Source of the DNA: Candidatus Methylomirabilis limnetica
Lineage (GTDB): Bacteria; Methylomirabilota; Methylomirabilia; Methylomirabilales; Methylomirabilaceae
DNA length: 32,000 nucleotides
Assembly: GCF_003044035.1 (NCBI RefSeq)
Contig: NZ_NVQC01000008.1
Location: 30,001 to 62,000 of the forward strand
Direction: 5' to 3'
Positions within the stretch are counted from its first letter, which is position 1, and each line of letters begins with the position of its first letter. This document shows positions 1-32,000 of this stretch, piece after piece. The position numbers and the translations under genes are program-made. Below the pieces are notes generated by a model. That model was not told the DNA's origin, searched no databases, and saw nothing but the letters and a program-made list of their open reading frames with translations.

Positions 1-46
1 GACAGAGAAAGTACCAGGGTTGGAGGAGGGGTAAGTGAAAGCGGAA

Positions 47-961
47 TCAGAGATGAGGGGAAGCGTGCGGAGGGGCGGGGGCGCCGATGAATTTGAGAAA
101 GGCGTTGCAGATGGGTGAGCGTGAGCGGTGGCGGTGGGTGATGAGGTAGAACTCTCTGGTCAGCTTCAGGCCTGCGACGGGAATAGCGTTGAGTTCGTGG
201 TGCCTGATGTCGCTCGCGACCGCGAGCCTTGAGATAATAGCGATACCGCCGCCCGTTTTGACCGCTTGCCGGATCGCCTCGTTACTTCCCATCTCCCCGA
301 TCACCCTGAAGGCGCCCATCGATAGATTGTGCTGCTCCAGGGCCTGCTCCATAATCTTGCGCGTTCCAGAGCCTCGCTCCCGAATGAGAAATGGCTGGGT
401 CGGCAGCTCGCTTGCCTTAACGCTGCTCCGGGACGCCCAGGGGTGCGTGGGTGGTACGACTAAGACCATCTCGTCTTCGGCAAATTTCTGGTACTCAAGC
501 CTGCCATCGTCGAATTGTGCGCCAACGGCGCCGACCTCATACGCGCCGTCGATTACTGCCTCGATGATCTCTTTCGAGTCAGAGACCTTGAGGACGACAG
601 AGATGTCCGGGTACTGGGCTCTGAACCGTCCGATCAGGGGCGGCAGTAGATAGCCGCCAGGGATGCTGCTGGCGCCGAGCATCAGTTCTCCCTTCAGCCC
701 TCCCTTGAGCTCGTCGAGGGCCTGTTGGGCTTCCTGGCGGAGAGCCAGGATCCGCTTGGCATAGCGATACAGCAGGTTGCCAGCCTTTGTTGGGGTGGCC
801 CGGTGTCCGAGGCGATCTAGGAGCCGGACTCCCGCCTCTCCTTCCAGTTTCTTGATGTGGCCACTAACCGTGGGCTGGGTCAGGTAGGCCGCCTTGGCTG
901 CCTTCGAGAAGCTTCCTGTTTCGACGATTCCGCAGAACAGTTCGAGGACGTGGATATCCAT
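47..961 (-). CDS. LysR-family transcriptional regulator
   Basis: 304-aa ORF. The N-terminal winged-HTH signature (SFSKAAKAAYLTQPTVSGHIKKLE) is followed by a LysR-type substrate-binding domain of typical length. It starts 10 nt after the upstream glycosyltransferase stop. Confidence 0.9.
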   Translation of the reverse strand: MDIHVLELFCGIVETGSFSKAAKAAYLTQPTVSGHIKKLEGEAGVRLLDRLGHRATPTKAGNLLYRYAKRILALRQEAQQALDELKGGLKGELMLGASSIPGGYLLPPLIGRFRAQYPDISVVLKVSDSKEIIEAVIDGAYEVGAVGAQFDDGRLEYQKFAEDEMVLVVPPTHPWASRSSVKASELPTQPFLIRERGSGTRKIMEQALEQHNLSMGAFRVIGEMGSNEAIRQAVKTGGGIAIISRLAVASDIRHHELNAIPVAGLKLTREFYLITHRHRSRSPICNAFLKFIGAPAPPHASPHL

Positions 962-971
962 GATGGGTCTT

Positions 972-2018
972 CTACCTTCTGCGCGGGCAGGCGCCGATCG
1001 CCTCTTGATACAGTTGGAGATAGTTCTGAATCTCCCGTTCCCTGGAGAACTCTCGCTCGATCTTCTCCTTCCCGCTCTTCCCTAGCGCGTAGCGGAGGCG
1101 AGGTTCGCTGATCAACCGCTCAGCCTTGCGGGCGAACTCCGCCTCCGAATCGAAGAGCAGCCCATCGACCCCATCTTGCACTACCGATCGATTCCCCTCG
1201 ATGTCCCTTGCCAGGACGGCTCGCCCGCAACTCATCGCCTCCAGGATGCTATTGGCCATGCCGCCTTCGGATAGCGACGTATTGATCACCACATCTACGG
1301 ACGTAAGTATGGCGCAGACCTGCTCGTGAGGTACCGGCCCCAGGTAGAAGGCCCATGGATAGTCGCGCAGAAGTTCCTGCAATCTGACCCCTTCCGCCGC
1401 CTCAATGATCGGTCCAACGAAGACGGCCTTGACCTGGGGATACCGTATTCTGAGCGCGTCAAGTGGCTTCAGGCAGAAGGTGACATCTTTTATACGCCGG
1501 ATGCCTGAGGGGATGCAGAAGATCAGATCGTCCGGCTGAAGACCCAGGTGCTGTCGGAGATCGAATGGCGTCTCCTGGCAGCGAACCGTCTGGCCGATCA
1601 CTCGTATTCGGTGTTCTACCTCGGGCAGTTCTCCGACGAGCTTGACCCGCATAACGTCGTGAAAGACTACGATACGCGTTGCCCGTTGAAGAATATTCAT
1701 GACCCCTGTCCTCCGGTGAGGATCGAAGAGATCGGTGTTCACATCAGTTCCGGTGACGGTGAGGATCGAGGGGATGTCAAGCCGGAACGCGGCGTCCGTC
1801 ACGATCTGCCCCGAGGAGCTGACATGGAATCCATGGACCAGATCAGGTGTGAATTCTTCCAGTGCCTGCAGGATCTCGCCTGGCGAGATCTCATTCTCCA
1901 GGGACCAGACCCGGACGACCACACCCTGATCTCGCACCCCCGACTCGATACGCTGGACCGTGATCGAATTACCTCGGACGGAGGGGAAATAAAAGGGAGT
2001 GACAATGCCCAGTCGCAT
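972..2018 (-). CDS. Glycosyltransferase, GT4 family (GT-B fold)
   Basis: 348-aa ORF. The N-terminus reads MRLGIVTPFYFPSVRGNSITV. The C-terminal GT4 region reads NTSLSEGGMANSILEAMSCGRAVLARDIEGNRSVVQDGVDGLLF. It is tightly packed after asmA (stop 2027, start 2018). Confidence 0.8.
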   Translation of the reverse strand: MRLGIVTPFYFPSVRGNSITVQRIESGVRDQGVVVRVWSLENEISPGEILQALEEFTPDLVHGFHVSSSGQIVTDAAFRLDIPSILTVTGTDVNTDLFDPHRRTGVMNILQRATRIVVFHDVMRVKLVGELPEVEHRIRVIGQTVRCQETPFDLRQHLGLQPDDLIFCIPSGIRRIKDVTFCLKPLDALRIRYPQVKAVFVGPIIEAAEGVRLQELLRDYPWAFYLGPVPHEQVCAILTSVDVVINTSLSEGGMANSILEAMSCGRAVLARDIEGNRSVVQDGVDGLLFDSEAEFARKAERLISEPRLRYALGKSGKEKIEREFSREREIQNYLQLYQEAIGACPRRR

Positions 2019-2026
2019 CTGTCTCC

Positions 2027-4078
2027 TCAGCGGCTGAATAGTTGCTGCAGCACTTTCCCAAGGTCCTTATTCCGAGCGTCCCCCAGGAGTTTGCCGACGT
2101 CCGTTCTTATGCGCCCCTCGATGCGGCCCATTTGAGGGGTGACCACCAGATCAGGCGAGGTTCCCTGCACCTTGGCCTCGATCGTCGTTTTCGCCACCTT
2201 GGCTGTCACGTCGAAATCCAGGGCCTGGGTGAGCAGATTAACGCTCCCGACAGCAAAGAACTTGGCCCCATCCCGAAGTAGCGTCAGATCCCTGGTTCGT
2301 AGAGTTCCACCGTCGAGAGTCCAGTGGGCGCTTAGGAGATCGAACTCACTCAGAGCAGAAGAAGAGATGCCTGTTCCCTTCAGGAACGGATCGACAGTTT
2401 TGGAGAGCCGTTCCAGGGGTGCATAGCCGATGACGCGGCCGTTCGCCAGCGTGATGTCGGTTTGACCTGAGGCCCTGGCGAGCGCCCCAGGTCCGAGTTG
2501 CCCCGAGAGCTCTATCTTCGAGTTCAGCGTCATCCTCCCACGTAAGGTCCACTGCGGCTTCTGGATCGCATCCAGTAATGGTTCGATCTGGACCCCCTCC
2601 AGATGCGTGGTGACCCTTGTATGTGGTGCCCGCCCACTGAAGGAGAGCGCCGCGTCGCCTGACAGAGTGCCGCCATAGAAGCCGCCTTGGAGTCGACCGA
2701 TGGTGAGTAGTCCGCAACAATAGCGAAGGTCGCCTTCTGCGGTGGTCATGACCAGCTTCCCCCAACGCAGAATGCCGGAGCGTAGGTGCCCCTCCACCTG
2801 GAGTCCGGCGACTTCGGGGGAATACTGAGTGCGAAATCCCCCCACCCCCCCTTTATCAAAGGGGGGTACGGAGGGATTTGAAGCACGGGATGCGGGGCGC
2901 GGAGTGTCGGCAGAGCTGGAAGAATCCGTTCCGGCGCCTGCCGCGGTTACTATGGCCACAATTGGTTCGATGGAGAGGTTCGGTGTATCCAGCCAAAACT
3001 GGAGGCGGGGCGACTTCTGGATTGCGAGGTGGAGGCGGCCAGTAGTGACTTGGCCCTTCCAGAGCAGGTTGACCTGTGGAAGGTCAAGCCCATCGACCCC
3101 CCAGCGCCCCTTTACCCGCAGCCACGCCTTGTCCCCCGGTGCCTTACCGTTCTCTTCTCCGCCTGTCCCCGCATGCTTTAAGAGGGGAAGCGCCACACCG
3201 ATACGCTGCAGATTGGCTTCGGCCTGCAGATCGAGGACCGGCCACTCGCCAACAGCCTTCCCCTCAAGATCGAAGGTTCCGCTGAGCGCTGCGACGGATG
3301 GAGAGGAGCGTGGTAAGCCGAGTGACGAAGCCAGCTGTGCGGCCTCTATGCCTCGCGCGTGAAACTCCACCTCAATCGGATGGCGATCGCCTTCAAAGGG
3401 TTGTAAGCTTCCGGTCAGGTCAAACGAGCCGGATACGTTGCCAGGCAGGGGTCCGCTGGCATGGATACGGATGGGGCTGCGGGGAGCCGGCGCCGAGATG
3501 TCCAGGTTCACATCCTTAAGCTCCAGCCTGGCCGGTCCATGAGGGTAGAGAGGGCTCTCGAGAACGAGGGCTCCATGGCGAACGGCCAGTGCCCCTGCCA
3601 CCAAGATCGGCAGGGCAGGCTGTCCTCTGCCTACTCTCGCGCCTTCAGTGCGGCGCGGTTCGGCGGCTACCCCTCGCGCGGTTGGCCGAATCAAGTCATC
3701 GAGATTCCACCCCTCCGGCCCCCTGGCCAATCTGATGCGGGGCCGGTCAAGGCGGATGCTCCTGATCTGGATTTCGCCCTTGAGGAGCGGAAGCAGCTTG
3801 AGCGCGACATGAAGTTGCTCCGCGTCTAAGAACGGTTCAGACCGCGGGGCACGATCACCAATAATCAAGTCCCGGATAGTCACCCCGGGCGACGGCAGGA
3901 GGTGTACTCGCAAGCTGCCTGCGGTCACTGTGCGGTTCAGCAGTTGACTGGCTCGGCTGGTGAGGATTGCTCGGTACCGTTCCTGGTCCAGCAGAAGCGG
4001 GCCTGTGAGGACCGCCACGACGAGCCCGCCAAAGACCAGGAGCAACCCGAGGAGCCACCGCCGCCCTCTTCTTGTCAC
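2027..4078 (-). CDS. AsmA-family outer-membrane biogenesis/lipid-transport-like protein
   Basis: 683-aa ORF. The GTG start lies 1 nt after the gatB stop and is preceded by GGAGGGGA. It has a single N-terminal TM anchor (WLLGLLLVFGGLVVAVLTGPLLL) and a long beta-rich periplasmic body with AsmA-like N- and C-terminal regions. The family call comes from remembered sequence character, not a search. Confidence 0.7.
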   Translation of the reverse strand: MTRRGRRWLLGLLLVFGGLVVAVLTGPLLLDQERYRAILTSRASQLLNRTVTAGSLRVHLLPSPGVTIRDLIIGDRAPRSEPFLDAEQLHVALKLLPLLKGEIQIRSIRLDRPRIRLARGPEGWNLDDLIRPTARGVAAEPRRTEGARVGRGQPALPILVAGALAVRHGALVLESPLYPHGPARLELKDVNLDISAPAPRSPIRIHASGPLPGNVSGSFDLTGSLQPFEGDRHPIEVEFHARGIEAAQLASSLGLPRSSPSVAALSGTFDLEGKAVGEWPVLDLQAEANLQRIGVALPLLKHAGTGGEENGKAPGDKAWLRVKGRWGVDGLDLPQVNLLWKGQVTTGRLHLAIQKSPRLQFWLDTPNLSIEPIVAIVTAAGAGTDSSSSADTPRPASRASNPSVPPFDKGGVGGFRTQYSPEVAGLQVEGHLRSGILRWGKLVMTTAEGDLRYCCGLLTIGRLQGGFYGGTLSGDAALSFSGRAPHTRVTTHLEGVQIEPLLDAIQKPQWTLRGRMTLNSKIELSGQLGPGALARASGQTDITLANGRVIGYAPLERLSKTVDPFLKGTGISSSALSEFDLLSAHWTLDGGTLRTRDLTLLRDGAKFFAVGSVNLLTQALDFDVTAKVAKTTIEAKVQGTSPDLVVTPQMGRIEGRIRTDVGKLLGDARNKDLGKVLQQLFSR
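2834..2879. repeat. GC-rich palindromic repeat (PPFxKGGxGGF family), copy embedded in frame in asmA
   Basis: Nested inverted repeat aaatcccccc...ccccccttt atc aaagggggg...gagggattt. On the minus strand it translates as NPSVPPFDKGGVGGFR inside the AsmA ORF. Related copies lie at 21522-21609 and 28655-28700. Confidence 0.8.
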
Positions 4079-4079
4079 C

Positions 4080-5573
4080 TTACCCGTCCCCTCCAGGCTC
4101 CTCTCCCTTGAGTCGCGTGAGAAGTAGCTCGCCCACCACCCGTGGGTTGGCCTTGCCGCGACTGGACTTCATCACCATGCCAACCAGGAAGGTGAGGCTT
4201 TGTACCTTCCCTTTGCGATAGTCGGCGACCGGTCCAGGGTGTTTGGCAAGCACCTCCTCAACAATCTGGAGTAGCTCGTCCTGGTTCGAGATCTGGGTCA
4301 GTCCCTGCTCTTTGACGATCAGTTCAGCCGACTTCCCGGTTTGATACATTTGTTCGAAGACAGTCTTGGCAATCTTACCGCTGATCGTCCCACTAAGAAG
4401 CAATGTGAGGAGTGCGGTCAGTTCCGCCGGCGGGATCGGACTATCGATAATCCCACGGCCATCCTTGTTCAAGAGGCCTAAGAGTTCCACCATTACCCAG
4501 TTACTGGCGAGTTTTGGCTCGTGGGAGGCCTGTGCGACCTCCTCGTAGTAGTCGGCAAGTGGCCTGGAGACGGTCAGGACCGCGGCATCGTAGTCCGGGA
4601 TCCCGTACTCCCGGGCAAACCGATCGCGGCGCTGCTGCGGTAGTTCGGGTAGAGTCGCGCGGATCTCGTCGATCCACTGCGATGAGATGACAAGCGGGAC
4701 CAGGTCCGGCTCGAGAAAGTAGCGATAGTCATGAGCGTGTTCCTTGCTTCGCATCGGCAAGGTCAGCTCCTGGTCGGCGTCCCACAACCGTGTCTCCTGG
4801 ACGATCCTTCCTCCTTCTTCGAGGATCCGGGTCTGTCGCTGGATCTCATAGGCTAAGGCCTTCTGGACGCCCTTGAAGGAGTTCATGTTCTTGACCTCAG
4901 CCTTGACCCCCAGCTCCTCCCTCCCAGTCAGGCGCAGCGAGACGTTGGCGTCGCAGCGCAGGCTGCCTTCATCCATATTGCCGTCGCAGACCTCCAGGTA
5001 CACGAGGATAGCCCGGAGCTGCCGGAGATATTCTCCGGCCTGTTCCGGGCTGCGGATGTCGGGTTCGCTGACGATCTCCATCAACGGCACGCCGCTGCGG
5101 TTAAAGTCCACCAAGCTGGAGTCGGCGACCTGCAACGTACCAGCATGCAGCAGCTTGCCGACGTCCTCTTCGAGATGGAGACGATGTATTCGGATGGATG
5201 TCAGCACGCCGCCAACCGGGAATGCGACCGTCCCACGTTGGGCCAGCGGAAGTTCGTACTGAGAGATCTGGTAGTTCTTCGGCATGTCTGGGTAGAAGTA
5301 ATTCTTCCGGTGGAAGCGGGACGATGGAGCGATGTCGCACCCGAGGGCAAGCGCGCTCTTGATGGCGAACTCCACCACCCGTTTGTTCAGGACCGGCAAA
5401 GCGCCAGGCATCCCCAGGCAGACCGGACAGGTATGGCTATTTGGCGGGGCGCCAAAGGCGGTGCTGCAGCCGCAGAAAATCTTTGACTTAGTCAGGAGCT
5501 GGGCATGCACCTCCAGCCCGATGACCGCCTCATACCTAGTTTTGAGTTTTGAGTTTTGAGTTTCGAGTTCCAT
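4080..5573 (-). CDS. gatB: Asp-tRNA(Asn)/Glu-tRNA(Gln) amidotransferase subunit B
   Basis: 497-aa ORF with canonical GatB sequence ([28 protein letters not shown], and a C-terminal YqeY-like tail with ANP). ATG 5573 is the only in-frame start and has AAGGA 8 nt upstream. Confidence 0.95.
5540..5567. repeat. Tandem heptanucleotide repeat (TTTTGAG x3 + TTTCGAG) inside codons 2-11 of gatB
   Basis: Read directly from the sequence: ttttgag ttttgag ttttgag tttcgag at 5540-5567. It encodes the non-conserved N-terminal extension [11 protein letters not shown]. Confidence 0.9.
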
Positions 5574-5594
5574 GTTTGGATTCCTTGTTACGTG

Positions 5595-5760
5595 GTAACT
5601 ACTCAGGTAGATAGACTGTAGGCTTTTAGACTGTAGGGACGCGCCCTGCGAGACAATACCAAGCTCAGAGCTTTTGAACTGGCCGACGAAGTGCCTTGAT
5701 TCGGTCCATGCGCAACGACTAACAGCCTTCAGCCTACAGCCTAAATACCTGAGTAGTTAC
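5595..5760 (+). mobile_element. MITE-like element derived from a four-helix-bundle (23S rRNA IVS protein) gene, copy A (166 bp)
   Basis: Perfect 15-bp terminal inverted repeats: GTAACTACTCAGGTA at 5595-5609 and TACCTGAGTAGTTAC at 5746-5760. These extend imperfectly to about 40 bp through GGCTGAAGG/GACTGTAGG-type subterminal repeats. The element is flanked by the direct repeat GTTACGTG (5587-5594 and 5761-5768). Positions 5643-5693 (+) encode [17 protein letters not shown], matching the two ends of the 62-aa ORF in copy B. Confidence 0.75.
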
Positions 5761-5761
5761 G

Positions 5762-6205
5762 TTACGTGAGAGGTCGGATTGACTCAAGAAAGTCAATGTA
5801 CACATCGGACAGCCCGTGTTCCTCGGCGCCGCTGATCAGCAACTGTTTATATCGTTTTGAGGGGGGTGTCTCGCGGTCCGGATTCCCCATGATGTAAGCA
5901 AACGCTGCGAGGGCCTTGCCCGAGTTGGTCCGTACCTGGATCTCCTTTCGGACATACAGACCGGGGTACCCTTCGTACTCATCCAACGCTTTTCGTTCCG
6001 CTTCACTAATCTCCCACACCACGCCTTCGACCTGTTTCCCTGGCTTCTCGCGGATGGTTGCTATCCCGCCACCCCACATCGGGGAGTTTCCGGAGAAGGT
6101 GAGATCATAGTCGGAGAGCACCGCCGAGGCTACAAACTTCGCCGTTGGGCAAAGCCGCTTGAGTTGGACCCGCTCCATGTTCGAGCCGTAGGCGAAGTAG
6201 AGCAT
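5762..6205 (-). CDS. Gamma-glutamylcyclotransferase (AIG2/GGCT-like) family protein
   Basis: The conserved domain begins at MLYFAYGSNM (ATG 6205), 2 nt after the upstream ORF stop, and includes EYEGYPGLY. The longer ORF-track start at 6346 would overlap the upstream gene and is Arg/Ser-rich. Confidence 0.8.
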   Translation of the reverse strand: MLYFAYGSNMERVQLKRLCPTAKFVASAVLSDYDLTFSGNSPMWGGGIATIREKPGKQVEGVVWEISEAERKALDEYEGYPGLYVRKEIQVRTNSGKALAAFAYIMGNPDRETPPSKRYKQLLISGAEEHGLSDVYIDFLESIRPLT

Positions 6206-6209
6206 CTGG

Positions 6210-6620
6210 CTAGCGGCTCCCAGAACGAGCCGGAACCCGCGTGTGCCAGATCGCGTGGGGCTCGAACTTCCATGAGGTTGCCGGACGGTGCTTCTCGGCG
6301 ATCTCGACCTCGAAGGATGCTTCCTGACCAGGATCGAGCGCCACAACTTTTGCCGCCTGCTGGCCCAACTCCTGCCGGGGGGCCGGCTTACTTTTTTGCG
6401 ACGGGGTCTGGCTCAGTGGTTGGCCAAAAAACCGGACGATGATGACGACATCTTCAGCCCGGGCGGCGCTGACGTTCTTGACCGTGCCCTTGAGGGTGTC
6501 GATCCAACGCTCCGAGTTCAAAACCACCAAGTCCTTATTCGCGGCCGAGGCTAGGGATGGTAGTAGGCTGAGCGCCAAGGTAAGCGCCATGGCGAGTCGT
6601 CTCACCGCTGATGCCACCAT
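6210..6620 (-). CDS. Hypothetical exported protein (signal peptide)
   Basis: ATG 6620 lies 1 nt after the gatA stop. The N-terminus MVASAVRRLAMALTLALSLLPSLASA-ANK looks like a Sec signal peptide. It is tightly packed between gatA and the GGCT gene. No family was recognised. Confidence 0.55.
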   Translation of the reverse strand: MVASAVRRLAMALTLALSLLPSLASAANKDLVVLNSERWIDTLKGTVKNVSAARAEDVVIIVRFFGQPLSQTPSQKSKPAPRQELGQQAAKVVALDPGQEASFEVEIAEKHRPATSWKFEPHAIWHTRVPARSGSR

Positions 6621-6621
6621 C

Positions 6622-8082
6622 TTACAATGGGGGTTTGCGGCGGTGCCAGTCGGTTGCCTGCTCATAGGCGTGCGCCACCTTCAGGATTGTCGCCTCGTCG
6701 AAGGGCTTGCCGATAAGCTGAAGCCCGATTGGCAGCCCGGCCTTGGTAAACCCGCATGGGATCGAGATGCCAGGCAGGCCTGCCAGGTTGACCGAGATCG
6801 TGAAGATATCCGAGAGGTACATCTGGAGCGGATCCTCGGTTTTCTCGCCAAACTTGAACGGCGGCGTCGGAGAGGTAGGGGTCGCGATCACGTCGCACTG
6901 CTCGAAGGCCCGCTCAAAGTCCCGCCGAATCAGCGTTCGGACCTTCTGGGCTTTAAGGTAATAGGCATCGTAGTAGCCGGCCGACAGCGCATAGGTTCCG
7001 AGCATGATCCGGCGCTTGACCTCCGGCCCAAAGCCCTCCCGACGGCTCCTCTGGTACATCTCCAGCAAGTCGGTCGGCCGCGTGGTCCTGTACCCGTATC
7101 TGACCCCGTCGTAGCGGCCCAGGTTGCTGCTGGCCTCAGCGGTCGCCACGATGTAGTAGGTCGCGATGGCATACGGCGTGTGAGGGAGTAAGACCTTTTC
7201 CTGCGTGGCCCCCAGATCCTTCAGCGTCCGGATTGCGGTCCAGATAGCCGCCTCGACCTCAGGGTCCATCCCCTCAATAAAATAGTCGTCGGGAATACCG
7301 ATGCGCACCCCTCGAACGTCTCCGGTGAGTGCGGACGAATAGTCTGGGACGGGAAGATTCGCCGAGGTCGAATCGCAGGGATCGTGTCCGGCGATCGCGT
7401 GCAGCAACATAGCGCAATCGTGAATATCCTTAGCAAAGGGTCCGATCTGGTCGAGTGATGAGGCGAAGGCCACCAGGCCGTATCGGGAGACCCGGCCATA
7501 GGTCGGCTTGAGACCCGCAATGCCGCAGAAACTCGCCGGCTGCCGGATCGAGCCACCGGTGTCGCTGCCGAGCGCGGCGGCGCACAGATCGGCCGCCACC
7601 GCGGCGGCAGAGCCGCCCGATGAACCACCGGGAACATGGTCGAGCGCCCAGGGATTCCGTGTCCGGAAGAATGACGAGTTCTCCGTCGAGGAGCCCATGG
7701 CGAACTCGTCCATGTTCGTCTTCCCCAGCAGGACTGCCTCTTGCGCTTTGAGGCGCCGGATGACCGTCGCATCGTACGGTGGCTCGTAGGATTCCAGCAT
7801 CTTCGATGCACAGGTGGTCCGTACCCCTTTCGTGCAGATGACATCTTTAATCGCCAGCGGGATGCCGGCCAACGGGGGGAGAGGAGTGCCCACGGCGAGC
7901 AGCCGATCGACGGTCCCGGCTTGCTCGAGGGCTCTTTCCTCAGTCAGGGTCGTGTACGCCGCGACCTGTCCATCGAGTCGCGTGATCCGATCGAGTACCG
8001 AGCGGACAAGCTCGGTTGCGCTCACTTCGCGCGTAGCGAGCATGGCCTGCATCTCGTGGATGGTAAGTTGAGTGAGGTCCAC
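6622..8082 (-). CDS. gatA: Asp-tRNA(Asn)/Glu-tRNA(Gln) amidotransferase subunit A
   Basis: Amidase signature ([23 protein letters not shown]). I place the start at GTG 8082, which has GGAGGAG 7 nt upstream and lies 4 nt after the gatC stop. This gives about 486 aa, typical for GatA. The ORF-track start at 8184 would overlap gatC by about 100 nt. Confidence 0.93.
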
Positions 8083-8086
8083 GGCG

Positions 8087-8377
8087 TTACTCCTCCAGGA
8101 TTCTCGGGACTCGGAAGAAGAGCTCATGTCGGTCGGGCGCATTGACCAGGACCTCTTCCTGAGCGAGCGAAGGCGTGACCTCATCCTCGCGAAAGACGTT
8201 GGTCATCGGCAGAACGTGAGAGGTCGGCTCGACAGCAGACGTGTCTAGCTCATTCAGCTTGTCGATGTAGATCAGGATCGAGTCTAGCTGAGCCTGCATC
8301 CGCTCCTTCTCCTCCGCGGTGAGCTCCAAACGGGCCAGCCTGGCCGCATGCTCGACCTCCTTCAGCGTGATCTTCAT
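8087..8377 (-). CDS. gatC: Asp-tRNA(Asn)/Glu-tRNA(Gln) amidotransferase subunit C
   Basis: 96-aa ORF with typical GatC sequence ([39 protein letters not shown]) directly upstream of gatA. Confidence 0.92.
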
Positions 8378-8562
8378 AGTACGTAACTACTCAGGTGTTT
8401 AGGCTGAAGGCTGAAGGCTGAAGGCTCTGAATTATCTCGCAAGGCATGAATCAAGCCGTTCAAGGCCTTCTCGGTTTCTATGACTTCCTGTTCAACCCGA
8501 TAAACCAATATTGCTACTTCATCAGCCAACTCAAATGCCCGAAGTTTTGTGTGATCACACAT
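8374..8562 (-). pseudogene. Internally deleted four-helix-bundle protein (23S rRNA intervening-sequence protein family) remnant, 62-aa ORF
   Basis: The N-terminal part ([19 protein letters not shown]) and C-terminal part (EKALNGLIHALRDN) resemble the first and last helices of the roughly 120-aa four-helix-bundle family, while the middle is missing. The ORF runs out through the terminal repeat. It has its own SD (tAGGGGtaatcATG), and its TGA overlaps the gatC ATG (ATGA). Confidence 0.6.
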
Positions 8563-8612
8563 GATTACCCCTAACAGCCTTCAGCCTTCAGTCTATCTAC
8601 CTGAGTAGTTAC
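8383..8612 (-). mobile_element. MITE-like element derived from a four-helix-bundle (23S rRNA IVS protein) gene, copy B (230 bp)
   Basis: TIRs are GTAACTACTCAGGTG at 8383-8397 and TACCTGAGTAGTTAC at 8598-8612. The inverted repeat extends to about 38 bp with 4 mismatches through GGCTGAA heptamer repeats. It is flanked by the direct repeat CATAGTAC (8375-8382 and 8613-8620), which contains the gatC start codon. Its orientation is opposite to copy A. Confidence 0.8.
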
Positions 8613-8661
8613 CATAGTACAAGTCCTCTCGCATTTAGTGTCGTGCGTGGCAAGCGGTCAT

Positions 8662-10881
8662 CTACGCCTGTAGCAATTGGGCATACTTGACCATGAGCTT
8701 CTTTTCACCGGCGCCATTGAACCTCACGACGACCTTCAAATCGTCCCCGCTGCCACTCCGTTCCCGGATCACCCCGATACCGAAATCGGGGTGCCGGATA
8801 CGGGCTCCGGGATACAGACGGTCGACAAAGGGCTCATCTTCTTGATGTTTATGTTGATGTTCATGAAAGGCAGGGGGCGGTGCGCCTCTGGATTCCCATG
8901 GATCTTGGACCTGGAGAACTTCGGGTGGGATTTCATCCAGGAACCGTGATGGCAGGTTAAACCCACTGTTTCCGTAGAGCCGTCGCTGTCGTGCCGACGC
9001 AAGGTAGAGCCGTCGCTTGGCCCTGGTCATGCCAACATAACAGAGCCGGCGTTCCTCCTCTAACTCCCGCTCGTCAGGCATGGCAAGGGCGTGCGGGAAG
9101 ATCCCTTCTTCCAGCCCGACCATAAAGACCGTTTCAAACTCGAGACCCTTGGCCGTATGGAGCGTCATGAGCGTGACCGCGCCACGGCCCTCAGTATACG
9201 CGTCGAGGTCACTAATCAGGGCGACGGAGTCGAGAAACGCCGGCAGCCCCCCTTCCGCGGTGCGCTCCACAAACTCTTGGGCGGCAGTAACGAGCTCTTT
9301 CAGGTTTTCCAGGCGGCTCTGGTCCTCCGGCGTTCCATCGCGCTGAAGCTCTTCAGCGTACCCGGAAGCGGTGATCAGCTCTGCGATCAGATCTGGAATC
9401 TGGGTGAAGGCGGATTTTGCCCTGACCTCTTCAATAAGGTGCAGCAATCCCTCCATGGCCGCCTGTTGCTTGACGTTGAACAGTCTCTCGCGTACGGCGC
9501 GTTGGCACGCTTCCCAGATCGTACTCTTGCCTTGCATGGCCAACAGTTCGAGCTTGGCGATCGTGGCCGGTCCGATTCCGCGCGCCGGCGCATTCACAAG
9601 CCGCTTGAAGCTGATGCTATCGGCGGGATTCACCACCCAGCGCAAATAGGCCAGGAGATCCTTGATCTCCTTCCGTTCATAGAAGCGGAGCCCACCCACA
9701 ATGACATACGGGATCAGGGCCTGACGCAGGGCCTCTTCCAGGACGCGAGACTGCGCGTTTGTCCGGTAGAAGATCGCGTAGTCGTCGTACCGCGTTGCGT
9801 CATTGGCCACCTGACCCTGGATCGTTCTGGCAGCGAAGAGGGCCTCATCGGTTTCATCGAGGGCCCGGTAGAGTACGATGGTGTCCCCGACCTCGTTTTC
9901 GGTCCATAAGGTCTTCCCCTTCCGATCGCTGTTGTGGGCCACCACAGCCCCCGCGCCCTGTAAGATCCGCTGCGTCGATCGATAGTTCTGTTCCAGCCGA
10001 ATCACCACGCAGCCCGGATGGTCCCGCTCGAAGTCCAGGATATTGTTCAGGTCTGCGCCGCGCCACCGATAGATCGACTGGTCGTCATCGCCTACCACAC
10101 AGAGATGCCCGTACTTGCCGGCCAGCATATGGATGAGGCGGTACTGGACGTGGTTGGTGTCCTGGTACTCGTCCACCAGGATGTAGCGCCAGAGGTCCTG
10201 ATAGGCAGCCAGCACTTCGTGGTGCCCCTCAAAGAGGCGCACCGTCGACATGAGGAGATCGTCGAAGTCGAGCGCCTGTAGCCCCTCCAACCGCTCCTGA
10301 TACATGATGTACAGCTTGGCGGTCCGCTCTTCCATATGGTCATTGGCCTGCAACGCATACTCCTCGGGGGAGAGGAGTTCGTTCTTCGCGCGGCTGATGC
10401 GGGAAAGGATTGCGCGAGGCTTGACCGCGCGATCGGATAAGCCCAACCCCCGCAGACAATCCCGCATCAGACTCATCTGATCGCCCTCGTCATAGATGAC
10501 GAAGGAACTCTTCAAGCCCAACGCCGCGCCATGTTTCCGCAGAATCCGAACGCAGGTGGAATGAAACGTTCCGACCCAGACGCTGCCGCCATCCCTTTGA
10601 CTACGTCCGTGGTAAGCCTGGTCTAACGACTCAGGGCGGTTTTGTTCCAGGAGGTCCGCCACTCGCCGCTTCATCTCGCCGGCCGCCTTGTTGGTAAACG
10701 TGACGGCCAGGATATTCCAGGGCGGAACCCCGCAGTGGCTGATCAGGTAGGCGACCCGTCTGGTGATGACCCTGGTCTTCCCTGATCCGGCCCCCGCCAG
10801 CACCAGAAGCGGCCCCTCGGTGTGCAGGACCGCCTCTTTCTGTCTGGGATTCAGGCCCTCCAAGATCGCGTGAGCTTTCAC
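8662..10881 (-). CDS. uvrD: ATP-dependent DNA helicase, UvrD/PcrA family (SF1)
   Basis: 739-aa ORF with a Walker A motif (AGAGSGKTRV), the DEYQDT motif, QNYRST, and TLHTAKGLEF/VGMTRA motifs. The GTG start at 10881 has GGAGGGA upstream. Confidence 0.93.
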   Translation of the reverse strand: MKAHAILEGLNPRQKEAVLHTEGPLLVLAGAGSGKTRVITRRVAYLISHCGVPPWNILAVTFTNKAAGEMKRRVADLLEQNRPESLDQAYHGRSQRDGGSVWVGTFHSTCVRILRKHGAALGLKSSFVIYDEGDQMSLMRDCLRGLGLSDRAVKPRAILSRISRAKNELLSPEEYALQANDHMEERTAKLYIMYQERLEGLQALDFDDLLMSTVRLFEGHHEVLAAYQDLWRYILVDEYQDTNHVQYRLIHMLAGKYGHLCVVGDDDQSIYRWRGADLNNILDFERDHPGCVVIRLEQNYRSTQRILQGAGAVVAHNSDRKGKTLWTENEVGDTIVLYRALDETDEALFAARTIQGQVANDATRYDDYAIFYRTNAQSRVLEEALRQALIPYVIVGGLRFYERKEIKDLLAYLRWVVNPADSISFKRLVNAPARGIGPATIAKLELLAMQGKSTIWEACQRAVRERLFNVKQQAAMEGLLHLIEEVRAKSAFTQIPDLIAELITASGYAEELQRDGTPEDQSRLENLKELVTAAQEFVERTAEGGLPAFLDSVALISDLDAYTEGRGAVTLMTLHTAKGLEFETVFMVGLEEGIFPHALAMPDERELEEERRLCYVGMTRAKRRLYLASARQRRLYGNSGFNLPSRFLDEIPPEVLQVQDPWESRGAPPPAFHEHQHKHQEDEPFVDRLYPGARIRHPDFGIGVIRERSGSGDDLKVVVRFNGAGEKKLMVKYAQLLQA

Positions 10882-11334
10882 TTCAGTCCGTCCCTCCGTT
10901 GGTTAGTTGAGAGTTTTAGATGATATCGTCCTTCATCATAGGCGAACCCGTCCGATGCGACAAGCGATTTTTCGGGCCTGAAGCCTCTTTGGAGATGGGC
11001 TACAGTGCCACCCCTCTTTGGTCGACAAGTACACTCTCGAGTTGAAAGGCATGGCTGCATGCGGAGGCAAGTACGGAGGATTTGACCGAGAAAAAGGATT
11101 GGAACGGAGCATGTGCCCGGCCGCAGTTACGGCTTGACATCCCCTCTGATCGGAGGGTAGCTTTTGGCTGCCCTGGAGGCGCAGACGGCGCTATGCGTGT
11201 GAATAGCCCACATTCCTGACCAGAAAACTTTAGATGCAGACGACCATGGGTTTACCTGGGCATCTCAGCGGCTGCAAAGGAACGTGTAAGTGAATCCTGA
11301 ATCTATTCACTCCGAGCAGAAGCACCGGCGCCAA

Positions 11335-11928
11335 ATGACGGTGGCTTGCATCACCTTGATCGTTTCGACCATTGCAGCACTGGCAGCACTCGGGACTGTA
11401 TCGGAGATCAGGAATCATCTTTGCTATGAGCACGACATCAACAGTGTTTGCTCGAAAGTCCAAATCAGCGAATCCGAAATGAGGGTATTTGCGTGGTATC
11501 CGGAGGCGAAGCCATTAAGCTCGTCACCTTCCACCCCTAATCCTTACCTGGACGCTTTGACTCCCAGCAGAATTGTGCACGATATTCCACCTTACGAAAA
11601 ACGCTCATACGCCAGCGGTTTCCCGAGCGGAAAACAACAGTGGCTATACTGGGAAGCGCGTCTTAAGTCTCATCTTCCTCCATTCGGCTCAATCAGGTTC
11701 GTGGTCCATTGGACGACTTACGATGCAAGTGGCAATCCTGTCGCAGGCGGTGTCTTTGAGGCCACGTGGGGTGCCGATGACCCGGTAGCCCTTATTATTG
11801 GCCCTGTCGACACAGTTCCAATTGGAGCTACCAGTCAATTTTTGCGGGGGCACTATGAGGTCGTTCTGAAGGTGTATGGCAATAAACTGGCAGAGTCAGA
11901 AGTTCACGGCGGATTCGATATTTACTGA
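11335..11928 (+). CDS. Hypothetical membrane-anchored protein (orphan)
   Basis: The start is placed at ATG 11335 (MTVACITLIVSTIAALAALG, an N-terminal TM helix). A Pro/Ser linker and a beta-rich C-terminal domain follow. No family was recognised. The region looks more AT-rich than its neighbours by eye. Confidence 0.5.
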   Translation: MTVACITLIVSTIAALAALGTVSEIRNHLCYEHDINSVCSKVQISESEMRVFAWYPEAKPLSSSPSTPNPYLDALTPSRIVHDIPPYEKRSYASGFPSGKQQWLYWEARLKSHLPPFGSIRFVVHWTTYDASGNPVAGGVFEATWGADDPVALIIGPVDTVPIGATSQFLRGHYEVVLKVYGNKLAESEVHGGFDIY

Positions 11929-12060
11929 TGCTTACACATTACCATGAAAGAACGACGTTTCATACAATTTAGGCTCTTCTCCCAAAAATGTTGGGGGTAG
12001 TGGAAGCTCCAGCGTACCCAGGCGACAGCGGCCAGCGTCGCACACAACACAGGTAAACGC

Positions 12061-12089
12061 TTGACATTCCATACTAGCAATCGTATAGT
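12061..12089 (+). promoter_or_regulatory. Near-consensus sigma70-type promoter (TTGACA-N17-TATAGT) upstream of the decahaem gene
   Basis: TTGACA at 12061-12066, a 17-nt spacer, and TATAGT at 12084-12089, about 65 nt upstream of ATG 12154. The same hexamers, spacing and following CC recur at 18534-18562. Confidence 0.5.
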
Positions 12090-12153
12090 CCCTCTACTGC
12101 TCGATTTCAGAGTCGCGTTTCCGTTTACGCTTGACACCTATAGGGGTTCAAAG

Positions 12154-13155
12154 ATGAAGAAGCGTGACACTGTGGCCGCTTTATTGCCCTTGCTATTTGT
12201 TGTTCTCCTTGTTGGATGGGCGTGCAGTCGATTTAGCCCGTCGCCCTCCGGAAAAGAAGCTCTCCCCGCGCAAGCCCCATCCGCCACGACCACCGTTGCC
12301 CCTCGACCTCAGTGGACCGGTCCACCGCCCGGCGCCAAGTATGTGGGGAGTGAGTCCTGCCTGACGTGCCATGAGGAGTCGAGCCAGCGCTTTCATAAGA
12401 CGATGATGGGGCGGATCATGTCCGTAAACCCGCGCACCCCCCAAGAGCAGCGGGTCTGTGAGTCGTGTCATGGCCCTGGGGGCCCTCACGTAGCTGCGGA
12501 GGGCGATGCCATTGAAACATTGATGACGTTCAAGAAGGGGGCAGAGCCGGTCGAGGCACAGAATGCCACGTGCGTGAACGGCTGCCATGAAAAGGGTGAG
12601 CACACTTCCTGGAAGGGGAGCACCCACGAGATGCGTGGCGTGGCCTGCGTGACCTGTCACAAGGTGATGGAGTCGGTGTCCGCCCGATACAACCTGGCGA
12701 AGCCGACCGCGATCGAGGTCTGCTCGCAGTGTCACCAGACCCGCCGGGCCCAGCTCCAGCGCAGTTCGCATATGCCGCTGCGCGAGGGGAAGATCAGTTG
12801 TAGCGACTGCCACAACGCGCATGGGACCGCCACCCAGGCGATGCTCAGGGAAGATTCGGTCAATGACAACTGTTACAAGTGCCATGCGGAGAAGCGGGGG
12901 CCGTTCCTCTGGGAACATGCGCCAGTCACAGAGAGCTGTACGAACTGCCACGAGCCGCACGGCTCCACAAATCCGAGACTCCTGAAGGTCAGGGTTCCCA
13001 GGCTCTGTCAGCAGTGTCATGTTGAGACCCGACACCCAACGAGCCCATACAATCCGACGACCGGAGCAAGGCAGGTCACCAACAGGGGCTGCAACAACTG
13101 CCACCAGAAGATCCATGGGTCAAACCATCCATCAGGATTCGCCTTCACGAACTGA
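12154..13155 (+). CDS. Periplasmic decahaem c-type cytochrome, DmsE/MtrA/PioA/MtoA family
   Basis: 333 aa from ATG 12154 (aGGGG upstream) with a signal or lipoprotein-like N-terminus. It has nine CxxCH motifs plus one CxxxCH (CVNGCH) in the third position. Family-typical blocks are present: KYVGSESCLTCHE, CESCHGPGGPHV, PFLWEHAPVTESCTNCHEPHGS and CNNCHQKIHGSNHPSG. Confidence 0.9.
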   Translation: MKKRDTVAALLPLLFVVLLVGWACSRFSPSPSGKEALPAQAPSATTTVAPRPQWTGPPPGAKYVGSESCLTCHEESSQRFHKTMMGRIMSVNPRTPQEQRVCESCHGPGGPHVAAEGDAIETLMTFKKGAEPVEAQNATCVNGCHEKGEHTSWKGSTHEMRGVACVTCHKVMESVSARYNLAKPTAIEVCSQCHQTRRAQLQRSSHMPLREGKISCSDCHNAHGTATQAMLREDSVNDNCYKCHAEKRGPFLWEHAPVTESCTNCHEPHGSTNPRLLKVRVPRLCQQCHVETRHPTSPYNPTTGARQVTNRGCNNCHQKIHGSNHPSGFAFTN

Positions 13156-13188
13156 GGTAGCGAACTGCATCAATCGGGGAGGTGGGCC

Positions 13189-15603
13189 ATGGGAGCGTTA
13201 ATCAGGATGAGATGGGTCAGCAAAGCACTACTGCCCGCCATAGCCCTGCTGCTGACGGTCGTCGCATCGGGTTACGCAGAACAGGCCCCGCCGGAGGAGG
13301 CTCTCCCGTCTTGGGCCAAATGGCTAAACGGTCGACTGCCATTCAACTTTGAGCTGACCGAGTTGGATATCGAGGGCGGTTATCGCGACATCGATGGCAG
13401 CCGGAGTTCGGCCAAGTTTCAGGAGTACCGCGTCCTTGAAGAGAGTCCCTTTATGGACCACCTTCGACTCTCCATGGAGACCAAAGATAAAAAGCACTAC
13501 ATCGACTTTACTACGCTAGACAGCTTCAAGCAGGACCAAAGCTACCTGTTTAGAGCAGGGCAGTACGGTGGCTATGAACTGGAGGTCTTCTGGGATCAGA
13601 TCCCCCATCTGCTGAGCACCACAGGACGAACACTCTTTACCACCACGCATGAGGATAGTACGGCGAGTCTAACCCTGCCGCCTGGTGTCGCATCGACGGT
13701 CCAGGCCGCTACCCCAGCCACAAGGGGCTCCGTGATGGCCGGCTTTCTGGTCAATGCCGCACCGACGGATCTCAGTTTCCTGACCACCAAAGCGGGATTC
13801 AAGATGAAGTACAACCTGACAGATTCACTGGATGTCGGTGTCCGCTATACCTTCACGCAGAAGGATGGGACGATTCCCTTTGGTACCGGTTTCGGTGGCC
13901 CGGGGAGCCTTATCGAGCTTCCGGCCCCCCTCTTTAACCGCACCCACCAGGTTGAGGCCAAGACCCAATATGCTCGGCCGGGTTGGAACGTTAGTCTTGG
14001 CGGCGCCGCATCGATCTTCGACCAGGGCATCGACAACATCACGTTCGACAACCCGCTCTCGGCAACGGACAGCCCGACCGTTGCCTCTCGCGGCCGGACC
14101 ACCATGGACCCGAACAACCAGGCGTATAACCTGTTTCTCTCTGGCGGCGTCTCCCTGCCGCTTCAGACCAGAGTCACGGGTAAGGTCTCCTACGGGTGGC
14201 GGCTCCAGACTCAGGATTTCGTCCCGCATACCATCAACCCCGCTTTGGCAGCCAATCCCCTATTGGCGCTCCCAAAACGCGATCTGGATGGAGATGTCCA
14301 AACAACCCTTGTGACGATCAACGGGACGAGTCGCCCGATTACCACTGTCCCGCTGACGCTATCCGGTGGCTACCGCTTTTATGACTTCAATAACCGATCA
14401 TCTGAGATCGAGTTCACTGCGCATACGGTCCGGGATACGTCGCTCACGGCCGAGACGCGGGCCAACGCGCCCTTCTCCTACACGAAGCAAAATGGTCGCC
14501 TGGACGCGGGTTATTCCCTCCTCAAGGACCTTCATCTCAATATGGGTTACGAGTGGGAGCGGTGGGACCGCGATCCGAAATACCGCGAGGTGCAGACCAG
14601 TGATGAGCACTTCTTAAAAACCAGCCTCGACTTTACGCCGATAGACTGGCTGCTCCTTAGAGGCGCCTATCGCCGGAGTTGGCGCAACATCGACAAGTAC
14701 GTGCCCCAGGCCCATCATGCGCATATCGTCACCGACATCGAGGGGGAGACAGATCCAGAGGTCCTGGAGCTCCAGGGTCAATCGACTCTGCTTCGGAAGT
14801 TTGACGAAGCCGACCGGACACGGGACAGGGTCGAGATTTTAGCGTCGATCACCCCGATCGAGACACTCAACTTTACGGCGACCTATGGCCTTATGCGGGA
14901 TGATTTTGACAAGTCCCCGCTCGGGCTGCAGGAATCGCGGGGATGGAGCCTGGGTGGCGATTTGGCCTATAGCCCTCGCCCGTGGCTTTCGTTCTTCGTG
15001 AACTACATGAGGGAGGAGTTTAAGTATGATCAGCTCTCTCGCTCCAGGCCGGTCGTCGGCAACGTATCTACGGCGACCGCTCTGGCGCCGGGGTGTGCGT
15101 TTACCTCCCCTTCCGCCGCAACCAGTAACGCGGTCTGTGACTTTACCGATTTTAATTGGAGGAGCATTAACAGAGATAGGGTAGACACCTATGGGGTAGG
15201 CGCCGACGTCAGCCTGATTCCCAACCGTCTCAACCTGCGGTTGAGCTACTCCTTTTCTGACGCCGACACGATCATCGATTCGTCCAACCCTGTCGCTCCG
15301 GAGCTCCACCCACCCACGACTGGGGCCACCCAGCGGGCTACGGCGACCGCCGTCCGGTATCCCCTGGCGAACACGAACCTGCACACCCTGATCGCCGCGC
15401 TTCGCTATAATATGACTAAGAACTGGAGCCTTAATGGCGAGTATCGATTTGAGCAGTTTCGGGAGACCGATTGGGCGACCGACGCGATTGGGACGTCTGG
15501 CCTAACGACCTTACCCCCGACGGCCGATACATATTTAGGCGCTCGGTTCCTCCAGAATTACAACGCCCATATTGCTGGTTTTACGCTTCGCTATAAGTTC
15601 TGA
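13189..15603 (+). CDS. Outer-membrane beta-barrel, MtrB/PioB (decahaem-associated porin) family
   Basis: 804-aa ORF starting 33 nt after the decahaem gene (GGGGAGGTG SD). It has a signal peptide (ALLPAIALLLTVVASGYA-EQ), alternating-polarity beta-strand character throughout, and a C-terminal FTLRYKF-stop typical of OMPs. Its size matches PioB/MtoB, and the gene order is MtrA then MtrB. Confidence 0.8.
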   Translation: MGALIRMRWVSKALLPAIALLLTVVASGYAEQAPPEEALPSWAKWLNGRLPFNFELTELDIEGGYRDIDGSRSSAKFQEYRVLEESPFMDHLRLSMETKDKKHYIDFTTLDSFKQDQSYLFRAGQYGGYELEVFWDQIPHLLSTTGRTLFTTTHEDSTASLTLPPGVASTVQAATPATRGSVMAGFLVNAAPTDLSFLTTKAGFKMKYNLTDSLDVGVRYTFTQKDGTIPFGTGFGGPGSLIELPAPLFNRTHQVEAKTQYARPGWNVSLGGAASIFDQGIDNITFDNPLSATDSPTVASRGRTTMDPNNQAYNLFLSGGVSLPLQTRVTGKVSYGWRLQTQDFVPHTINPALAANPLLALPKRDLDGDVQTTLVTINGTSRPITTVPLTLSGGYRFYDFNNRSSEIEFTAHTVRDTSLTAETRANAPFSYTKQNGRLDAGYSLLKDLHLNMGYEWERWDRDPKYREVQTSDEHFLKTSLDFTPIDWLLLRGAYRRSWRNIDKYVPQAHHAHIVTDIEGETDPEVLELQGQSTLLRKFDEADRTRDRVEILASITPIETLNFTATYGLMRDDFDKSPLGLQESRGWSLGGDLAYSPRPWLSFFVNYMREEFKYDQLSRSRPVVGNVSTATALAPGCAFTSPSAATSNAVCDFTDFNWRSINRDRVDTYGVGADVSLIPNRLNLRLSYSFSDADTIIDSSNPVAPELHPPTTGATQRATATAVRYPLANTNLHTLIAALRYNMTKNWSLNGEYRFEQFRETDWATDAIGTSGLTTLPPTADTYLGARFLQNYNAHIAGFTLRYKF

Positions 15604-15632
15604 CCTCTATATCGCGCGCAAAAGGAGTAGTG

Positions 15633-15671
15633 AAGCCAGCCTGTCGGGCGTCGTCTGACGAGCTGGCTTTT
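15633..15671 (+). terminator. Possible weak hairpin/attenuator between the porin and Rieske genes
   Basis: AAGCCAGC at 15633-15640 pairs with GCTGGCTT at 15662-15669 and is followed by TT. The loop is large (21 nt) and the T-tract is short, so this is not a strong intrinsic terminator. Confidence 0.25.
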
Positions 15672-15694
15672 GACGTTCAAGTCTGAAGGAGGGA

Positions 15695-16150
15695 ATGGTT
15701 GTGCCACAGCAAGATGAACAGGTCGATTATGGGCGGCGAACGGTGAATTGGCTTCTCGGGAGTTCCATCGGCGTGCTCTTCGTATCCATCCTTTACCCGG
15801 TTGTAAAATACCTGATTCCCCCAAAACTTGCCGAGCCGACTACGTTTAGCGTGACCCTTCCCTGGAAGCTTGCGGAGTTGAAGGCGAACTCGGGGCGGAT
15901 ATTTCGATTCAGGAGTCGACCTGGCCTCTTGGTGAAGACGTCGGCTGGTGAGTTAAAGGCCTTCTCAGCGGTCTGTAGCCACCTGGAATGCACGGTGCAA
16001 TACCGGGAAGAGCGGCAGGACATCTGGTGCGCCTGCCACAATGGCGTGTTCGACCTGAATGGAAAAAATATCAGCGGCCCGCCGCCTCGGCCCCTGGAGT
16101 CTTTGAAGTTGAACGTTCGTGGCGATCAGATCGTCGTTATGAAAGGGTAG
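15695..16150 (+). CDS. Rieske [2Fe-2S] subunit of a cytochrome bc/b6f-type complex
   Basis: 151 aa with an N-terminal TM helix. Rieske boxes are CSHLEC (box I) and CACHNGVF (box II). The start is either ATG 15695 or, with better spacing to GGAGG, GTG 15701. Confidence 0.9.
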
Positions 16151-16154
16151 CCAT

Positions 16155-17243
16155 GTGATGGGGGATCGGATCACGGCTTGGCTTGAAGAGCGAATCGACC
16201 TTTCGGCGCTCAAGCACCTCATCCAGAAAAAGGTCATCCCTGTCCATCGCCATACCGTCTGGTACTATGTCGGCGGGATGACGCTCTTTCTCTTCGGGAT
16301 CCAAGTGGCGACCGGGATCCTGCTGACCCTCTACTACCGGCCCAGCTCCGAGGAGGCATACGAGAGCGTTCAATTTATCGTGACCGAAGTCCAATTTGGC
16401 TGGCTCGTTCGGTCGATCCATAGCTGGTCAGCCAATCTGATGGTGTTGACAATGATGATCCACATGTTCAGCGTCTACCTAACTCAAGCCTACCGAAAAC
16501 CACGAGAGCTGACATGGGTGACCGGAATATTGCTTTTCGGCATTGTGCTTTTCTTCGGGTTCAGCGGGTATCTGCTACCATGGAATGTCCTCTCGTACTT
16601 CGCCACTAAAGTCGGGACCGAGGTCACTGGGCAGCTTCCGATTGTGGGTCATTTTCTGGTGCGGCTCCTCAGGGCTGGTGACGAGGTCTCGGGTGCGACG
16701 CTTTCCCGCTTTTTCGGCATCCACATTGCAATCCTGCCGGCGCTCACCACGCTGATACTCGCCCTCCACCTCCTCTTGGTCCAGAAGCAGGGGATGAGTG
16801 TTCCTGCAACCGTAGAGCGTGCCCAAGCGGGACAGCCGCTCAGGACCATGCCGTTTGTCCCCAATTTTCTGCTGCGAGACCTCTTCGGCTGGTTCGCCGC
16901 CCTTGGGCTCTTGGCCGCCCTGGCCGCTATGTACCCATGGGAGCTGGGACAAAAGGCCGATCCTTTCGCCCCCGCACCCGCTGGGATCCGACCGGAATGG
17001 TACTTTGTCTTCATGTTTCAGAGTTTGAAGTATATCCCGGCCAAGGTCGGTCCATTTGACGGTGAGGTCTTGGGGGTCCTGGGCTATAGTCTGGGCGGGC
17101 TGTTCCTTTTACTGGTCCCATTTCTGGACAAAAGGACAGCCCGGGGCGAGCCAAGCCCGCTCTTCCGATGGATCGGGATCGGTATCATCGCGTACATCGT
17201 GATACTCACCGCGCTTGGATATTTCGCGCCTGCCTTCAAATGA
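16155..17243 (+). CDS. Cytochrome b (fused b6-like N-terminal part + subunit IV-like C-terminal part)
   Basis: 362 aa starting 5 nt after the Rieske stop. The bis-His haem ligand pairs fall in helices B and D ([19 protein letters not shown] and [22 protein letters not shown]), and a PEWYF motif is present in the C-terminal part. Confidence 0.92.
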
Positions 17244-17250
17244 GGAAGCC

Positions 17251-18519
17251 GTGAGGATCGCGCTGCGCATCGCGTGCTTCGGCCTTATCCTGATCGCGGC
17301 CGGCCTGATCCGCGTCCCCTTCGCGGAGGCGCAGGATGCCTGTGTTGACTGCCATAAGGCATCAAAAGAGGAGCGCCTCAGCCGTCCGGCCTTGAAGATT
17401 AAAGACGATTACCACCTGGCGCGTGGACTGGGCTGCCAGAACTGCCACGGCGGTGACCAGGCCGCAGTCGGCAACAAGGCGCAGAGCCACAGTTCGGCCA
17501 AAGGGTTCCTGGGCAAACCGAATCGGCGCGCGATCCCTGAATCCTGTGGGAAGTGCCACAGCGATCCAGTCTATATGCGGAAGTTTAATCCTTCCATTCG
17601 GACAGACCAGGTAAAGGAATACTATACGAGTCTCCATGGCAAAAAGCTTCGCGAAGGAGATCTGAAGGTCGCCGTCTGTACCAGTTGCCATGACGTCCAT
17701 GCCATCCGTGCCAGCAAGGACCAGGCGGCATGGACATATCCTGTCAAGGTCGCTGAGACTTGCGCTCGCTGCCACGGTGACGCTGAATACATGAAAGGCT
17801 ACAAGATCCCCACCGATCAGCTTGAGAAGTACAAGCAGAGTATTCATTACGAGATGTTGACCAAGAAGGGGGAGCTCGCCTCTCCGACGTGCAGCGGCTG
17901 CCACGGTAGTCACGGCGCCGCCCCTCCCGGCATCGATTCCGTGGCGAATGTCTGCAGCCACTGTCATGCAGCGACGGCCGAGCTCTTCGACAGGAGCGCG
18001 CATAAGGCGGCATTCGCCGAGCTGGGGATGCCGGCGTGCGTGACATGTCATAGTAATCACGATGTCGTGAAACCGTCGGACGCGATGCTGACTGGTGGAG
18101 AAGATACCGCTTGTGCCACTTGCCATGAAGCGAACTCTGCGCCCCTAAAGAAGGCTGCTGAGTTGCGAACTATGATCGAGGGCCTTTCGAGTCAAATCGA
18201 TCAGGCGACGGCAATCCTCACCAAGGCTGAGCACGCAGGAATGGAGATCGGCCATCCTCGATTCGAGCTCATTGCGGCGAAAGACTCCTTGATCAAGGCC
18301 AGAGCAGAAACCCATTTGCTCAAGGTGGAAAAGATCAAGGCTATCACCGACCCAGGGTTCATCGTCGCTCAGAAGAGTCTCACGAGCGGCCAAGACCTCC
18401 TGACCGAGCTGCAGTTCCGCCGCAAGGGGCTGGCGGTCTCCATGCTGGTCATTGGCGCGGTTCTGATCGGCCTCTTCTTAAAGATCCGGGAAGTCGATAG
18501 ACGGAGAGGACCTCGCTGA
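17251..18519 (+). CDS. Membrane-anchored nonahaem c-type cytochrome (occupies the cytochrome c1/f position of the bc operon)
   Basis: The start is placed at GTG 17251 (GAGGAAG SD), 8 nt after the cytochrome b stop. It has a signal-like N-terminus, nine CxxCH motifs, a C-terminal helical region and a single TM anchor (LAVSMLVIGAVLIGLFLKI). Confidence 0.85.
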   Translation: MRIALRIACFGLILIAAGLIRVPFAEAQDACVDCHKASKEERLSRPALKIKDDYHLARGLGCQNCHGGDQAAVGNKAQSHSSAKGFLGKPNRRAIPESCGKCHSDPVYMRKFNPSIRTDQVKEYYTSLHGKKLREGDLKVAVCTSCHDVHAIRASKDQAAWTYPVKVAETCARCHGDAEYMKGYKIPTDQLEKYKQSIHYEMLTKKGELASPTCSGCHGSHGAAPPGIDSVANVCSHCHAATAELFDRSAHKAAFAELGMPACVTCHSNHDVVKPSDAMLTGGEDTACATCHEANSAPLKKAAELRTMIEGLSSQIDQATAILTKAEHAGMEIGHPRFELIAAKDSLIKARAETHLLKVEKIKAITDPGFIVAQKSLTSGQDLLTELQFRRKGLAVSMLVIGAVLIGLFLKIREVDRRRGPR

Positions 18520-18533
18520 CAATACCGCCGGCA

Positions 18534-18562
18534 TTGACATGAATAGGTAGAGCGGCTATAGT
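18534..18562 (+). promoter_or_regulatory. Second near-consensus sigma70-type promoter (TTGACA-N17-TATAGT) inside the cytochrome locus
   Basis: TTGACA at 18534-18539, a 17-nt spacer, and TATAGT at 18557-18562. It lies 15 nt after the nonahaem gene stop and about 180 nt upstream of ATG 18744. Confidence 0.5.
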
Positions 18563-18666
18563 CCGCATGACAGCCCGATGGCATGAGCTAGGAGCGTATG
18601 GGACCGTGCCCCGAAGATGCGAGCGAAAGCGGAGTAGCGAGTAATCACCTCTGCCCGCTTTCGATC

Positions 18667-18710
18667 CAATAGACGCAATAGACGCGATGACGCAATAAAC
18701 GCAAGAGACA
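18667..18710 (+). repeat. Degenerate tandem 9-mer array (CAATAGACG x2, CGATGACG, CAATAAACG, CAAGAGACA) in the leader of the trihaem cytochrome gene
   Basis: Read directly from the sequence. The array ends about 33 nt upstream of ATG 18744. It is preceded by a 9-bp stem hairpin (CGAAAGCGG at 18624-18632 and CCGCTTTCG at 18655-18663). Confidence 0.8.
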
Positions 18711-18743
18711 TTTTCTAAGAACTGCCCGTAGAAAGGAAGAAGC

Positions 18744-19157
18744 ATGAGATCAATGATCGGAGGGAGCGCGAGGCTTGCTCTCGCGTGCCTCCTGCTTGTG
18801 AGCTTCACGCCATCGCGTAGTGTCGCCCAGCCAAAACTGAAGATTCCACCCCCCTTCGCCTTCGAGCAGAAGACCAAGGATGAGGCGGGGAACATGAGCT
18901 TTGGGAAGGTAACGTTCGATCACAACGTGCATATTGAAAAAGGCCAAAAGTGCCTGAGTTGCCACGGCAAGGGTAAACCCTTCAAAAATAAGAATGGAAC
19001 CTCTCCGGACATCACCATGAAGGCCTTCAATGAAGGAAAGGCGTGTGGTACATGCCACAACGGGAAGGTTGCATTCTCCACAAAGGAGATAGGCAATTGC
19101 CTGAAGTGCCATAAGGTCAGTACGGTTCCGCAGCCGAAGAGCACCGAGACGCAGTAA
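18744..19157 (+). CDS. Periplasmic trihaem cytochrome c, c7/c3 (PpcA-like) family
   Basis: 137 aa with an AAGGAAG SD and a signal peptide (ARLALACLLLVSFTPSRSVAQ). It has three CxxCH motifs (CLSCH, CGTCH, CLKCH) and the VTFDHNVH motif typical of c7/c3 domains. Confidence 0.85.
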   Translation: MRSMIGGSARLALACLLLVSFTPSRSVAQPKLKIPPPFAFEQKTKDEAGNMSFGKVTFDHNVHIEKGQKCLSCHGKGKPFKNKNGTSPDITMKAFNEGKACGTCHNGKVAFSTKEIGNCLKCHKVSTVPQPKSTETQ

Positions 19158-19259
19158 CTGGATTGTGGCAGGTGGCCGACTTGAGAGTGCGCCTCTTCAC
19201 GGTCCCTGCTATCGCGCGCCCTGTTTGGGAACGTGGGTAGCGATACCATTTCACGCTTG

Positions 19260-21443
19260 ATGATGAGGAGCGCATGCTACGGAAAGGCGGCCGGGGGCCT
19301 TTTCCTTGTTTGGCTTTTTCTGCCCATAGCTCCGAATGTCTTCGCGGTCGTCTCGGAGTTGCCTGCCACTTCTCAGGAGTGCTTGGCCTGCCACAACGAT
19401 CCCGACTTGAAGAAGGAGATCGGGGGAGGGCGATACGCTTCGCTGCTCGTAGAGCCGGCCGACCTGATTCAATCCGCGCACAAAGAGCTTGCCTGCGCCG
19501 AGTGCCATGGTGGCATCCCAGAAGGGTCTCACGCCGAAACGCCCCAGCCAGTACGTTGCAGCGCCTGCCATCTCAAACCCCATGAGAATGTTCCGGATAG
19601 CGCTCATGCCAATCTGGGGGGTATAGGCCCCAGCGCCAATTGCATCGCCTGTCATGGTAGTCACCGAATCCAGAAGATAGCCGCCGATGGCAACGTCAGC
19701 CTCTGCGCTTCGTGCCATGGCCGCCAGGCGAAACATATGGCCGCCGGCATTCATGCCGGTAGCCGCGGGGAGAAAACCAGGCATCTGCCAACCTGCGCCA
19801 CGTGCCACAACACGGCCCACGCCGTCAAATCTCACCGCGATCCTGTGTCGCCCACCCATCGCTCGCAGATTCACGAAACCTGTGCCCGCTGCCATGCCGA
19901 TCCGAAGGTGATCGCCGAAGAACAGATCACCAGGCCGCGGGCCGTTGCGCTCTTCGTGCAAAGCATCCACGGCCAAGCCATCCTACAGAAAGGCAATCTC
20001 ACTGCCGCAACCTGCACCGATTGCCATGGCGCTCACGAGATCCGACGAGCTGCCGATCCCGCCTCTGGCGTCTTCAAGCAGAACGTCGCCGTCACCTGCA
20101 AGCAGTGCCACGACGACGTAGCCAGTCAGTTTCAGGACAGCGTGCACGGGAGGGCCGTCTCACACGGGGTTTTCGCGGCGCCGACATGCACTGATTGCCA
20201 CGGGGAGCATGGGATCACTGCCACCCGCGCCCCGGGATCGCGAGTGGCGCCGCTGACCGTCTCCAAGACCTGCGCTGCCTGCCACGAGGCGGTACGGGTG
20301 GTCGAGGAGTTTGGCCTCGCGCCGCGGCGAGCCGGGACGTTCTTTGAGAGCTTTCACGGCCTGGCTGCGAGAGGTGGGTCGCCCGTGGTGGCCAACTGTG
20401 CAAGCTGCCATGGGACCCACAATATTCAGCCCTCCTCCGATCCTCGCTCCACCGTCAACCCGATGAACCTCTCGCGAACCTGTGGGCAGTGCCACCGAGG
20501 CGCCGGCATACAATTGGCCAGTGCCAGAATTCACGTGGCACCAGGGTTCGGCGAGCACCCATGGGTAACCCTGGTCCGACAGATCTACCTTGTGATTATC
20601 TTTGTCACCATTGGCGGGATGAGCCTGCACAACGGGCTTGACTTCCTGGTACATCTGCGAGAGCGTTGGCGAACAGAGGGGCAGCAGGAAGACGAACCCC
20701 GCGTGCCTCCCGAGGTGGCGCGCCGTCTCTTTGAGCGATTGACACTCAATGAGCGGATTCAGCACGTTACGCTGTTTGCGACCTTCACGATCCTGGTGAT
20801 TACCGGTTTTGCCCTGAAGTTTCCTGATGCGTGGTGGGCACGGCCGCTGGTCTGGATCGAAAGCGGATATGCCGTCCGAGCCTGGCTACATCGAATCGCC
20901 GGCGTGCTCATGACGCTGGCGGCAGGGTATCATCTGGCGTATCTCTTCGGCACGCAGCGTGGCCGGGCTCAGTTCCGATTGATGCAACCCTGCCGACGGG
21001 ATGTAGGCGAGGCATGGGAAATGGTGACCTTTAATCTGGGTCTGCGGCCACACCGGCCCCGTTTCCACCGCTTTACGTACGTAGAGAAGCTGGAGTACTG
21101 GGCGGTCATGTGGGGAACTGTCGTTATGGCCGGCACCGGGTTTATCATGTGTCTACAAACTATTGTGCTGAAGCGCTGGCCCCTTTTGGTTATTGACCTG
21201 GCAAGCGTCGTCCATTATTACGAGGCATGGCTTGCAACGCTTGCTGTCCTGGTCTGGCACTTCTACAGCGTCATCTTCCGGCCTGATATCTACCCGATGA
21301 GCCAGGTCTGGCTGACTGGGAAGATTACGGGAGAACAAATGGCCAAGGATCACGCTGCCGAATTGGAGGAGACGCTTGCGGCAGAAACCGTGCTAAGCTC
21401 ATTGCCGGGAGATAAGAAGGCGGAACCGCGGGTAAGTATCTGA
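19260..21443 (+). CDS. Fusion protein: 13-haem c-type cytochrome domain + C-terminal membrane b-type cytochrome domain (FdnI/HydC-like; CbcL-like architecture)
   Basis: The ORF opens at GTG 19233, and ATG-ATG at 19260/19263 is the likelier start. After the N-terminal TM/signal segment, 13 CxxCH motifs occur in the first roughly 430 aa. The last roughly 280 aa carry 4-5 predicted TM helices with conserved His residues (IQHVTLF, WLHRIAG, VHYYEAW, VWHFYSV). Confidence 0.85.
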   Translation: MMRSACYGKAAGGLFLVWLFLPIAPNVFAVVSELPATSQECLACHNDPDLKKEIGGGRYASLLVEPADLIQSAHKELACAECHGGIPEGSHAETPQPVRCSACHLKPHENVPDSAHANLGGIGPSANCIACHGSHRIQKIAADGNVSLCASCHGRQAKHMAAGIHAGSRGEKTRHLPTCATCHNTAHAVKSHRDPVSPTHRSQIHETCARCHADPKVIAEEQITRPRAVALFVQSIHGQAILQKGNLTAATCTDCHGAHEIRRAADPASGVFKQNVAVTCKQCHDDVASQFQDSVHGRAVSHGVFAAPTCTDCHGEHGITATRAPGSRVAPLTVSKTCAACHEAVRVVEEFGLAPRRAGTFFESFHGLAARGGSPVVANCASCHGTHNIQPSSDPRSTVNPMNLSRTCGQCHRGAGIQLASARIHVAPGFGEHPWVTLVRQIYLVIIFVTIGGMSLHNGLDFLVHLRERWRTEGQQEDEPRVPPEVARRLFERLTLNERIQHVTLFATFTILVITGFALKFPDAWWARPLVWIESGYAVRAWLHRIAGVLMTLAAGYHLAYLFGTQRGRAQFRLMQPCRRDVGEAWEMVTFNLGLRPHRPRFHRFTYVEKLEYWAVMWGTVVMAGTGFIMCLQTIVLKRWPLLVIDLASVVHYYEAWLATLAVLVWHFYSVIFRPDIYPMSQVWLTGKITGEQMAKDHAAELEETLAAETVLSSLPGDKKAEPRVSI

Positions 21444-21521
21444 GTAAAAGACTCGAATCAGCAAAAGAGGAGTATTGTTGTAAAGCACACCTCGTGAGGT
21501 GCTGTCCAACCCTGGTGCACG

Positions 21522-21609
21522 AAAACCCCCTCAATCCCTCTTTGCGAAAGGGGGAGGTAAGGAAACGTATACGTATCCCCCTTTTTTGAAAGGGGGGTCA
21601 GGGGGGTTT
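21522..21609. repeat. Composite GC-rich palindromic repeats (two units of the PPFxKGGxGGF family) downstream of the cytochrome locus
   Basis: Inner palindromes are ccctctttgcgaaaggggg (21536-21554) and tcccccttttttgaaagggggg (21576-21597). They are enclosed by aaaaccccc (21522-21530) and ggggggttt (21601-21609). One frame reads PPFLKGGSGGF. The structure may also act as a transcription stop. Confidence 0.75.
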
Positions 21610-21674
21610 GTCTGAAGCTGACGGCTGATCGTTGATTGCTGAATACTATTTTCGAAGGAAACTCAGAGGAGATA

Positions 21675-22271
21675 ATGGAAGAACAACGGTCCACCGGCAA
21701 GATACGTCTTGTCATAATGCTGGGTAGCGCTTTGGCCGTAGGCTTTCTTCTTGGCTACCTGTCCTCAGCCTTCGTTCCTCTCGTCAAGCCAACGCAATCG
21801 CCTGCCGCTTCGGCGCCGACTGCTCCTGTCCCCCGTCTCTCGCTCTCCGAGATTGATTCGGCCTTGAAGGCTGCCCACGCCTCACTCGATGCCGGTGACC
21901 ACCAAGCGGCCTGGGAGAAATATCACCAGATCCTGATGTCCGATCGGAGCAATGCCGAGGCGCTGACTCACCTCGGAATCATTCTGACACAGAGCAACCA
22001 GCCGGATGAGGCCATAAAGCTGTATGACCGGGCGCTGAGCGTGGACCCCAAGTACGCCCATGCGCTATTCGATAAAGGGCAGGCCTTGAAAGATAAGGGG
22101 GATGCGAAGGGGGCCACGGAAGCGTTCCAGCGGTTTCTCACCATGGTGCCGCAGGACTCAGACGATGCCAAGCGGGTCAAAGGATGGATAGCGGAGTTGG
22201 CCAGCTCCGATAAGCCTCAGAAGGAAAAACACCGGGACAAGCAAACGACTGGTGGAGCGGCGGAGGAGTGA
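21675..22271 (+). CDS. TPR-repeat protein with N-terminal membrane anchor
   Basis: The start is placed at ATG 21675 (GAGGAG upstream). It has a TM helix (LVIMLGSALAVGFLLGYLSSAF) followed by TPR-like repeats (AWEKYHQIL..., EAIKLYDRALSVDPKYAHALFDKGQAL..., GATEAFQRFL). Confidence 0.75.
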   Translation: MEEQRSTGKIRLVIMLGSALAVGFLLGYLSSAFVPLVKPTQSPAASAPTAPVPRLSLSEIDSALKAAHASLDAGDHQAAWEKYHQILMSDRSNAEALTHLGIILTQSNQPDEAIKLYDRALSVDPKYAHALFDKGQALKDKGDAKGATEAFQRFLTMVPQDSDDAKRVKGWIAELASSDKPQKEKHRDKQTTGGAAEE

Positions 22272-22284
22272 TGGGAAGGTTGGC

Positions 22285-23019
22285 GTGAAAAGAGGAGAGC
22301 GTGCGCGGCAGCGGGTGATAGCGTGGGCGGTGCACATGTTTACCGCATCCGGAGCGGTTGTCGGGGGCTGGTGCCTGGTCGCCATACATAGGGGCGATTA
22401 TCGGGGGGCGTTCTTCGGGATGGTGCTGGCCGGCGTGATCGATGCTGCAGATGGGCCGTTGGCGCGACTTGCCAGGGTCAAGGAGGTCCTGCCTCAATTC
22501 GATGGTACGAAACTTGACGATATCGTTGACTATCTGAATTATGTGGTCGTCCCTATCGTGTTGATCCATGCAGCCAACTTGTTGCCGGCGTCGGTCTCGA
22601 TCTGGATGTTGCCCTTCCCACTGCTCACCAGTGCCTACCGTTTCTGTCACGTCTCCGCCAAGACGCCGGATCATTTTTTCACCGGGTTTCCTTCGTACTG
22701 GAACATCCTGGCCTTCTACTATTATGTCTGGGGGAGCCCCCTCTGGTTCAACGCGGTCTTCACCCTCTTTGCGGCGATCATGGTGCTGGTACCGATCAGG
22801 TATCTCTATCCGAGCCGGACCCGGATCCTCCGCCCCCTTACCATCGGGCTAGGAATCCTGTGGGCCGTGGCGCTCCTGATTCTCCTCTGGCAGCTTCCCG
22901 ATCCCTCGCCCTCGCTGGTCGCCTGGTCTCTGCTGTATCCGATCTACTATACCGCCCTCTCGTTTGCGCTGCACTGGCGCTTGCTACAGGAGGGCGAGCG
23001 AACATCTTCCAAAGCCTGA
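22285..23019 (+). CDS. pcs: Phosphatidylcholine synthase (CDP-alcohol phosphatidyltransferase family)
   Basis: It closely resembles the rhizobial Pcs sequence as I remember it: AWAVHMFTASGAV, DGPLARLARVKEVLPQFDGTKLDDIVDYLNYVVVP, and DHFFTGFPSYWNILAFY. The start is uncertain (GTG 22252 or GTG 22285). Confidence 0.8.
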   Translation: MKRGERARQRVIAWAVHMFTASGAVVGGWCLVAIHRGDYRGAFFGMVLAGVIDAADGPLARLARVKEVLPQFDGTKLDDIVDYLNYVVVPIVLIHAANLLPASVSIWMLPFPLLTSAYRFCHVSAKTPDHFFTGFPSYWNILAFYYYVWGSPLWFNAVFTLFAAIMVLVPIRYLYPSRTRILRPLTIGLGILWAVALLILLWQLPDPSPSLVAWSLLYPIYYTALSFALHWRLLQEGERTSSKA

Positions 23020-23056
23020 CGCCTTCAGCTCCTACGGGCGCTTCTGGATTTCCTGA

Positions 23057-24007
23057 TCAGGGTGAGGACGACGCCGGCTGGGTCGCCTGTTTGAAGGCAT
23101 CCGGTCCGTTCGGTACGCTGTCCAGAAAGGCCGGATCGATGGTGACCACCCCCTCTCCAGGCTCAGTCATGGCGTATAGCCCGACCTGTGGGTCGGCGGC
23201 CTTCTTAAGCAGGAGCCGCTTCACGCCGCCCGCGTCCTTTAACTCCACGATAAGATCGGGACGCTCCAGACCGTACCTGCGCTTGGCGTCAGGACCAGAG
23301 CCGACAAATGCTGTTACGCGGGCGTCCTTGATCTTCCACAACAACTGTCCGATCACAGCCGCGTCGGCCCTGACCTTGATCGGCTTACTGATCTCCCACC
23401 CCTTCCCTTCAGCATGGCTGAGGCTGATCGATTGTCCCTTGCCGACCAGCTCGATCTGGGTGACCTCGTTTGGCTCCAGCGCCAGCAGGGTCTTGTCACG
23501 AAAATCGTCCGGCTTCCGGTCCGCGCGGACTCGCACGATGGCGGTCGCCAGGAAGACAGCAGGCTGATCGGGTCGTTTGGCATAGACAGAGCGACCGTTT
23601 GGGTTCACATCGCCCAGCAGGAGCGCCGGCAACGTGTTCCCACCCTTGAGCGTTACGCTGAGATGGAGCGAAGGACGCTCAAGCCCGTAGTCAGCTAGGC
23701 CTGTTGGCGCCTCCTCGATGCGCCGTTCTTCCCTGGCTTCCAGGAGTGTACGAAGTAGCGAGGCGACCTCTGAAACGTCAGCCGTAGCCTGCACAGGCTC
23801 GATCAGCCGCCACCCGTCGCCTTCACGCTTCAGTACGATCAGCTCTTCACCCCGTGTGATGGAGATCTTCTCGACGTCCTTCGCCTCGGCTTGGAATAAT
23901 CGGTTGGCATCCGACCCGGATAGCGTACCCTTGGTCTCCAGTGCGTAGTAGGCCACGGCCAGAGCCGCCAGAACCAACACGAGAAGGCCGAGCGATCGCC
24001 ACCTCAC
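23057..24007 (-). CDS. DUF4340 domain protein (accessory component of the GldG-type ABC system)
   Basis: The start is placed at GTG 24007, overlapping the upstream TGA (GTGA) with GGAGG 8 nt upstream. It has an N-terminal TM helix and repeated beta-rich modules typical of DUF4340. It is the last gene of the ABC operon. Confidence 0.72.
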   Translation of the reverse strand: MRWRSLGLLVLVLAALAVAYYALETKGTLSGSDANRLFQAEAKDVEKISITRGEELIVLKREGDGWRLIEPVQATADVSEVASLLRTLLEAREERRIEEAPTGLADYGLERPSLHLSVTLKGGNTLPALLLGDVNPNGRSVYAKRPDQPAVFLATAIVRVRADRKPDDFRDKTLLALEPNEVTQIELVGKGQSISLSHAEGKGWEISKPIKVRADAAVIGQLLWKIKDARVTAFVGSGPDAKRRYGLERPDLIVELKDAGGVKRLLLKKAADPQVGLYAMTEPGEGVVTIDPAFLDSVPNGPDAFKQATQPASSSP

Positions 24008-25608
24008 CGCGACCGCCTCCGCCCGAGGACTACCGATGTCCCGGAGATCAGGAACAGGGCCGGTACCACGACGACCAGTAGCCAGAAGGCCATCCGTCCT
24101 TGCATCGCACTCAAGATGATGGGGGTGCTCTTCGCCTCCCTGGGCCGGATGGAGATCATCTCCTCCTCCTCGGCCAACCAACTGATGCTGTTCAGGAAGA
24201 GATCACGGTTTCCGGAGAAGTTCAGAAAGTTGTTGCTGGCAAAGGCGGAGTTGCCGTACACCACCAACCTGGCCTCTCCTGGTTGCTTTTGCGTCTGCCC
24301 CTCGTTGGCCCCTTGCGCTGTGGCTGCCGCCTTCTCAACATCGGATCCTGGCGCCGTTGCCGGCTTCACCTGCACCGTGGCGACGACGCCGATCGGGACC
24401 GGTCCCTGTCGGTCCTGCCCTTTCTCAAAGCTGAGCTGGCCGCGATTCAGCTCGCCTTTGTCGGTCTCGGCCCAGCTCCCCGGCCCCGTCTCCCCGAGCG
24501 TTTGAACCGTCACCCCCTGCGGCGATGGTTTCGCAACGTCAACCGAGCTCGCAAACGGAAAAATGGAGGCGAGGGTAAAATCCCGGGTAATCGCGTGCGG
24601 GAAGTAGGTTGAGACCACGGGCAGCAAGTAATCGCCACCCATGACGCGAGCGTTCTGATCCACAATCACATCGTCGCCGATCGTGATGCCGTATCGACCG
24701 ATGAACGTCTTGAGGCTCGGCGCCGTAAACGGATCGAGCTGGATGAGCAGCTTTCCGCCTCGCTCGACAAACGCCTGCAGGGCCTGCAGCTCCGATTCAG
24801 CCAGGTCGCGCTTCGGCCCGCTGATGACCAGCATCGAGGCGTCCTGCGGAACCTCTCGCTCGCGAAGCAGCAACAGCTCCTTGACATGGTAGTTGGCCTT
24901 CTCGATGGCTTCTTTGGCCTGCCGGTAGCCGTTCCGCGACCCGTCCTCCAGCGCGTTCTCGCCGTGCCCCTTCAGGAAATAGATCGTCTGCTTACCCTCG
25001 CGGAGCAGCCTGACCAGCCCATTCGTCAGGGGCTCCTCGGACACATCAGTGATCTTCTCCTCCTTATCCTTGGTCTCTAAGATGGTGGTGCCATAGGTGG
25101 CGATGCCGTACCGCTTCGCCCGGCCGGGGTTCCTGTCTGGATCGACCACCTCGAAGCGAAACCGTTGCGAGAGGTCGGCATACTGGCGAAGTAGGTTTTC
25201 CGCGGGCCGGCGCTCCGCCTGGTCAGCTCTGAAGAAGGCCGTGACCTGGACATCCTTGGCCAGTCCGCTGACCACCTTCCTGGTCTGATCGGCGAGGGTG
25301 TACCGCTTCCCTGCGGTCAGATCGAACCGCGTGTTATGCTTAGCCGAGATGACCTCTATCAGACCGATGATCCCCAATACCAGCATCGTCATCAGGACGA
25401 CGTTCAGTCCGGTGATCGTGGAGCGACGGTTCAGCCAGGCCATGATCTCGCCAAAGGCACGATACACGCCGGCAAGGATAAGGATCGCCCCGAGCAGGAG
25501 GAGGCTTCCCATCCACGCCTTCAGGTCCGGTCGGATGTTGTAGCCAATCCCGCTAGCGACAAGGAGGATGAGACCGGCCGGTGCGACGAAGCGAGCGAGT
25601 TTTTCCAT
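24004..25608 (-). CDS. GldG-like ABC transport system auxiliary protein
   Basis: The start is placed at ATG 25608, 2 nt after the permease stop. It has N- and C-terminal TM segments flanking a large periplasmic domain (YTLADQTRKVVSGLAKDVQVTAFF...). The ORF-track extension to 25947 overlaps the permease gene. Confidence 0.8.
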   Translation of the reverse strand: MEKLARFVAPAGLILLVASGIGYNIRPDLKAWMGSLLLLGAILILAGVYRAFGEIMAWLNRRSTITGLNVVLMTMLVLGIIGLIEVISAKHNTRFDLTAGKRYTLADQTRKVVSGLAKDVQVTAFFRADQAERRPAENLLRQYADLSQRFRFEVVDPDRNPGRAKRYGIATYGTTILETKDKEEKITDVSEEPLTNGLVRLLREGKQTIYFLKGHGENALEDGSRNGYRQAKEAIEKANYHVKELLLLREREVPQDASMLVISGPKRDLAESELQALQAFVERGGKLLIQLDPFTAPSLKTFIGRYGITIGDDVIVDQNARVMGGDYLLPVVSTYFPHAITRDFTLASIFPFASSVDVAKPSPQGVTVQTLGETGPGSWAETDKGELNRGQLSFEKGQDRQGPVPIGVVATVQVKPATAPGSDVEKAAATAQGANEGQTQKQPGEARLVVYGNSAFASNNFLNFSGNRDLFLNSISWLAEEEEMISIRPREAKSTPIILSAMQGRMAFWLLVVVVPALFLISGTSVVLGRRRSR

Positions 25609-25610
25609 GG

Positions 25611-26378
25611 TTAGCCCCTCCACCGCTTCGATTCCAGGGACCGCAGTGTCAGGAAGAGGCACAGGAGCGTGAAATTGAGGTAGTAGATCACATCCCTGCT
25701 CTCGATGGTGCCCTTGGCGAAGCTGTCGTAATGGTTGATGATGGAGAGGTGCGAGAGGATCGGGCCGAGCGTGGGCCCGGCCGCCTCGGCGGACCAGCCT
25801 ATGACCCAAAGCAACAGGAGGATGCCAAAGGAACCGACCGCGGCGACGACCTGGTTTTCGGTGAGGGCGGAGGCCAGAATCCCGAGTCCCAGGAAGGCCA
25901 TACCGAGCAGCAGGAGACCAATGTAGCCGGTCAGAATAAGCCCCCATTCCAGCGCGGCGAAGGACCCCAGCAACGCGATATCCAGCAGGCTGATCCCGAG
26001 CATTGCCGAGTACAGTGCGAGTGCCGCCAGGAATTTACCCAACAGGAGCTCCCAGTCCTTGATCGGGTACGTGAAGAGCAGCTCGATGGTCCCAGTCTTC
26101 TTTTCTTCCGAGAATAGGCGCATGGTGGCCGCCGGCATCAGGAGCAGCATCGTGATGGCGATGTCGCGAAATAGCGGGCGAACGATCCATTCAGAGACGT
26201 TCAGGTCTCGACCGAAACCGGGGTTCGTAGCGGCCTGCAAGCTGTTGAGCGAGAAAAAGGTAAGTAGGCTATAGAAAAAAAACCCCGAGATGAGCGCGAA
26301 GATGGTCAGGACCACGTAGGCGATCGGCGACGCGAAGTAGGCGCGAAACTCCTTCTTGAAGATCGCCAGGACGTTCAT
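25611..26378 (-). CDS. ABC-2 type transporter permease (GldF-like)
   Basis: 255-aa polytopic membrane protein with six hydrophobic segments. It overlaps the ATPase gene stop by 4 nt. Confidence 0.85.
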   Translation of the reverse strand: MNVLAIFKKEFRAYFASPIAYVVLTIFALISGFFFYSLLTFFSLNSLQAATNPGFGRDLNVSEWIVRPLFRDIAITMLLLMPAATMRLFSEEKKTGTIELLFTYPIKDWELLLGKFLAALALYSAMLGISLLDIALLGSFAALEWGLILTGYIGLLLLGMAFLGLGILASALTENQVVAAVGSFGILLLLWVIGWSAEAAGPTLGPILSHLSIINHYDSFAKGTIESRDVIYYLNFTLLCLFLTLRSLESKRWRG

Positions 26379-27355
26379 GCCTGCACCTCATGCGTTTCTT
26401 TGGTTACCAGGCGGACGAAGATCTCCTCCAAGCTCATGTCGGCGGGACGGAGCTCCAGCAGCCCCCATCCGCGCTCAACGATCAGACGCGACACCTCGCG
26501 TCGCAGGTCACAATTCCGTTCCGACTCTACGACGAAGCTCTTGGCGATCTCGCCTGCCTGTGCATCGCACGCAGACGGGTGCGTCTCATCCTCCGCCACG
26601 ACCCGCAGCACGCCTGGAAGATGTGTCAGGGCTACGCCGACCTGGTCCACTGGCCCCTCGACCCTGATGCGCAGTTTGGTGGAACTCTGAAGCCCGGCCG
26701 TGAGGTTCTCCGGGGTGTCAACCGCTACGACCTGTCCATTATTGAGGATAATCACCCGATGGCAGATCATGCTGACCTCGGGCAGGATGTGAGTGGAGAG
26801 GATAATCGTGCTTTGGCCTGCCAGCGCCTTGATGAGCTGTCTGATCTCGATGATCTGCTTCGGGTCGAGCCCGATGGTTGGCTCGTCCAGGATCAGCACC
26901 TCAGGATCGTTAAGTAGCGCCTGAGCGATGCCGACCCGCTGCCGATAGCCGCGCGAGAGCGCCCCGATCAGCGTTCGCCGCACCTCGGCAAGCCCACACT
27001 TTTCCATGACCTCGCCGATCTTGTGCCGTCGGTTCACACGTTCTACGCCTTTGACTTCGGCCACGAACTCCAGGTAGTTGGTCACCTTCATGTCGGTGTA
27101 GAGCGGCACGTTCTCCGGCAGGTAGCCGATTCGTCGCCGAACCTGAAGCGACTCGGTCAGGACGTCGTAGCCGGCGACGCGCGCCGTCCCGCTGCTGGGC
27201 GGCAGGAAGCCGGTCAAGATCCGCATCGTGGTGGTCTTGCCGGCGCCGTTCGGCCCGAGGAACCCCACGATCTCCCCCTTCTCAACCTTGAACGATACAT
27301 CCCTAATCGCTGTATGCTTATCGTAATATTTCGTCAGCTTGTCCGCTTCGATCAT
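26375..27355 (-). CDS. ABC transporter ATP-binding protein (GldA-like)
   Basis: The start is placed at ATG 27355 (GGGGAGACGGA upstream). Walker A is GPNGAGKTT, the signature is LSRGYRQR, and Walker B is ILILDEPT. Confidence 0.92.
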   Translation of the reverse strand: MIEADKLTKYYDKHTAIRDVSFKVEKGEIVGFLGPNGAGKTTTMRILTGFLPPSSGTARVAGYDVLTESLQVRRRIGYLPENVPLYTDMKVTNYLEFVAEVKGVERVNRRHKIGEVMEKCGLAEVRRTLIGALSRGYRQRVGIAQALLNDPEVLILDEPTIGLDPKQIIEIRQLIKALAGQSTIILSTHILPEVSMICHRVIILNNGQVVAVDTPENLTAGLQSSTKLRIRVEGPVDQVGVALTHLPGVLRVVAEDETHPSACDAQAGEIAKSFVVESERNCDLRREVSRLIVERGWGLLELRPADMSLEEIFVRLVTKETHEVQA

Positions 27356-27555
27356 TCCGTCTCCCCTGTCGCTTCCCTGCCACCGGCCGGCAGCCTGAAT
27401 CCCAAAAGACCATTCGTCATTGTACACGACGGGCTTGCTCCCCGCAATGGCATCGAGACAACCAGGAGTAGCACACGTTGCTCTGTGTTCGCGTATGTGC
27501 TAACATTCATTTATGCCCTTCGAGATCGAGTACTTCCACGAGCGGGAGGTGTCAG

Positions 27556-27873
27556 ATGCCTGAGCTGAAATTCAAGCCCGTCCGCCACGGCCATAAGGAA
27601 TTCCTTGCCAAGGCGGCAATCCGCAAAGGGTTCATCGAGGCTTACGACGCCCTTGCTCTTGAGTACCAAGTTGCTAACCAAATGCTCAAAGCACGGTCCC
27701 GCGCTGGTCTGACGCAAGACGCCGTCGCGGAACGGATGGGTACGACTAAGAGTGCGGTGTCCAGACTCGAATCTGCCGGAAAGCACGCTCCGTCGCTCAC
27801 AACGCTCAAGCGGTATGCGAAGGCTGTGGGGTGTGACCTTCAAGTACGCCTTGTGCCGCAGAAGACCGCTTGA
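27556..27873 (+). CDS. XRE-family HTH DNA-binding protein (antitoxin-like, no cognate toxin adjacent)
   Basis: ATG 27556 with a GGGAGGTG SD. The C-terminal HTH reads [24 protein letters not shown]. There is an N-terminal extension of about 45 aa. Confidence 0.8.
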
Positions 27874-27914
27874 CGCCTAACCTCTCGATCAGCGGTATCC
27901 CAAGGAGGCAGTCT

Positions 27915-28517
27915 ATGACGAGAATCTTGATCCTGTATTACAGCATGTATGGACATGTTGAAACAATGGCGAAGACGATAGCCGAGGGCGCTTGTTCCGT
28001 GGAGGGTGTTGAGGTCTTCATCAAACGTGTGCCGGAACTGATGCCTGAAGAGGTGGCTCGAAAAACCGGTGCAAAACTTGATCAAGAAGCCCCCATTGCA
28101 ACGGTTGATGAGTTGCCTCATTACGACGCGATTATCTTTGGTACCCCGACCCGGTTCGGGAACATGTGCGCCCAGATGCGCAATTTCCTAGATCAAACGG
28201 GGAAACATTGGGTGAGCGGTGCGCTCGTCGGCAAGGTGGGCAGTGTCTTTACCTCCACCGCAACTCAACACGGTGGACACGAGACCACCATTACTTCGTT
28301 TCACAGTACGCTGTTGCATCAGGGGATGGTGATCGTCGGTGTGCCTTACTCATGCCAAGCCCTGCTCAACATGAATGAAATTACGGGCGGCACGCCTTAC
28401 GGCGCGAGTACGCTCGCCGGAGGAGATGGCCGTCGCCAGCCGTCGGAGAACGAATTGACCATCGCGAAATTTCAAGGCGAGCATGTTGCAAATATTGCCA
28501 AAAAGCTGTCGTCCTGA
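27915..28517 (+). CDS. wrbA: NAD(P)H:quinone oxidoreductase, WrbA type (flavodoxin-like fold)
   Basis: ATG 27915 with an AAGGAGG SD. The sequence is typical of WrbA: [28 protein letters not shown], and [14 protein letters not shown]. Confidence 0.92.
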
Positions 28518-28654
28518 GGAGCCCCTGGAAGCGCCTCACCACACGGCGACCGAGATCGGCTGCCAAAGCCGGCAGCGTCTGTCGGCCTACTGGTCTTGAC
28601 CGGTTAGGCAGCGTCAAAGAATAACATGTACATATTCATGATCCGAACAATGCA

Positions 28655-28700
28655 CAAACCCCCTCTTTCCCCCTTTCGAAAGGGGGATGAAGGGGGTTTG
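28655..28700. repeat. GC-rich palindromic repeat (PPFxKGGxGGF family) downstream of wrbA
   Basis: caaaccccct ctttccccctttcgaaaggggg atga agggggtttg. The nested inverted repeat translates in one frame as PPLSPFRKGDEGGL. It could act as a stem-loop terminator. Confidence 0.8.
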
Positions 28701-28922
28701 TTGCTTTGGTAGATGTAGATGTTAATTGTTGACGCCTCCTTAGGGTAAGTGTGGGATATTGCAGGCAAAAGTCGTCGTTGCGAAGTGGAGCCGTCTTGCG
28801 AGGTAGGCTACCGGCCTTTGTCGGTCTCTAACGCGGCTCGTGTAATAGATGGCGCGGACGCTCCGCGAGTCAATCTGCTCATCACGCTCGACGTTAATCA
28901 CGCAACACGTTATGATACGCCT

Positions 28923-29201
28923 GTGATCAAAACGTTCCAGTGCGCCGACACAGAAGCTCTCTCGAAAGGCCGGCGGGTCAAGCGGTTCGTGCGCATCGAG
29001 TCGGTCGCGCGCCGCAAGCTGCGACAGCTACAGATCGCAGACCGGCTTGAAGACCTCCGTGTGCCACCGGGCAACCGGCTGGAAGCGCTCAAGGGCGACC
29101 GCGCCAGGCAACACAGTATCCGCATGAATGATCAAATTCGGGCGTGCTTCCTCTGGACGGCTGCGGGCGCCGAGGACGTTGAGATCGTGGACTATCATTG
29201 A
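28923..29201 (+). CDS. higB: Type II toxin, HigB (RelE/ParE superfamily, killer protein)
   Basis: The conserved region starts at GTG 28923 (VIKTFQCADTEAL...PPGNRLEALKGDRARQHSIRMNDQIRACF...VEIVDYH). It is followed 12 nt later by higA, in toxin-first order. The ORF-track start at 28749 adds an unsupported 58-aa extension. Confidence 0.85.
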   Translation: MIKTFQCADTEALSKGRRVKRFVRIESVARRKLRQLQIADRLEDLRVPPGNRLEALKGDRARQHSIRMNDQIRACFLWTAAGAEDVEIVDYH

Positions 29202-29213
29202 TGGAGGGAGACC

Positions 29214-29531
29214 ATGCGTAAGCTCAAGCCCGTGACGCCCGGCGAGTTGCTGCGCGAAGAGTTTCTGATCCCGATGGGCCTCACGCAATATCGCCTCGCC
29301 AAGGAAATCGGTGTGCCCGCCCAGCGGATCGGTGACATCGTGGCAGGCAAGCGTGCCATCACGGCGGGCACCGACCTGCGCCTGTGCCGGTTCTTCGGTC
29401 TTTCCAACGGTTATTGGCTGCGGGCGCAGGCGGCCTATGACACCGAGGTGGCGGAAGAAGCCCTAGCCAAGACCCTGGCGAAGATCAGACCGTGGGTGGG
29501 AGTGCCCACTCATGCTGGTTCTATGGCCTAA
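29214..29531 (+). CDS. higA: Type II antitoxin, HigA (XRE HTH)
   Basis: The sequence is typical of HigA: PVTPGELLREEFLIPMGLTQYRLAKEIGVPAQRIGDIVAGKRAITAGTDLRLCRFFG. Confidence 0.9.
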   Translation: MRKLKPVTPGELLREEFLIPMGLTQYRLAKEIGVPAQRIGDIVAGKRAITAGTDLRLCRFFGLSNGYWLRAQAAYDTEVAEEALAKTLAKIRPWVGVPTHAGSMA

Positions 29532-29610
29532 CAGTGGCAGACTACCATTCGCTTTCTGTCCGGCGCTTCGCGTCGACCATGTTATGTCCAGTTTTTAAAG
29601 GGAGTGTGCC

Positions 29611-29796
29611 ATGCCAAACATTAAAGAGAAAATGACCGAGGTGATCCAGTCGCAGCCTGAAGACGCGACCTATGAGGAAATCATGCGCGAGCTTGCCTTT
29701 GAGCGAATGATCGAGCGAGGCCTGGATGATTCACGCAGCGGGCGCGTGATATCCAATGAAGACATGGAGCGTCGGATTCGTACATGGCAGAAATAA
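29611..29796 (+). CDS. Putative antitoxin of the downstream ParE/RelE toxin
   Basis: 61-aa ORF with GGGAG upstream. It overlaps the toxin start by 13 nt. It is acidic, and its C-terminal motif is GLDDSRSGRVISNEDMERRI. The family is not firmly recognised. Confidence 0.6.
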   Translation: MPNIKEKMTEVIQSQPEDATYEEIMRELAFERMIERGLDDSRSGRVISNEDMERRIRTWQK

Positions 29797-30059
29797 GGTG
29801 GACCGAAGAAGCGCATCGCTGGCTTCGCGACATACACGATTACATCGCCGCGGATAACCCAGTTGCGACCCAGAAGGTCGTATCTGGAATCTACGAAAAG
29901 GTACAGGTGCTTCGGAGATTTCCGGAAATCGGGTACAAGTATCGCACAGAGGCAGAAGGTGAAATCAGGATTCTGCTCTATGGGCATTACCGGATTGCCT
30001 ACCTTCTGAGGTCAACCTCAGGTAATGATATGGGTGCGGTTCTTTTGCGACATTCATGA
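29784..30059 (+). CDS. Type II toxin, ParE/RelE family
   Basis: 91 aa. The ParE-like pattern is IRWTEEAHRWLRDIHDYIAADNPVATQKVVSGIYEKVQVLRRFPEIG...YRIAYLL. The C-terminal approximately 15 aa are less typical. Confidence 0.78.
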   Translation: MAEIRWTEEAHRWLRDIHDYIAADNPVATQKVVSGIYEKVQVLRRFPEIGYKYRTEAEGEIRILLYGHYRIAYLLRSTSGNDMGAVLLRHS

Positions 30060-30184
30060 ATCACTGCAATAACAGAAATTTTAAGAACTCGCTATCGATG
30101 TGAAATTACTGCGCGATGACGCGACGATTGCGGAGTTTGACGCTGTGATTGGCAAGCACCTTCAGTTCTAGCATCGCGGTTGGG

Positions 30185-30216
30185 CTTCCTGTTCGGTGCA
30201 GTGCTGCGCGAGCGTG
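30185..30216. repeat. 32-bp perfect direct repeat, copy 1 (duplicate of an internal segment of the RNB ribonuclease gene)
   Basis: cttcctgttcggtgcagtgctgcgcgagcgtg is identical to 31464-31495. It lies 15 nt downstream of the vapC stop. Confidence 0.9.
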
Positions 30217-30230
30217 CCGAGGACCAGGCT

Positions 30231-30650
30231 TTAAGCCTGAGAGATGGGCTTATGAGCCCTAGGCGAGTAGGGTGGAGTGTACAGTTTAAGGCCTGGAATG
30301 TGCTTGAAGTGTGTATCGAGGGTATACACCCGGTACCCATGTTCTATGGCAAGGGCACCGATGATAAGGTCTGACAGGGGAAGCGTGACGCCTTTCCGCC
30401 GGAGCGAAGCCGAAAACTCCCCGGCTCGCTTCCAGGTTGAGAAGCTGGTTTCCAGGTAGCTGAGACCGGAGAGATTCGAGAGGATCGTATCGGCATCCTC
30501 AGAGGATCGGCACCCCTGGAGTAGTTCGGCCAGCACCACGCCCACGAGAACTACCTGTTCAGTGCGGATCAGGGTCCGCAGTGCCGCCCGAGCCGGCTCG
30601 TTGCCCCCTTTGAAGTATTCGATCCAGAGAGATGTATCAGCGATGACCAC
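30231..30650 (-). CDS. vapC: Type II toxin VapC (PIN-domain ribonuclease)
   Basis: 139 aa with PIN acidic residues in context (VIADTSLWIEY..., LAELLQG, SDLIIGALAIEHG, YTLDTHF). It overlaps vapB by 14 nt. Confidence 0.9.
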   Translation of the reverse strand: MVIADTSLWIEYFKGGNEPARAALRTLIRTEQVVLVGVVLAELLQGCRSSEDADTILSNLSGLSYLETSFSTWKRAGEFSASLRRKGVTLPLSDLIIGALAIEHGYRVYTLDTHFKHIPGLKLYTPPYSPRAHKPISQA

Positions 30651-30876
30651 GCCAGCGTCCCTCGCGTTCTGCCTGGGCCTTCAGTTCCTGTTCTTCCAGC
30701 TTGCGCCAATCGAGGTCCAGGTGGATCTTGCCCTCCAAAGCGAGCAACCCCTCGATCTTCTTTCTTCGAAGAAACTCAGAGATTGCCAGGTGGATGGCCT
30801 CCCTCTTCCGCTTGACCCCTGACACGTGCATTAATTCTTTGATTAGCTCGTCATCTAGATTGATAGTGGTGCGCAT
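30637..30876 (-). CDS. vapB: Type II antitoxin VapB
   Basis: The start is placed at ATG 30876 (AAGGAGGTG SD). The sequence MRTTINLDDELIKELMHVSGVKRKREAIHLAISEFLRR is typical of VapB-type antitoxins. Confidence 0.85.
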   Translation of the reverse strand: MRTTINLDDELIKELMHVSGVKRKREAIHLAISEFLRRKKIEGLLALEGKIHLDLDWRKLEEQELKAQAEREGRWRGHR

Positions 30877-31209
30877 TGCAAGCACCTCCTTATGATGCCT
30901 ATCATATATGCCTTTAGACAGTGCTGTCAAGGGAATCGAGTGGGCGACAGCCTGTGGCGCTTAGCGCAACGGTGAGTGTGCGATCCCCGGATGACAATTC
31001 GCGATCATCGGTCGACTCGTTCGATCCTGACGGCGTAGACCTTGTACTCGGGGATCTTCGAGAGGGGGTGGAGGGCCGAGTTGGTCAGAATGTTGGCTAC
31101 CGACCCGGCAAGTGTTACGAAAGAGACAACAACCCCTGCTACTCGTACGGCGTCGGTCATCTGGACGTATGCGGTCAGTTCTCCTCTGGCGTCCAGTTTG
31201 TGGCCATCG

Positions 31210-32000
31210 TTACACCCGCGCGAAATCGATGAACCCTTGCTCCACATTGGTGTCGATGAGCTCGACCCGGACCCGATCGCCGACGTCAAGCCCCTTGAAC
31301 CCACGGACAACCCTACCCTCTGCAGAGGGGTGAAGGATACGTACCCAGGTCCCTTTCGCGGCCGCACCGGTGACGATGGCGTCGAAGCGCTGTCCGATCT
31401 TCGATTCGAGGAGCAGCGCGGCCGCCGATTTCTGGACCCGTCGCTCGACCTTGCTGGCATTGTCTTCCTGTTCGGTGCAGTGCTGCGCGAGCGTGTTGAG
31501 CTCCTCAAGGCTGTACGGGGCCGCGTGCTCAGCCAGCGTGGCTTTGAGCAACCGCTGTGTGAGCAGATCGGGGAAGCGCCGGTTCGGGGCCGTGGAGTGC
31601 GTGTAGGCCGGAATCGCCAGGCCGAAGTGGCCCGGCGACGTCTGATCTGGCCCCTCTACCACGTACTCGCCCCGACCGATCAGCTTGACGACGGTCAGCG
31701 AGAGATCGGGAAACCGCACCGGGTCCGCCTGGCGCCGGGTCAATAGGAACGCCTCCAGGGCGGCGGCGTCCGGCTCGGGCGGGAGCCGTGCCCCCAGGTG
31801 GGCCGCCAACTCCACAATCCGTTGCCATCGGTCCGGCGAGCGCAAGATCCGGCGCAGGGACGGTAGGCTCCGCGCCTCGAGGTACCGAACCGTCACACGA
31901 TTCGCCGCGATCATGAGATCCTCAATGAGCTCCTGTGCCCGGTCCTTGTCCTCGACGCGCAGATCGGTCAGCACGTCGTCCTCCAACACGGCGCGCGGCT
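31210..32000 (-). CDS. RNB-domain 3'-5' exoribonuclease (RNase II/R family), C-terminal part with S1 domain; 5' end outside the window
   Basis: RNB catalytic-region motifs are present (HFGLAIPAYTHSTAPNRRFPDLLTQR), with a C-terminal S1-like domain (GQRFDAIVTGAAAKGTWVRI...VRVELIDTNVEQGFIDF). The ORF is open to the window edge. Confidence 0.85.
   Translation of the reverse strand, partial: PRAVLEDDVLTDLRVEDKDRAQELIEDLMIAANRVTVRYLEARSLPSLRRILRSPDRWQRIVELAAHLGARLPPEPDAAALEAFLLTRRQADPVRFPDLSLTVVKLIGRGEYVVEGPDQTSPGHFGLAIPAYTHSTAPNRRFPDLLTQRLLKATLAEHAAPYSLEELNTLAQHCTEQEDNASKVERRVQKSAAALLLESKIGQRFDAIVTGAAAKGTWVRILHPSAEGRVVRGFKGLDVGDRVRVELIDTNVEQGFIDFARV
31464..31495. repeat. 32-bp perfect direct repeat, copy 2 (inside the RNB ribonuclease gene, encoding TLAQHCTEQE)
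   Basis: Identical to 30185-30216. It lies 254 nt upstream of the gene's stop codon. Confidence 0.9.

Follow-up and report, generated by a model that had tools for sequence, protein, structure and literature searches.

How four-helix-bundle genes and the intervening sequences (IVSs) of ribosomal RNA have spread is a question standing since the early 1990s, and earlier hypotheses, quoted in PMC4990558, see IVSs as left over from transposition or as mobile elements that their own ORF helps to move. Within the 32-kb stretch of DNA analysed here (the window) the gatCAB operon carries two short repeats, elements A and B, which raise the question of whether such cassettes are mobile and what would move them. 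The original prediction, made from the letters of the window, described both as non-autonomous, internally deleted mobile cassettes which insert with 8-bp duplications. We identify A and B as real, recently inserted non-autonomous transposons in the gatCAB operon of Candidatus Methylomirabilis limnetica, and in kind they are still a MITE or cassette family.

The terminal sequence GTAACTACTCAGGT occurs at exactly four sites in the window, 5595 (+), 5760 (-), 8383 (+) and 8612 (-), against a chance expectation of 0.06 and with none of 100 shuffles reaching four, confirming the two predicted elements and their common termini. Element A is a MITE of 166 bp (5595..5760, plus strand by the sense of its coding remnant) without an intact ORF, and element B is an internally deleted cassette of 230 bp (8383..8612, minus strand) whose remnant ORF is co-directional with gatC. 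Perfect terminal inverted repeats of 15 bp had been predicted for both; this holds for A (left, GTAACTACTCAGGTA, 5595..5609, plus strand; right, 5746..5760, minus strand) but not for B, where the repeat is perfect over 14 nt (gatC-proximal side 8383..8396, plus strand; uvrD-proximal side 8599..8612, minus strand) and the two arms differ at position 15 (G against A). The inverted repeat, expected to reach about 40 bp, continues through tandem heptamers; its full length is 30 nt in A (at 90 %) and 38 nt in B (at 89 %). The subterminal heptamers of A (ACAGCCT x3.1, 5722..5743) have a partner array of the GACTGTAGG type at approximately 5612-5638, and those of B (AGGCTGA x3.7, 8401..8426) have inverted partners at 8575..8591 (CAGCCTT x2.4). 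Alignment pairs A(+) with B(-), in keeping with the predicted remnants of one ORF in opposite orientations. A is however no simple deletion of B, because in A the 15-mer coding for ALRDN lies upstream of the segment coding for 11 residues that B also encodes; by BLAST, A and a full-length copy (see below) have only their ends in common. Both elements fall within the size of MITEs (under about 500 bp) and lack a transposase gene, their sole ORF being a 62-aa remnant in B (8374..8562, minus strand) that reads across the heptamers and terminal repeat. The predicted RNA hairpins reach -81 kcal/mol for A (z -8.2) and -96.7 kcal/mol for B (z -6.8), and a promoter and terminator scan found neither feature inside the elements.

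Each element is bounded by an exact 8-bp direct repeat, as had been noted from the sequence. For A this is GTTACGTG, at 5587..5594 and at 5761..5768, the right copy holding the TAA stop codon (5762-5764) of the GGACT-family gene. For B it is CATAGTAC, reading GTACTATG on the coding strand, with a proximal copy at 8375..8382 that holds the gatC start codon and a distal copy at 8613..8620 that places a duplicated ATG beside the original gatC Shine-Dalgarno sequence. Empty alleles are present for both sites. That of B (L008) has a single GTACTATG and differs from the window by one SNP in the flank shown, and that of A (L138) reads GACGTAGC, with the 8-mer once. Among related NC10 genomes the B site is empty in L236 and L237 and the A site in L237, again with a single 8-mer, and the empty sites sit in the conserved synteny uvrD-gatC-gatA-orf-GGACT-gatB. 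Since empty sites with a single 8-mer occur in related strains and species, A and B are true insertions, and the flanking 8-mers are target-site duplications lying outside the element proper.

Full-length members of the family were found at L059 (443 bp) and L061. The full-length cassette contains one intact TIGR02436/PF05635 four-helix-bundle ORF and no transposase; the ORF of L059 hits both TIGR02436 (E 2.4e-31) and PF05635 (E 7.5e-31), and the full-length relative reaches 108 bits where the family cut-off is 24. On its own the 62-aa ORF of B has no Pfam or NCBIfam match and falls below the TIGR02436/PF05635 cut-off. By BLASTP, it combines residues 1-23 with residues 95-116 of a full-length four-helix-bundle protein, matching its two ends only. 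The proposed derivation from a four-helix-bundle (23S rRNA IVS protein) gene is supported. At the DNA level B(-) 1-118 is 94 % identical to L061 1-119, while B(-) 132-154 and 190-220 match L061 355-377 and 428-458, and approximately 235 bp have therefore been deleted from B. Judging from this alignment, B is an internal-deletion derivative of the full-length cassette. An intact passenger gene, as in mobile insertion cassettes (MICs), is present in L059 and in L088, the latter with a perfect duplication, whereas the window holds truncated remnants only.

We identified further copies using a 24-nt end pattern, which matched at least 120 stretches in 67 MAGs or assemblies from many phyla. These include 54 end pairs spanning 86-551 bp; 24 of the 53 testable pairs are flanked by perfect 8-bp repeats and a further 8 of 53 by repeats with one mismatch, and the duplicated 8-mers differ in sequence from site to site. 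Additional pairs with the variant second end GTGACTACTCACGT likewise carry perfect 8-mers. Copies of the A type, 93 % identical over their full length, occur at L053, L099 and L116 (Ca. Methylomirabilis sp. bin48), and the A type itself has spread. The data establish that the elements have inserted, that they duplicate their target, that they have multiplied in many genomes, that mobile derivatives have lost the ORF and that the ends are identical with those of ISBst12-type ISs, as detailed below. With copies, full-length members, target-site duplications and empty sites all found, the original prediction of non-autonomous cassettes stands; the outcomes it had named as contrary, namely other copies lacking direct repeats, 8-mers belonging to the element, no empty-site alleles or no additional copies, were not encountered. 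Viral contigs gave no match to the 24-nt end pattern and a plasmid collection gave no blastn match to the full-length element. The literature consulted, with most subscription journals outside its scope, nowhere describes these cassettes as transposons.

New here is the match, by sequence comparison, of the cassette termini and 8-bp duplication to the ISBst12 group of the IS66 family. In ISDge4, whose transposition has been seen experimentally, GTGACTACTCAGCA and GTAACTGCTCAGCA form the terminal repeats and the direct repeat is 8 bp long (PMC12898284). The IS66-type element of pHTA426 has the ends GTATCTATTCAGCC and GTAACTATTCAGCC, the 8-bp repeat GACGAGTT and a transposase matching DDE_Tnp_IS66 at E 1.9e-64; in 58 of 80 metagenomic loci with relatives of this transposase such inverted termini lie approximately 1575 bp apart. 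A consensus of 116 ISBst12-type ends reads GTAACTACTCAGGC, and perfect 8-bp repeats were present at nine of these loci. The elements have 12-14 of 14 terminal bases in common with ISDge4, the pHTA426 element and the 116-end consensus. They start with GTAA, follow the group consensus GTAACTACTCAG and, like ISDge4, ISBst12 and the pHTA426 element, have termini of the form GT(A/G)ACT(A/G)(C/T)TCAG and 8-bp direct target repeats at varied insertion sites. One IS (L182:2351-3852) carries GTAACTACTCAGGT exactly at both ends (14 nt) together with the 8-bp repeat AGCAACTT, and the right end of another (L203) is continued by heptamers of the GGCTGTA type that resemble those at the MITE ends. The original prediction was aware of no described transposition mechanism for such genes; in their ends and in the length of the duplication, the elements agree with the ISBst12 group.

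Unlike members of that group, the elements are 166-443 bp in length rather than about 1.5-1.6 kb, and a DDE_Tnp_IS66 transposase (PF03050, zf-IS66, DUF6444) is absent from A, B, the full-length cassettes and their flanks; this makes them satellites or derivatives of the ISBst12 group and not members of it. A number of observations count against the connection. No ISBst12-type transposase was detected by tblastn in the window or in approximately 130 flanking loci. The named sequences most closely related to the exact-end IS at L182 come from Ktedonobacteraceae, outside the element-bearing phyla, so that it does not demonstrate co-occurrence with the elements. Heptamer arrays are missing from most ISBst12-type ends, L203 being the only IS examined that has one, and at one end only; in short metagenome contigs, the flanks of many IS loci do not match. 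Distant four-helix-bundle genes on cyanobacterial and Gemmatirosa plasmids have inverted heptamer arrays only, and we rejected the notion that IS66-type ends are general to the whole protein family. The cassette as a whole may therefore have a second way of spreading besides such ends. Clustering of ORFs of at least 300 aa across 120 flanking loci returned host gene families as the only recurrent ones. L062, with 3.5 kb between inverted ends, was rejected as an autonomous element on finding housekeeping and PIN genes and no duplication, and other apparently single ends, considered as transposase-linked, were copies whose second end has decayed or is a variant.

Taking these data together, we consider it likely that an ISBst12-type DDE transposase, acting in trans, has moved A and B, which are non-autonomous derivatives of the MITE or cassette kind. 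The ancestor would have been a cassette of approximately 440 bp consisting of a 14-nt terminal repeat, heptamers, a TIGR02436/PF05635 gene, inverted heptamers and a second terminal repeat. Its ends (GTAACTACTCAGG...) and 8-bp staggered target cut are those of the ISBst12 group, and for this reason the single-ORF DDE transposase of that group is the protein most likely to bind the ends in trans and would insert the element into AT-richer intergenic 8-mers, with internal deletions yielding MITEs that still move, such as the A type. We infer both the identity of the acting transposase and its occurrence, present or past, in this lineage. This provides a concrete and testable spreading route for one large subfamily, as transposon-like cassettes with IS66/ISBst12-type ends and 8-bp target duplications, and a defined end pair is now at hand for testing with ISBst12-type transposases. 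Annotators also gain a means of recognising these repeats, which break metagenome assemblies.

A broader reading, which we hold to be rather unlikely, makes the four-helix-bundle gene the active part: the protein would act on the hairpin nucleic acid of the element or on the transposase, and heptamer/four-helix-bundle cassettes would be an ancient, widely distributed selfish module, occurring in rRNA (as IVSs), cas operons and many operon spacers, of which this subfamily hitch-hiked onto ISBst12-type ends. The role of the protein would then be analogous to that of Avd with the reverse transcriptase of diversity-generating retroelements (DGRs), and the entry of ORF-bearing IVSs into 23S rRNA genes would also be explained. 

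The cassette could instead be autonomous, with the four-helix-bundle protein, a relative of Avd, as its mobility factor or essential co-factor, and with truncated copies using the protein of full-length ones. A mobility role for IVS ORFs is an idea of Ralph and McClelland already in the literature (PMC4990558), and it is consistent with purifying selection on the ORF (dN/dS 0.14 for L059 vs L221; dN 0 and dS 0.07 for L224 vs L226), with an ORF that stays intact even where terminal repeats have decayed, with a very large and conserved subfamily and with the heptamer arrays that accompany distant members devoid of IS66-type ends. A helical bundle of 120 aa without a nuclease or recombinase signature cannot however alone explain precise repeats and a fixed 8-bp duplication, both of which IS66-type ends account for fully, and the window holds no full-length copy; we regard autonomy as improbable. 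Movement by another 8-bp-duplicating family (IS1595, ISL3, IS6 or IS256), with convergence of the ISBst12-like ends, gains from the lack of a partner transposase in the element-bearing window and flanking loci, but it sits poorly with the 12-14 shared terminal bases and the identical 14-nt ends of L182. Nor is any other IS family in the ISfinder table known to start with GTAA, which also counts against it, and we judge it very unlikely.

That the elements do not move at all but serve the operon as conserved, structured sequences for regulation or processing (REP or attenuator type), with 8-mers that arose by chance or belong to the element, might be suggested by the very stable predicted hairpins and by the position of both elements at gene boundaries within one operon. 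The single-8-mer empty sites in near-identical and related genomes refute this, and flanking 8-mers that differ at every locus, copies at unrelated loci in many phyla and a search of Rfam over 5400-8800 at E <= 1, which returned no family and no rRNA, leave it with practically no credibility.

As mobile derivatives of putative ISBst12-type origin, the elements resemble MITEs and MICs in being small, with terminal inverted repeats, a fixed-length target duplication, no transposase, many copies and ends common to an autonomous IS group, and MICs also in that full-length relatives hold a passenger gene between IS-type ends. They differ from both in that the body, ends aside, is no deleted transposase gene but a four-helix-bundle gene, conserved and accompanied by inverted heptamer arrays, and in the occurrence of the same element across many phyla, where DNA identity reaches 94 % along part of its length. 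The 23S rRNA IVS of Coxiella burnetii is 428-444 nt in length and has a terminal stem and GACAGAT x3 just upstream of an S23p/PF05635 ORF (PMC4990558). The full-length element (443 bp) is in the same size class as the ORF-containing IVSs of Coxiella and Leptospira and has a similarly long terminal inverted-repeat stem, tandem heptamers and S23p/PF05635 ORF, full length in the relatives and as remnants here. Those IVSs lie in helix 9, 25 or 45 of 23S rRNA, whereas A and B, with their GTAACTAC-type ends and 8-bp duplications, lie between protein-coding genes; the comparison covers location, size, stem, heptamers and ORF. The full-length ORF also shows weak profile similarity to, and the same fold class as, the DGR accessory protein Avd (NF033474, E 3.7e-6; PF22296 bAvd, E 1.8e-4), although the scores stay far under the family cut-offs (27 bits for NF033474, which requires 80); unlike for DGR Avd, the flanks contain no reverse transcriptase and no template or variable repeats are tied to the element.

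Element A lies directly between the GGACT/AIG2-like gene upstream (5762..6205, minus strand) and gatB downstream (4080..5573, minus strand; Pfam GatB_N, GatB_Yqey), while B is directly followed by gatC (8087..8377, minus strand; Pfam GatC), the product of which is identical to PTL37091.1 of Ca. M. limnetica. Comparison with the empty sites places the original gatC Shine-Dalgarno sequence, GAGAGGA, at 8624..8630 (minus strand), and B now stands between it and gatC, appearing to have parted the gene from its ribosome-binding site. Behind this site the insertion has made an upstream ORF of 14 codons (8571..8615, minus strand; ATGGTAACTACTCAGGTAGATAGACTGAAGGCTGAAGGCTGTTAG), read directly from the sequence, that starts at the duplicated ATG. 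The TGA stop codon of the 62-aa remnant ORF overlaps the gatC ATG (ATGA), via which translation of gatC is now probably coupled to that of the remnant. B would thus represent a natural case in which an insertion has cut off an essential gene from its ribosome-binding site, apparently with rescue by translational coupling. The predicted stems of A and B are long and stable, and within the gatCAB transcript these stems of approximately 40 bp could act as RNase III or stability sites, by analogy with the similarly built Coxiella IVS, for which RNase III cleavage has been published (PMC4990558).

We identified four occurrences of GTAACTACTCAGGT within the window, against 0.06 expected by chance, arranged as two inverted pairs (5595/5760 and 8383/8612) that bound the MITE-like elements A (5595-5760, 166 bp) and B (8383-8612, 230 bp). 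The original prediction described a real feature, and its interpretation of the two elements as mobile cassettes is supported. It had also assigned perfect 15-bp terminal inverted repeats to both copies, which does not hold for B, where the perfect repeat is only 14 nt. At ~90% identity the inverted repeats reach 30 nt (A) and 38 nt (B), and the extended part passes through tandem heptamers of the GGCTGAA/GACTGTA type. Alignment pairs A on the plus strand with B on the minus strand, and RNA folding predicts a terminal stem of ~40 bp in each (A, -81 kcal/mol, z -8.2; B, -96.7 kcal/mol, z -6.8). Searches of the elements for Rfam families and for promoter and terminator signals gave no match.

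The host operon encodes UvrD, GatB and GatC proteins identical to PTL37092.1, PTL37087.1 and PTL37091.1 of Candidatus Methylomirabilis limnetica (NC10 phylum) and runs on the minus strand in the order uvrD (8662-10881), gatC (8087-8377), gatA (6622-8082), a 151-aa ORF (6210-6665), a GGACT/AIG2-like gene (5762-6205) and gatB (4080-5573). Element B occupies the uvrD-gatC gap and element A the gap between the GGACT gene and gatB. The 151-aa ORF shares 44 bp with the 3′ end of gatA and has no match in Pfam; its counterparts are kept in related contigs as a 151-aa or 126-aa gene.

Exact 8-mers flank both elements (GTTACGTG for A, CATAGTAC for B), and their proposed origin as target-site duplications was confirmed by empty sites carrying a single 8-mer. 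At the B site the window reads ...gagaggacttGTACTATG, the 230-bp element and GTACTATGaagatcacg, while L008, a contig from another sample encoding an identical GatC, reads ...gagaggacttGTACTATGaagatcacg with one 8-mer, no element and, in the flank shown, one SNP. At the A site the window reads ...ctctCACGTAAC, 166 bp of element and CACGTAACaaggaatccaaacATG, and a contig encoding an identical GGACT protein reads ...ctctGACGTAGCaaggaattggaacATG with the element absent. Synteny is kept in the NC10 genomes GCA_028716865.1 and GCA_028864815.1, where the uvrD-gatC spacer is 45 bp and contains no element; the GGACT-gatB spacer, in one of the two, is 14 bp and likewise empty. Several short contigs terminate within elements, as expected because repeats break assemblies.

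A full-length copy of 443 bp was present in a Brocadiaceae sequence (L059:152-594), in which a terminal repeat and then heptamers lie on each side of a 127-aa ORF; the ORF of a Nitrospira copy (L061) encodes 118 aa. The L059 product matches TIGR02436 'four helix bundle protein' (E 2.4e-31), PF05635 '23S rRNA-intervening sequence protein' (E 7.5e-31) and the solved pentameric XCC0516 (PDB 2gsc, E 2.6e-20) and has weak similarity only to DGR Avd. The first 118 nt of B on the minus strand are 94% identical to L061 and ~235 bp of the middle are missing, so that the 62-aa ORF of B corresponds to residues 1-23 fused to residues 95-116 of the full-length protein. The prediction that both elements carry remnants of the same ORF stands, but in A the ALRDN-coding 15-mer lies upstream of the other shared segment. 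Derivation of A from B by simple deletion was rejected on the order of this 15-mer and because only the ends are common to A and the full-length copy by BLAST. At L088:6009-6491, a short nested hairpin of the same heptamer kind, GGCTGAAGACTGAAGACTG...CAGCCTTCGGTCTTCAGCC, breaks the four-helix-bundle ORF of a 483-bp copy whose duplication, TTAAATTC, is perfect.

Scanning species-representative genomes with the end pattern GTAACTACTCAGGTNNNTAGNCTG identified at least 120 matching stretches from at least 67 assemblies (counted from the table of matches), including Nitrospirota, Desulfobacterota ('Deltaproteobacteria'), Methylomirabilis, anammox Planctomycetota, Bacteroidales, Elusimicrobia, Nitrospinota, Desantisbacteria, Geobacter and others. 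Inverted ends formed 54 pairs among the matches listed, 86-551 bp in length and in most cases 145-195 bp, and of the 53 with readable flanks 24 had perfect and 8 had one-mismatch 8-bp direct repeats, every one different in sequence and generally AT-rich. Many seemingly single ends are partnered at ~172 bp by a variant end, GTGACTACTCACGT, with perfect 8-mers there too. Ca. Methylomirabilis sp. bin48 carries the 166-bp A type at three further loci (93% identical), and the ORF-less derivative has therefore itself multiplied. Two ends lie inverted and 3.5 kb apart at L062:2783-6271, around PIN-toxin, cytochrome-b-like and HD-domain genes and with no flanking duplication; this pair may be a composite, or may stem from two copies that recombined or underwent inversion.

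No transposase was found in or beside any copy, among the copies and flanking loci examined. Ends starting with GTAA together with the 8-bp duplication prompted comparison with the IS66 family. ISDge4 of the ISBst12 group encodes a single 449-aa transposase between terminal repeats GTGACTACTCAGCA and GTAACTGCTCAGCA, produces an 8-bp direct repeat and has been observed to transpose in Deinococcus geothermalis (PMC12898284). On the Geobacillus plasmid pHTA426 an IS66-type transposase (DDE_Tnp_IS66 at E 1.9e-64, with zf-IS66 and DUF6444) lies between GTATCTATTCAGCC and GTAACTATTCAGCC, flanked by the 8-bp repeat GACGAGTT. A metagenomic search using an alignment of 25 relatives of this transposase returned 80 loci, 58 of which have inverted termini within two mismatches of GTAACTACTCAG around the gene (median spacing 1575 bp; consensus GTAACTACTCAGGC), with perfect 8-bp flanking repeats at 9 loci. 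At each of its ends one of these ISs (L182:2351-3852) matches GTAACTACTCAGGT exactly, and its duplication is AGCAACTT; named relatives of its transposase are Ktedonobacteraceae. A 2.6-kb IS (L203:111-2687) terminates in GTAACTACTCAGGTGAGTAGGCTGTAAGCTGTAGGCTGATAGG, the same terminal repeat and GGCTGTA-type heptamers as the MITE ends. Its heptamers are MITE-like at the right end only, and a DruA-like ORF (PF14236, E 7e-35) lies upstream of its IS66/ISBst12-type transposase. The match to ISBst12/IS66-type ends adds to the original prediction and would supply a mechanism. The cassettes are most simply read as ISBst12-type IS satellites, mobilised in trans by a putative transposase in the carrier genomes.

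The four-helix-bundle subfamily comprises at least 7985 clusters (90% identity) at E≤1e-5, and identity is 75% or more throughout the best 120 of these. Some full-length copies have intact ORFs although their terminal repeats have decayed; they occupy operon spacers at L221:1117-1680 and L224:1150-1600, in a histidine kinase/sigma-54 response regulator gap and a gap between 2-oxoacid oxidoreductase subunits, and are fixed at the same site in several samples; their ORFs appear to be under purifying selection. The few pairs with unsaturated synonymous sites, a small sample, gave dN/dS of 0.14, or dN of 0, which argues for selection acting on the protein and keeps alive the alternative that the four-helix-bundle protein serves the element.

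Plasmids of cyanobacteria and Gemmatirosa carry distant four-helix-bundle genes (30-45% identity) with inverted tandem heptamer or octamer arrays on either side (AGCTTTT, TCAGGAG, GGAGATAA, GGGCAGGA), and no GTAACTACTCAG termini were found on these genes. Two are within CRISPR-cas operons, on Pseudanabaena pPg_01 (L230) and a Picosynechococcus plasmid (L234), one between cas6 and cas4 and one between cas10 and cmr3, with inverted heptamer arrays at their flanks and without IS66-type ends. The Coxiella IVS has the same architecture as these heptamer-flanked cassettes, being 428-444 nt in length with a 28-bp terminal stem and the heptamer GACAGAT repeated three times ahead of the S23p ORF, and is excised by RNase III (PMC4990558). 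The heptamers of the distant members and of the Coxiella IVS indicate that such arrays surround the gene family-wide, with IS66-type ends defining the subfamily studied here. The elements represent a MITE or cassette family whose passenger is conserved and unusual, and they bear, in a way that can be tested, on how rRNA intervening sequences with ORFs arose.

B separates the gatC start codon from its ribosome-binding site (GAGAGGA, 8624-8630), and the duplicated ATG opens a 14-codon ORF (8615-8571). The 62-aa remnant ORF has an AGGGG site of its own, continues across the heptamers and terminal repeat and ends at a TGA overlapping the gatC ATG (ATGA); translational coupling to gatC could plausibly rescue its translation. 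A separates the GGACT gene stop, which the duplication contains, from the gatB ribosome-binding site. We infer that both would put long predicted stems in the operon transcript, where cleavage by RNase III is plausible by analogy.

The first 12 codons of gatB (5538-5569) consist of an array of tandem heptamers, AGTTTTG x4.6 when read on the plus strand and GAAACTC/AAAACTC when read on the coding strand, at a distance of 14 bp from the element A duplication. This array differs between lineages, being GAAACCC/GAAACTC in L138, an empty allele of the A site, and ACCCAAT x2 in L237, a related NC10 genome; possible explanations are a leftover arm of an older heptamer-flanked cassette and a hypervariable N-terminal extension. 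Elsewhere in this Methylomirabilis genome, window positions 12061-17243 contain an extracellular-electron-transfer-like cluster of multihaem cytochrome (Paired_CXXCH), MtrB/PioB-type outer-membrane porin, Rieske and cytochrome b genes, and a tandem 9-mer array, CAATAGACG x4.9, is located at 18667-18709.

Follow-up and report, generated by a model that had tools for sequence, protein, structure and literature searches.

A candidate two-operon system for extracellular electron transfer in Candidatus Methylomirabilis limnetica

A gene cluster of the nitrite-dependent methane-oxidising bacterium Candidatus Methylomirabilis limnetica (CLG94_00755 onwards) very probably encodes a two-operon extracellular-electron-transfer (EET) system, a conduit between quinone and the cell surface. 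The window, that is the whole stretch of 32,000 nucleotides that was analysed, contains the seven genes of the cluster, g1 to g7, on the + strand between positions 12154 and 21443, with gaps in order of 33, 91, 7, 7, 224 and 105 bp. The original prediction had described this same-strand arrangement and assigned each product to a family, and profile and structure-based matches uphold every assignment. Recounting the c-type haem motifs gave the same total, 35 (34 CXXCH and one CX3CH). The reported absence of MtrC/OmcA-type and CymA/NapC-type genes holds for the 32 kb window, in which neither type was found and no ORF outside g1-g7 contains two or more CXXCH motifs.

The first gene, g1 (12154..13155, + strand; CLG94_00755, PTL37094.1), codes for a 333-aa periplasmic decahaem cytochrome of the DmsE/MtrA/MtoA family. 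It scores 266.9 bits against the DmsE-family model TIGR03508 (cutoff 192.2), as had been anticipated, and aligns end to end with the MtrA structure 6R2Q_A (E 2e-69); nine of its haem motifs are CXXCH, and the CX3CH motif, CVNGCH, is at the haem-3 position. The product of g2 (13189..15603, + strand; CLG94_00760; 804 aa) is a 26-strand outer-membrane barrel of the MtrB/PioB family. The proposed barrel identity was borne out by TIGR03509 (321.8 bits, cutoff 240), by PF11854 (394.6 bits) and by an AF2 model (pLDDT 84) with 26 long strands, whose best Foldseek match is MtrB (6R2Q_B, E 2.4e-39, TM 0.89). The protein starts with a signal peptide and ends in Phe. Its barrel is PioB-sized and contains two Cys residues in all, neither of them N-terminal, unlike Shewanella MtrB, which has an N-terminal CXXC. 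As far as is known, this motif is specific to metal-reducing Gammaproteobacteria. A pattern scan with the g2 barrel family found Afifella and Xanthobacteraceae loci, and there were no Shewanella loci among its matches.

That the DmsE-family model gives the best score for g1 would also fit a DmsEF-type conduit, one that has no metal or mineral reaction of its own and serves a specific terminal reductase outside the cell or in the outer membrane, for instance a molybdoenzyme for DMSO, iodate, selenite or arsenate. In the Rokuibacteriota locus L006 and in locus L009, mtrB or mtrAB adjoins genes for molybdopterin-like, 4Fe-4S, NrfD-type and cytochrome c proteins. However, the TIGR03508 subfamily model takes in MtrA, MtoA and PioA as well, and neither the window nor the other loci of the genus Methylomirabilis encode a molybdoenzyme or any other catalytic subunit in or near the cluster. 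We consider this role very improbable.

The next three genes encode the components of a Rieske/cytochrome b complex. The Rieske [2Fe-2S] subunit g3 (15695..16150, + strand; PF00355, 40.5 bits) has an N-terminal membrane anchor containing RR, carries the cluster motifs CSHLEC and CACHNG, and has as its closest solved relatives the b6f-type, Chlorobium-type and anammox Rieske proteins. A Ser/Tyr pair raises the Rieske potential (PMC12954380). Since the CACHNG motif of g3 comes with Phe and without this pair, the sequence suggests a low-potential, menaquinol-type chain. In the long cytochrome b encoded by g4 (16158..17243, + strand) a b6-like part (PF00033, 186 bits) is fused to a subunit IV-like part (PF00032, 37 bits), and cytochromes b6 rank first among its PDB matches. 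The four haem-ligand His residues (H88, H102, H189, H204) and PEW[Y/F] are invariant in the alignment, g4 itself carrying PEWY; the haem ci cysteine is absent, with Y[F/V]GG in place of CxGG. Only 7 bp downstream, g5 (17251..18519, + strand) encodes a nonahaem cytochrome c (nine CXXCH) with TM-like segments at residues 7-25 and 394-412. Its topology, a cleavable N-terminal signal peptide and a C-terminal TM anchor, is that of cytochrome c1/f, and a homologue was found in all 12 long loci with the cytochrome b subfamily of g4. We presume that g5 is the third subunit of the complex, in which the membrane-anchored nonahaem protein would take the place of the cytochrome c1/f subunit.

Downstream, g6 (18744..19157, + strand) encodes a periplasmic c7-type trihaem cytochrome of the GSU1996-domain type (TIGR04257, 63.4 bits, cutoff 40), which matches PDB 3OV0 with an E value of 2.5e-40. 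It has three CXXCH motifs yet only five His residues and probably holds one His-Met haem. In g7 (19263..21443, + strand) a periplasmic domain with 13 CXXCH motifs, all 13 invariant across 24 homologues, is fused to a five-helix FdnI-like membrane domain (PF01292, 42.5 bits, cutoff 30.1). The AF2 model of the membrane domain (pLDDT about 80) has 1KQF_C as its best Foldseek match (probability 1.0, TM 0.80) and points to an FdnI-like dihaem cytochrome b fold; the likeness of g7 to CbcL rests on architecture and fold. The suggestion that the locus has two inner-membrane quinone modules is supported by the four haem-ligand His residues and PEWY of g4 and by this modelled dihaem b domain, with which g7 would form the second quinone-reactive module.

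Two promoter-like elements with identical hexamers, TTGACA-17-TATAGT (each 11 of 12 consensus positions), are located upstream of g1 (12061..12089, + strand) and g6 (18534..18562, + strand). Both hexamers of the first are invariant in six of six Methylomirabilis-type genomes while the DNA upstream diverges, and the second element is kept in six of seven related genomes. A mechanical ORF call placed the start of g1 at 12061, inside the promoter, and was rejected; translation instead begins at the ATG at 12154. No terminator-like site was found on the + strand between g1 and g5. Operon 1, read from the promoter at 12061, would comprise an MtrC-less MtrA/MtrB-type porin-decahaem conduit and the Rieske/cytochrome b complex, and operon 2, read from the promoter at 18534, the c7-type trihaem shuttle and the 13-haem/FdnI-like dihaem-b fusion. 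The second transcription unit probably ends at a long stable hairpin, an inverted repeat, after g7 (21522..21609, + strand; -57.2 kcal/mol, z -3.55, 0 of 200 shuffles folding equally well).

The flanking genes are less clearly part of the cluster. A membrane-anchored TPR protein, g8 (21675..22271, + strand; TPR family matches and a weak TPR_CcmH_CycH match), is encoded behind the cluster in all Methylomirabilis-type loci, and homologues also stand behind mtrB in loci L039 and L046; it is possibly an accessory or assembly factor, of uncertain membership. Upstream of promoter 1, g0 (11335..11928, + strand) encodes a 197-aa membrane-anchored protein with no haem motif and no family match in Pfam or NCBIfam. 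It is kept upstream of mtrA in loci L004, L011, L062 and L064 and is lacking in some relatives, and its membership is doubtful.

The cluster is conserved throughout the genus, in M. lanthanidiphila, GCA_003104975, REEB33 and several metagenome contigs. Close relatives have a NapC/NrfH-type (NrfH/CymA-like) 16-haem gene in the same cluster, which M. limnetica lacks. Outside the genus, Rokuibacteriota, Acidobacteriota and 'Deltaproteobacteria' have the Rieske/cytochrome b/nonahaem core beside DmsE-family decahaems and haem-b fusions, and co-occurrence of the core with a DmsE-family decahaem is seen in Rokuibacteriota, Acidiferrales and delta-proteobacterial MAGs. Because the core recurs with these partners across phyla, we favour one system that runs between the quinone pool and the cell surface; the earlier proposal of a single functional system is thus supported by genus-wide synteny, by the co-occurrence of modules across phyla and by the two conserved promoters.

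The 12 long loci anchored on the g4 subfamily include a g7-like fusion in 11 cases and a decahaem within 10 kb in eight, and a g4-type cytochrome b is found in only 6 of 17 well-flanked MtrB loci. The linkage of the decahaem-barrel pair to cytochrome b is therefore frequent but non-obligatory, which weighs against the favoured reading of the locus. The decahaem count is also compatible with g3-g7 being a periplasm-facing module for ordinary nitrite, NO or O2 respiration, with MtrAB a loosely associated neighbour, given that the cytochrome b always occurs with the nonahaem and only sometimes near a decahaem. The cytochrome b subfamily is very large, with at least 7998 members at E <= 1e-60 among 8000 scored candidates, and a role of this kind has been suggested for the multihaem Rieske/cytochrome b complexes of anammox bacteria, where those with hexa- and octahaem subunits are tied to nitrogen-oxide chemistry (PMC12954380). 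In the Methylomirabilis clade, however, a single conserved promoter serves both mtrAB and the Rieske/cytochrome b/nonahaem genes, which are separated by short gaps, the decahaem-barrel pair accompanies the bc core in at least three further phylum-level lineages with different gene orders, and no nitrogen-oxide reductase gene lies within the cluster. A purely respiratory module is accordingly an unlikely explanation.

The layout had been thought to be unlike any known. This stands for characterised systems and fails overall, since the MtrA-MtrB-multihaem-PetAB cluster of RBG-1, which has no extracellular cytochromes (Castelle et al. 2013, PMC3903129), and Geobacter extHIJKLMNOPQS, which combines a porin and multihaem cytochromes with a Rieske protein, ExtO, and a cytochrome b, ExtP (PMC5877670), are similar. 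The layout is already known from genomes of other uncultured bacteria and is of a biochemically uncharacterised kind. For NC10 methanotrophs, we found no discussion of such a cluster in the searchable literature.

Within the EET system, electrons would move between the barrel-embedded decahaem, the trihaem and the nonahaem or 13-haem domain, and between either of the latter and the Qo site of the Rieske/cytochrome b complex or the FdnI-like quinone site. The direction of flow is the least secure step, and the original prediction's scheme of one uphill and one downhill branch is likewise speculative. We slightly and tentatively favour electron uptake of the PioAB/MtoAB kind over export, because an MtrC-type gene is absent from the window, the PioB-sized barrel lacks the CXXC of Shewanella MtrB and its pattern scan gave Afifella/Xanthobacteraceae and zero Shewanella loci, Fe(II) oxidisers offer a known case of coupling to a complex III-type enzyme (the pet operon of A. 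ferrooxidans, PMC10654088), and the analogous RBG-1 cluster was likewise read as an uptake system (PMC3903129). Several observations point the other way: c7-type trihaems, CbcL-type fusions and NrfH/NapC-type modules (the latter in relatives) belong to the Geobacter/Shewanella export toolkit, the low-potential Rieske motif would suit export too, and MtrAB-type conduits have been reported to be bidirectional (PMC8258643).

Export by the same apparatus is a credible though less probable alternative. Electrons derived from methane would then pass from menaquinol to acceptors outside the cell, among them perhaps Mn(III/IV), chelated Fe(III), humics, an electrode or a partner cell, either through an energy-conserving Q cycle of the Rieske/cytochrome b/nonahaem complex, for higher-potential acceptors, or through membrane-potential-assisted quinol oxidation by the FdnI-like fusion, for low-potential acceptors, both routes continuing via the c7 shuttle and MtrAB. 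Nitrite would be spared, because about two electrons per methane are surplus to O2 generation. The ExtO/ExtP-containing porin-cytochrome cluster belongs to a metal reducer (PMC5877670), and for lake Methylococcales the MtoA/MtrB genes were read as an electron sink that works by EET (PMC7840105). Two modules, the c7-type protein (TIGR04257) and the multihaem/b561 fusion, correspond to export components of the Geobacter type, and the relatives' 16-haem gene and the Rieske motif of g3 agree with export as well. On the other hand, the cluster offers no MtrC/OmcA-type extracellular cytochrome for mineral contact, and the barrel is without the N-terminal motif of metal reducers. The MtrC-less pairs so far characterised are those of Fe(II) oxidisers, and we know of no characterised metal reducer that uses a Rieske/cytochrome b complex for EET.

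If uptake, the preferred direction, is correct, M. limnetica may draw electrons from reduced species outside the cell, for instance Fe(II), reduced humics, a mineral or a partner cell. One entry to the quinone pool could be the FdnI-like module, which with low-potential donors would work in the sense natural to FdnI and generate proton-motive force; the alternative would be the Rieske/cytochrome b complex, reversed by proton-motive force. The electrons would also serve the reduction of nitrite, NO or O2 in the periplasm.

The cluster consists of seven plus-strand genes between positions 12154 and 21443, separated by gaps of 33, 91, 7, 7, 224 and 105 bp: g1 (decahaem), g2 (barrel), g3 (Rieske protein), g4 (cytochrome b), g5 (nonahaem), g6 (trihaem) and g7 (a fusion of a 13-haem domain with a b-type cytochrome). 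Profile and structure searches showed that the locus is real and that the original prediction had identified all of its parts correctly. The start that it had placed at 12061 is a mechanical open reading frame start only, coinciding with the -35 box of a promoter-like element, whereas the length of 333 aa for g1 stands, with an ATG at 12154. The motif count returned the same 35 haem motifs, with nine CXXCH and one CX3CH in g1, nine motifs in g5, three in g6 and 13 in g7. An exact-sequence match places the window in M. limnetica, on a contig of 107,889 bp, and M. oxyfera was rejected as its source. In the public record (locus tags CLG94_00755 to about CLG94_00785) the names include 'DmsE family decaheme c-type cytochrome', 'MtrB/PioB family decaheme-associated outer membrane protein' and 'cytochrome bc complex cytochrome b subunit'. 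Housekeeping genes flank the cluster, gatCAB and uvrD upstream and a phosphatidyltransferase gene and an ABC system downstream. The HigB-like toxin with its HTH antitoxin partner and the opposite-strand PIN-domain protein that lie downstream of the locus (28749-29531, 30231-30650) are toxin-antitoxin modules with no relation to the conduit cluster.

The decahaem g1 belongs to the DmsE/MtrA family. It scores 266.9 bits against a cutoff of 192.2 with TIGR03508, covering the whole profile (1-258 of 258), and aligns end to end with the solved Shewanella MtrA (6R2Q_A, E 2e-69). Its ten c-type haem sites fall within about 300 residues and are colinear with those of the solved protein; the CX3CH site, CVNGCH, is aligned to CMSCH, the third haem site of 6R2Q_A, and this type of variant is conserved across the Methylomirabilis clade. 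The barrel gene g2 starts 33 bp downstream, and the pair is retained in nearly all of 50 related genome loci. MtrB/PioB membership of g2 is supported by TIGR03509 (321.8 bits, cutoff 240.05) and PF11854 (394.6 bits, cutoff 23). Its AlphaFold2 model, computed with 50 homologues as input (pLDDT 84, pTM 0.77), is a large barrel with 26 strands of at least nine residues, for which the best Foldseek match is MtrB 6R2Q_B (E 2.4e-39, TM 0.89), 29 orders of magnitude ahead of the runner-up (E 3.7e-10). Because g1 and g2 pass their family models and g2 is modeled as a barrel, the predicted identities of the 333-aa and 804-aa proteins hold.

Compared with Shewanella MtrB and MtrA, g2 has no N-terminal CXXC and is about 100 residues longer, and haem 3 of g1 is bound by CX3CH. 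The N-terminal CXXC, which is absent from g2, is reportedly a mark of the Shewanella-type MtrB of metal reducers. g2 has just two cysteines, spaced by 18 residues and located in its C-terminal third (GCAFTSPSAATSNAVC), a pattern like that of PioB and MtoB. No MtrC/OmcA-family decahaem lipoprotein accompanies MtrAB in the window, where the sole PF22113 match is sub-threshold and lies inside g1. The predicted absence of MtrC/OmcA-type and NapC/CymA-type cytochromes was borne out, as no further frame in the 32 kb contains at least two CXXCH. At the N-terminus of g1 (12154-12340), a Cys directly follows the hydrophobic core of the signal peptide (LVGWAC|SR) in all MtrA homologues of the Methylomirabilis clade, and it is followed by a Pro/Ser/Ala-rich linker of about 40 residues. 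This arrangement suggests a lipid-anchored MtrA, unlike the soluble MtrA of Shewanella, although the lipobox departs from the canonical form.

The next three genes encode the Rieske/cytochrome b core. g3 matches PF00355 and has the cluster-binding boxes with the disulfide cysteines, CSHLEC and CACHNG, which are conserved among 15 homologues. The Ser that raises the Rieske potential is missing throughout its family and the Tyr is also missing in M. limnetica (for the Ser/Tyr rule see PMC12954380). g4 is a long cytochrome b with invariant H88, H102, H189 and H204 in b6-like spacing and the Qo-site motif PEW[Y/F] at 279-282. The cysteine for haem ci/cn (CxGG) is absent; g4 contains no Cys at all and the motif in its subfamily is Y[F/V]GG. 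g5 carries nine haem sites; its cleavable signal peptide and its C-terminal membrane anchor together give it the topology of cytochrome c1 or f. A monohaem cytochrome c1/f is absent as third core subunit, and the nonahaem g5 occupies its gene position. PDB sequence searches found no relatives of g5 or g7.

The trihaem g6 is of the c7 type (TIGR04257, 63.4 bits, cutoff 40; PF14522, 59 bits), with three CXXCH in about 70 residues, and among solved structures it comes closest to the domains of GSU1996 (3OV0, E 2.5e-40). It contains only five His for three haems, fewer than the all-bis-His ligation of the PpcA type takes, so that one haem probably has a non-His distal ligand. In the GSU1996 domains one haem is His-Met ligated. 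In g7 all 13 CXXCH are invariant among 24 homologues, and the membrane helices carry invariant His. The membrane domain has five helices, matches PF01292 (42.5 bits, cutoff 30.1) and finds FdnI, 1KQF_C, as its best Foldseek match (probability 1.0, TM 0.80). FdnI is the dihaem, menaquinone-reactive cytochrome b of formate dehydrogenase-N; in E. coli it partners formate dehydrogenase, whereas the FdnI-like domain of g7 is joined to a haem domain. The label 'CbcL-like' given to g7 holds at the levels of architecture and fold, as a multihaem domain with an FdnI-type dihaem b, and is limited to those levels; no model named CbcL was among the matches in the NCBIfam profile search. Geobacter CbcL (GSU0274) likewise has a periplasmic multihaem c domain fused to a dihaem b of HydC/FdnI type, with nine haems to the 13 of g7.

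Promoter-like sites with the same hexamers, TTGACA-17-TATAGT, each with 11 of 12 matches, are located before g1 (12061-12089) and before g6 (18534-18562). Related genomes keep these hexamers invariant before g1 (6/6) and conserved before g6 (6/7), while the surrounding DNA is divergent. A strong hairpin is found 3' of g7 (-57 kcal/mol, z -3.55). Together with this hairpin, the conserved pair of promoter-like sites suggests two transcription units, g1-g5 and g6-g7, possibly regulated alike. Scans of the window against Rfam at gathering thresholds and for tRNAs gave no matches. The conserved region 5' of g6 lacks an Rfam match, and its fold is not significant (z -1.0). Within this region (18563-18702) a 9-nt repeat occurs in three copies (AATAGACGC, 18663-18702), and a block of about 100 nt 5' of g6 is common to the loci L061, L062 and L012 of related genomes and absent from L004, L064 and L008. 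The region could be one to which a regulator binds.

The entire cluster is found in the same genomic neighbourhood in M. lanthanidiphila, and also in the Methylomirabilota MAG GCA_003104975, MAG REEB33 and several metagenome contigs; cluster orthologues occur in MAGs labelled M. oxyfera or M. oxygeniifera. Outside the genus, in Rokuibacteriota, other Methylomirabilota, Acidiferrales (Acidobacteriota) and delta-proteobacterial MAGs, a barrel-anchored scan detected the nonahaem-Rieske-cytochrome b trio no more than 10 kb from mtrAB, with cytochromes b 61-71% identical. When the scan was anchored on cytochrome b, the g4 subfamily was nearly always accompanied by a Rieske protein and a nonahaem. 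Among the 12 cytochrome b loci with at least 8 kb on each side, 11 carry a g7-like fusion, eight a decahaem and seven a 16-haem NrfH-like cytochrome. The linkage of decahaem and barrel to cytochrome b is thus frequent and ancient, yet not obligatory, since a g4-type cytochrome b is present in 6 of the 17 well-flanked barrel loci. In the divergent lineage represented by locus L111 the decahaem passes the DmsE model and is neighboured by an 878-aa protein without a Pfam family, the remaining cluster being the same.

In M. lanthanidiphila and the related loci L013 and L063/L064, a 731-aa membrane cytochrome (L004:18219-20414) with 16 CXXCH and an NrfH/NapC-like N-terminus is encoded between the orthologues of g7 and of g8, a TPR protein; in many other lineages, too, the cluster comes with a homologue of this cytochrome gene. 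No remnant of it was found in the window, where 21444-21674 is a 230-bp spacer with a long hairpin (21522-21609). Chance co-localisation of the cluster genes was rejected, because both synteny and promoters are conserved.

Several further observations were made at these loci. In GCA_003104975 a second, divergent mtrAB lies directly upstream of the orthologous pair (L008:5416-8814; MtrA 51% and MtrB 30% identical). At two related loci, one in a Rokuibacteriota MAG (L006:13031-18816) and the other at L009:1208-8583, mtrB or mtrAB adjoins another redox cluster, resembling Alternative Complex III or Psr, with small multihaem, molybdopterin-like, 4Fe-4S, NrfD-type and cytochrome c proteins; its predicted gene content is that of another quinol:cytochrome c-type module, placed beside the conduit. 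The contig DATMXF010000174.1 (L011), whose label reads 'Patescibacteria group bacterium', carries a Methylomirabilis-type g0-mtrA-mtrB arrangement with 62-87% amino-acid identity, and further cluster proteins are likewise assigned to its 'Patescibacteria' bin; it is probably a mis-binned Methylomirabilis contig. The g0 protein itself (11335-11928), a membrane-anchored protein of 197 aa encoded upstream of the mtrA promoter, has no family match and no haem motif and is kept at 58-76% identity in several Methylomirabilis-type genomes. g8 (21675-22271) is membrane-anchored, and its TPR part weakly resembles the TPR domain of CcmH/CycH. Homologues of g8 are located directly 3' of mtrB in a Verrucomicrobiia MAG (L039:4817-5341) and a Deferrimicrobiaceae MAG (L046:1771-2139), and g8 may act in the assembly of the conduit or of its cytochromes.

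The gene combination had been proposed to match none of the characterised layouts. It does differ from the characterised mtrCAB-cymA, pioABC, mtoABD-cymA and Geobacter pcc systems, but genomic precedents exist in RBG-1 and the Geobacter ext cluster. Besides MtrA and MtrB, the RBG-1 (later Zixibacteria) cluster encodes both monohaem and multihaem cytochromes as well as a cytochrome b/Rieske pair, PetAB; it has no extracellular cytochromes, and Fe(II) oxidation was inferred for it (Castelle et al. 2013, PMC3903129). Judged from the published description, the two clusters share MtrA/MtrB, periplasmic or inner-membrane multihaems and cytochrome b/Rieske, and both are known from genes alone. RBG-1 belongs to another phylum, however, and its two monohaem cytochromes are missing from the M. 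limnetica cluster. In the Geobacter sulfurreducens cluster extHIJKLMNOPQS a porin, multihaem cytochromes, the Rieske protein ExtO and the cytochrome b ExtP are conserved together (PMC5877670). g4 reaches 218 bits on the ExtP model, under the cutoff of 290, and g3 and g5 matched none of the Ext models in the NCBIfam search. The ext system differs in its porin, ExtI, which does not resemble MtrB, in the short, b6-type ExtP, next to which ExtQ is a separate protein, and in having a rhodanese and a selenoprotein.

MtoAB(-MtoD-CymA/ImoA) of Sideroxydans lithotrophicus and PioAB(C) of Rhodopseudomonas palustris likewise combine an MtrC-less decahaem with a large MtrB/PioB-family barrel, and share the NCBIfam subfamilies TIGR03508 and TIGR03509 with g1 and g2. 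Their periplasmic carrier is the monohaem MtoD or the HiPIP PioC, whereas M. limnetica has a c7 trihaem; at the inner membrane they are partnered by a NapC/NirT tetrahaem or by the photosynthetic chain, in contrast to the probably co-transcribed Rieske/cytochrome b/nonahaem complex and the FdnI-like fusion found here. Relative to Shewanella MtrCAB-CymA (6R2Q), M. limnetica is without MtrC, OmcA and CymA. The solved proteins closest to g3 include anammox Rieske proteins. The anammox Rieske/cytochrome b complexes (Kuste4569-4574, Kustd1480-1485) are b6-like, with hexa- or octahaem cytochromes in place of cytochrome f/c1 (PMC12954380). By comparison, g4 is fused and without the haem ci cysteine, the M. 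limnetica cluster encodes neither an NAD(P) oxidoreductase nor a HAO-like subunit, and the Ser retained by the anammox Rieske proteins is missing from g3, together with the Tyr in M. limnetica.

In Dibrova et al. 2017 (PMC5600118), DAMO_0768, a cytochrome b of M. oxyfera, falls in subfamily G, and long cytochromes b of the new clade G' are described from 'large conserved operons ... of an unknown function'. DAMO_0768 is a candidate orthologue of g4; the accession CBE67833 was absent among the listed cluster members, where an orthologue from an M. oxyfera MAG is present. The full-text literature searched yielded no discussion of the cluster in NC10, and the comparative genomics paper on the genus (PMC6094997) mentions no Rieske, multihaem or porin. 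The cluster is best classed among the porin-cytochrome systems with a coupled Rieske/cytochrome b complex, a kind that is known from genomes and biochemically uncharacterised.

The reading of the locus as a complete wire from the outer membrane to quinone is well supported by the comparative evidence, with function and direction hypothetical. From domain content, topologies and gene linkage we infer a continuous haem path, in which electrons would pass between the barrel-embedded decahaem, the soluble trihaem and the periplasmic haem domains of g5 and g7. At its inner end this path would reach either the Rieske/cytochrome b complex, at the Qo site, or the FdnI-like domain, at its quinone site. 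A role mainly in periplasmic respiration is unlikely, and we consider a role as a DmsEF-like feeder highly improbable. The direction of flow is not readable from sequence. Uptake of electrons from outside, to which we would give a chance just short of even, is favoured by the lack of MtrC, by the PioB-like size of g2 and its missing N-terminal CXXC, by the complex III-type linkage known from Fe(II) oxidisers and by the high-potential periplasmic acceptors of the host. A further argument for uptake is FdnI, in which electrons naturally run from the periplasmic face to a quinone site close to the cytoplasm. On the other hand, modules of Geobacter/Shewanella type (c7, haem-b fusion and NrfH-like) favour electron export, as does a Rieske motif devoid of the potential-raising Ser family-wide and of the Tyr in M. 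limnetica (PMC12954380). We rate export as somewhat less likely than uptake.

The recurrence of the cluster across phyla points to a putative uncharacterised class of multihaem Rieske/cytochrome b complexes devoted to extracellular exchange. If this is true, the Rieske/cytochrome b/nonahaem core, the MtrAB-type conduit and the FdnI-like fusion would constitute a distinct 'complex III' supermodule dedicated to EET and widespread in uncultured soil and sediment phyla, including Rokuibacteriota, Acidobacteriota and Desulfobacterota-like lineages. For the NC10 methanotrophs, a genus-wide, dedicated apparatus for electron exchange with the outside, hard-wired to a Rieske/cytochrome b complex, is conceivable, and we hold this view, like that of a supermodule, with low confidence. 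With enrichment cultures of both M. lanthanidiphila and M. oxyfera in existence, direct testing is possible.

Methylomirabilis is regarded as a specialist on methane and nitrite that uses intracellular oxygen production. If the system is active, these bacteria could take electrons from Fe(II), reduced humics or even, directly, partner cells such as Methanoperedens for nitrite reduction and NO dismutation; alternatively, electrons from methane could be unloaded onto Mn or Fe oxides, which would amount to bacterial metal-linked methane oxidation. With a conserved conduit, equipped with promoters, between the quinone pool and the outside, metals, humics, minerals or partner cells would join the redox partners of Methylomirabilis, and its role in lakes and sediments, like the coupling of methane to nitrogen and to iron or manganese, would be modelled differently.

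Follow-up and report, generated by a model that had tools for sequence, protein, structure and literature searches.

A Rieske/cytochrome b gene set with a membrane-anchored nonahaem cytochrome c in Candidatus Methylomirabilis limnetica: a candidate complex III analogue beside an MtrAB/PioAB-type conduit

Introduction

Complexes that combine a Rieske/cytochrome b core with multihaem cytochromes c are already recognized in Geobacter, anammox bacteria, and Methanoperedens. The Geobacter sulfurreducens cluster extHIJKLMNOPQS (GSU2940-2930) genetically ties a bc-type core to an outer-membrane conduit (PMC5877670, PMC2825233), and Geobacter reviews list Cbc5/CbcEDCBA among the inner-membrane quinol:cytochrome c oxidoreductases. 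In the anammox bacterium Kuenenia and in Methanoperedens, the core is joined by extra multihaem c subunits that replace cytochrome c1/f or stand beside it, and in the Methanoperedens model these subunits pass electrons to periplasmic or pseudoperiplasmic enzymes (PMC4683180, PMC8790184). M. lanthanidiphila, M. tolerans, and M. limnetica are each listed with at least two non-canonical bc1 complexes (PMC8906906 Table 1). The cytochrome b DAMO_0768 of Candidatus M. oxyfera has been assigned to cytochrome b subfamily G (PMC5600118), and M. oxyfera cytochrome b has been grouped with the Chlorobi/NC10/Acidobacteria PEWY clade (PMC4122944).

Here, we analyzed a window of 32,000 nucleotides from Candidatus Methylomirabilis limnetica (NZ_NVQC01000008.1, positions 30001-62000), by which we mean the whole stretch of DNA. 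This methane-oxidizing NC10 bacterium is closely related to M. oxyfera. The DAMO_0768 cluster of M. oxyfera (FP565575.1, ~689-701 kb), whose genes have been in the published genome since 2010, is orthologous to and syntenic with that in the window. The flanking UvrD and GatC genes are the same, and both clusters contain the genes for the MtrA-like, MtrB/PioB, Rieske, cytochrome b, nonahaem, c7, CbcL-like, and TPR proteins. Protein identity between these two different species is 90% for the Rieske subunit, 86% for cytochrome b, and 77% for the nonahaem cytochrome. Only M. oxyfera has a gene for a 732-aa, 16-haem protein of the NapC/NirT family, located between the CbcL-like and TPR genes and absent from the window.

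Results

The initial annotation described positions 15695-18519 as the genes for a Rieske protein, a fused cytochrome b, and a cytochrome with nine CxxCH motifs, and all of these parts hold:

15695-16150, + strand: Rieske [2Fe-2S] subunit with an N-terminal membrane anchor (PF00355 and PF25471 matches; boxes CSHLEC and CACHNGVF)
16155 or 16158-17243, + strand: long cytochrome b (fused b6 and subunit IV) with seven membrane helices (PF00033, PF13631, PF00032, TIGR01156, hydropathy)
17251-18519, + strand: membrane-anchored nonahaem cytochrome c with a signal peptide, a nine-haem domain, three long helices, and a C-terminal membrane helix (CxxCH count, AlphaFold2 secondary structure, membrane segments, synteny)

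The Rieske gene starts at an ATG with GGAGGGA a few bases 5' of it and encodes 151 aa. Its product matches PF00355 at 40.5 bits (Pfam cut-off, 20.3) and the PetC membrane anchor model at 30.6 bits, below the Pfam cut-off of 37.1. The CxHxxC and CxCH boxes are complete, recur in all linked homologues, and, together with the membrane anchor, identify the protein as a Rieske member of the bc1/b6f superfamily.

The cytochrome b gene begins 4 or 7 nt 3' of the Rieske stop codon, at GTG 16155 or ATG 16158, and encodes 361-362 aa; the ATG, which is the start in public gene calls for the same contig, is the more probable of the two. Because PF00033 (residues 34-213, 186 bits), PF00032 (residues 268-356), and the NCBIfam subunit IV model TIGR01156 (residues 247-327) all match this protein, b6 and subunit IV are fused in one chain, for which the best NCBIfam match is cytochrome b6 (248.5 bits, below the cut-off of 325). 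Both haem-ligand histidine pairs are present, as helix B contains H-x13-H and helix D contains H-x14-H. The Qo site carries PEWY, which recurs in 77 of 79 linked homologues, such that the bL/bH ligands and PEWY-type Qo site typical of the bc1/b6f superfamily are all in place. At the CxGG site, the window has YVGG and most homologues have Y/F-x-GG, with no cysteine for haem ci. The protein therefore has neither the split b6/subunit IV arrangement nor the CxGG cysteine by which b6f and Bacillus-type bc complexes are recognized.

The third gene starts at GTG 17251, 7 nt 3' of the cytochrome b stop codon, which is overlapped by GAGGAAG, and encodes 422 aa. We thus see the spacers of 4-7 nt that had been noted for the trio, with Shine-Dalgarno sequences inside the preceding gene ends. 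The nine CxxCH motifs of the product lie at residues 31, 62, 99, 143, 171, 214, 235, 263, and 288, which sets it apart from the monohaem cytochrome c1 of canonical bc1 complexes. The signal-like N-terminus proposed earlier corresponds to a hydrophobic segment at residues 7-25 followed by AEA/QD (hydropathy), and the proposed single C-terminal transmembrane helix to residues 394-412, followed by REVDRRRGPR and in agreement with the AlphaFold2 secondary structure. Together, these segments directly indicate a Sec-exported protein that stands where cytochrome c1/f would be expected and is anchored in the inner membrane through a single C-terminal helix.

Beyond the CxxCH motifs, the family alignment contains seven invariant histidines and two nearly invariant methionines, giving nine candidate distal ligands. 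Since nine CxxCH motifs are paired with nine such candidates, the role of the nonahaem cytochrome is expected to be electron transfer rather than catalysis. A catalytic role resembling that of octahaem or pentahaem reductases is unlikely, given that all nine motifs are CxxCH and that the nine distal-ligand candidates are conserved. The Pfam matches are exclusively multihaem models (PF09699, PF14522, and PF14537), with no cytochrome c1 or f model among them. The AlphaFold2 model, which is haem-free and of moderate confidence (pLDDT 75, pTM 0.55), retrieved nothing significant from the PDB with Foldseek (best E 0.26, octahaem nitrite reductases, TM 0.18), and a sequence profile search of the PDB returned no close solved relative and weak local multihaem matches to OcwA (6i5b), MtrA (6r2q), and NrfB. 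Within the window, the haem domain is related by paralogy to the multihaem part of the CbcL-like protein, whose gene lies 700 bp further downstream (29% identity, E = 1e-24). The family has no curated name and is covered by no curated family, and we found no description of the nonahaem subunit itself in the open literature.

The nonahaem family is large and conserved over its full length, with 486 clusters at 50% identity reaching E <= 1e-30 and relatives in at least 576 species genomes, which belong to NC10, Rokubacteria, Acidobacteriota, Gemmatimonadota, and further groups. Acidobacteriota and Gemmatimonadota make up most of the carriers of the trio, and many of these have no porin-cytochrome gene nearby. 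Among the 80 best loci, the nonahaem gene directly adjoins a Rieske and cytochrome b pair in 76, which represent several phyla and two gene orders (nonahaem last in 58, first in 18); three of the four exceptions are cut by a contig end, and one is without cytochrome b. Of 82 orthologous open reading frames, 81 retain all nine CxxCH motifs. Conservation of both the motifs and the trio is far beyond chance.

We also found natural fusions. In P0130, a subunit IV-like part is joined to the nonahaem cytochrome, and in P0203, cytochrome b is; neither fusion has a signal peptide, and both look genuine. The absence of the signal peptide fits because a seven-helix cytochrome b is expected to have a periplasmic C-terminus. 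We did not count the apparent cytochrome b fusion P0194 as proof of a complex, since the nonahaem's own start, lysine run, and signal peptide are retained and the fusion is probably a read-through artefact, and the apparent fusion P0212 is ambiguous. Given the adjacency in the 76 loci and the fusions to subunit IV or cytochrome b, the nonahaem cytochrome is very probably the third subunit of the Rieske/cytochrome b complex. The earlier proposal of a translationally coupled unit in which this protein would replace c1/f is well supported by comparative genomics, and the refuting outcome named with it, homologues that never adjoin Rieske/cytochrome b genes, was not what the loci showed.

The Rieske/cytochrome b complexes of Chlorobi (green sulfur bacteria) are not known to have a bound c1-type subunit. 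Because the cytochrome b falls in the Chlorobi/NC10/Acidobacteria clade (PMC4122944) and the nonahaem gene may be either the first or the last of the three, we considered whether the nonahaem cytochrome could be a separately anchored periplasmic carrier, that is, a short membrane-tethered wire merely co-expressed with a two-subunit core. This is highly improbable in view of the nearly invariant adjacency across phyla, the signal peptide-free fusions, and a spacing that indicates translational coupling, all of which favor a bound third subunit.

Upstream and downstream of the trio, the window contains further cytochrome genes and a porin gene:

12151-13155, + strand: DmsE/MtrA-family decahaem cytochrome c with nine CxxCH and one CxxxCH (TIGR03508, 266.9 bits; cut-off, 192.2)
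13189-15603, + strand: MtrB/PioB-family outer-membrane beta-barrel porin (PF11854, 394.6 bits; TIGR03509, 321.8 bits; cut-off, 240)
18744-19157, + strand: periplasmic trihaem c7-type cytochrome with three CxxCH, a candidate shuttle (PF14522, 59 bits; TIGR04257, 63 bits; cut-off, 40)
19233-21443, + strand: CbcL-like fusion of a 13-CxxCH multihaem domain and a b561/FdnI-type membrane cytochrome b (PF01292, 42.5 bits; cut-off, 30.1); public gene calls start it at 19263

The trio is thus placed directly after mtrAB-like genes, as the initial annotation had stated, and these lie 33 nt apart in the arrangement of an MtrAB/PioAB/MtoAB conduit. No gene for an extracellular MtrC/OmcA-type decahaem lipoprotein, as in MtrCAB, was found among the open reading frames at 11-22 kb, where the MtrC/MtrF-domain model produced only a sub-threshold match inside the MtrA-like protein.

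Three elements in the intergenic regions may bear on how these genes are transcribed:

12061-12089, + strand: promoter-like site P1, TTGACA-17-TATAGT, 5' of the mtrA-like gene (11/12 consensus positions)
15634-15672, + strand: conserved GC-rich hairpin with TTTT at its 3' side, in the mtrB-Rieske spacer
18534-18562, + strand: promoter-like site P2, TTGACA-17-TATAGT, just 3' of the nonahaem stop codon and ahead of the c7 gene (11/12 consensus positions)

Both hexamers of P1 are kept in M. oxyfera, with divergence of the spacer between them, and P2, which lies ahead of the c7 and CbcL-like genes, is likewise kept in M. oxyfera, as well as in locus L005. No promoter-like site was detected between mtrB and the Rieske gene or elsewhere from mtrA through the trio. 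The 91-nt spacer between mtrB and the Rieske gene (15604-15694) folds at -34.9 kcal/mol (z = -2.0); the hairpin stem and T-run are kept in M. oxyfera and L005, while the rest of the spacer diverges. It is possible that the hairpin is a partial terminator or an RNA stabilizer, and hairpin and T-run may partly uncouple the expression of mtrB and the Rieske gene. Judged from the promoter-like sites, the trio appears to be co-transcribed with the mtrA-like and mtrB-like genes in the Methylomirabilis clade.

Outside this clade, the surroundings of the trio vary. Of the 37 acidobacterial-type loci whose flanks are complete, 18 have a DmsE-type decahaem gene a few kb 5' of the trio; CbcL-like genes, too, occur repeatedly in its vicinity in Acidobacteriota. 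The 876-aa protein encoded at the MtrB position of acidobacterial loci, considered as a distant MtrB homologue, had no match by BLASTP, Pfam, or NCBIfam. The trio occurs without Mtr genes in L003, where it adjoins a NIR_SIR gene, and in L085, where it comes after an aminotransferase gene; none of the seven full-flank loci with the nonahaem gene first has an MtrA-like or CbcL-like gene. Genes for monohaem or dihaem cytochromes c border the trio in L039 and come after it in L005. Because the trio is elsewhere often without Mtr genes, its predicted coupling to an outer-membrane conduit is specific to the Methylomirabilis clade.

These observations bear on whether the complex is dedicated to the MtrAB-like conduit, as was first suggested, or whether the trio encodes an ordinary complex III, from which small cytochromes c would carry electrons to the periplasmic nitrite reductase NirS and to terminal oxidases, and follows mtrAB only by a clade-specific accident. 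The latter would account for the many genomes in which the trio stands alone or beside unrelated genes, for the small cytochrome c genes in L039 and L005, and for the hairpin and T-run ahead of the Rieske gene. On the other hand, the conserved promoter-like site lies before mtrA with none seen before the Rieske gene, and a DmsE-type decahaem upstream of the trio in nearly half of the loci from a different phylum is hard to call an accident. Moreover, with at least two non-canonical bc1 complexes reported for other Methylomirabilis species (PMC8906906 Table 1), there is room for specialization. We therefore regard an ordinary complex III with an accidental placement as unlikely, and the suggestion of dedicated coupling stands in part: the promoter-like sites and the acidobacterial decahaem genes speak for it, while the conserved hairpin and the frequent occurrence of the trio without Mtr genes speak against it.

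Discussion

Our findings suggest, with a probability of roughly 0.6, that positions 15695-18519 encode a non-canonical Rieske/cytochrome b complex, analogous to respiratory complex III, that connects the quinone pool with a haem network in the periplasm and outer membrane. In such a complex, (mena)quinol would be oxidized at the Qo site; one electron would reach the Qi site through the b haems, in the manner of a Q cycle, and the other would be carried by the mobile Rieske head to that haem of the nonahaem subunit which lies nearest the membrane. From there, the nine-haem chain would deliver electrons to periplasmic multihaem partners, namely the c7 trihaem encoded downstream and, in the Methylomirabilis clade, also the MtrA-like decahaem housed in the MtrB/PioB porin. 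As the initial annotation suggests, the nine-haem arm may reach toward the porin cytochrome. Bis-His-ligated multihaem cytochromes tend to have low potentials, with which electron transfer from a Rieske centre could be uphill. The two conserved methionines are candidate ligands for a haem at or above about +100 mV, to which forward transfer would be feasible. In most other lineages that carry the trio, the complex is probably simply the cell's quinol:cytochrome c oxidoreductase.

The direction of electron flow could also be reversed. An extracellular donor (for example, Fe(II), reduced humics, or a cathode) would then feed a PioAB/MtoAB-type module, from which the nonahaem subunit would collect the electrons. 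The Rieske/cytochrome b complex, driven backward by the proton motive force as has been proposed for the bc1 complexes of iron oxidizers, would reduce the quinone pool and so supply reductant for the Calvin cycle or for nitrite/NO reduction. No MtrC-type extracellular cytochrome is encoded beside the mtrAB-like genes, and a two-gene mtrAB arrangement without MtrC is typical of PioAB/MtoAB. PioA/PioB homologues from Rokubacteria and Acidobacteria have been put forward as markers of new iron oxidizers (PMC10654088), and backward bc complexes have been documented or proposed for Acidithiobacillus and Geobacter metallireducens (PMC4122944). Against this, no sequence feature indicates direction, the forward role of a complex III is simpler for the Acidobacteriota and Gemmatimonadota, many of which lack a nearby porin-cytochrome gene, and the operon also carries a CbcL-like gene, Geobacter CbcL being a quinol oxidase for electron export (PMC13591261). 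We therefore favor quinol oxidation with electron export through the nonahaem subunit and consider the reversed flow rather unlikely.

If the nonahaem cytochrome is a true subunit, a very large set of soil and sediment bacteria, among them the Acidobacteriota, Gemmatimonadota, Rokubacteria, and NC10, the last of which include methane oxidizers relevant to greenhouse gases, would oxidize quinol with a complex III that has its own nine-haem wire. In Methylomirabilis, a promoter-like site common to the trio and an MtrAB/PioAB-type conduit raises the possibility of electron exchange between these nitrite-dependent methanotrophs and minerals, humics, or Fe(II). More tentatively, and as a rather unlikely extension, the Rieske/cytochrome b-nonahaem complex may be the energy-conserving inner-membrane entry or exit of a conserved trans-envelope pathway common to NC10 and many Acidobacteriota, the other parts of which would be a DmsE/MtrA-type decahaem, an outer-membrane barrel, a small periplasmic cytochrome, and a CbcL-like protein. 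Were this true, the quinone pool would be coupled to extracellular acceptors or donors by a Q-cycle machine in place of a CymA-, ImcH-, or CbcL-type quinol dehydrogenase, which does not pump, and a nitrite-dependent methanotroph would have a so far unrecognized metal or humics respiration or Fe(II) oxidation.

Compared with known systems, the predicted complex resembles bc1, b6f, and Bacillus QcrABC in its Rieske protein, four-histidine cytochrome b, PEWY motif, and c1-like topology of the third subunit (periplasmic haem domain with a C-terminal anchor), and differs from them in having nine haems, not one or two. Its cytochrome b shares with bc1 the fusion into one chain and with b6 the 14 residues between the helix D histidines; no cysteine is present to bind haem ci. 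In Bacillus QcrC, subunit IV is fused to a cytochrome c, an arrangement that is mirrored by the subunit IV-nonahaem fusion P0130. The ext cluster of G. sulfurreducens, which we take to be Cbc5, has a short cytochrome b, a separate membrane protein, ExtQ, and a porin outside the MtrB/PioB family; the window proteins fall outside the Ext family, with 15.1 bits for the nonahaem cytochrome on the ExtN model (cut-off, 200) and 218.4 bits for cytochrome b on the ExtP model (cut-off, 290). Anammox complexes contain HAO-like octahaems and NAD(P)-binding subunits. The subunit set of Methanoperedens likewise differs, with pentahaems, and neither type has a C-terminally anchored nonahaem of the window's family or an MtrAB neighbourhood. 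Geobacter CbcA is also an inner-membrane multihaem cytochrome anchored at its C-terminal end (PMC13591261), but the haem domains of Geobacter CbcL and CbcA are joined to or partnered with FdnI/HydC-type or other dihaem b subunits, not with Rieske/cytochrome b. Finally, the CbcL-like protein of the window, which is likened to CbcL by architecture alone, has 13 CxxCH motifs compared to the nine haems of Geobacter CbcL (PMC13591261).

Gene trio and its source

The initial annotation had described a closely packed gene trio for a Rieske protein, a fused cytochrome b and a membrane-anchored cytochrome with nine CxxCH motifs, and this description proved correct in every detail that could be checked by ORF calling, Pfam, NCBIfam, motif counting and hydropathy. 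From the ORF listing, with the junctions read directly, the genes are as follows.

15695 to 16150, + strand, Rieske gene
GTG 16155 or ATG 16158 to 17243, + strand, cytochrome b gene
GTG 17251 to 18519, + strand, nonahaem gene (422 aa)

The 3' ends of the preceding genes contain purine-rich Shine-Dalgarno-like sequences, and the spacers measure 4-7 nt. The trio lies on a metagenome-derived, high-coverage contig of 106.6 kb. The best named matches of the nonahaem protein are all from NC10/Methylomirabilota, with 77% identity to the protein of Ca. Methylomirabilis oxyfera, whose published genome (FP565575.1) holds a cluster with the same gene order and flanking genes as the window: MtrA-like decahaem, MtrB/PioB porin, Rieske, cytochrome b, nonahaem, c7 trihaem, CbcL-like and TPR.

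Rieske and cytochrome b subunits

By Pfam and NCBIfam, the Rieske gene product consists of a Rieske domain and a PetC-type anchor, and its Rieske boxes read CSHLEC and CACHNGVF. Mutational work on high-potential Rieske proteins has shown that a serine and a tyrosine raise the potential of the cluster, and the window protein has neither residue. PEWY is the Qo motif of the Chlorobi/NC10/Acidobacteria clade in which the cytochrome b of M. oxyfera was placed, and Rieske proteins of low to middle potential were predicted for this clade (PMC4122944). Together, the absent residues and this prediction suggest that the window Rieske would be a centre of low potential, like those that operate with menaquinol.

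In cytochrome b, a b6-like domain at the N-terminus and a subunit IV-like domain at the C-terminus are joined in a single protein (Pfam, NCBIfam), with H-x13-H in helix B and H-x14-H in helix D, which is b6-type spacing, and a PEWY motif. In b6f and Bacillus complexes, a cysteine at the CxGG site binds haem ci; here the site reads YVGG, and in 79 linked homologues taken from other genomes the cysteine is likewise absent. In this set, PEWY occurs in 77 of 79 and the histidine spacings of 13 and 14 in at least 70, and the accompanying Rieske boxes read CTHLxC and CxCHNGx[Y/F]. Hydropathy gives seven membrane helices when the less hydrophobic helix B is counted, so the C-terminus of cytochrome b should face the periplasm. 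The M. oxyfera protein, DAMO_0768, has served as a representative of cytochrome b subfamily G (PMC5600118).

A nonahaem cytochrome as the probable third subunit

The nonahaem protein has exactly nine CxxCH motifs, a signal-peptide-like N-terminus and, ahead of a basic tail, one C-terminal membrane helix, the same topology as cytochrome c1. Full-length alignments extend to relatives with as little as 30% identity, and in them all nine CxxCH motifs and seven further histidines (55, 129, 150, 199, 221, 270 and 355) are invariant, while methionines 109 and 181 are nearly so. Since these seven histidines and two methionines provide nine candidate distal ligands for nine haems, the alignment argues for a role in electron transfer rather than catalysis. 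In an AlphaFold2 model (pLDDT 75), the haem domain is predicted to span roughly residues 30-295; three long helices come after it, and the final one enters the membrane. The protein lies outside any curated family, and sequence and structure comparison with the PDB returned no significantly similar solved structure. Its haem domain and the multihaem domain of the downstream CbcL-like protein are paralogues (29% identity, E = 1e-24) and are both made of a repeated two-haem module, so that the cluster carries one module on two different quinone-interacting membrane anchors. The CbcL-like protein (19233-21443) has 13 CxxCH motifs, compared to the nine haems of Geobacter CbcL (PMC13591261).

Relatives of the nonahaem protein form 486 clusters at 50% identity with E <= 1e-30, most members being about 420 aa long, and occur in at least 576 genomes when one genome per species is scanned. 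Carriers include NC10, Rokubacteria, many Acidobacteriota (Chloracidobacterium among them), Gemmatimonadota, Binatia, KSB1 and others. Over the best 80 loci of these genomes, Rieske and cytochrome b genes directly adjoin the nonahaem gene in 76, in the order Rieske-cytochrome b-nonahaem in 58 and nonahaem-Rieske-cytochrome b in 18. Three of the remaining four loci end at a contig edge, and one, from Rokubacteria, has the Rieske gene with a histidine kinase gene in place of cytochrome b. The refuting case named in the initial annotation, homologues that are never linked to Rieske and cytochrome b genes, is thus clearly contradicted.

The homologues include predicted fusions, among them P0130 of a subunit IV-like part with the nonahaem protein, and P0203 of cytochrome b with it. 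These two look genuine, since the last membrane helix is joined straight to the haem domain without a signal peptide, as the periplasmic C-terminus of a seven-helix cytochrome b allows. Taken together, genomic linkage and fusions indicate that the nonahaem protein is very probably the third subunit of the Rieske/cytochrome b complex.

Another fusion candidate, P0194, is probably a read-through artefact, since it retains a lysine run, an internal start and a signal peptide. Separately, in the homologues P0122 (575 aa) and P0144 (734 aa) the C-terminal membrane helix is followed by one or two TerB (tellurite-resistance) domains. These domains would sit on the cytoplasmic side, and such a fusion is unexpected for a c1-like subunit.

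MtrAB-like neighbours and predicted transcription units

The two genes upstream of the trio exceed the curated cut-offs of the DmsE/MtrA decahaem and MtrB/PioB porin families, and ORF and Pfam searches at 11-22 kb found no gene for an MtrC-type extracellular cytochrome near them. The MtrA/DmsE-family protein (12151-13155) has nine CxxCH motifs and one CxxxCH (CVNGCH, residue 141) where the tenth standard motif is expected. A 212-aa ORF upstream of its gene (11290-11928), syntenic with a 212-aa M. oxyfera gene (L002:4103-4741), has no Pfam or NCBIfam match.

A consensus scan of 11.5 kb yielded only two promoter-like sites at 11/12 match, listed here with a hairpin in the 91-nt spacer between the mtrB and Rieske genes.

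12061-12089, promoter-like site just upstream of the mtrA-like gene, sigma-70-type TTGACA-17-TATAGT, 11/12
15634-15672, GC-rich hairpin, then TTTT
18534-18562, promoter-like site just after the nonahaem stop codon, sigma-70-type TTGACA-17-TATAGT, 11/12

The hexamers of both sites are kept in M. oxyfera, where the surrounding sequence diverges, and the 18534-18562 site is also kept in L005, the locus of a relative at 70% identity. These conserved sites predict two transcription units, one from mtrA through mtrB, Rieske and cytochrome b to nonahaem and the other from c7 to CbcL-like. In three species (the window, M. oxyfera L002 and L005) the hairpin stem and T-run are conserved within an otherwise divergent spacer, and the element may be a partial terminator, an attenuator of read-through or a stabiliser of upstream RNA inside the operon.

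L005 also has a dihaem cytochrome c gene (9142-9915; CIQCH, CLKCH) between its nonahaem and c7 genes, and a short 3'-end remnant of it remains at about 18590-18637 of the window (WDRAPKMRAKAE-stop, compared to WDHAPKMRAKAEQLG in L005). By this comparison, the gene has apparently been deleted in the window and M. oxyfera. Between its CbcL-like and TPR genes, M. oxyfera encodes a protein of 732 aa whose N-terminus is of the NapC/NirT type and which carries 16 CxxCH motifs (L002:14196-16394); tblastn (E <= 1e-3) found no homologue anywhere in the window, where the corresponding spacer is 21443-21636. Also 3' of the CbcL-like gene, at about 21510-21610, are the G/C-rich palindromes CCCTCTTTGCGAAAGGGGG and CCCCCTTTTTTGAAAGGGGGG, which probably represent terminators or a repeated element.

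Among 37 nonahaem-last loci with full 8-kb flanks, mostly from Acidobacteriota, a DmsE-like decahaem gene is near in 18 and a CbcL-like gene in 12; neither occurs in the seven nonahaem-first loci with full flanks. A Ca. Acidiferrales locus (L039) has the overall layout of NC10, in the order DmsE-family decahaem, 876-aa protein, monohaem c, trio, monohaem c, NrfH/NapC-like multihaem and CbcL-like. The 876-aa protein (L039:3360-5990), which in such acidobacterial clusters takes the porin position between the decahaem and the trio, has no Pfam or NCBIfam match and no detectable similarity to the window MtrB, and may be an undescribed outer-membrane partner of a decahaem. A second type of NC10 trio, at about 50% identity, has retained the c7 and CbcL-like genes with no MtrAB immediately upstream, and in a 5.6-Mb genome (L003) the trio lies beside a sulfite/nitrite reductase-type gene, with no Mtr genes.

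The initial annotation had proposed a dedicated coupling of the complex to the MtrAB-like proteins. The promoter-like site before mtrA and the DmsE-like genes in 18 of 37 loci support coupling, but the intervening hairpin and the trios without Mtr genes speak against its being dedicated. Since neighbourhoods are mixed outside the Methylomirabilis clade, coupling to an outer-membrane conduit recurs and is probably functional in some lineages, yet it does not define the complex.

Proposed mechanism and direction of electron flow

In the best-supported reading, the trio complex would be a Q-cycle-type quinol oxidase feeding the nonahaem subunit, with electrons passing from the Rieske head through it to periplasmic multihaem partners; in Methylomirabilis, these would be the c7 protein and the MtrA-like protein seated in the porin. 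No sequence feature fixes the direction of flow. A pair of MtrAB genes with no MtrC is reminiscent of the PioAB/MtoAB modules found in iron oxidisers, and in Rokubacteria and Acidobacteria homologues of PioAB have been put forward as iron oxidation markers (PMC10654088). By analogy with Geobacter (PMC13591261), the CbcL-like protein encoded nearby suggests that quinol is oxidised to export electrons. Aerobic soil phyla widely carry the trio on its own, which favours an ordinary forward complex III role. The widespread trio complex may be the inner-membrane terminus, with energy conservation, of a route for extracellular electron transfer, a proposal that is testable.

Comparison with known complexes

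Rieske/cytochrome b cores with multihaem cytochromes are already an established kind. Anammox bacteria have three Rieske/cytochrome b complexes by complexome profiling (PMC8790184), and in Methanoperedens two pentahaems are encoded together with Rieske/cytochrome b in one gene cluster (PMC4683180). The Geobacter extHIJKLMNOPQS cluster also adjoins a porin-like gene (PMC5877670, PMC2825233), and the window proteins fall outside the Geobacter Ext families (NCBIfam). For Methylomirabilis itself, a genome that appeared in 2010 already contains the orthologous cluster, and the literature mentions non-canonical bc1 complexes: a table citing a complexome study lists "min. 2 non-canonical" complexes for M. 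lanthanidiphila, M. tolerans and M. limnetica (PMC8906906).

Follow-up and report, generated by a model that had tools for sequence, protein, structure and literature searches.

Gene cluster around the target gene

The region analysed is a 32,000-nucleotide window of the Candidatus Methylomirabilis limnetica genome (contig NZ_NVQC01000008.1), in which a series of forward-strand cytochrome genes accompanies a gene for a fused multihaem c-type and dihaem b-type cytochrome (19233-21443), referred to here as the target gene. The cluster is headed by a gene for a conserved 212-aa protein (11290-11928), which matches no family and is syntenic in the NC10 loci L001 and L002, the closest relatives of this locus. 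It is followed by a gene for a DmsE/MtrA-family decahaem cytochrome (12061-13155; TIGR03508, 266 bits) with nine CxxCH motifs and one CX3CH motif, the true start of which is probably the ATG at 12154 (MKKRD...), and by a gene for an MtrB/PioB-family outer-membrane porin (13189-15603; PF11854, 394 bits). Both genes are located 4-7 kb upstream of the target gene on the same strand.

A Rieske/b complex, which an initial annotation had placed in this neighbourhood, is indeed encoded upstream of the target gene, with family matches identifying a Rieske 2Fe-2S subunit (15695-16150) and a cytochrome b (16155-17243) in which b6-like and subunit IV-like parts are fused. The end of the cytochrome b gene is overlapped by a gene encoding a 9-haem c-type cytochrome with a C-terminal transmembrane (TM) anchor (17215-18519), which is probably the c subunit of the complex. 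The trihaem c7 gene said to precede the target gene was also found. This gene (18744-19157) encodes a c7-type trihaem periplasmic cytochrome with three CxxCH motifs (TIGR04257, 63.4 bits, cut-off 40; PDB 3OV0, E=2.5e-40) and is separated from the target gene downstream by 75 nt (76 if the coordinates are subtracted). The strong promoter attributed to it held up only in part. A sigma-70-like site matching 11 of 12 consensus positions (TTGACA-17-TATAGT; 18534-18562, forward strand) is present in the gap upstream of c7, but it is a consensus match only, and the region contains six such sites against 4.8 expected. A longer regulatory sequence common to the 11/12 promoter-like sites upstream of mtrA and c7 was tested for, and none was shared.

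The genes for MtrA, MtrB, the Rieske protein, cytochrome b, the 9-haem cytochrome, c7 and the target are all conserved in L001 and L002, with the same gene order and strand as in the window and with short gaps. The module extending from the Rieske gene to the target gene is also present in the NC10 loci L004 and L008, and in all four loci the c7 gene keeps its position before the target gene. A 731-aa NapC/NirT-type multihaem gene lies 3' of the target gene in L001 and L002; no remnant of it was found in the window.

The 13-haem c-type domain

The target gene encodes 736 aa from a GTG at 19233. However, a homologue (P0001) that is 99% identical has 726 aa, which suggests a start at the ATG at 19263 instead. 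As the initial annotation had it, the ORF contains exactly 13 CxxCH motifs (aa 50, 88, 109, 137, 158, 188, 217, 261, 289, 319, 347, 389 and 417), compared with a mean of 0.07 and a maximum of 3 in 20,000 shuffles of its residues. All cysteines in aa 1-430 fall within these motifs save C15. The protein begins with a hydrophobic signal peptide or anchor (aa 18-44; 19284-19364), assigned by hydropathy in a stretch of low pLDDT, in which a lipobox is absent.

An N-terminal extension carries haems 1-4 (aa 45-157; 19365-19703) and has no collinear counterpart in the 9-haem CbcL. The best PDB sequence match, 28pb_A, falls at family-profile positions 32-175, approximately the N-terminal third of the haem domain. 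Haems 5-13 (aa 158-421; 19704-20495) line up in order with haems 1-9 in a protein of CbcL type. Further, the family alignment revealed 13 invariant non-motif histidines across the whole c domain, which suggests bis-His ligation of all 13 c haems.

The b-type cytochrome domain

The c domain is followed by a linker TM helix (aa 442-466; 20556-20630), recognized by hydropathy, in the AF2 model and in the family alignment, which takes the chain from the periplasm to the cytoplasm. It ends in LHNGLDF, a motif that is invariant and specific to the subfamily (H466, D470). Four further TMs (aa 509-532, 555-573, 623-647 and 656-683) were located by hydropathy and the AF2 model, giving five after the signal. 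The remainder of the protein (aa 684-736; 21282-21440) is a hydrophilic cytoplasmic tail homologous to that of FdnI, without a sixth TM helix.

The hydrophobic helices had been likened to the FdnI/HydC family on account of their histidines, and this likeness was borne out. A four-helix dihaem cytochrome b domain of FdnI/HydC type (aa 505-683; 20745-21281) was assigned by Pfam, profile and Foldseek comparisons. Pfam Ni_hydr_CYTB (PF01292) matched it with E=7.7e-11 and 42.5 bits, above the gathering threshold of 30.1, and the domain is a four-helix bundle with histidine ligands on helices I, II and IV. A PDB search with the target as a single sequence returned nothing significant, and the family profile was required; this profile matched FdnI, the gamma subunit of Escherichia coli formate dehydrogenase-N (1KQF chain C), over its full length with E=2.5e-7. 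The FdnI ligands H18, H57, H155 and H169 align with the invariant residues H511, H553, H661 and H676 of the target, of which H511/H676 are proposed to bind the cytoplasmic-side b haem and H553/H661 the periplasmic-side one. Similarly, the top Foldseek match of the AF2 model (pLDDT 84.5) is 1KQF_C, with a TM-score of 0.81 and an rmsd of 3.6 A.

The target thus shares with FdnI the fold, the four ligand histidines and the C-terminal tail, and HyaC of hydrogenase-1 (4GD3) is listed with FdnI as having the same four-helix fold. In contrast to the target, FdnI has neither a c-haem domain nor a linker helix and docks to FdnGH. An assignment of the target as FdnI itself was considered and rejected: the NCBIfam equivalog TIGR01583 scores 35.5 bits, far under its cut-off of 115.85, and FdnG/FdnH partner genes are lacking. 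The search for such partners turned up no molybdopterin or Fe-S subunit gene in the window, and catalytic subunits of Fdn or hydrogenase are likewise not encoded near the target gene.

Relation to CbcL, MtrH and MtoC

The CbcL/MtrH/MtoC family comprises proteins with 3-23 haems, often clustered with mtoAB/mtrAB, and was delimited by BLAST at E<0.01 to CbcL, with identities of 28.6-100%; most, but not all, of the listed members have six TM helices after the haem domain (PMC6295460). In Geobacter sulfurreducens, CbcL (GSU0274) carries nine c haems and a dihaem b domain; it acts as a quinol oxidoreductase and passes electrons to PpcA, a c7 cytochrome (PMC9129911). The target, like CbcL and its Desulfuromonadales orthologues, combines a periplasmic multihaem c domain, a linker TM and a dihaem b domain of FdnI/HydC type with conserved histidines, and the adjacent c7 gene would supply a trihaem partner comparable to PpcA.

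A tblastn search of plasmids for a named CbcL/MtrH comparator gave no match. The comparator standing in for GSU0274 is L088, a locus on a metagenome contig, which was located via short matches to approximate sequence fragments from the supplement alignment of PMC9129911 and which has nine CxxCH motifs at the published GSU0274 spacing as well as TM6. The L088 sequence is frameshifted and was stitched by hand, so that the comparator is approximate. Its collinear alignment with the target (28% identity, 198 bits, E=6e-59) spans nine haems, five TMs and the histidine ligands. Other 9-haem matches from the membrane-domain search were examined as CbcL-type proteins and rejected, having a different haem spacing and no TM6.

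The description of the target as an expanded CbcL-like fusion therefore stands with regard to collinearity and the four extra N-terminal haems (13 against 9, and 736 aa against 619 aa), with one correction in the membrane part, where the sixth TM of CbcL and MtoC is missing and the last 53 aa form a hydrophilic stretch that aligns with the cytoplasmic tail of FdnI. TM6 was absent from all 12 top membrane-domain relatives for which a TM profile was inspected, and in the remaining ones the match mostly ends near the C terminus. Further differences from CbcL are the LHNGLDF motif, where the linker reaches the cytoplasm, and the NC10-like host.

MtoD is a monohaem cytochrome. It is the small partner of MtoC/MtrH (PMC6295460), whereas the neighbour of the target is c7. 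The layout of the target locus, with mtoAB/mtrAB-type genes, a small cytochrome and other c-type cytochromes, is otherwise that of MtoC/MtrH in Dechloromonas aromatica (Daro_1404), Gallionella ES-2 (Galf_2006) and Rhodoferax ferrireducens (Rfer_4073), whose genes lie in clusters that also encode MtoAB/MtrAB and a small cytochrome of the periplasm (PMC6295460). By their published description, these proteins differ from the target in having nine haems, six predicted TMs and 655-673 aa.

Distribution of relatives

Relatives of the target occur in at least 335 species-representative genomes, including those of NC10, Acidobacteriota, Bacteroidota, Ignavibacteriota and others, and those examined carry 11 or 13 haems. 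Their database names go no further than 'cytochrome b/b6 domain-containing' or 'formate dehydrogenase gamma subunit'. The target is thus a member of a known and very widespread CbcL-type family rather than a discovery, and its 13-haem c plus b architecture is not unusual, given the range of 3-23 haems in the family (PMC6295460) and the abundance of the 13-haem form in metagenomes.

At 55 of 80 species-representative loci, the family member has an ImcH-like gene (three TMs, CX3CH, NapC/NirT module) no more than 10 kb away; Rieske/cytochrome b genes occur within the same distance at approximately 20 of 87 loci. Other contexts are unrelated: the family member in L003 adjoins Rnf/POR, and that in L005 adjoins a NuoEF/formate-dehydrogenase-like cluster. 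The module is therefore generic, and it follows that the case for a role of the target in extracellular transfer is made by synteny.

Proposed mechanism and alternatives

The target is probably a CbcL/MtrH/MtoC-type cytochrome of the inner membrane, linking the quinone pool to periplasmic multihaem cytochromes. In the proposed mechanism, the FdnI-type domain would hold two b haems stacked across the membrane, with a quinone site at the cytoplasmic face beside the H511/H676 haem, by analogy with FdnI. A cytoplasmic-side quinone site has also been inferred for CbcL (bioRxiv 10.1101/2022.08.31.506072). Via the single linker helix, the b domain would be coupled to the 13 bis-His c haems, which would form a periplasmic wire that most likely exchanges electrons with the c7 cytochrome encoded just upstream and, via c7, with the MtrA-like decahaem/MtrB porin conduit of the same gene block. 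The target would act in parallel to the Rieske/cytochrome b/9-haem complex, which would also draw on the quinone pool, from the outer face. With the quinone site on the cytoplasmic side, quinol oxidation by the target would proceed without energy conservation, and the reverse reaction would be electrogenic. Such non-conserving oxidation of quinol would match acceptors of low potential, a role proposed for CbcL in Geobacter. The target is thus a plausible second, potential-specific gate beside the Rieske/b complex, as the initial annotation had suggested, and such a role fits the conserved synteny.

Electrons may instead flow inwards. The target could conceivably serve as a quinone reductase, as proposed for MtoC, although we regard this as doubtful. 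Electrons supplied from outside the cell by Fe(II), reduced humics or a cathode would then pass, on a route that is likewise tentative, through MtrAB, c7, the 13 haems and the two b haems to quinone at the cytoplasmic face, and energy would in that case be conserved as half of a redox loop. The presence of MtrA and MtrB without an MtrC-like surface cytochrome is the MtoAB/PioAB layout typical of iron oxidizers; among those genes of the cluster that were scanned, none was recognized as encoding an outer-surface cytochrome of MtrC type. In addition, mtoC is a CbcL homologue found in MtoAB/PioAB-type clusters, and formate dehydrogenase-N uses the FdnI topology in exactly the quinone-reducing direction. 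However, an FdnI-type loop requires a donor well below the quinone potential, for which Fe(II) at neutral pH is too oxidizing, and electrons flowing uphill would more usually take the Rieske/b complex encoded in the same cluster. The frequent ImcH-like neighbours of family members also argue against uptake, since such genes have so far been implicated only in quinol oxidation, and sequence comparison has not told oxidizing from reducing members of the CbcL/MtrH/MtoC family (PMC6295460).

It is unlikely that the target serves as a general-purpose membrane anchor, delivering electrons via the cytochrome c pool to periplasmic redox enzymes, for example nitrite or NO reductases, or withdrawing electrons from them. 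FdnI and HydC relatives do anchor periplasmic enzymes, and family members are found in varied porin-free contexts (L003, L005 and many Acidobacteriota loci). No periplasmic catalytic subunit is encoded near the target gene in the window, however, and the conservation of the c7-target pair together with the MtrAB genes in L001 and L002 makes it similarly improbable that the target is unrelated to the outer-membrane conduit and its position in the cluster incidental. Finally, the possibility that a multihaem gene and a separate cytochrome b gene were joined only by an error of assembly or sequencing is effectively refuted. Of the 120 best database matches, which come from independent assemblies, 99 are single genes that share the 13-haem spacing and the b architecture; moreover, the junction (aa 430-510) has invariant residues, the GC3 frame signal is unbroken through the ORF and the topology needs the linker helix.

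Implications for NC10 bacteria

The anatomy of the target provides a clean model of the commonest uncharacterized form of the family, the 13-haem type with five TMs. No description of an extracellular electron transfer cluster in NC10/Methylomirabilis, or of a 13-haem form of CbcL, was found in the literature searched. The occurrence of CbcL-type genes beside ImcH-type genes across phyla suggests that the two-gate, potential-dependent logic of Geobacter is a widespread, genetically linked module.

Tentatively, NC10 relatives of Ca. Methylomirabilis, a nitrite-dependent methanotroph, may possess a complete inner-to-outer-membrane conduit, in which two quinone gates of one cluster, selected by the potential of the acceptor or donor, the energy-conserving Rieske/cytochrome b/9-haem complex and the non-conserving 13-haem/dihaem-b protein of CbcL type, would feed a shared c7 and MtrAB. 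That a Methylomirabilis-like genome encodes a full porin-cytochrome route together with two different enzymes of the quinone pool bears on whether NC10 bacteria participate in methane or nitrogen cycling linked to iron, manganese or humics. If such a two-gate conduit exists, NC10 bacteria would have a respiration coupled to metals, humics or electrodes, or a capacity for Fe(II) uptake.

A genuine 13-haem c-plus-b fusion

The ORF at 19233-21443 (+ strand) encodes a 736-aa protein with 13 CxxCH motifs, the first at aa 50 and the last at aa 417; this is the number that the initial annotation had placed within about 430 residues. Residue shuffles of this protein gave a mean of 0.07 CxxCH and never more than 3, and thus the 13 motifs are not due to chance. 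All Cys residues of aa 1-430 lie inside these motifs, except C15. Hydropathy analysis revealed a signal-like N-terminal segment (aa 18-44), a linker helix (aa 442-466), four membrane helices (aa 509-532, 555-573, 623-647 and 656-683) and a hydrophilic stretch of 53 residues at the C terminus. The loops at aa 474-508 and 574-622 are, as read from the sequence, rich in Arg; therefore, these loops are assigned to the cytoplasm and the haem domain to the periplasm.

A search among 5.8 billion protein sequences gave over 7,000 matches, of which the best 120 are mostly proteins of 700-730 aa with multihaem and PF01292 domains. Exactly 13 CxxCH motifs, spaced as in the window protein, occur in 99 of these 120, and the 13-haem homologues stem from many independent assemblies. 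In addition, the junction region contains residues that are invariant across 100 aligned family members (H434, Y452, I456, H466, D470, E507 and R508), and the GC3 frame signal is unbroken across the whole ORF. The fusion is thus real and not the product of a frameshift.

Matches to the family profile include NrfB, nine-haem cytochromes and 6R2Q chain A (333 aa). The last of these is presumably MtrA of the Shewanella baltica Mtr complex; the PDB copy used labels the chain otherwise. The 100-member alignment also contains 13 invariant non-motif His residues in the periplasmic part (H83, H100, H125, H144, H174, H196, H246, H268, H305, H326, H375, H396 and H434). Since these number one per haem, the sequence fits a predicted bis-His ligation of all 13 haems, as has been shown for the periplasmic domain of CbcL (PMC9129911).

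The membrane domain

The C-terminal part matched Ni_hydr_CYTB (PF01292) at aa 505-683 above the gathering score, while the NCBIfam FdnI equivalog score was far under its cut-off. This indicates an FdnI-like domain and not a formate dehydrogenase subunit. H466, H511, H553, H661 and H676 are invariant and H567 is nearly so in the 100-member alignment. The profile of this alignment matched Escherichia coli FdnI (1KQF_C) over its full length (E=2.5e-7), pairing the FdnI haem ligands H18, H57, H155 and H169 with H511, H553, H661 and H676, respectively, and the C terminus of the window protein with the FdnI cytoplasmic tail. Further, among PDB structures, 1KQF_C was the best match (TM-score 0.81 on the window protein, rmsd 3.6 A, probability 1.0) to an AlphaFold2 model based on the family alignment (pLDDT 84.5, pTM 0.73); E. 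coli hydrogenase-1 cytochrome b was a weaker match. The proposed b-type domain of the FdnI/HydC kind therefore stands. By analogy with FdnI, the periplasmic-side haem would be held by H553/H661 and the cytoplasmic-side haem by H511/H676, and we infer that the conserved Y616, K619, E621 and Y622, in the stretch leading up to the domain's third helix, lie near a putative quinone site at the cytoplasmic face.

The linker helix carries a GGMxLHNGLDF motif at its cytoplasmic end (aa 462-471; window 20616-20645), with H466 and D470 invariant. The aligned 13-haem proteins share this motif and one 9-haem relative (P0169) retains part of it, but the CbcL-type comparator does not conserve it. The motif may form part of a quinone or proton site, or serve as a ligand.

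Relationship to the CbcL family

Members of the CbcL/MtrH/MtoC family contain 3-23 CxxCH motifs in 416-1034 aa, occur in 15 phyla, and mostly have six TMs with conserved His, often adjoining mtoAB/mtrAB (PMC6295460). The forms tabulated there have 3, 8-12 or 19-23 motifs, with none of 13 motifs and none from NC10 (PMC6295460). A CbcL-type gene stitched from a frameshifted metagenome contig (L088) served as the comparator, standing in for GSU0274. Its product contains nine CxxCH (at 38, 61, 86, 109, 132, 161, 189, 232 and 260), with the published GSU0274 spacing at an offset of 3-4 residues, and a sixth TM helix at the C terminus. BLASTP aligned aa 158-710 of the window protein with aa 38-559 of this stitched protein (28% identity, 198 bits, E=6e-59). 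Haems 5-13 pair with haems 1-9 of CbcL, five TMs also align, and H511, H553, H567, H661 and H676 face His residues. The window protein is thus a CbcL core extended by four haems at the N terminus and lacking TM6.

The CbcL-like reading of the initial annotation is supported, with two corrections: the sixth TM helix is missing and the architecture is common. TM6 was likewise absent from those membrane-domain relatives whose TM profile was examined. With the membrane domain alone as query, 2,105 representative clusters (50% identity) were recovered, 375 of them at E<=1e-30. In the best 150 clusters, the number of haems in the attached c domain ranges from 0 to 19; 11 is the commonest value (37 clusters), and 13-haem forms account for five. 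Haem number is modular and variable within the CbcL-type family. Relatives are present in at least 335 species-representative genomes, from groups including NC10, many Acidobacteriota, Bacteroidota, Ignavibacteriota, Calditrichota, Latescibacterota, Binatia and Verrucomicrobiia. Among the best matches, the closest named homologues are from NC10/Ca. Methylomirabilis MAGs (70-82% identity).

The gene cluster and its NC10 counterparts

Upstream of the fusion gene and on the same strand are genes encoding a conserved 212-aa protein at the head of the cluster (11290-11928), a DmsE/MtrA-family decahaem cytochrome, an MtrB/PioB porin, a Rieske protein, a cytochrome b, a 9-haem cytochrome with a C-terminal anchor and a c7 trihaem cytochrome (18744-19157). 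This order is identical in two NC10 loci (L001 and L002), and the module from Rieske to the fusion gene also occurs in NC10 loci L004 and L008. The whole cluster is about 80% identical in DNA to a Ca. M. oxygeniifera MAG, and the window is thus assigned to an NC10-like bacterium. The c7 gene had been credited with its own strong promoter; its position was confirmed, and the promoter is reduced to a sigma-70-like consensus site. Together with the lack of a terminator-like site between c7 and the fusion gene, this site hints at a possible single unit.

The 212-aa protein has no haem motifs and no Pfam or NCBIfam match, is syntenic in L001 and L002 (59-65% identity), and may have an accessory role for the porin-cytochrome. 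The mechanical start of the MtrA-like decahaem ORF is TTG 12061; ATG 12154 (MKKRD..., lipobox-like VGWAC) is likelier. With the latter start, an 11-of-12 sigma-70-like site (TTGACA-17-TATAGT, 12061-12089) falls a short distance upstream of the gene. The site before c7 has the same two hexamers, with no wider similarity between the two regions.

In L001 (12139-14337) and L002 (12192-14387), a NapC/NirT-type cytochrome gene (731-732 aa, N-terminal anchor, 16 CxxCH) lies between the fusion gene and a TPR gene. No remnant of it was found by tblastn at 21444-21635 in the window. The gene is thus cleanly absent, and the organism is without the second quinol-dehydrogenase-type gene found in its relatives at this position. 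In its place is a 192-nt spacer (21444-21635) without counterpart in L001 or L002, containing an imperfect, G/C-rich inverted repeat that spans about 88 nt (21522-21609) and is single-copy in the window. The region 21444-21640 folds at -74 kcal/mol (z = -3.6 vs shuffles), and the repeat could be a terminator or a deletion scar. Elsewhere in the window, HigB-like toxin and HTH_3 antitoxin-like genes are paired at 28749-29531, unrelated to the fusion gene.

Proposed function

The features of the fusion protein fit an oxidoreductase between the quinone pool and periplasmic cytochromes, and the adjoining c7 gene mirrors the CbcL-PpcA couple of Geobacter (PMC9129911). Quinol oxidation in an FdnI-type topology would release protons to the cytoplasm and conserve no energy, which has been argued to suit the low-potential role of CbcL (bioRxiv 10.1101/2022.08.31.506072). 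In contrast, the co-encoded Rieske/b complex would oxidize quinol at the outer face and conserve energy. Because of this difference, a second, potential-specific gate, as proposed initially, is a reasonable reading and is consistent with synteny. The opposite direction, in which the protein would take up electrons as has been proposed for MtoC, is a credible alternative, favoured by the presence of MtrAB and the absence of MtrC among the cluster genes scanned.

In other phyla, the porin is absent from the loci of family members, but two associations recur, one with Rieske/cytochrome b genes and one with an ImcH-like gene. Of 87 loci, about 20 have Rieske/cytochrome b genes no more than 10 kb from the family gene. 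Other members of the family adjoin Rnf/POR or NuoEF-type genes. In several Acidobacteriota loci (L017, L032, L037, L052, L062, L081 and L084), a soluble-looking 19-CxxCH cytochrome (about 690-740 aa, MtrC/MtrF-like and DmsE-like modules) is encoded directly upstream, about 2 kb from the 13-haem/b gene.

Of 80 species-representative loci, 55 have an ImcH-like gene no more than 10 kb from the CbcL-type gene, mostly immediately next to it (e.g. L018:8462-9934, L060:8368-9822 and L033:12871-14436, within L012-L087). One also follows the 9-haem CbcL-type gene of L088 (7076-8524; 42% identical). The ImcH-like protein (about 490 aa) combines three TMs at its N terminus with a single CX3CH, five CxxCH motifs and, from about aa 115, a NapC/NirT/NrfH module; this is the published ImcH signature. 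This adjacency suggests a genetically linked two-gate module beyond Geobacter. The main interest of the fusion protein thus lies in its NC10 context and in the recurrent pairing of ImcH-like and CbcL-like genes.
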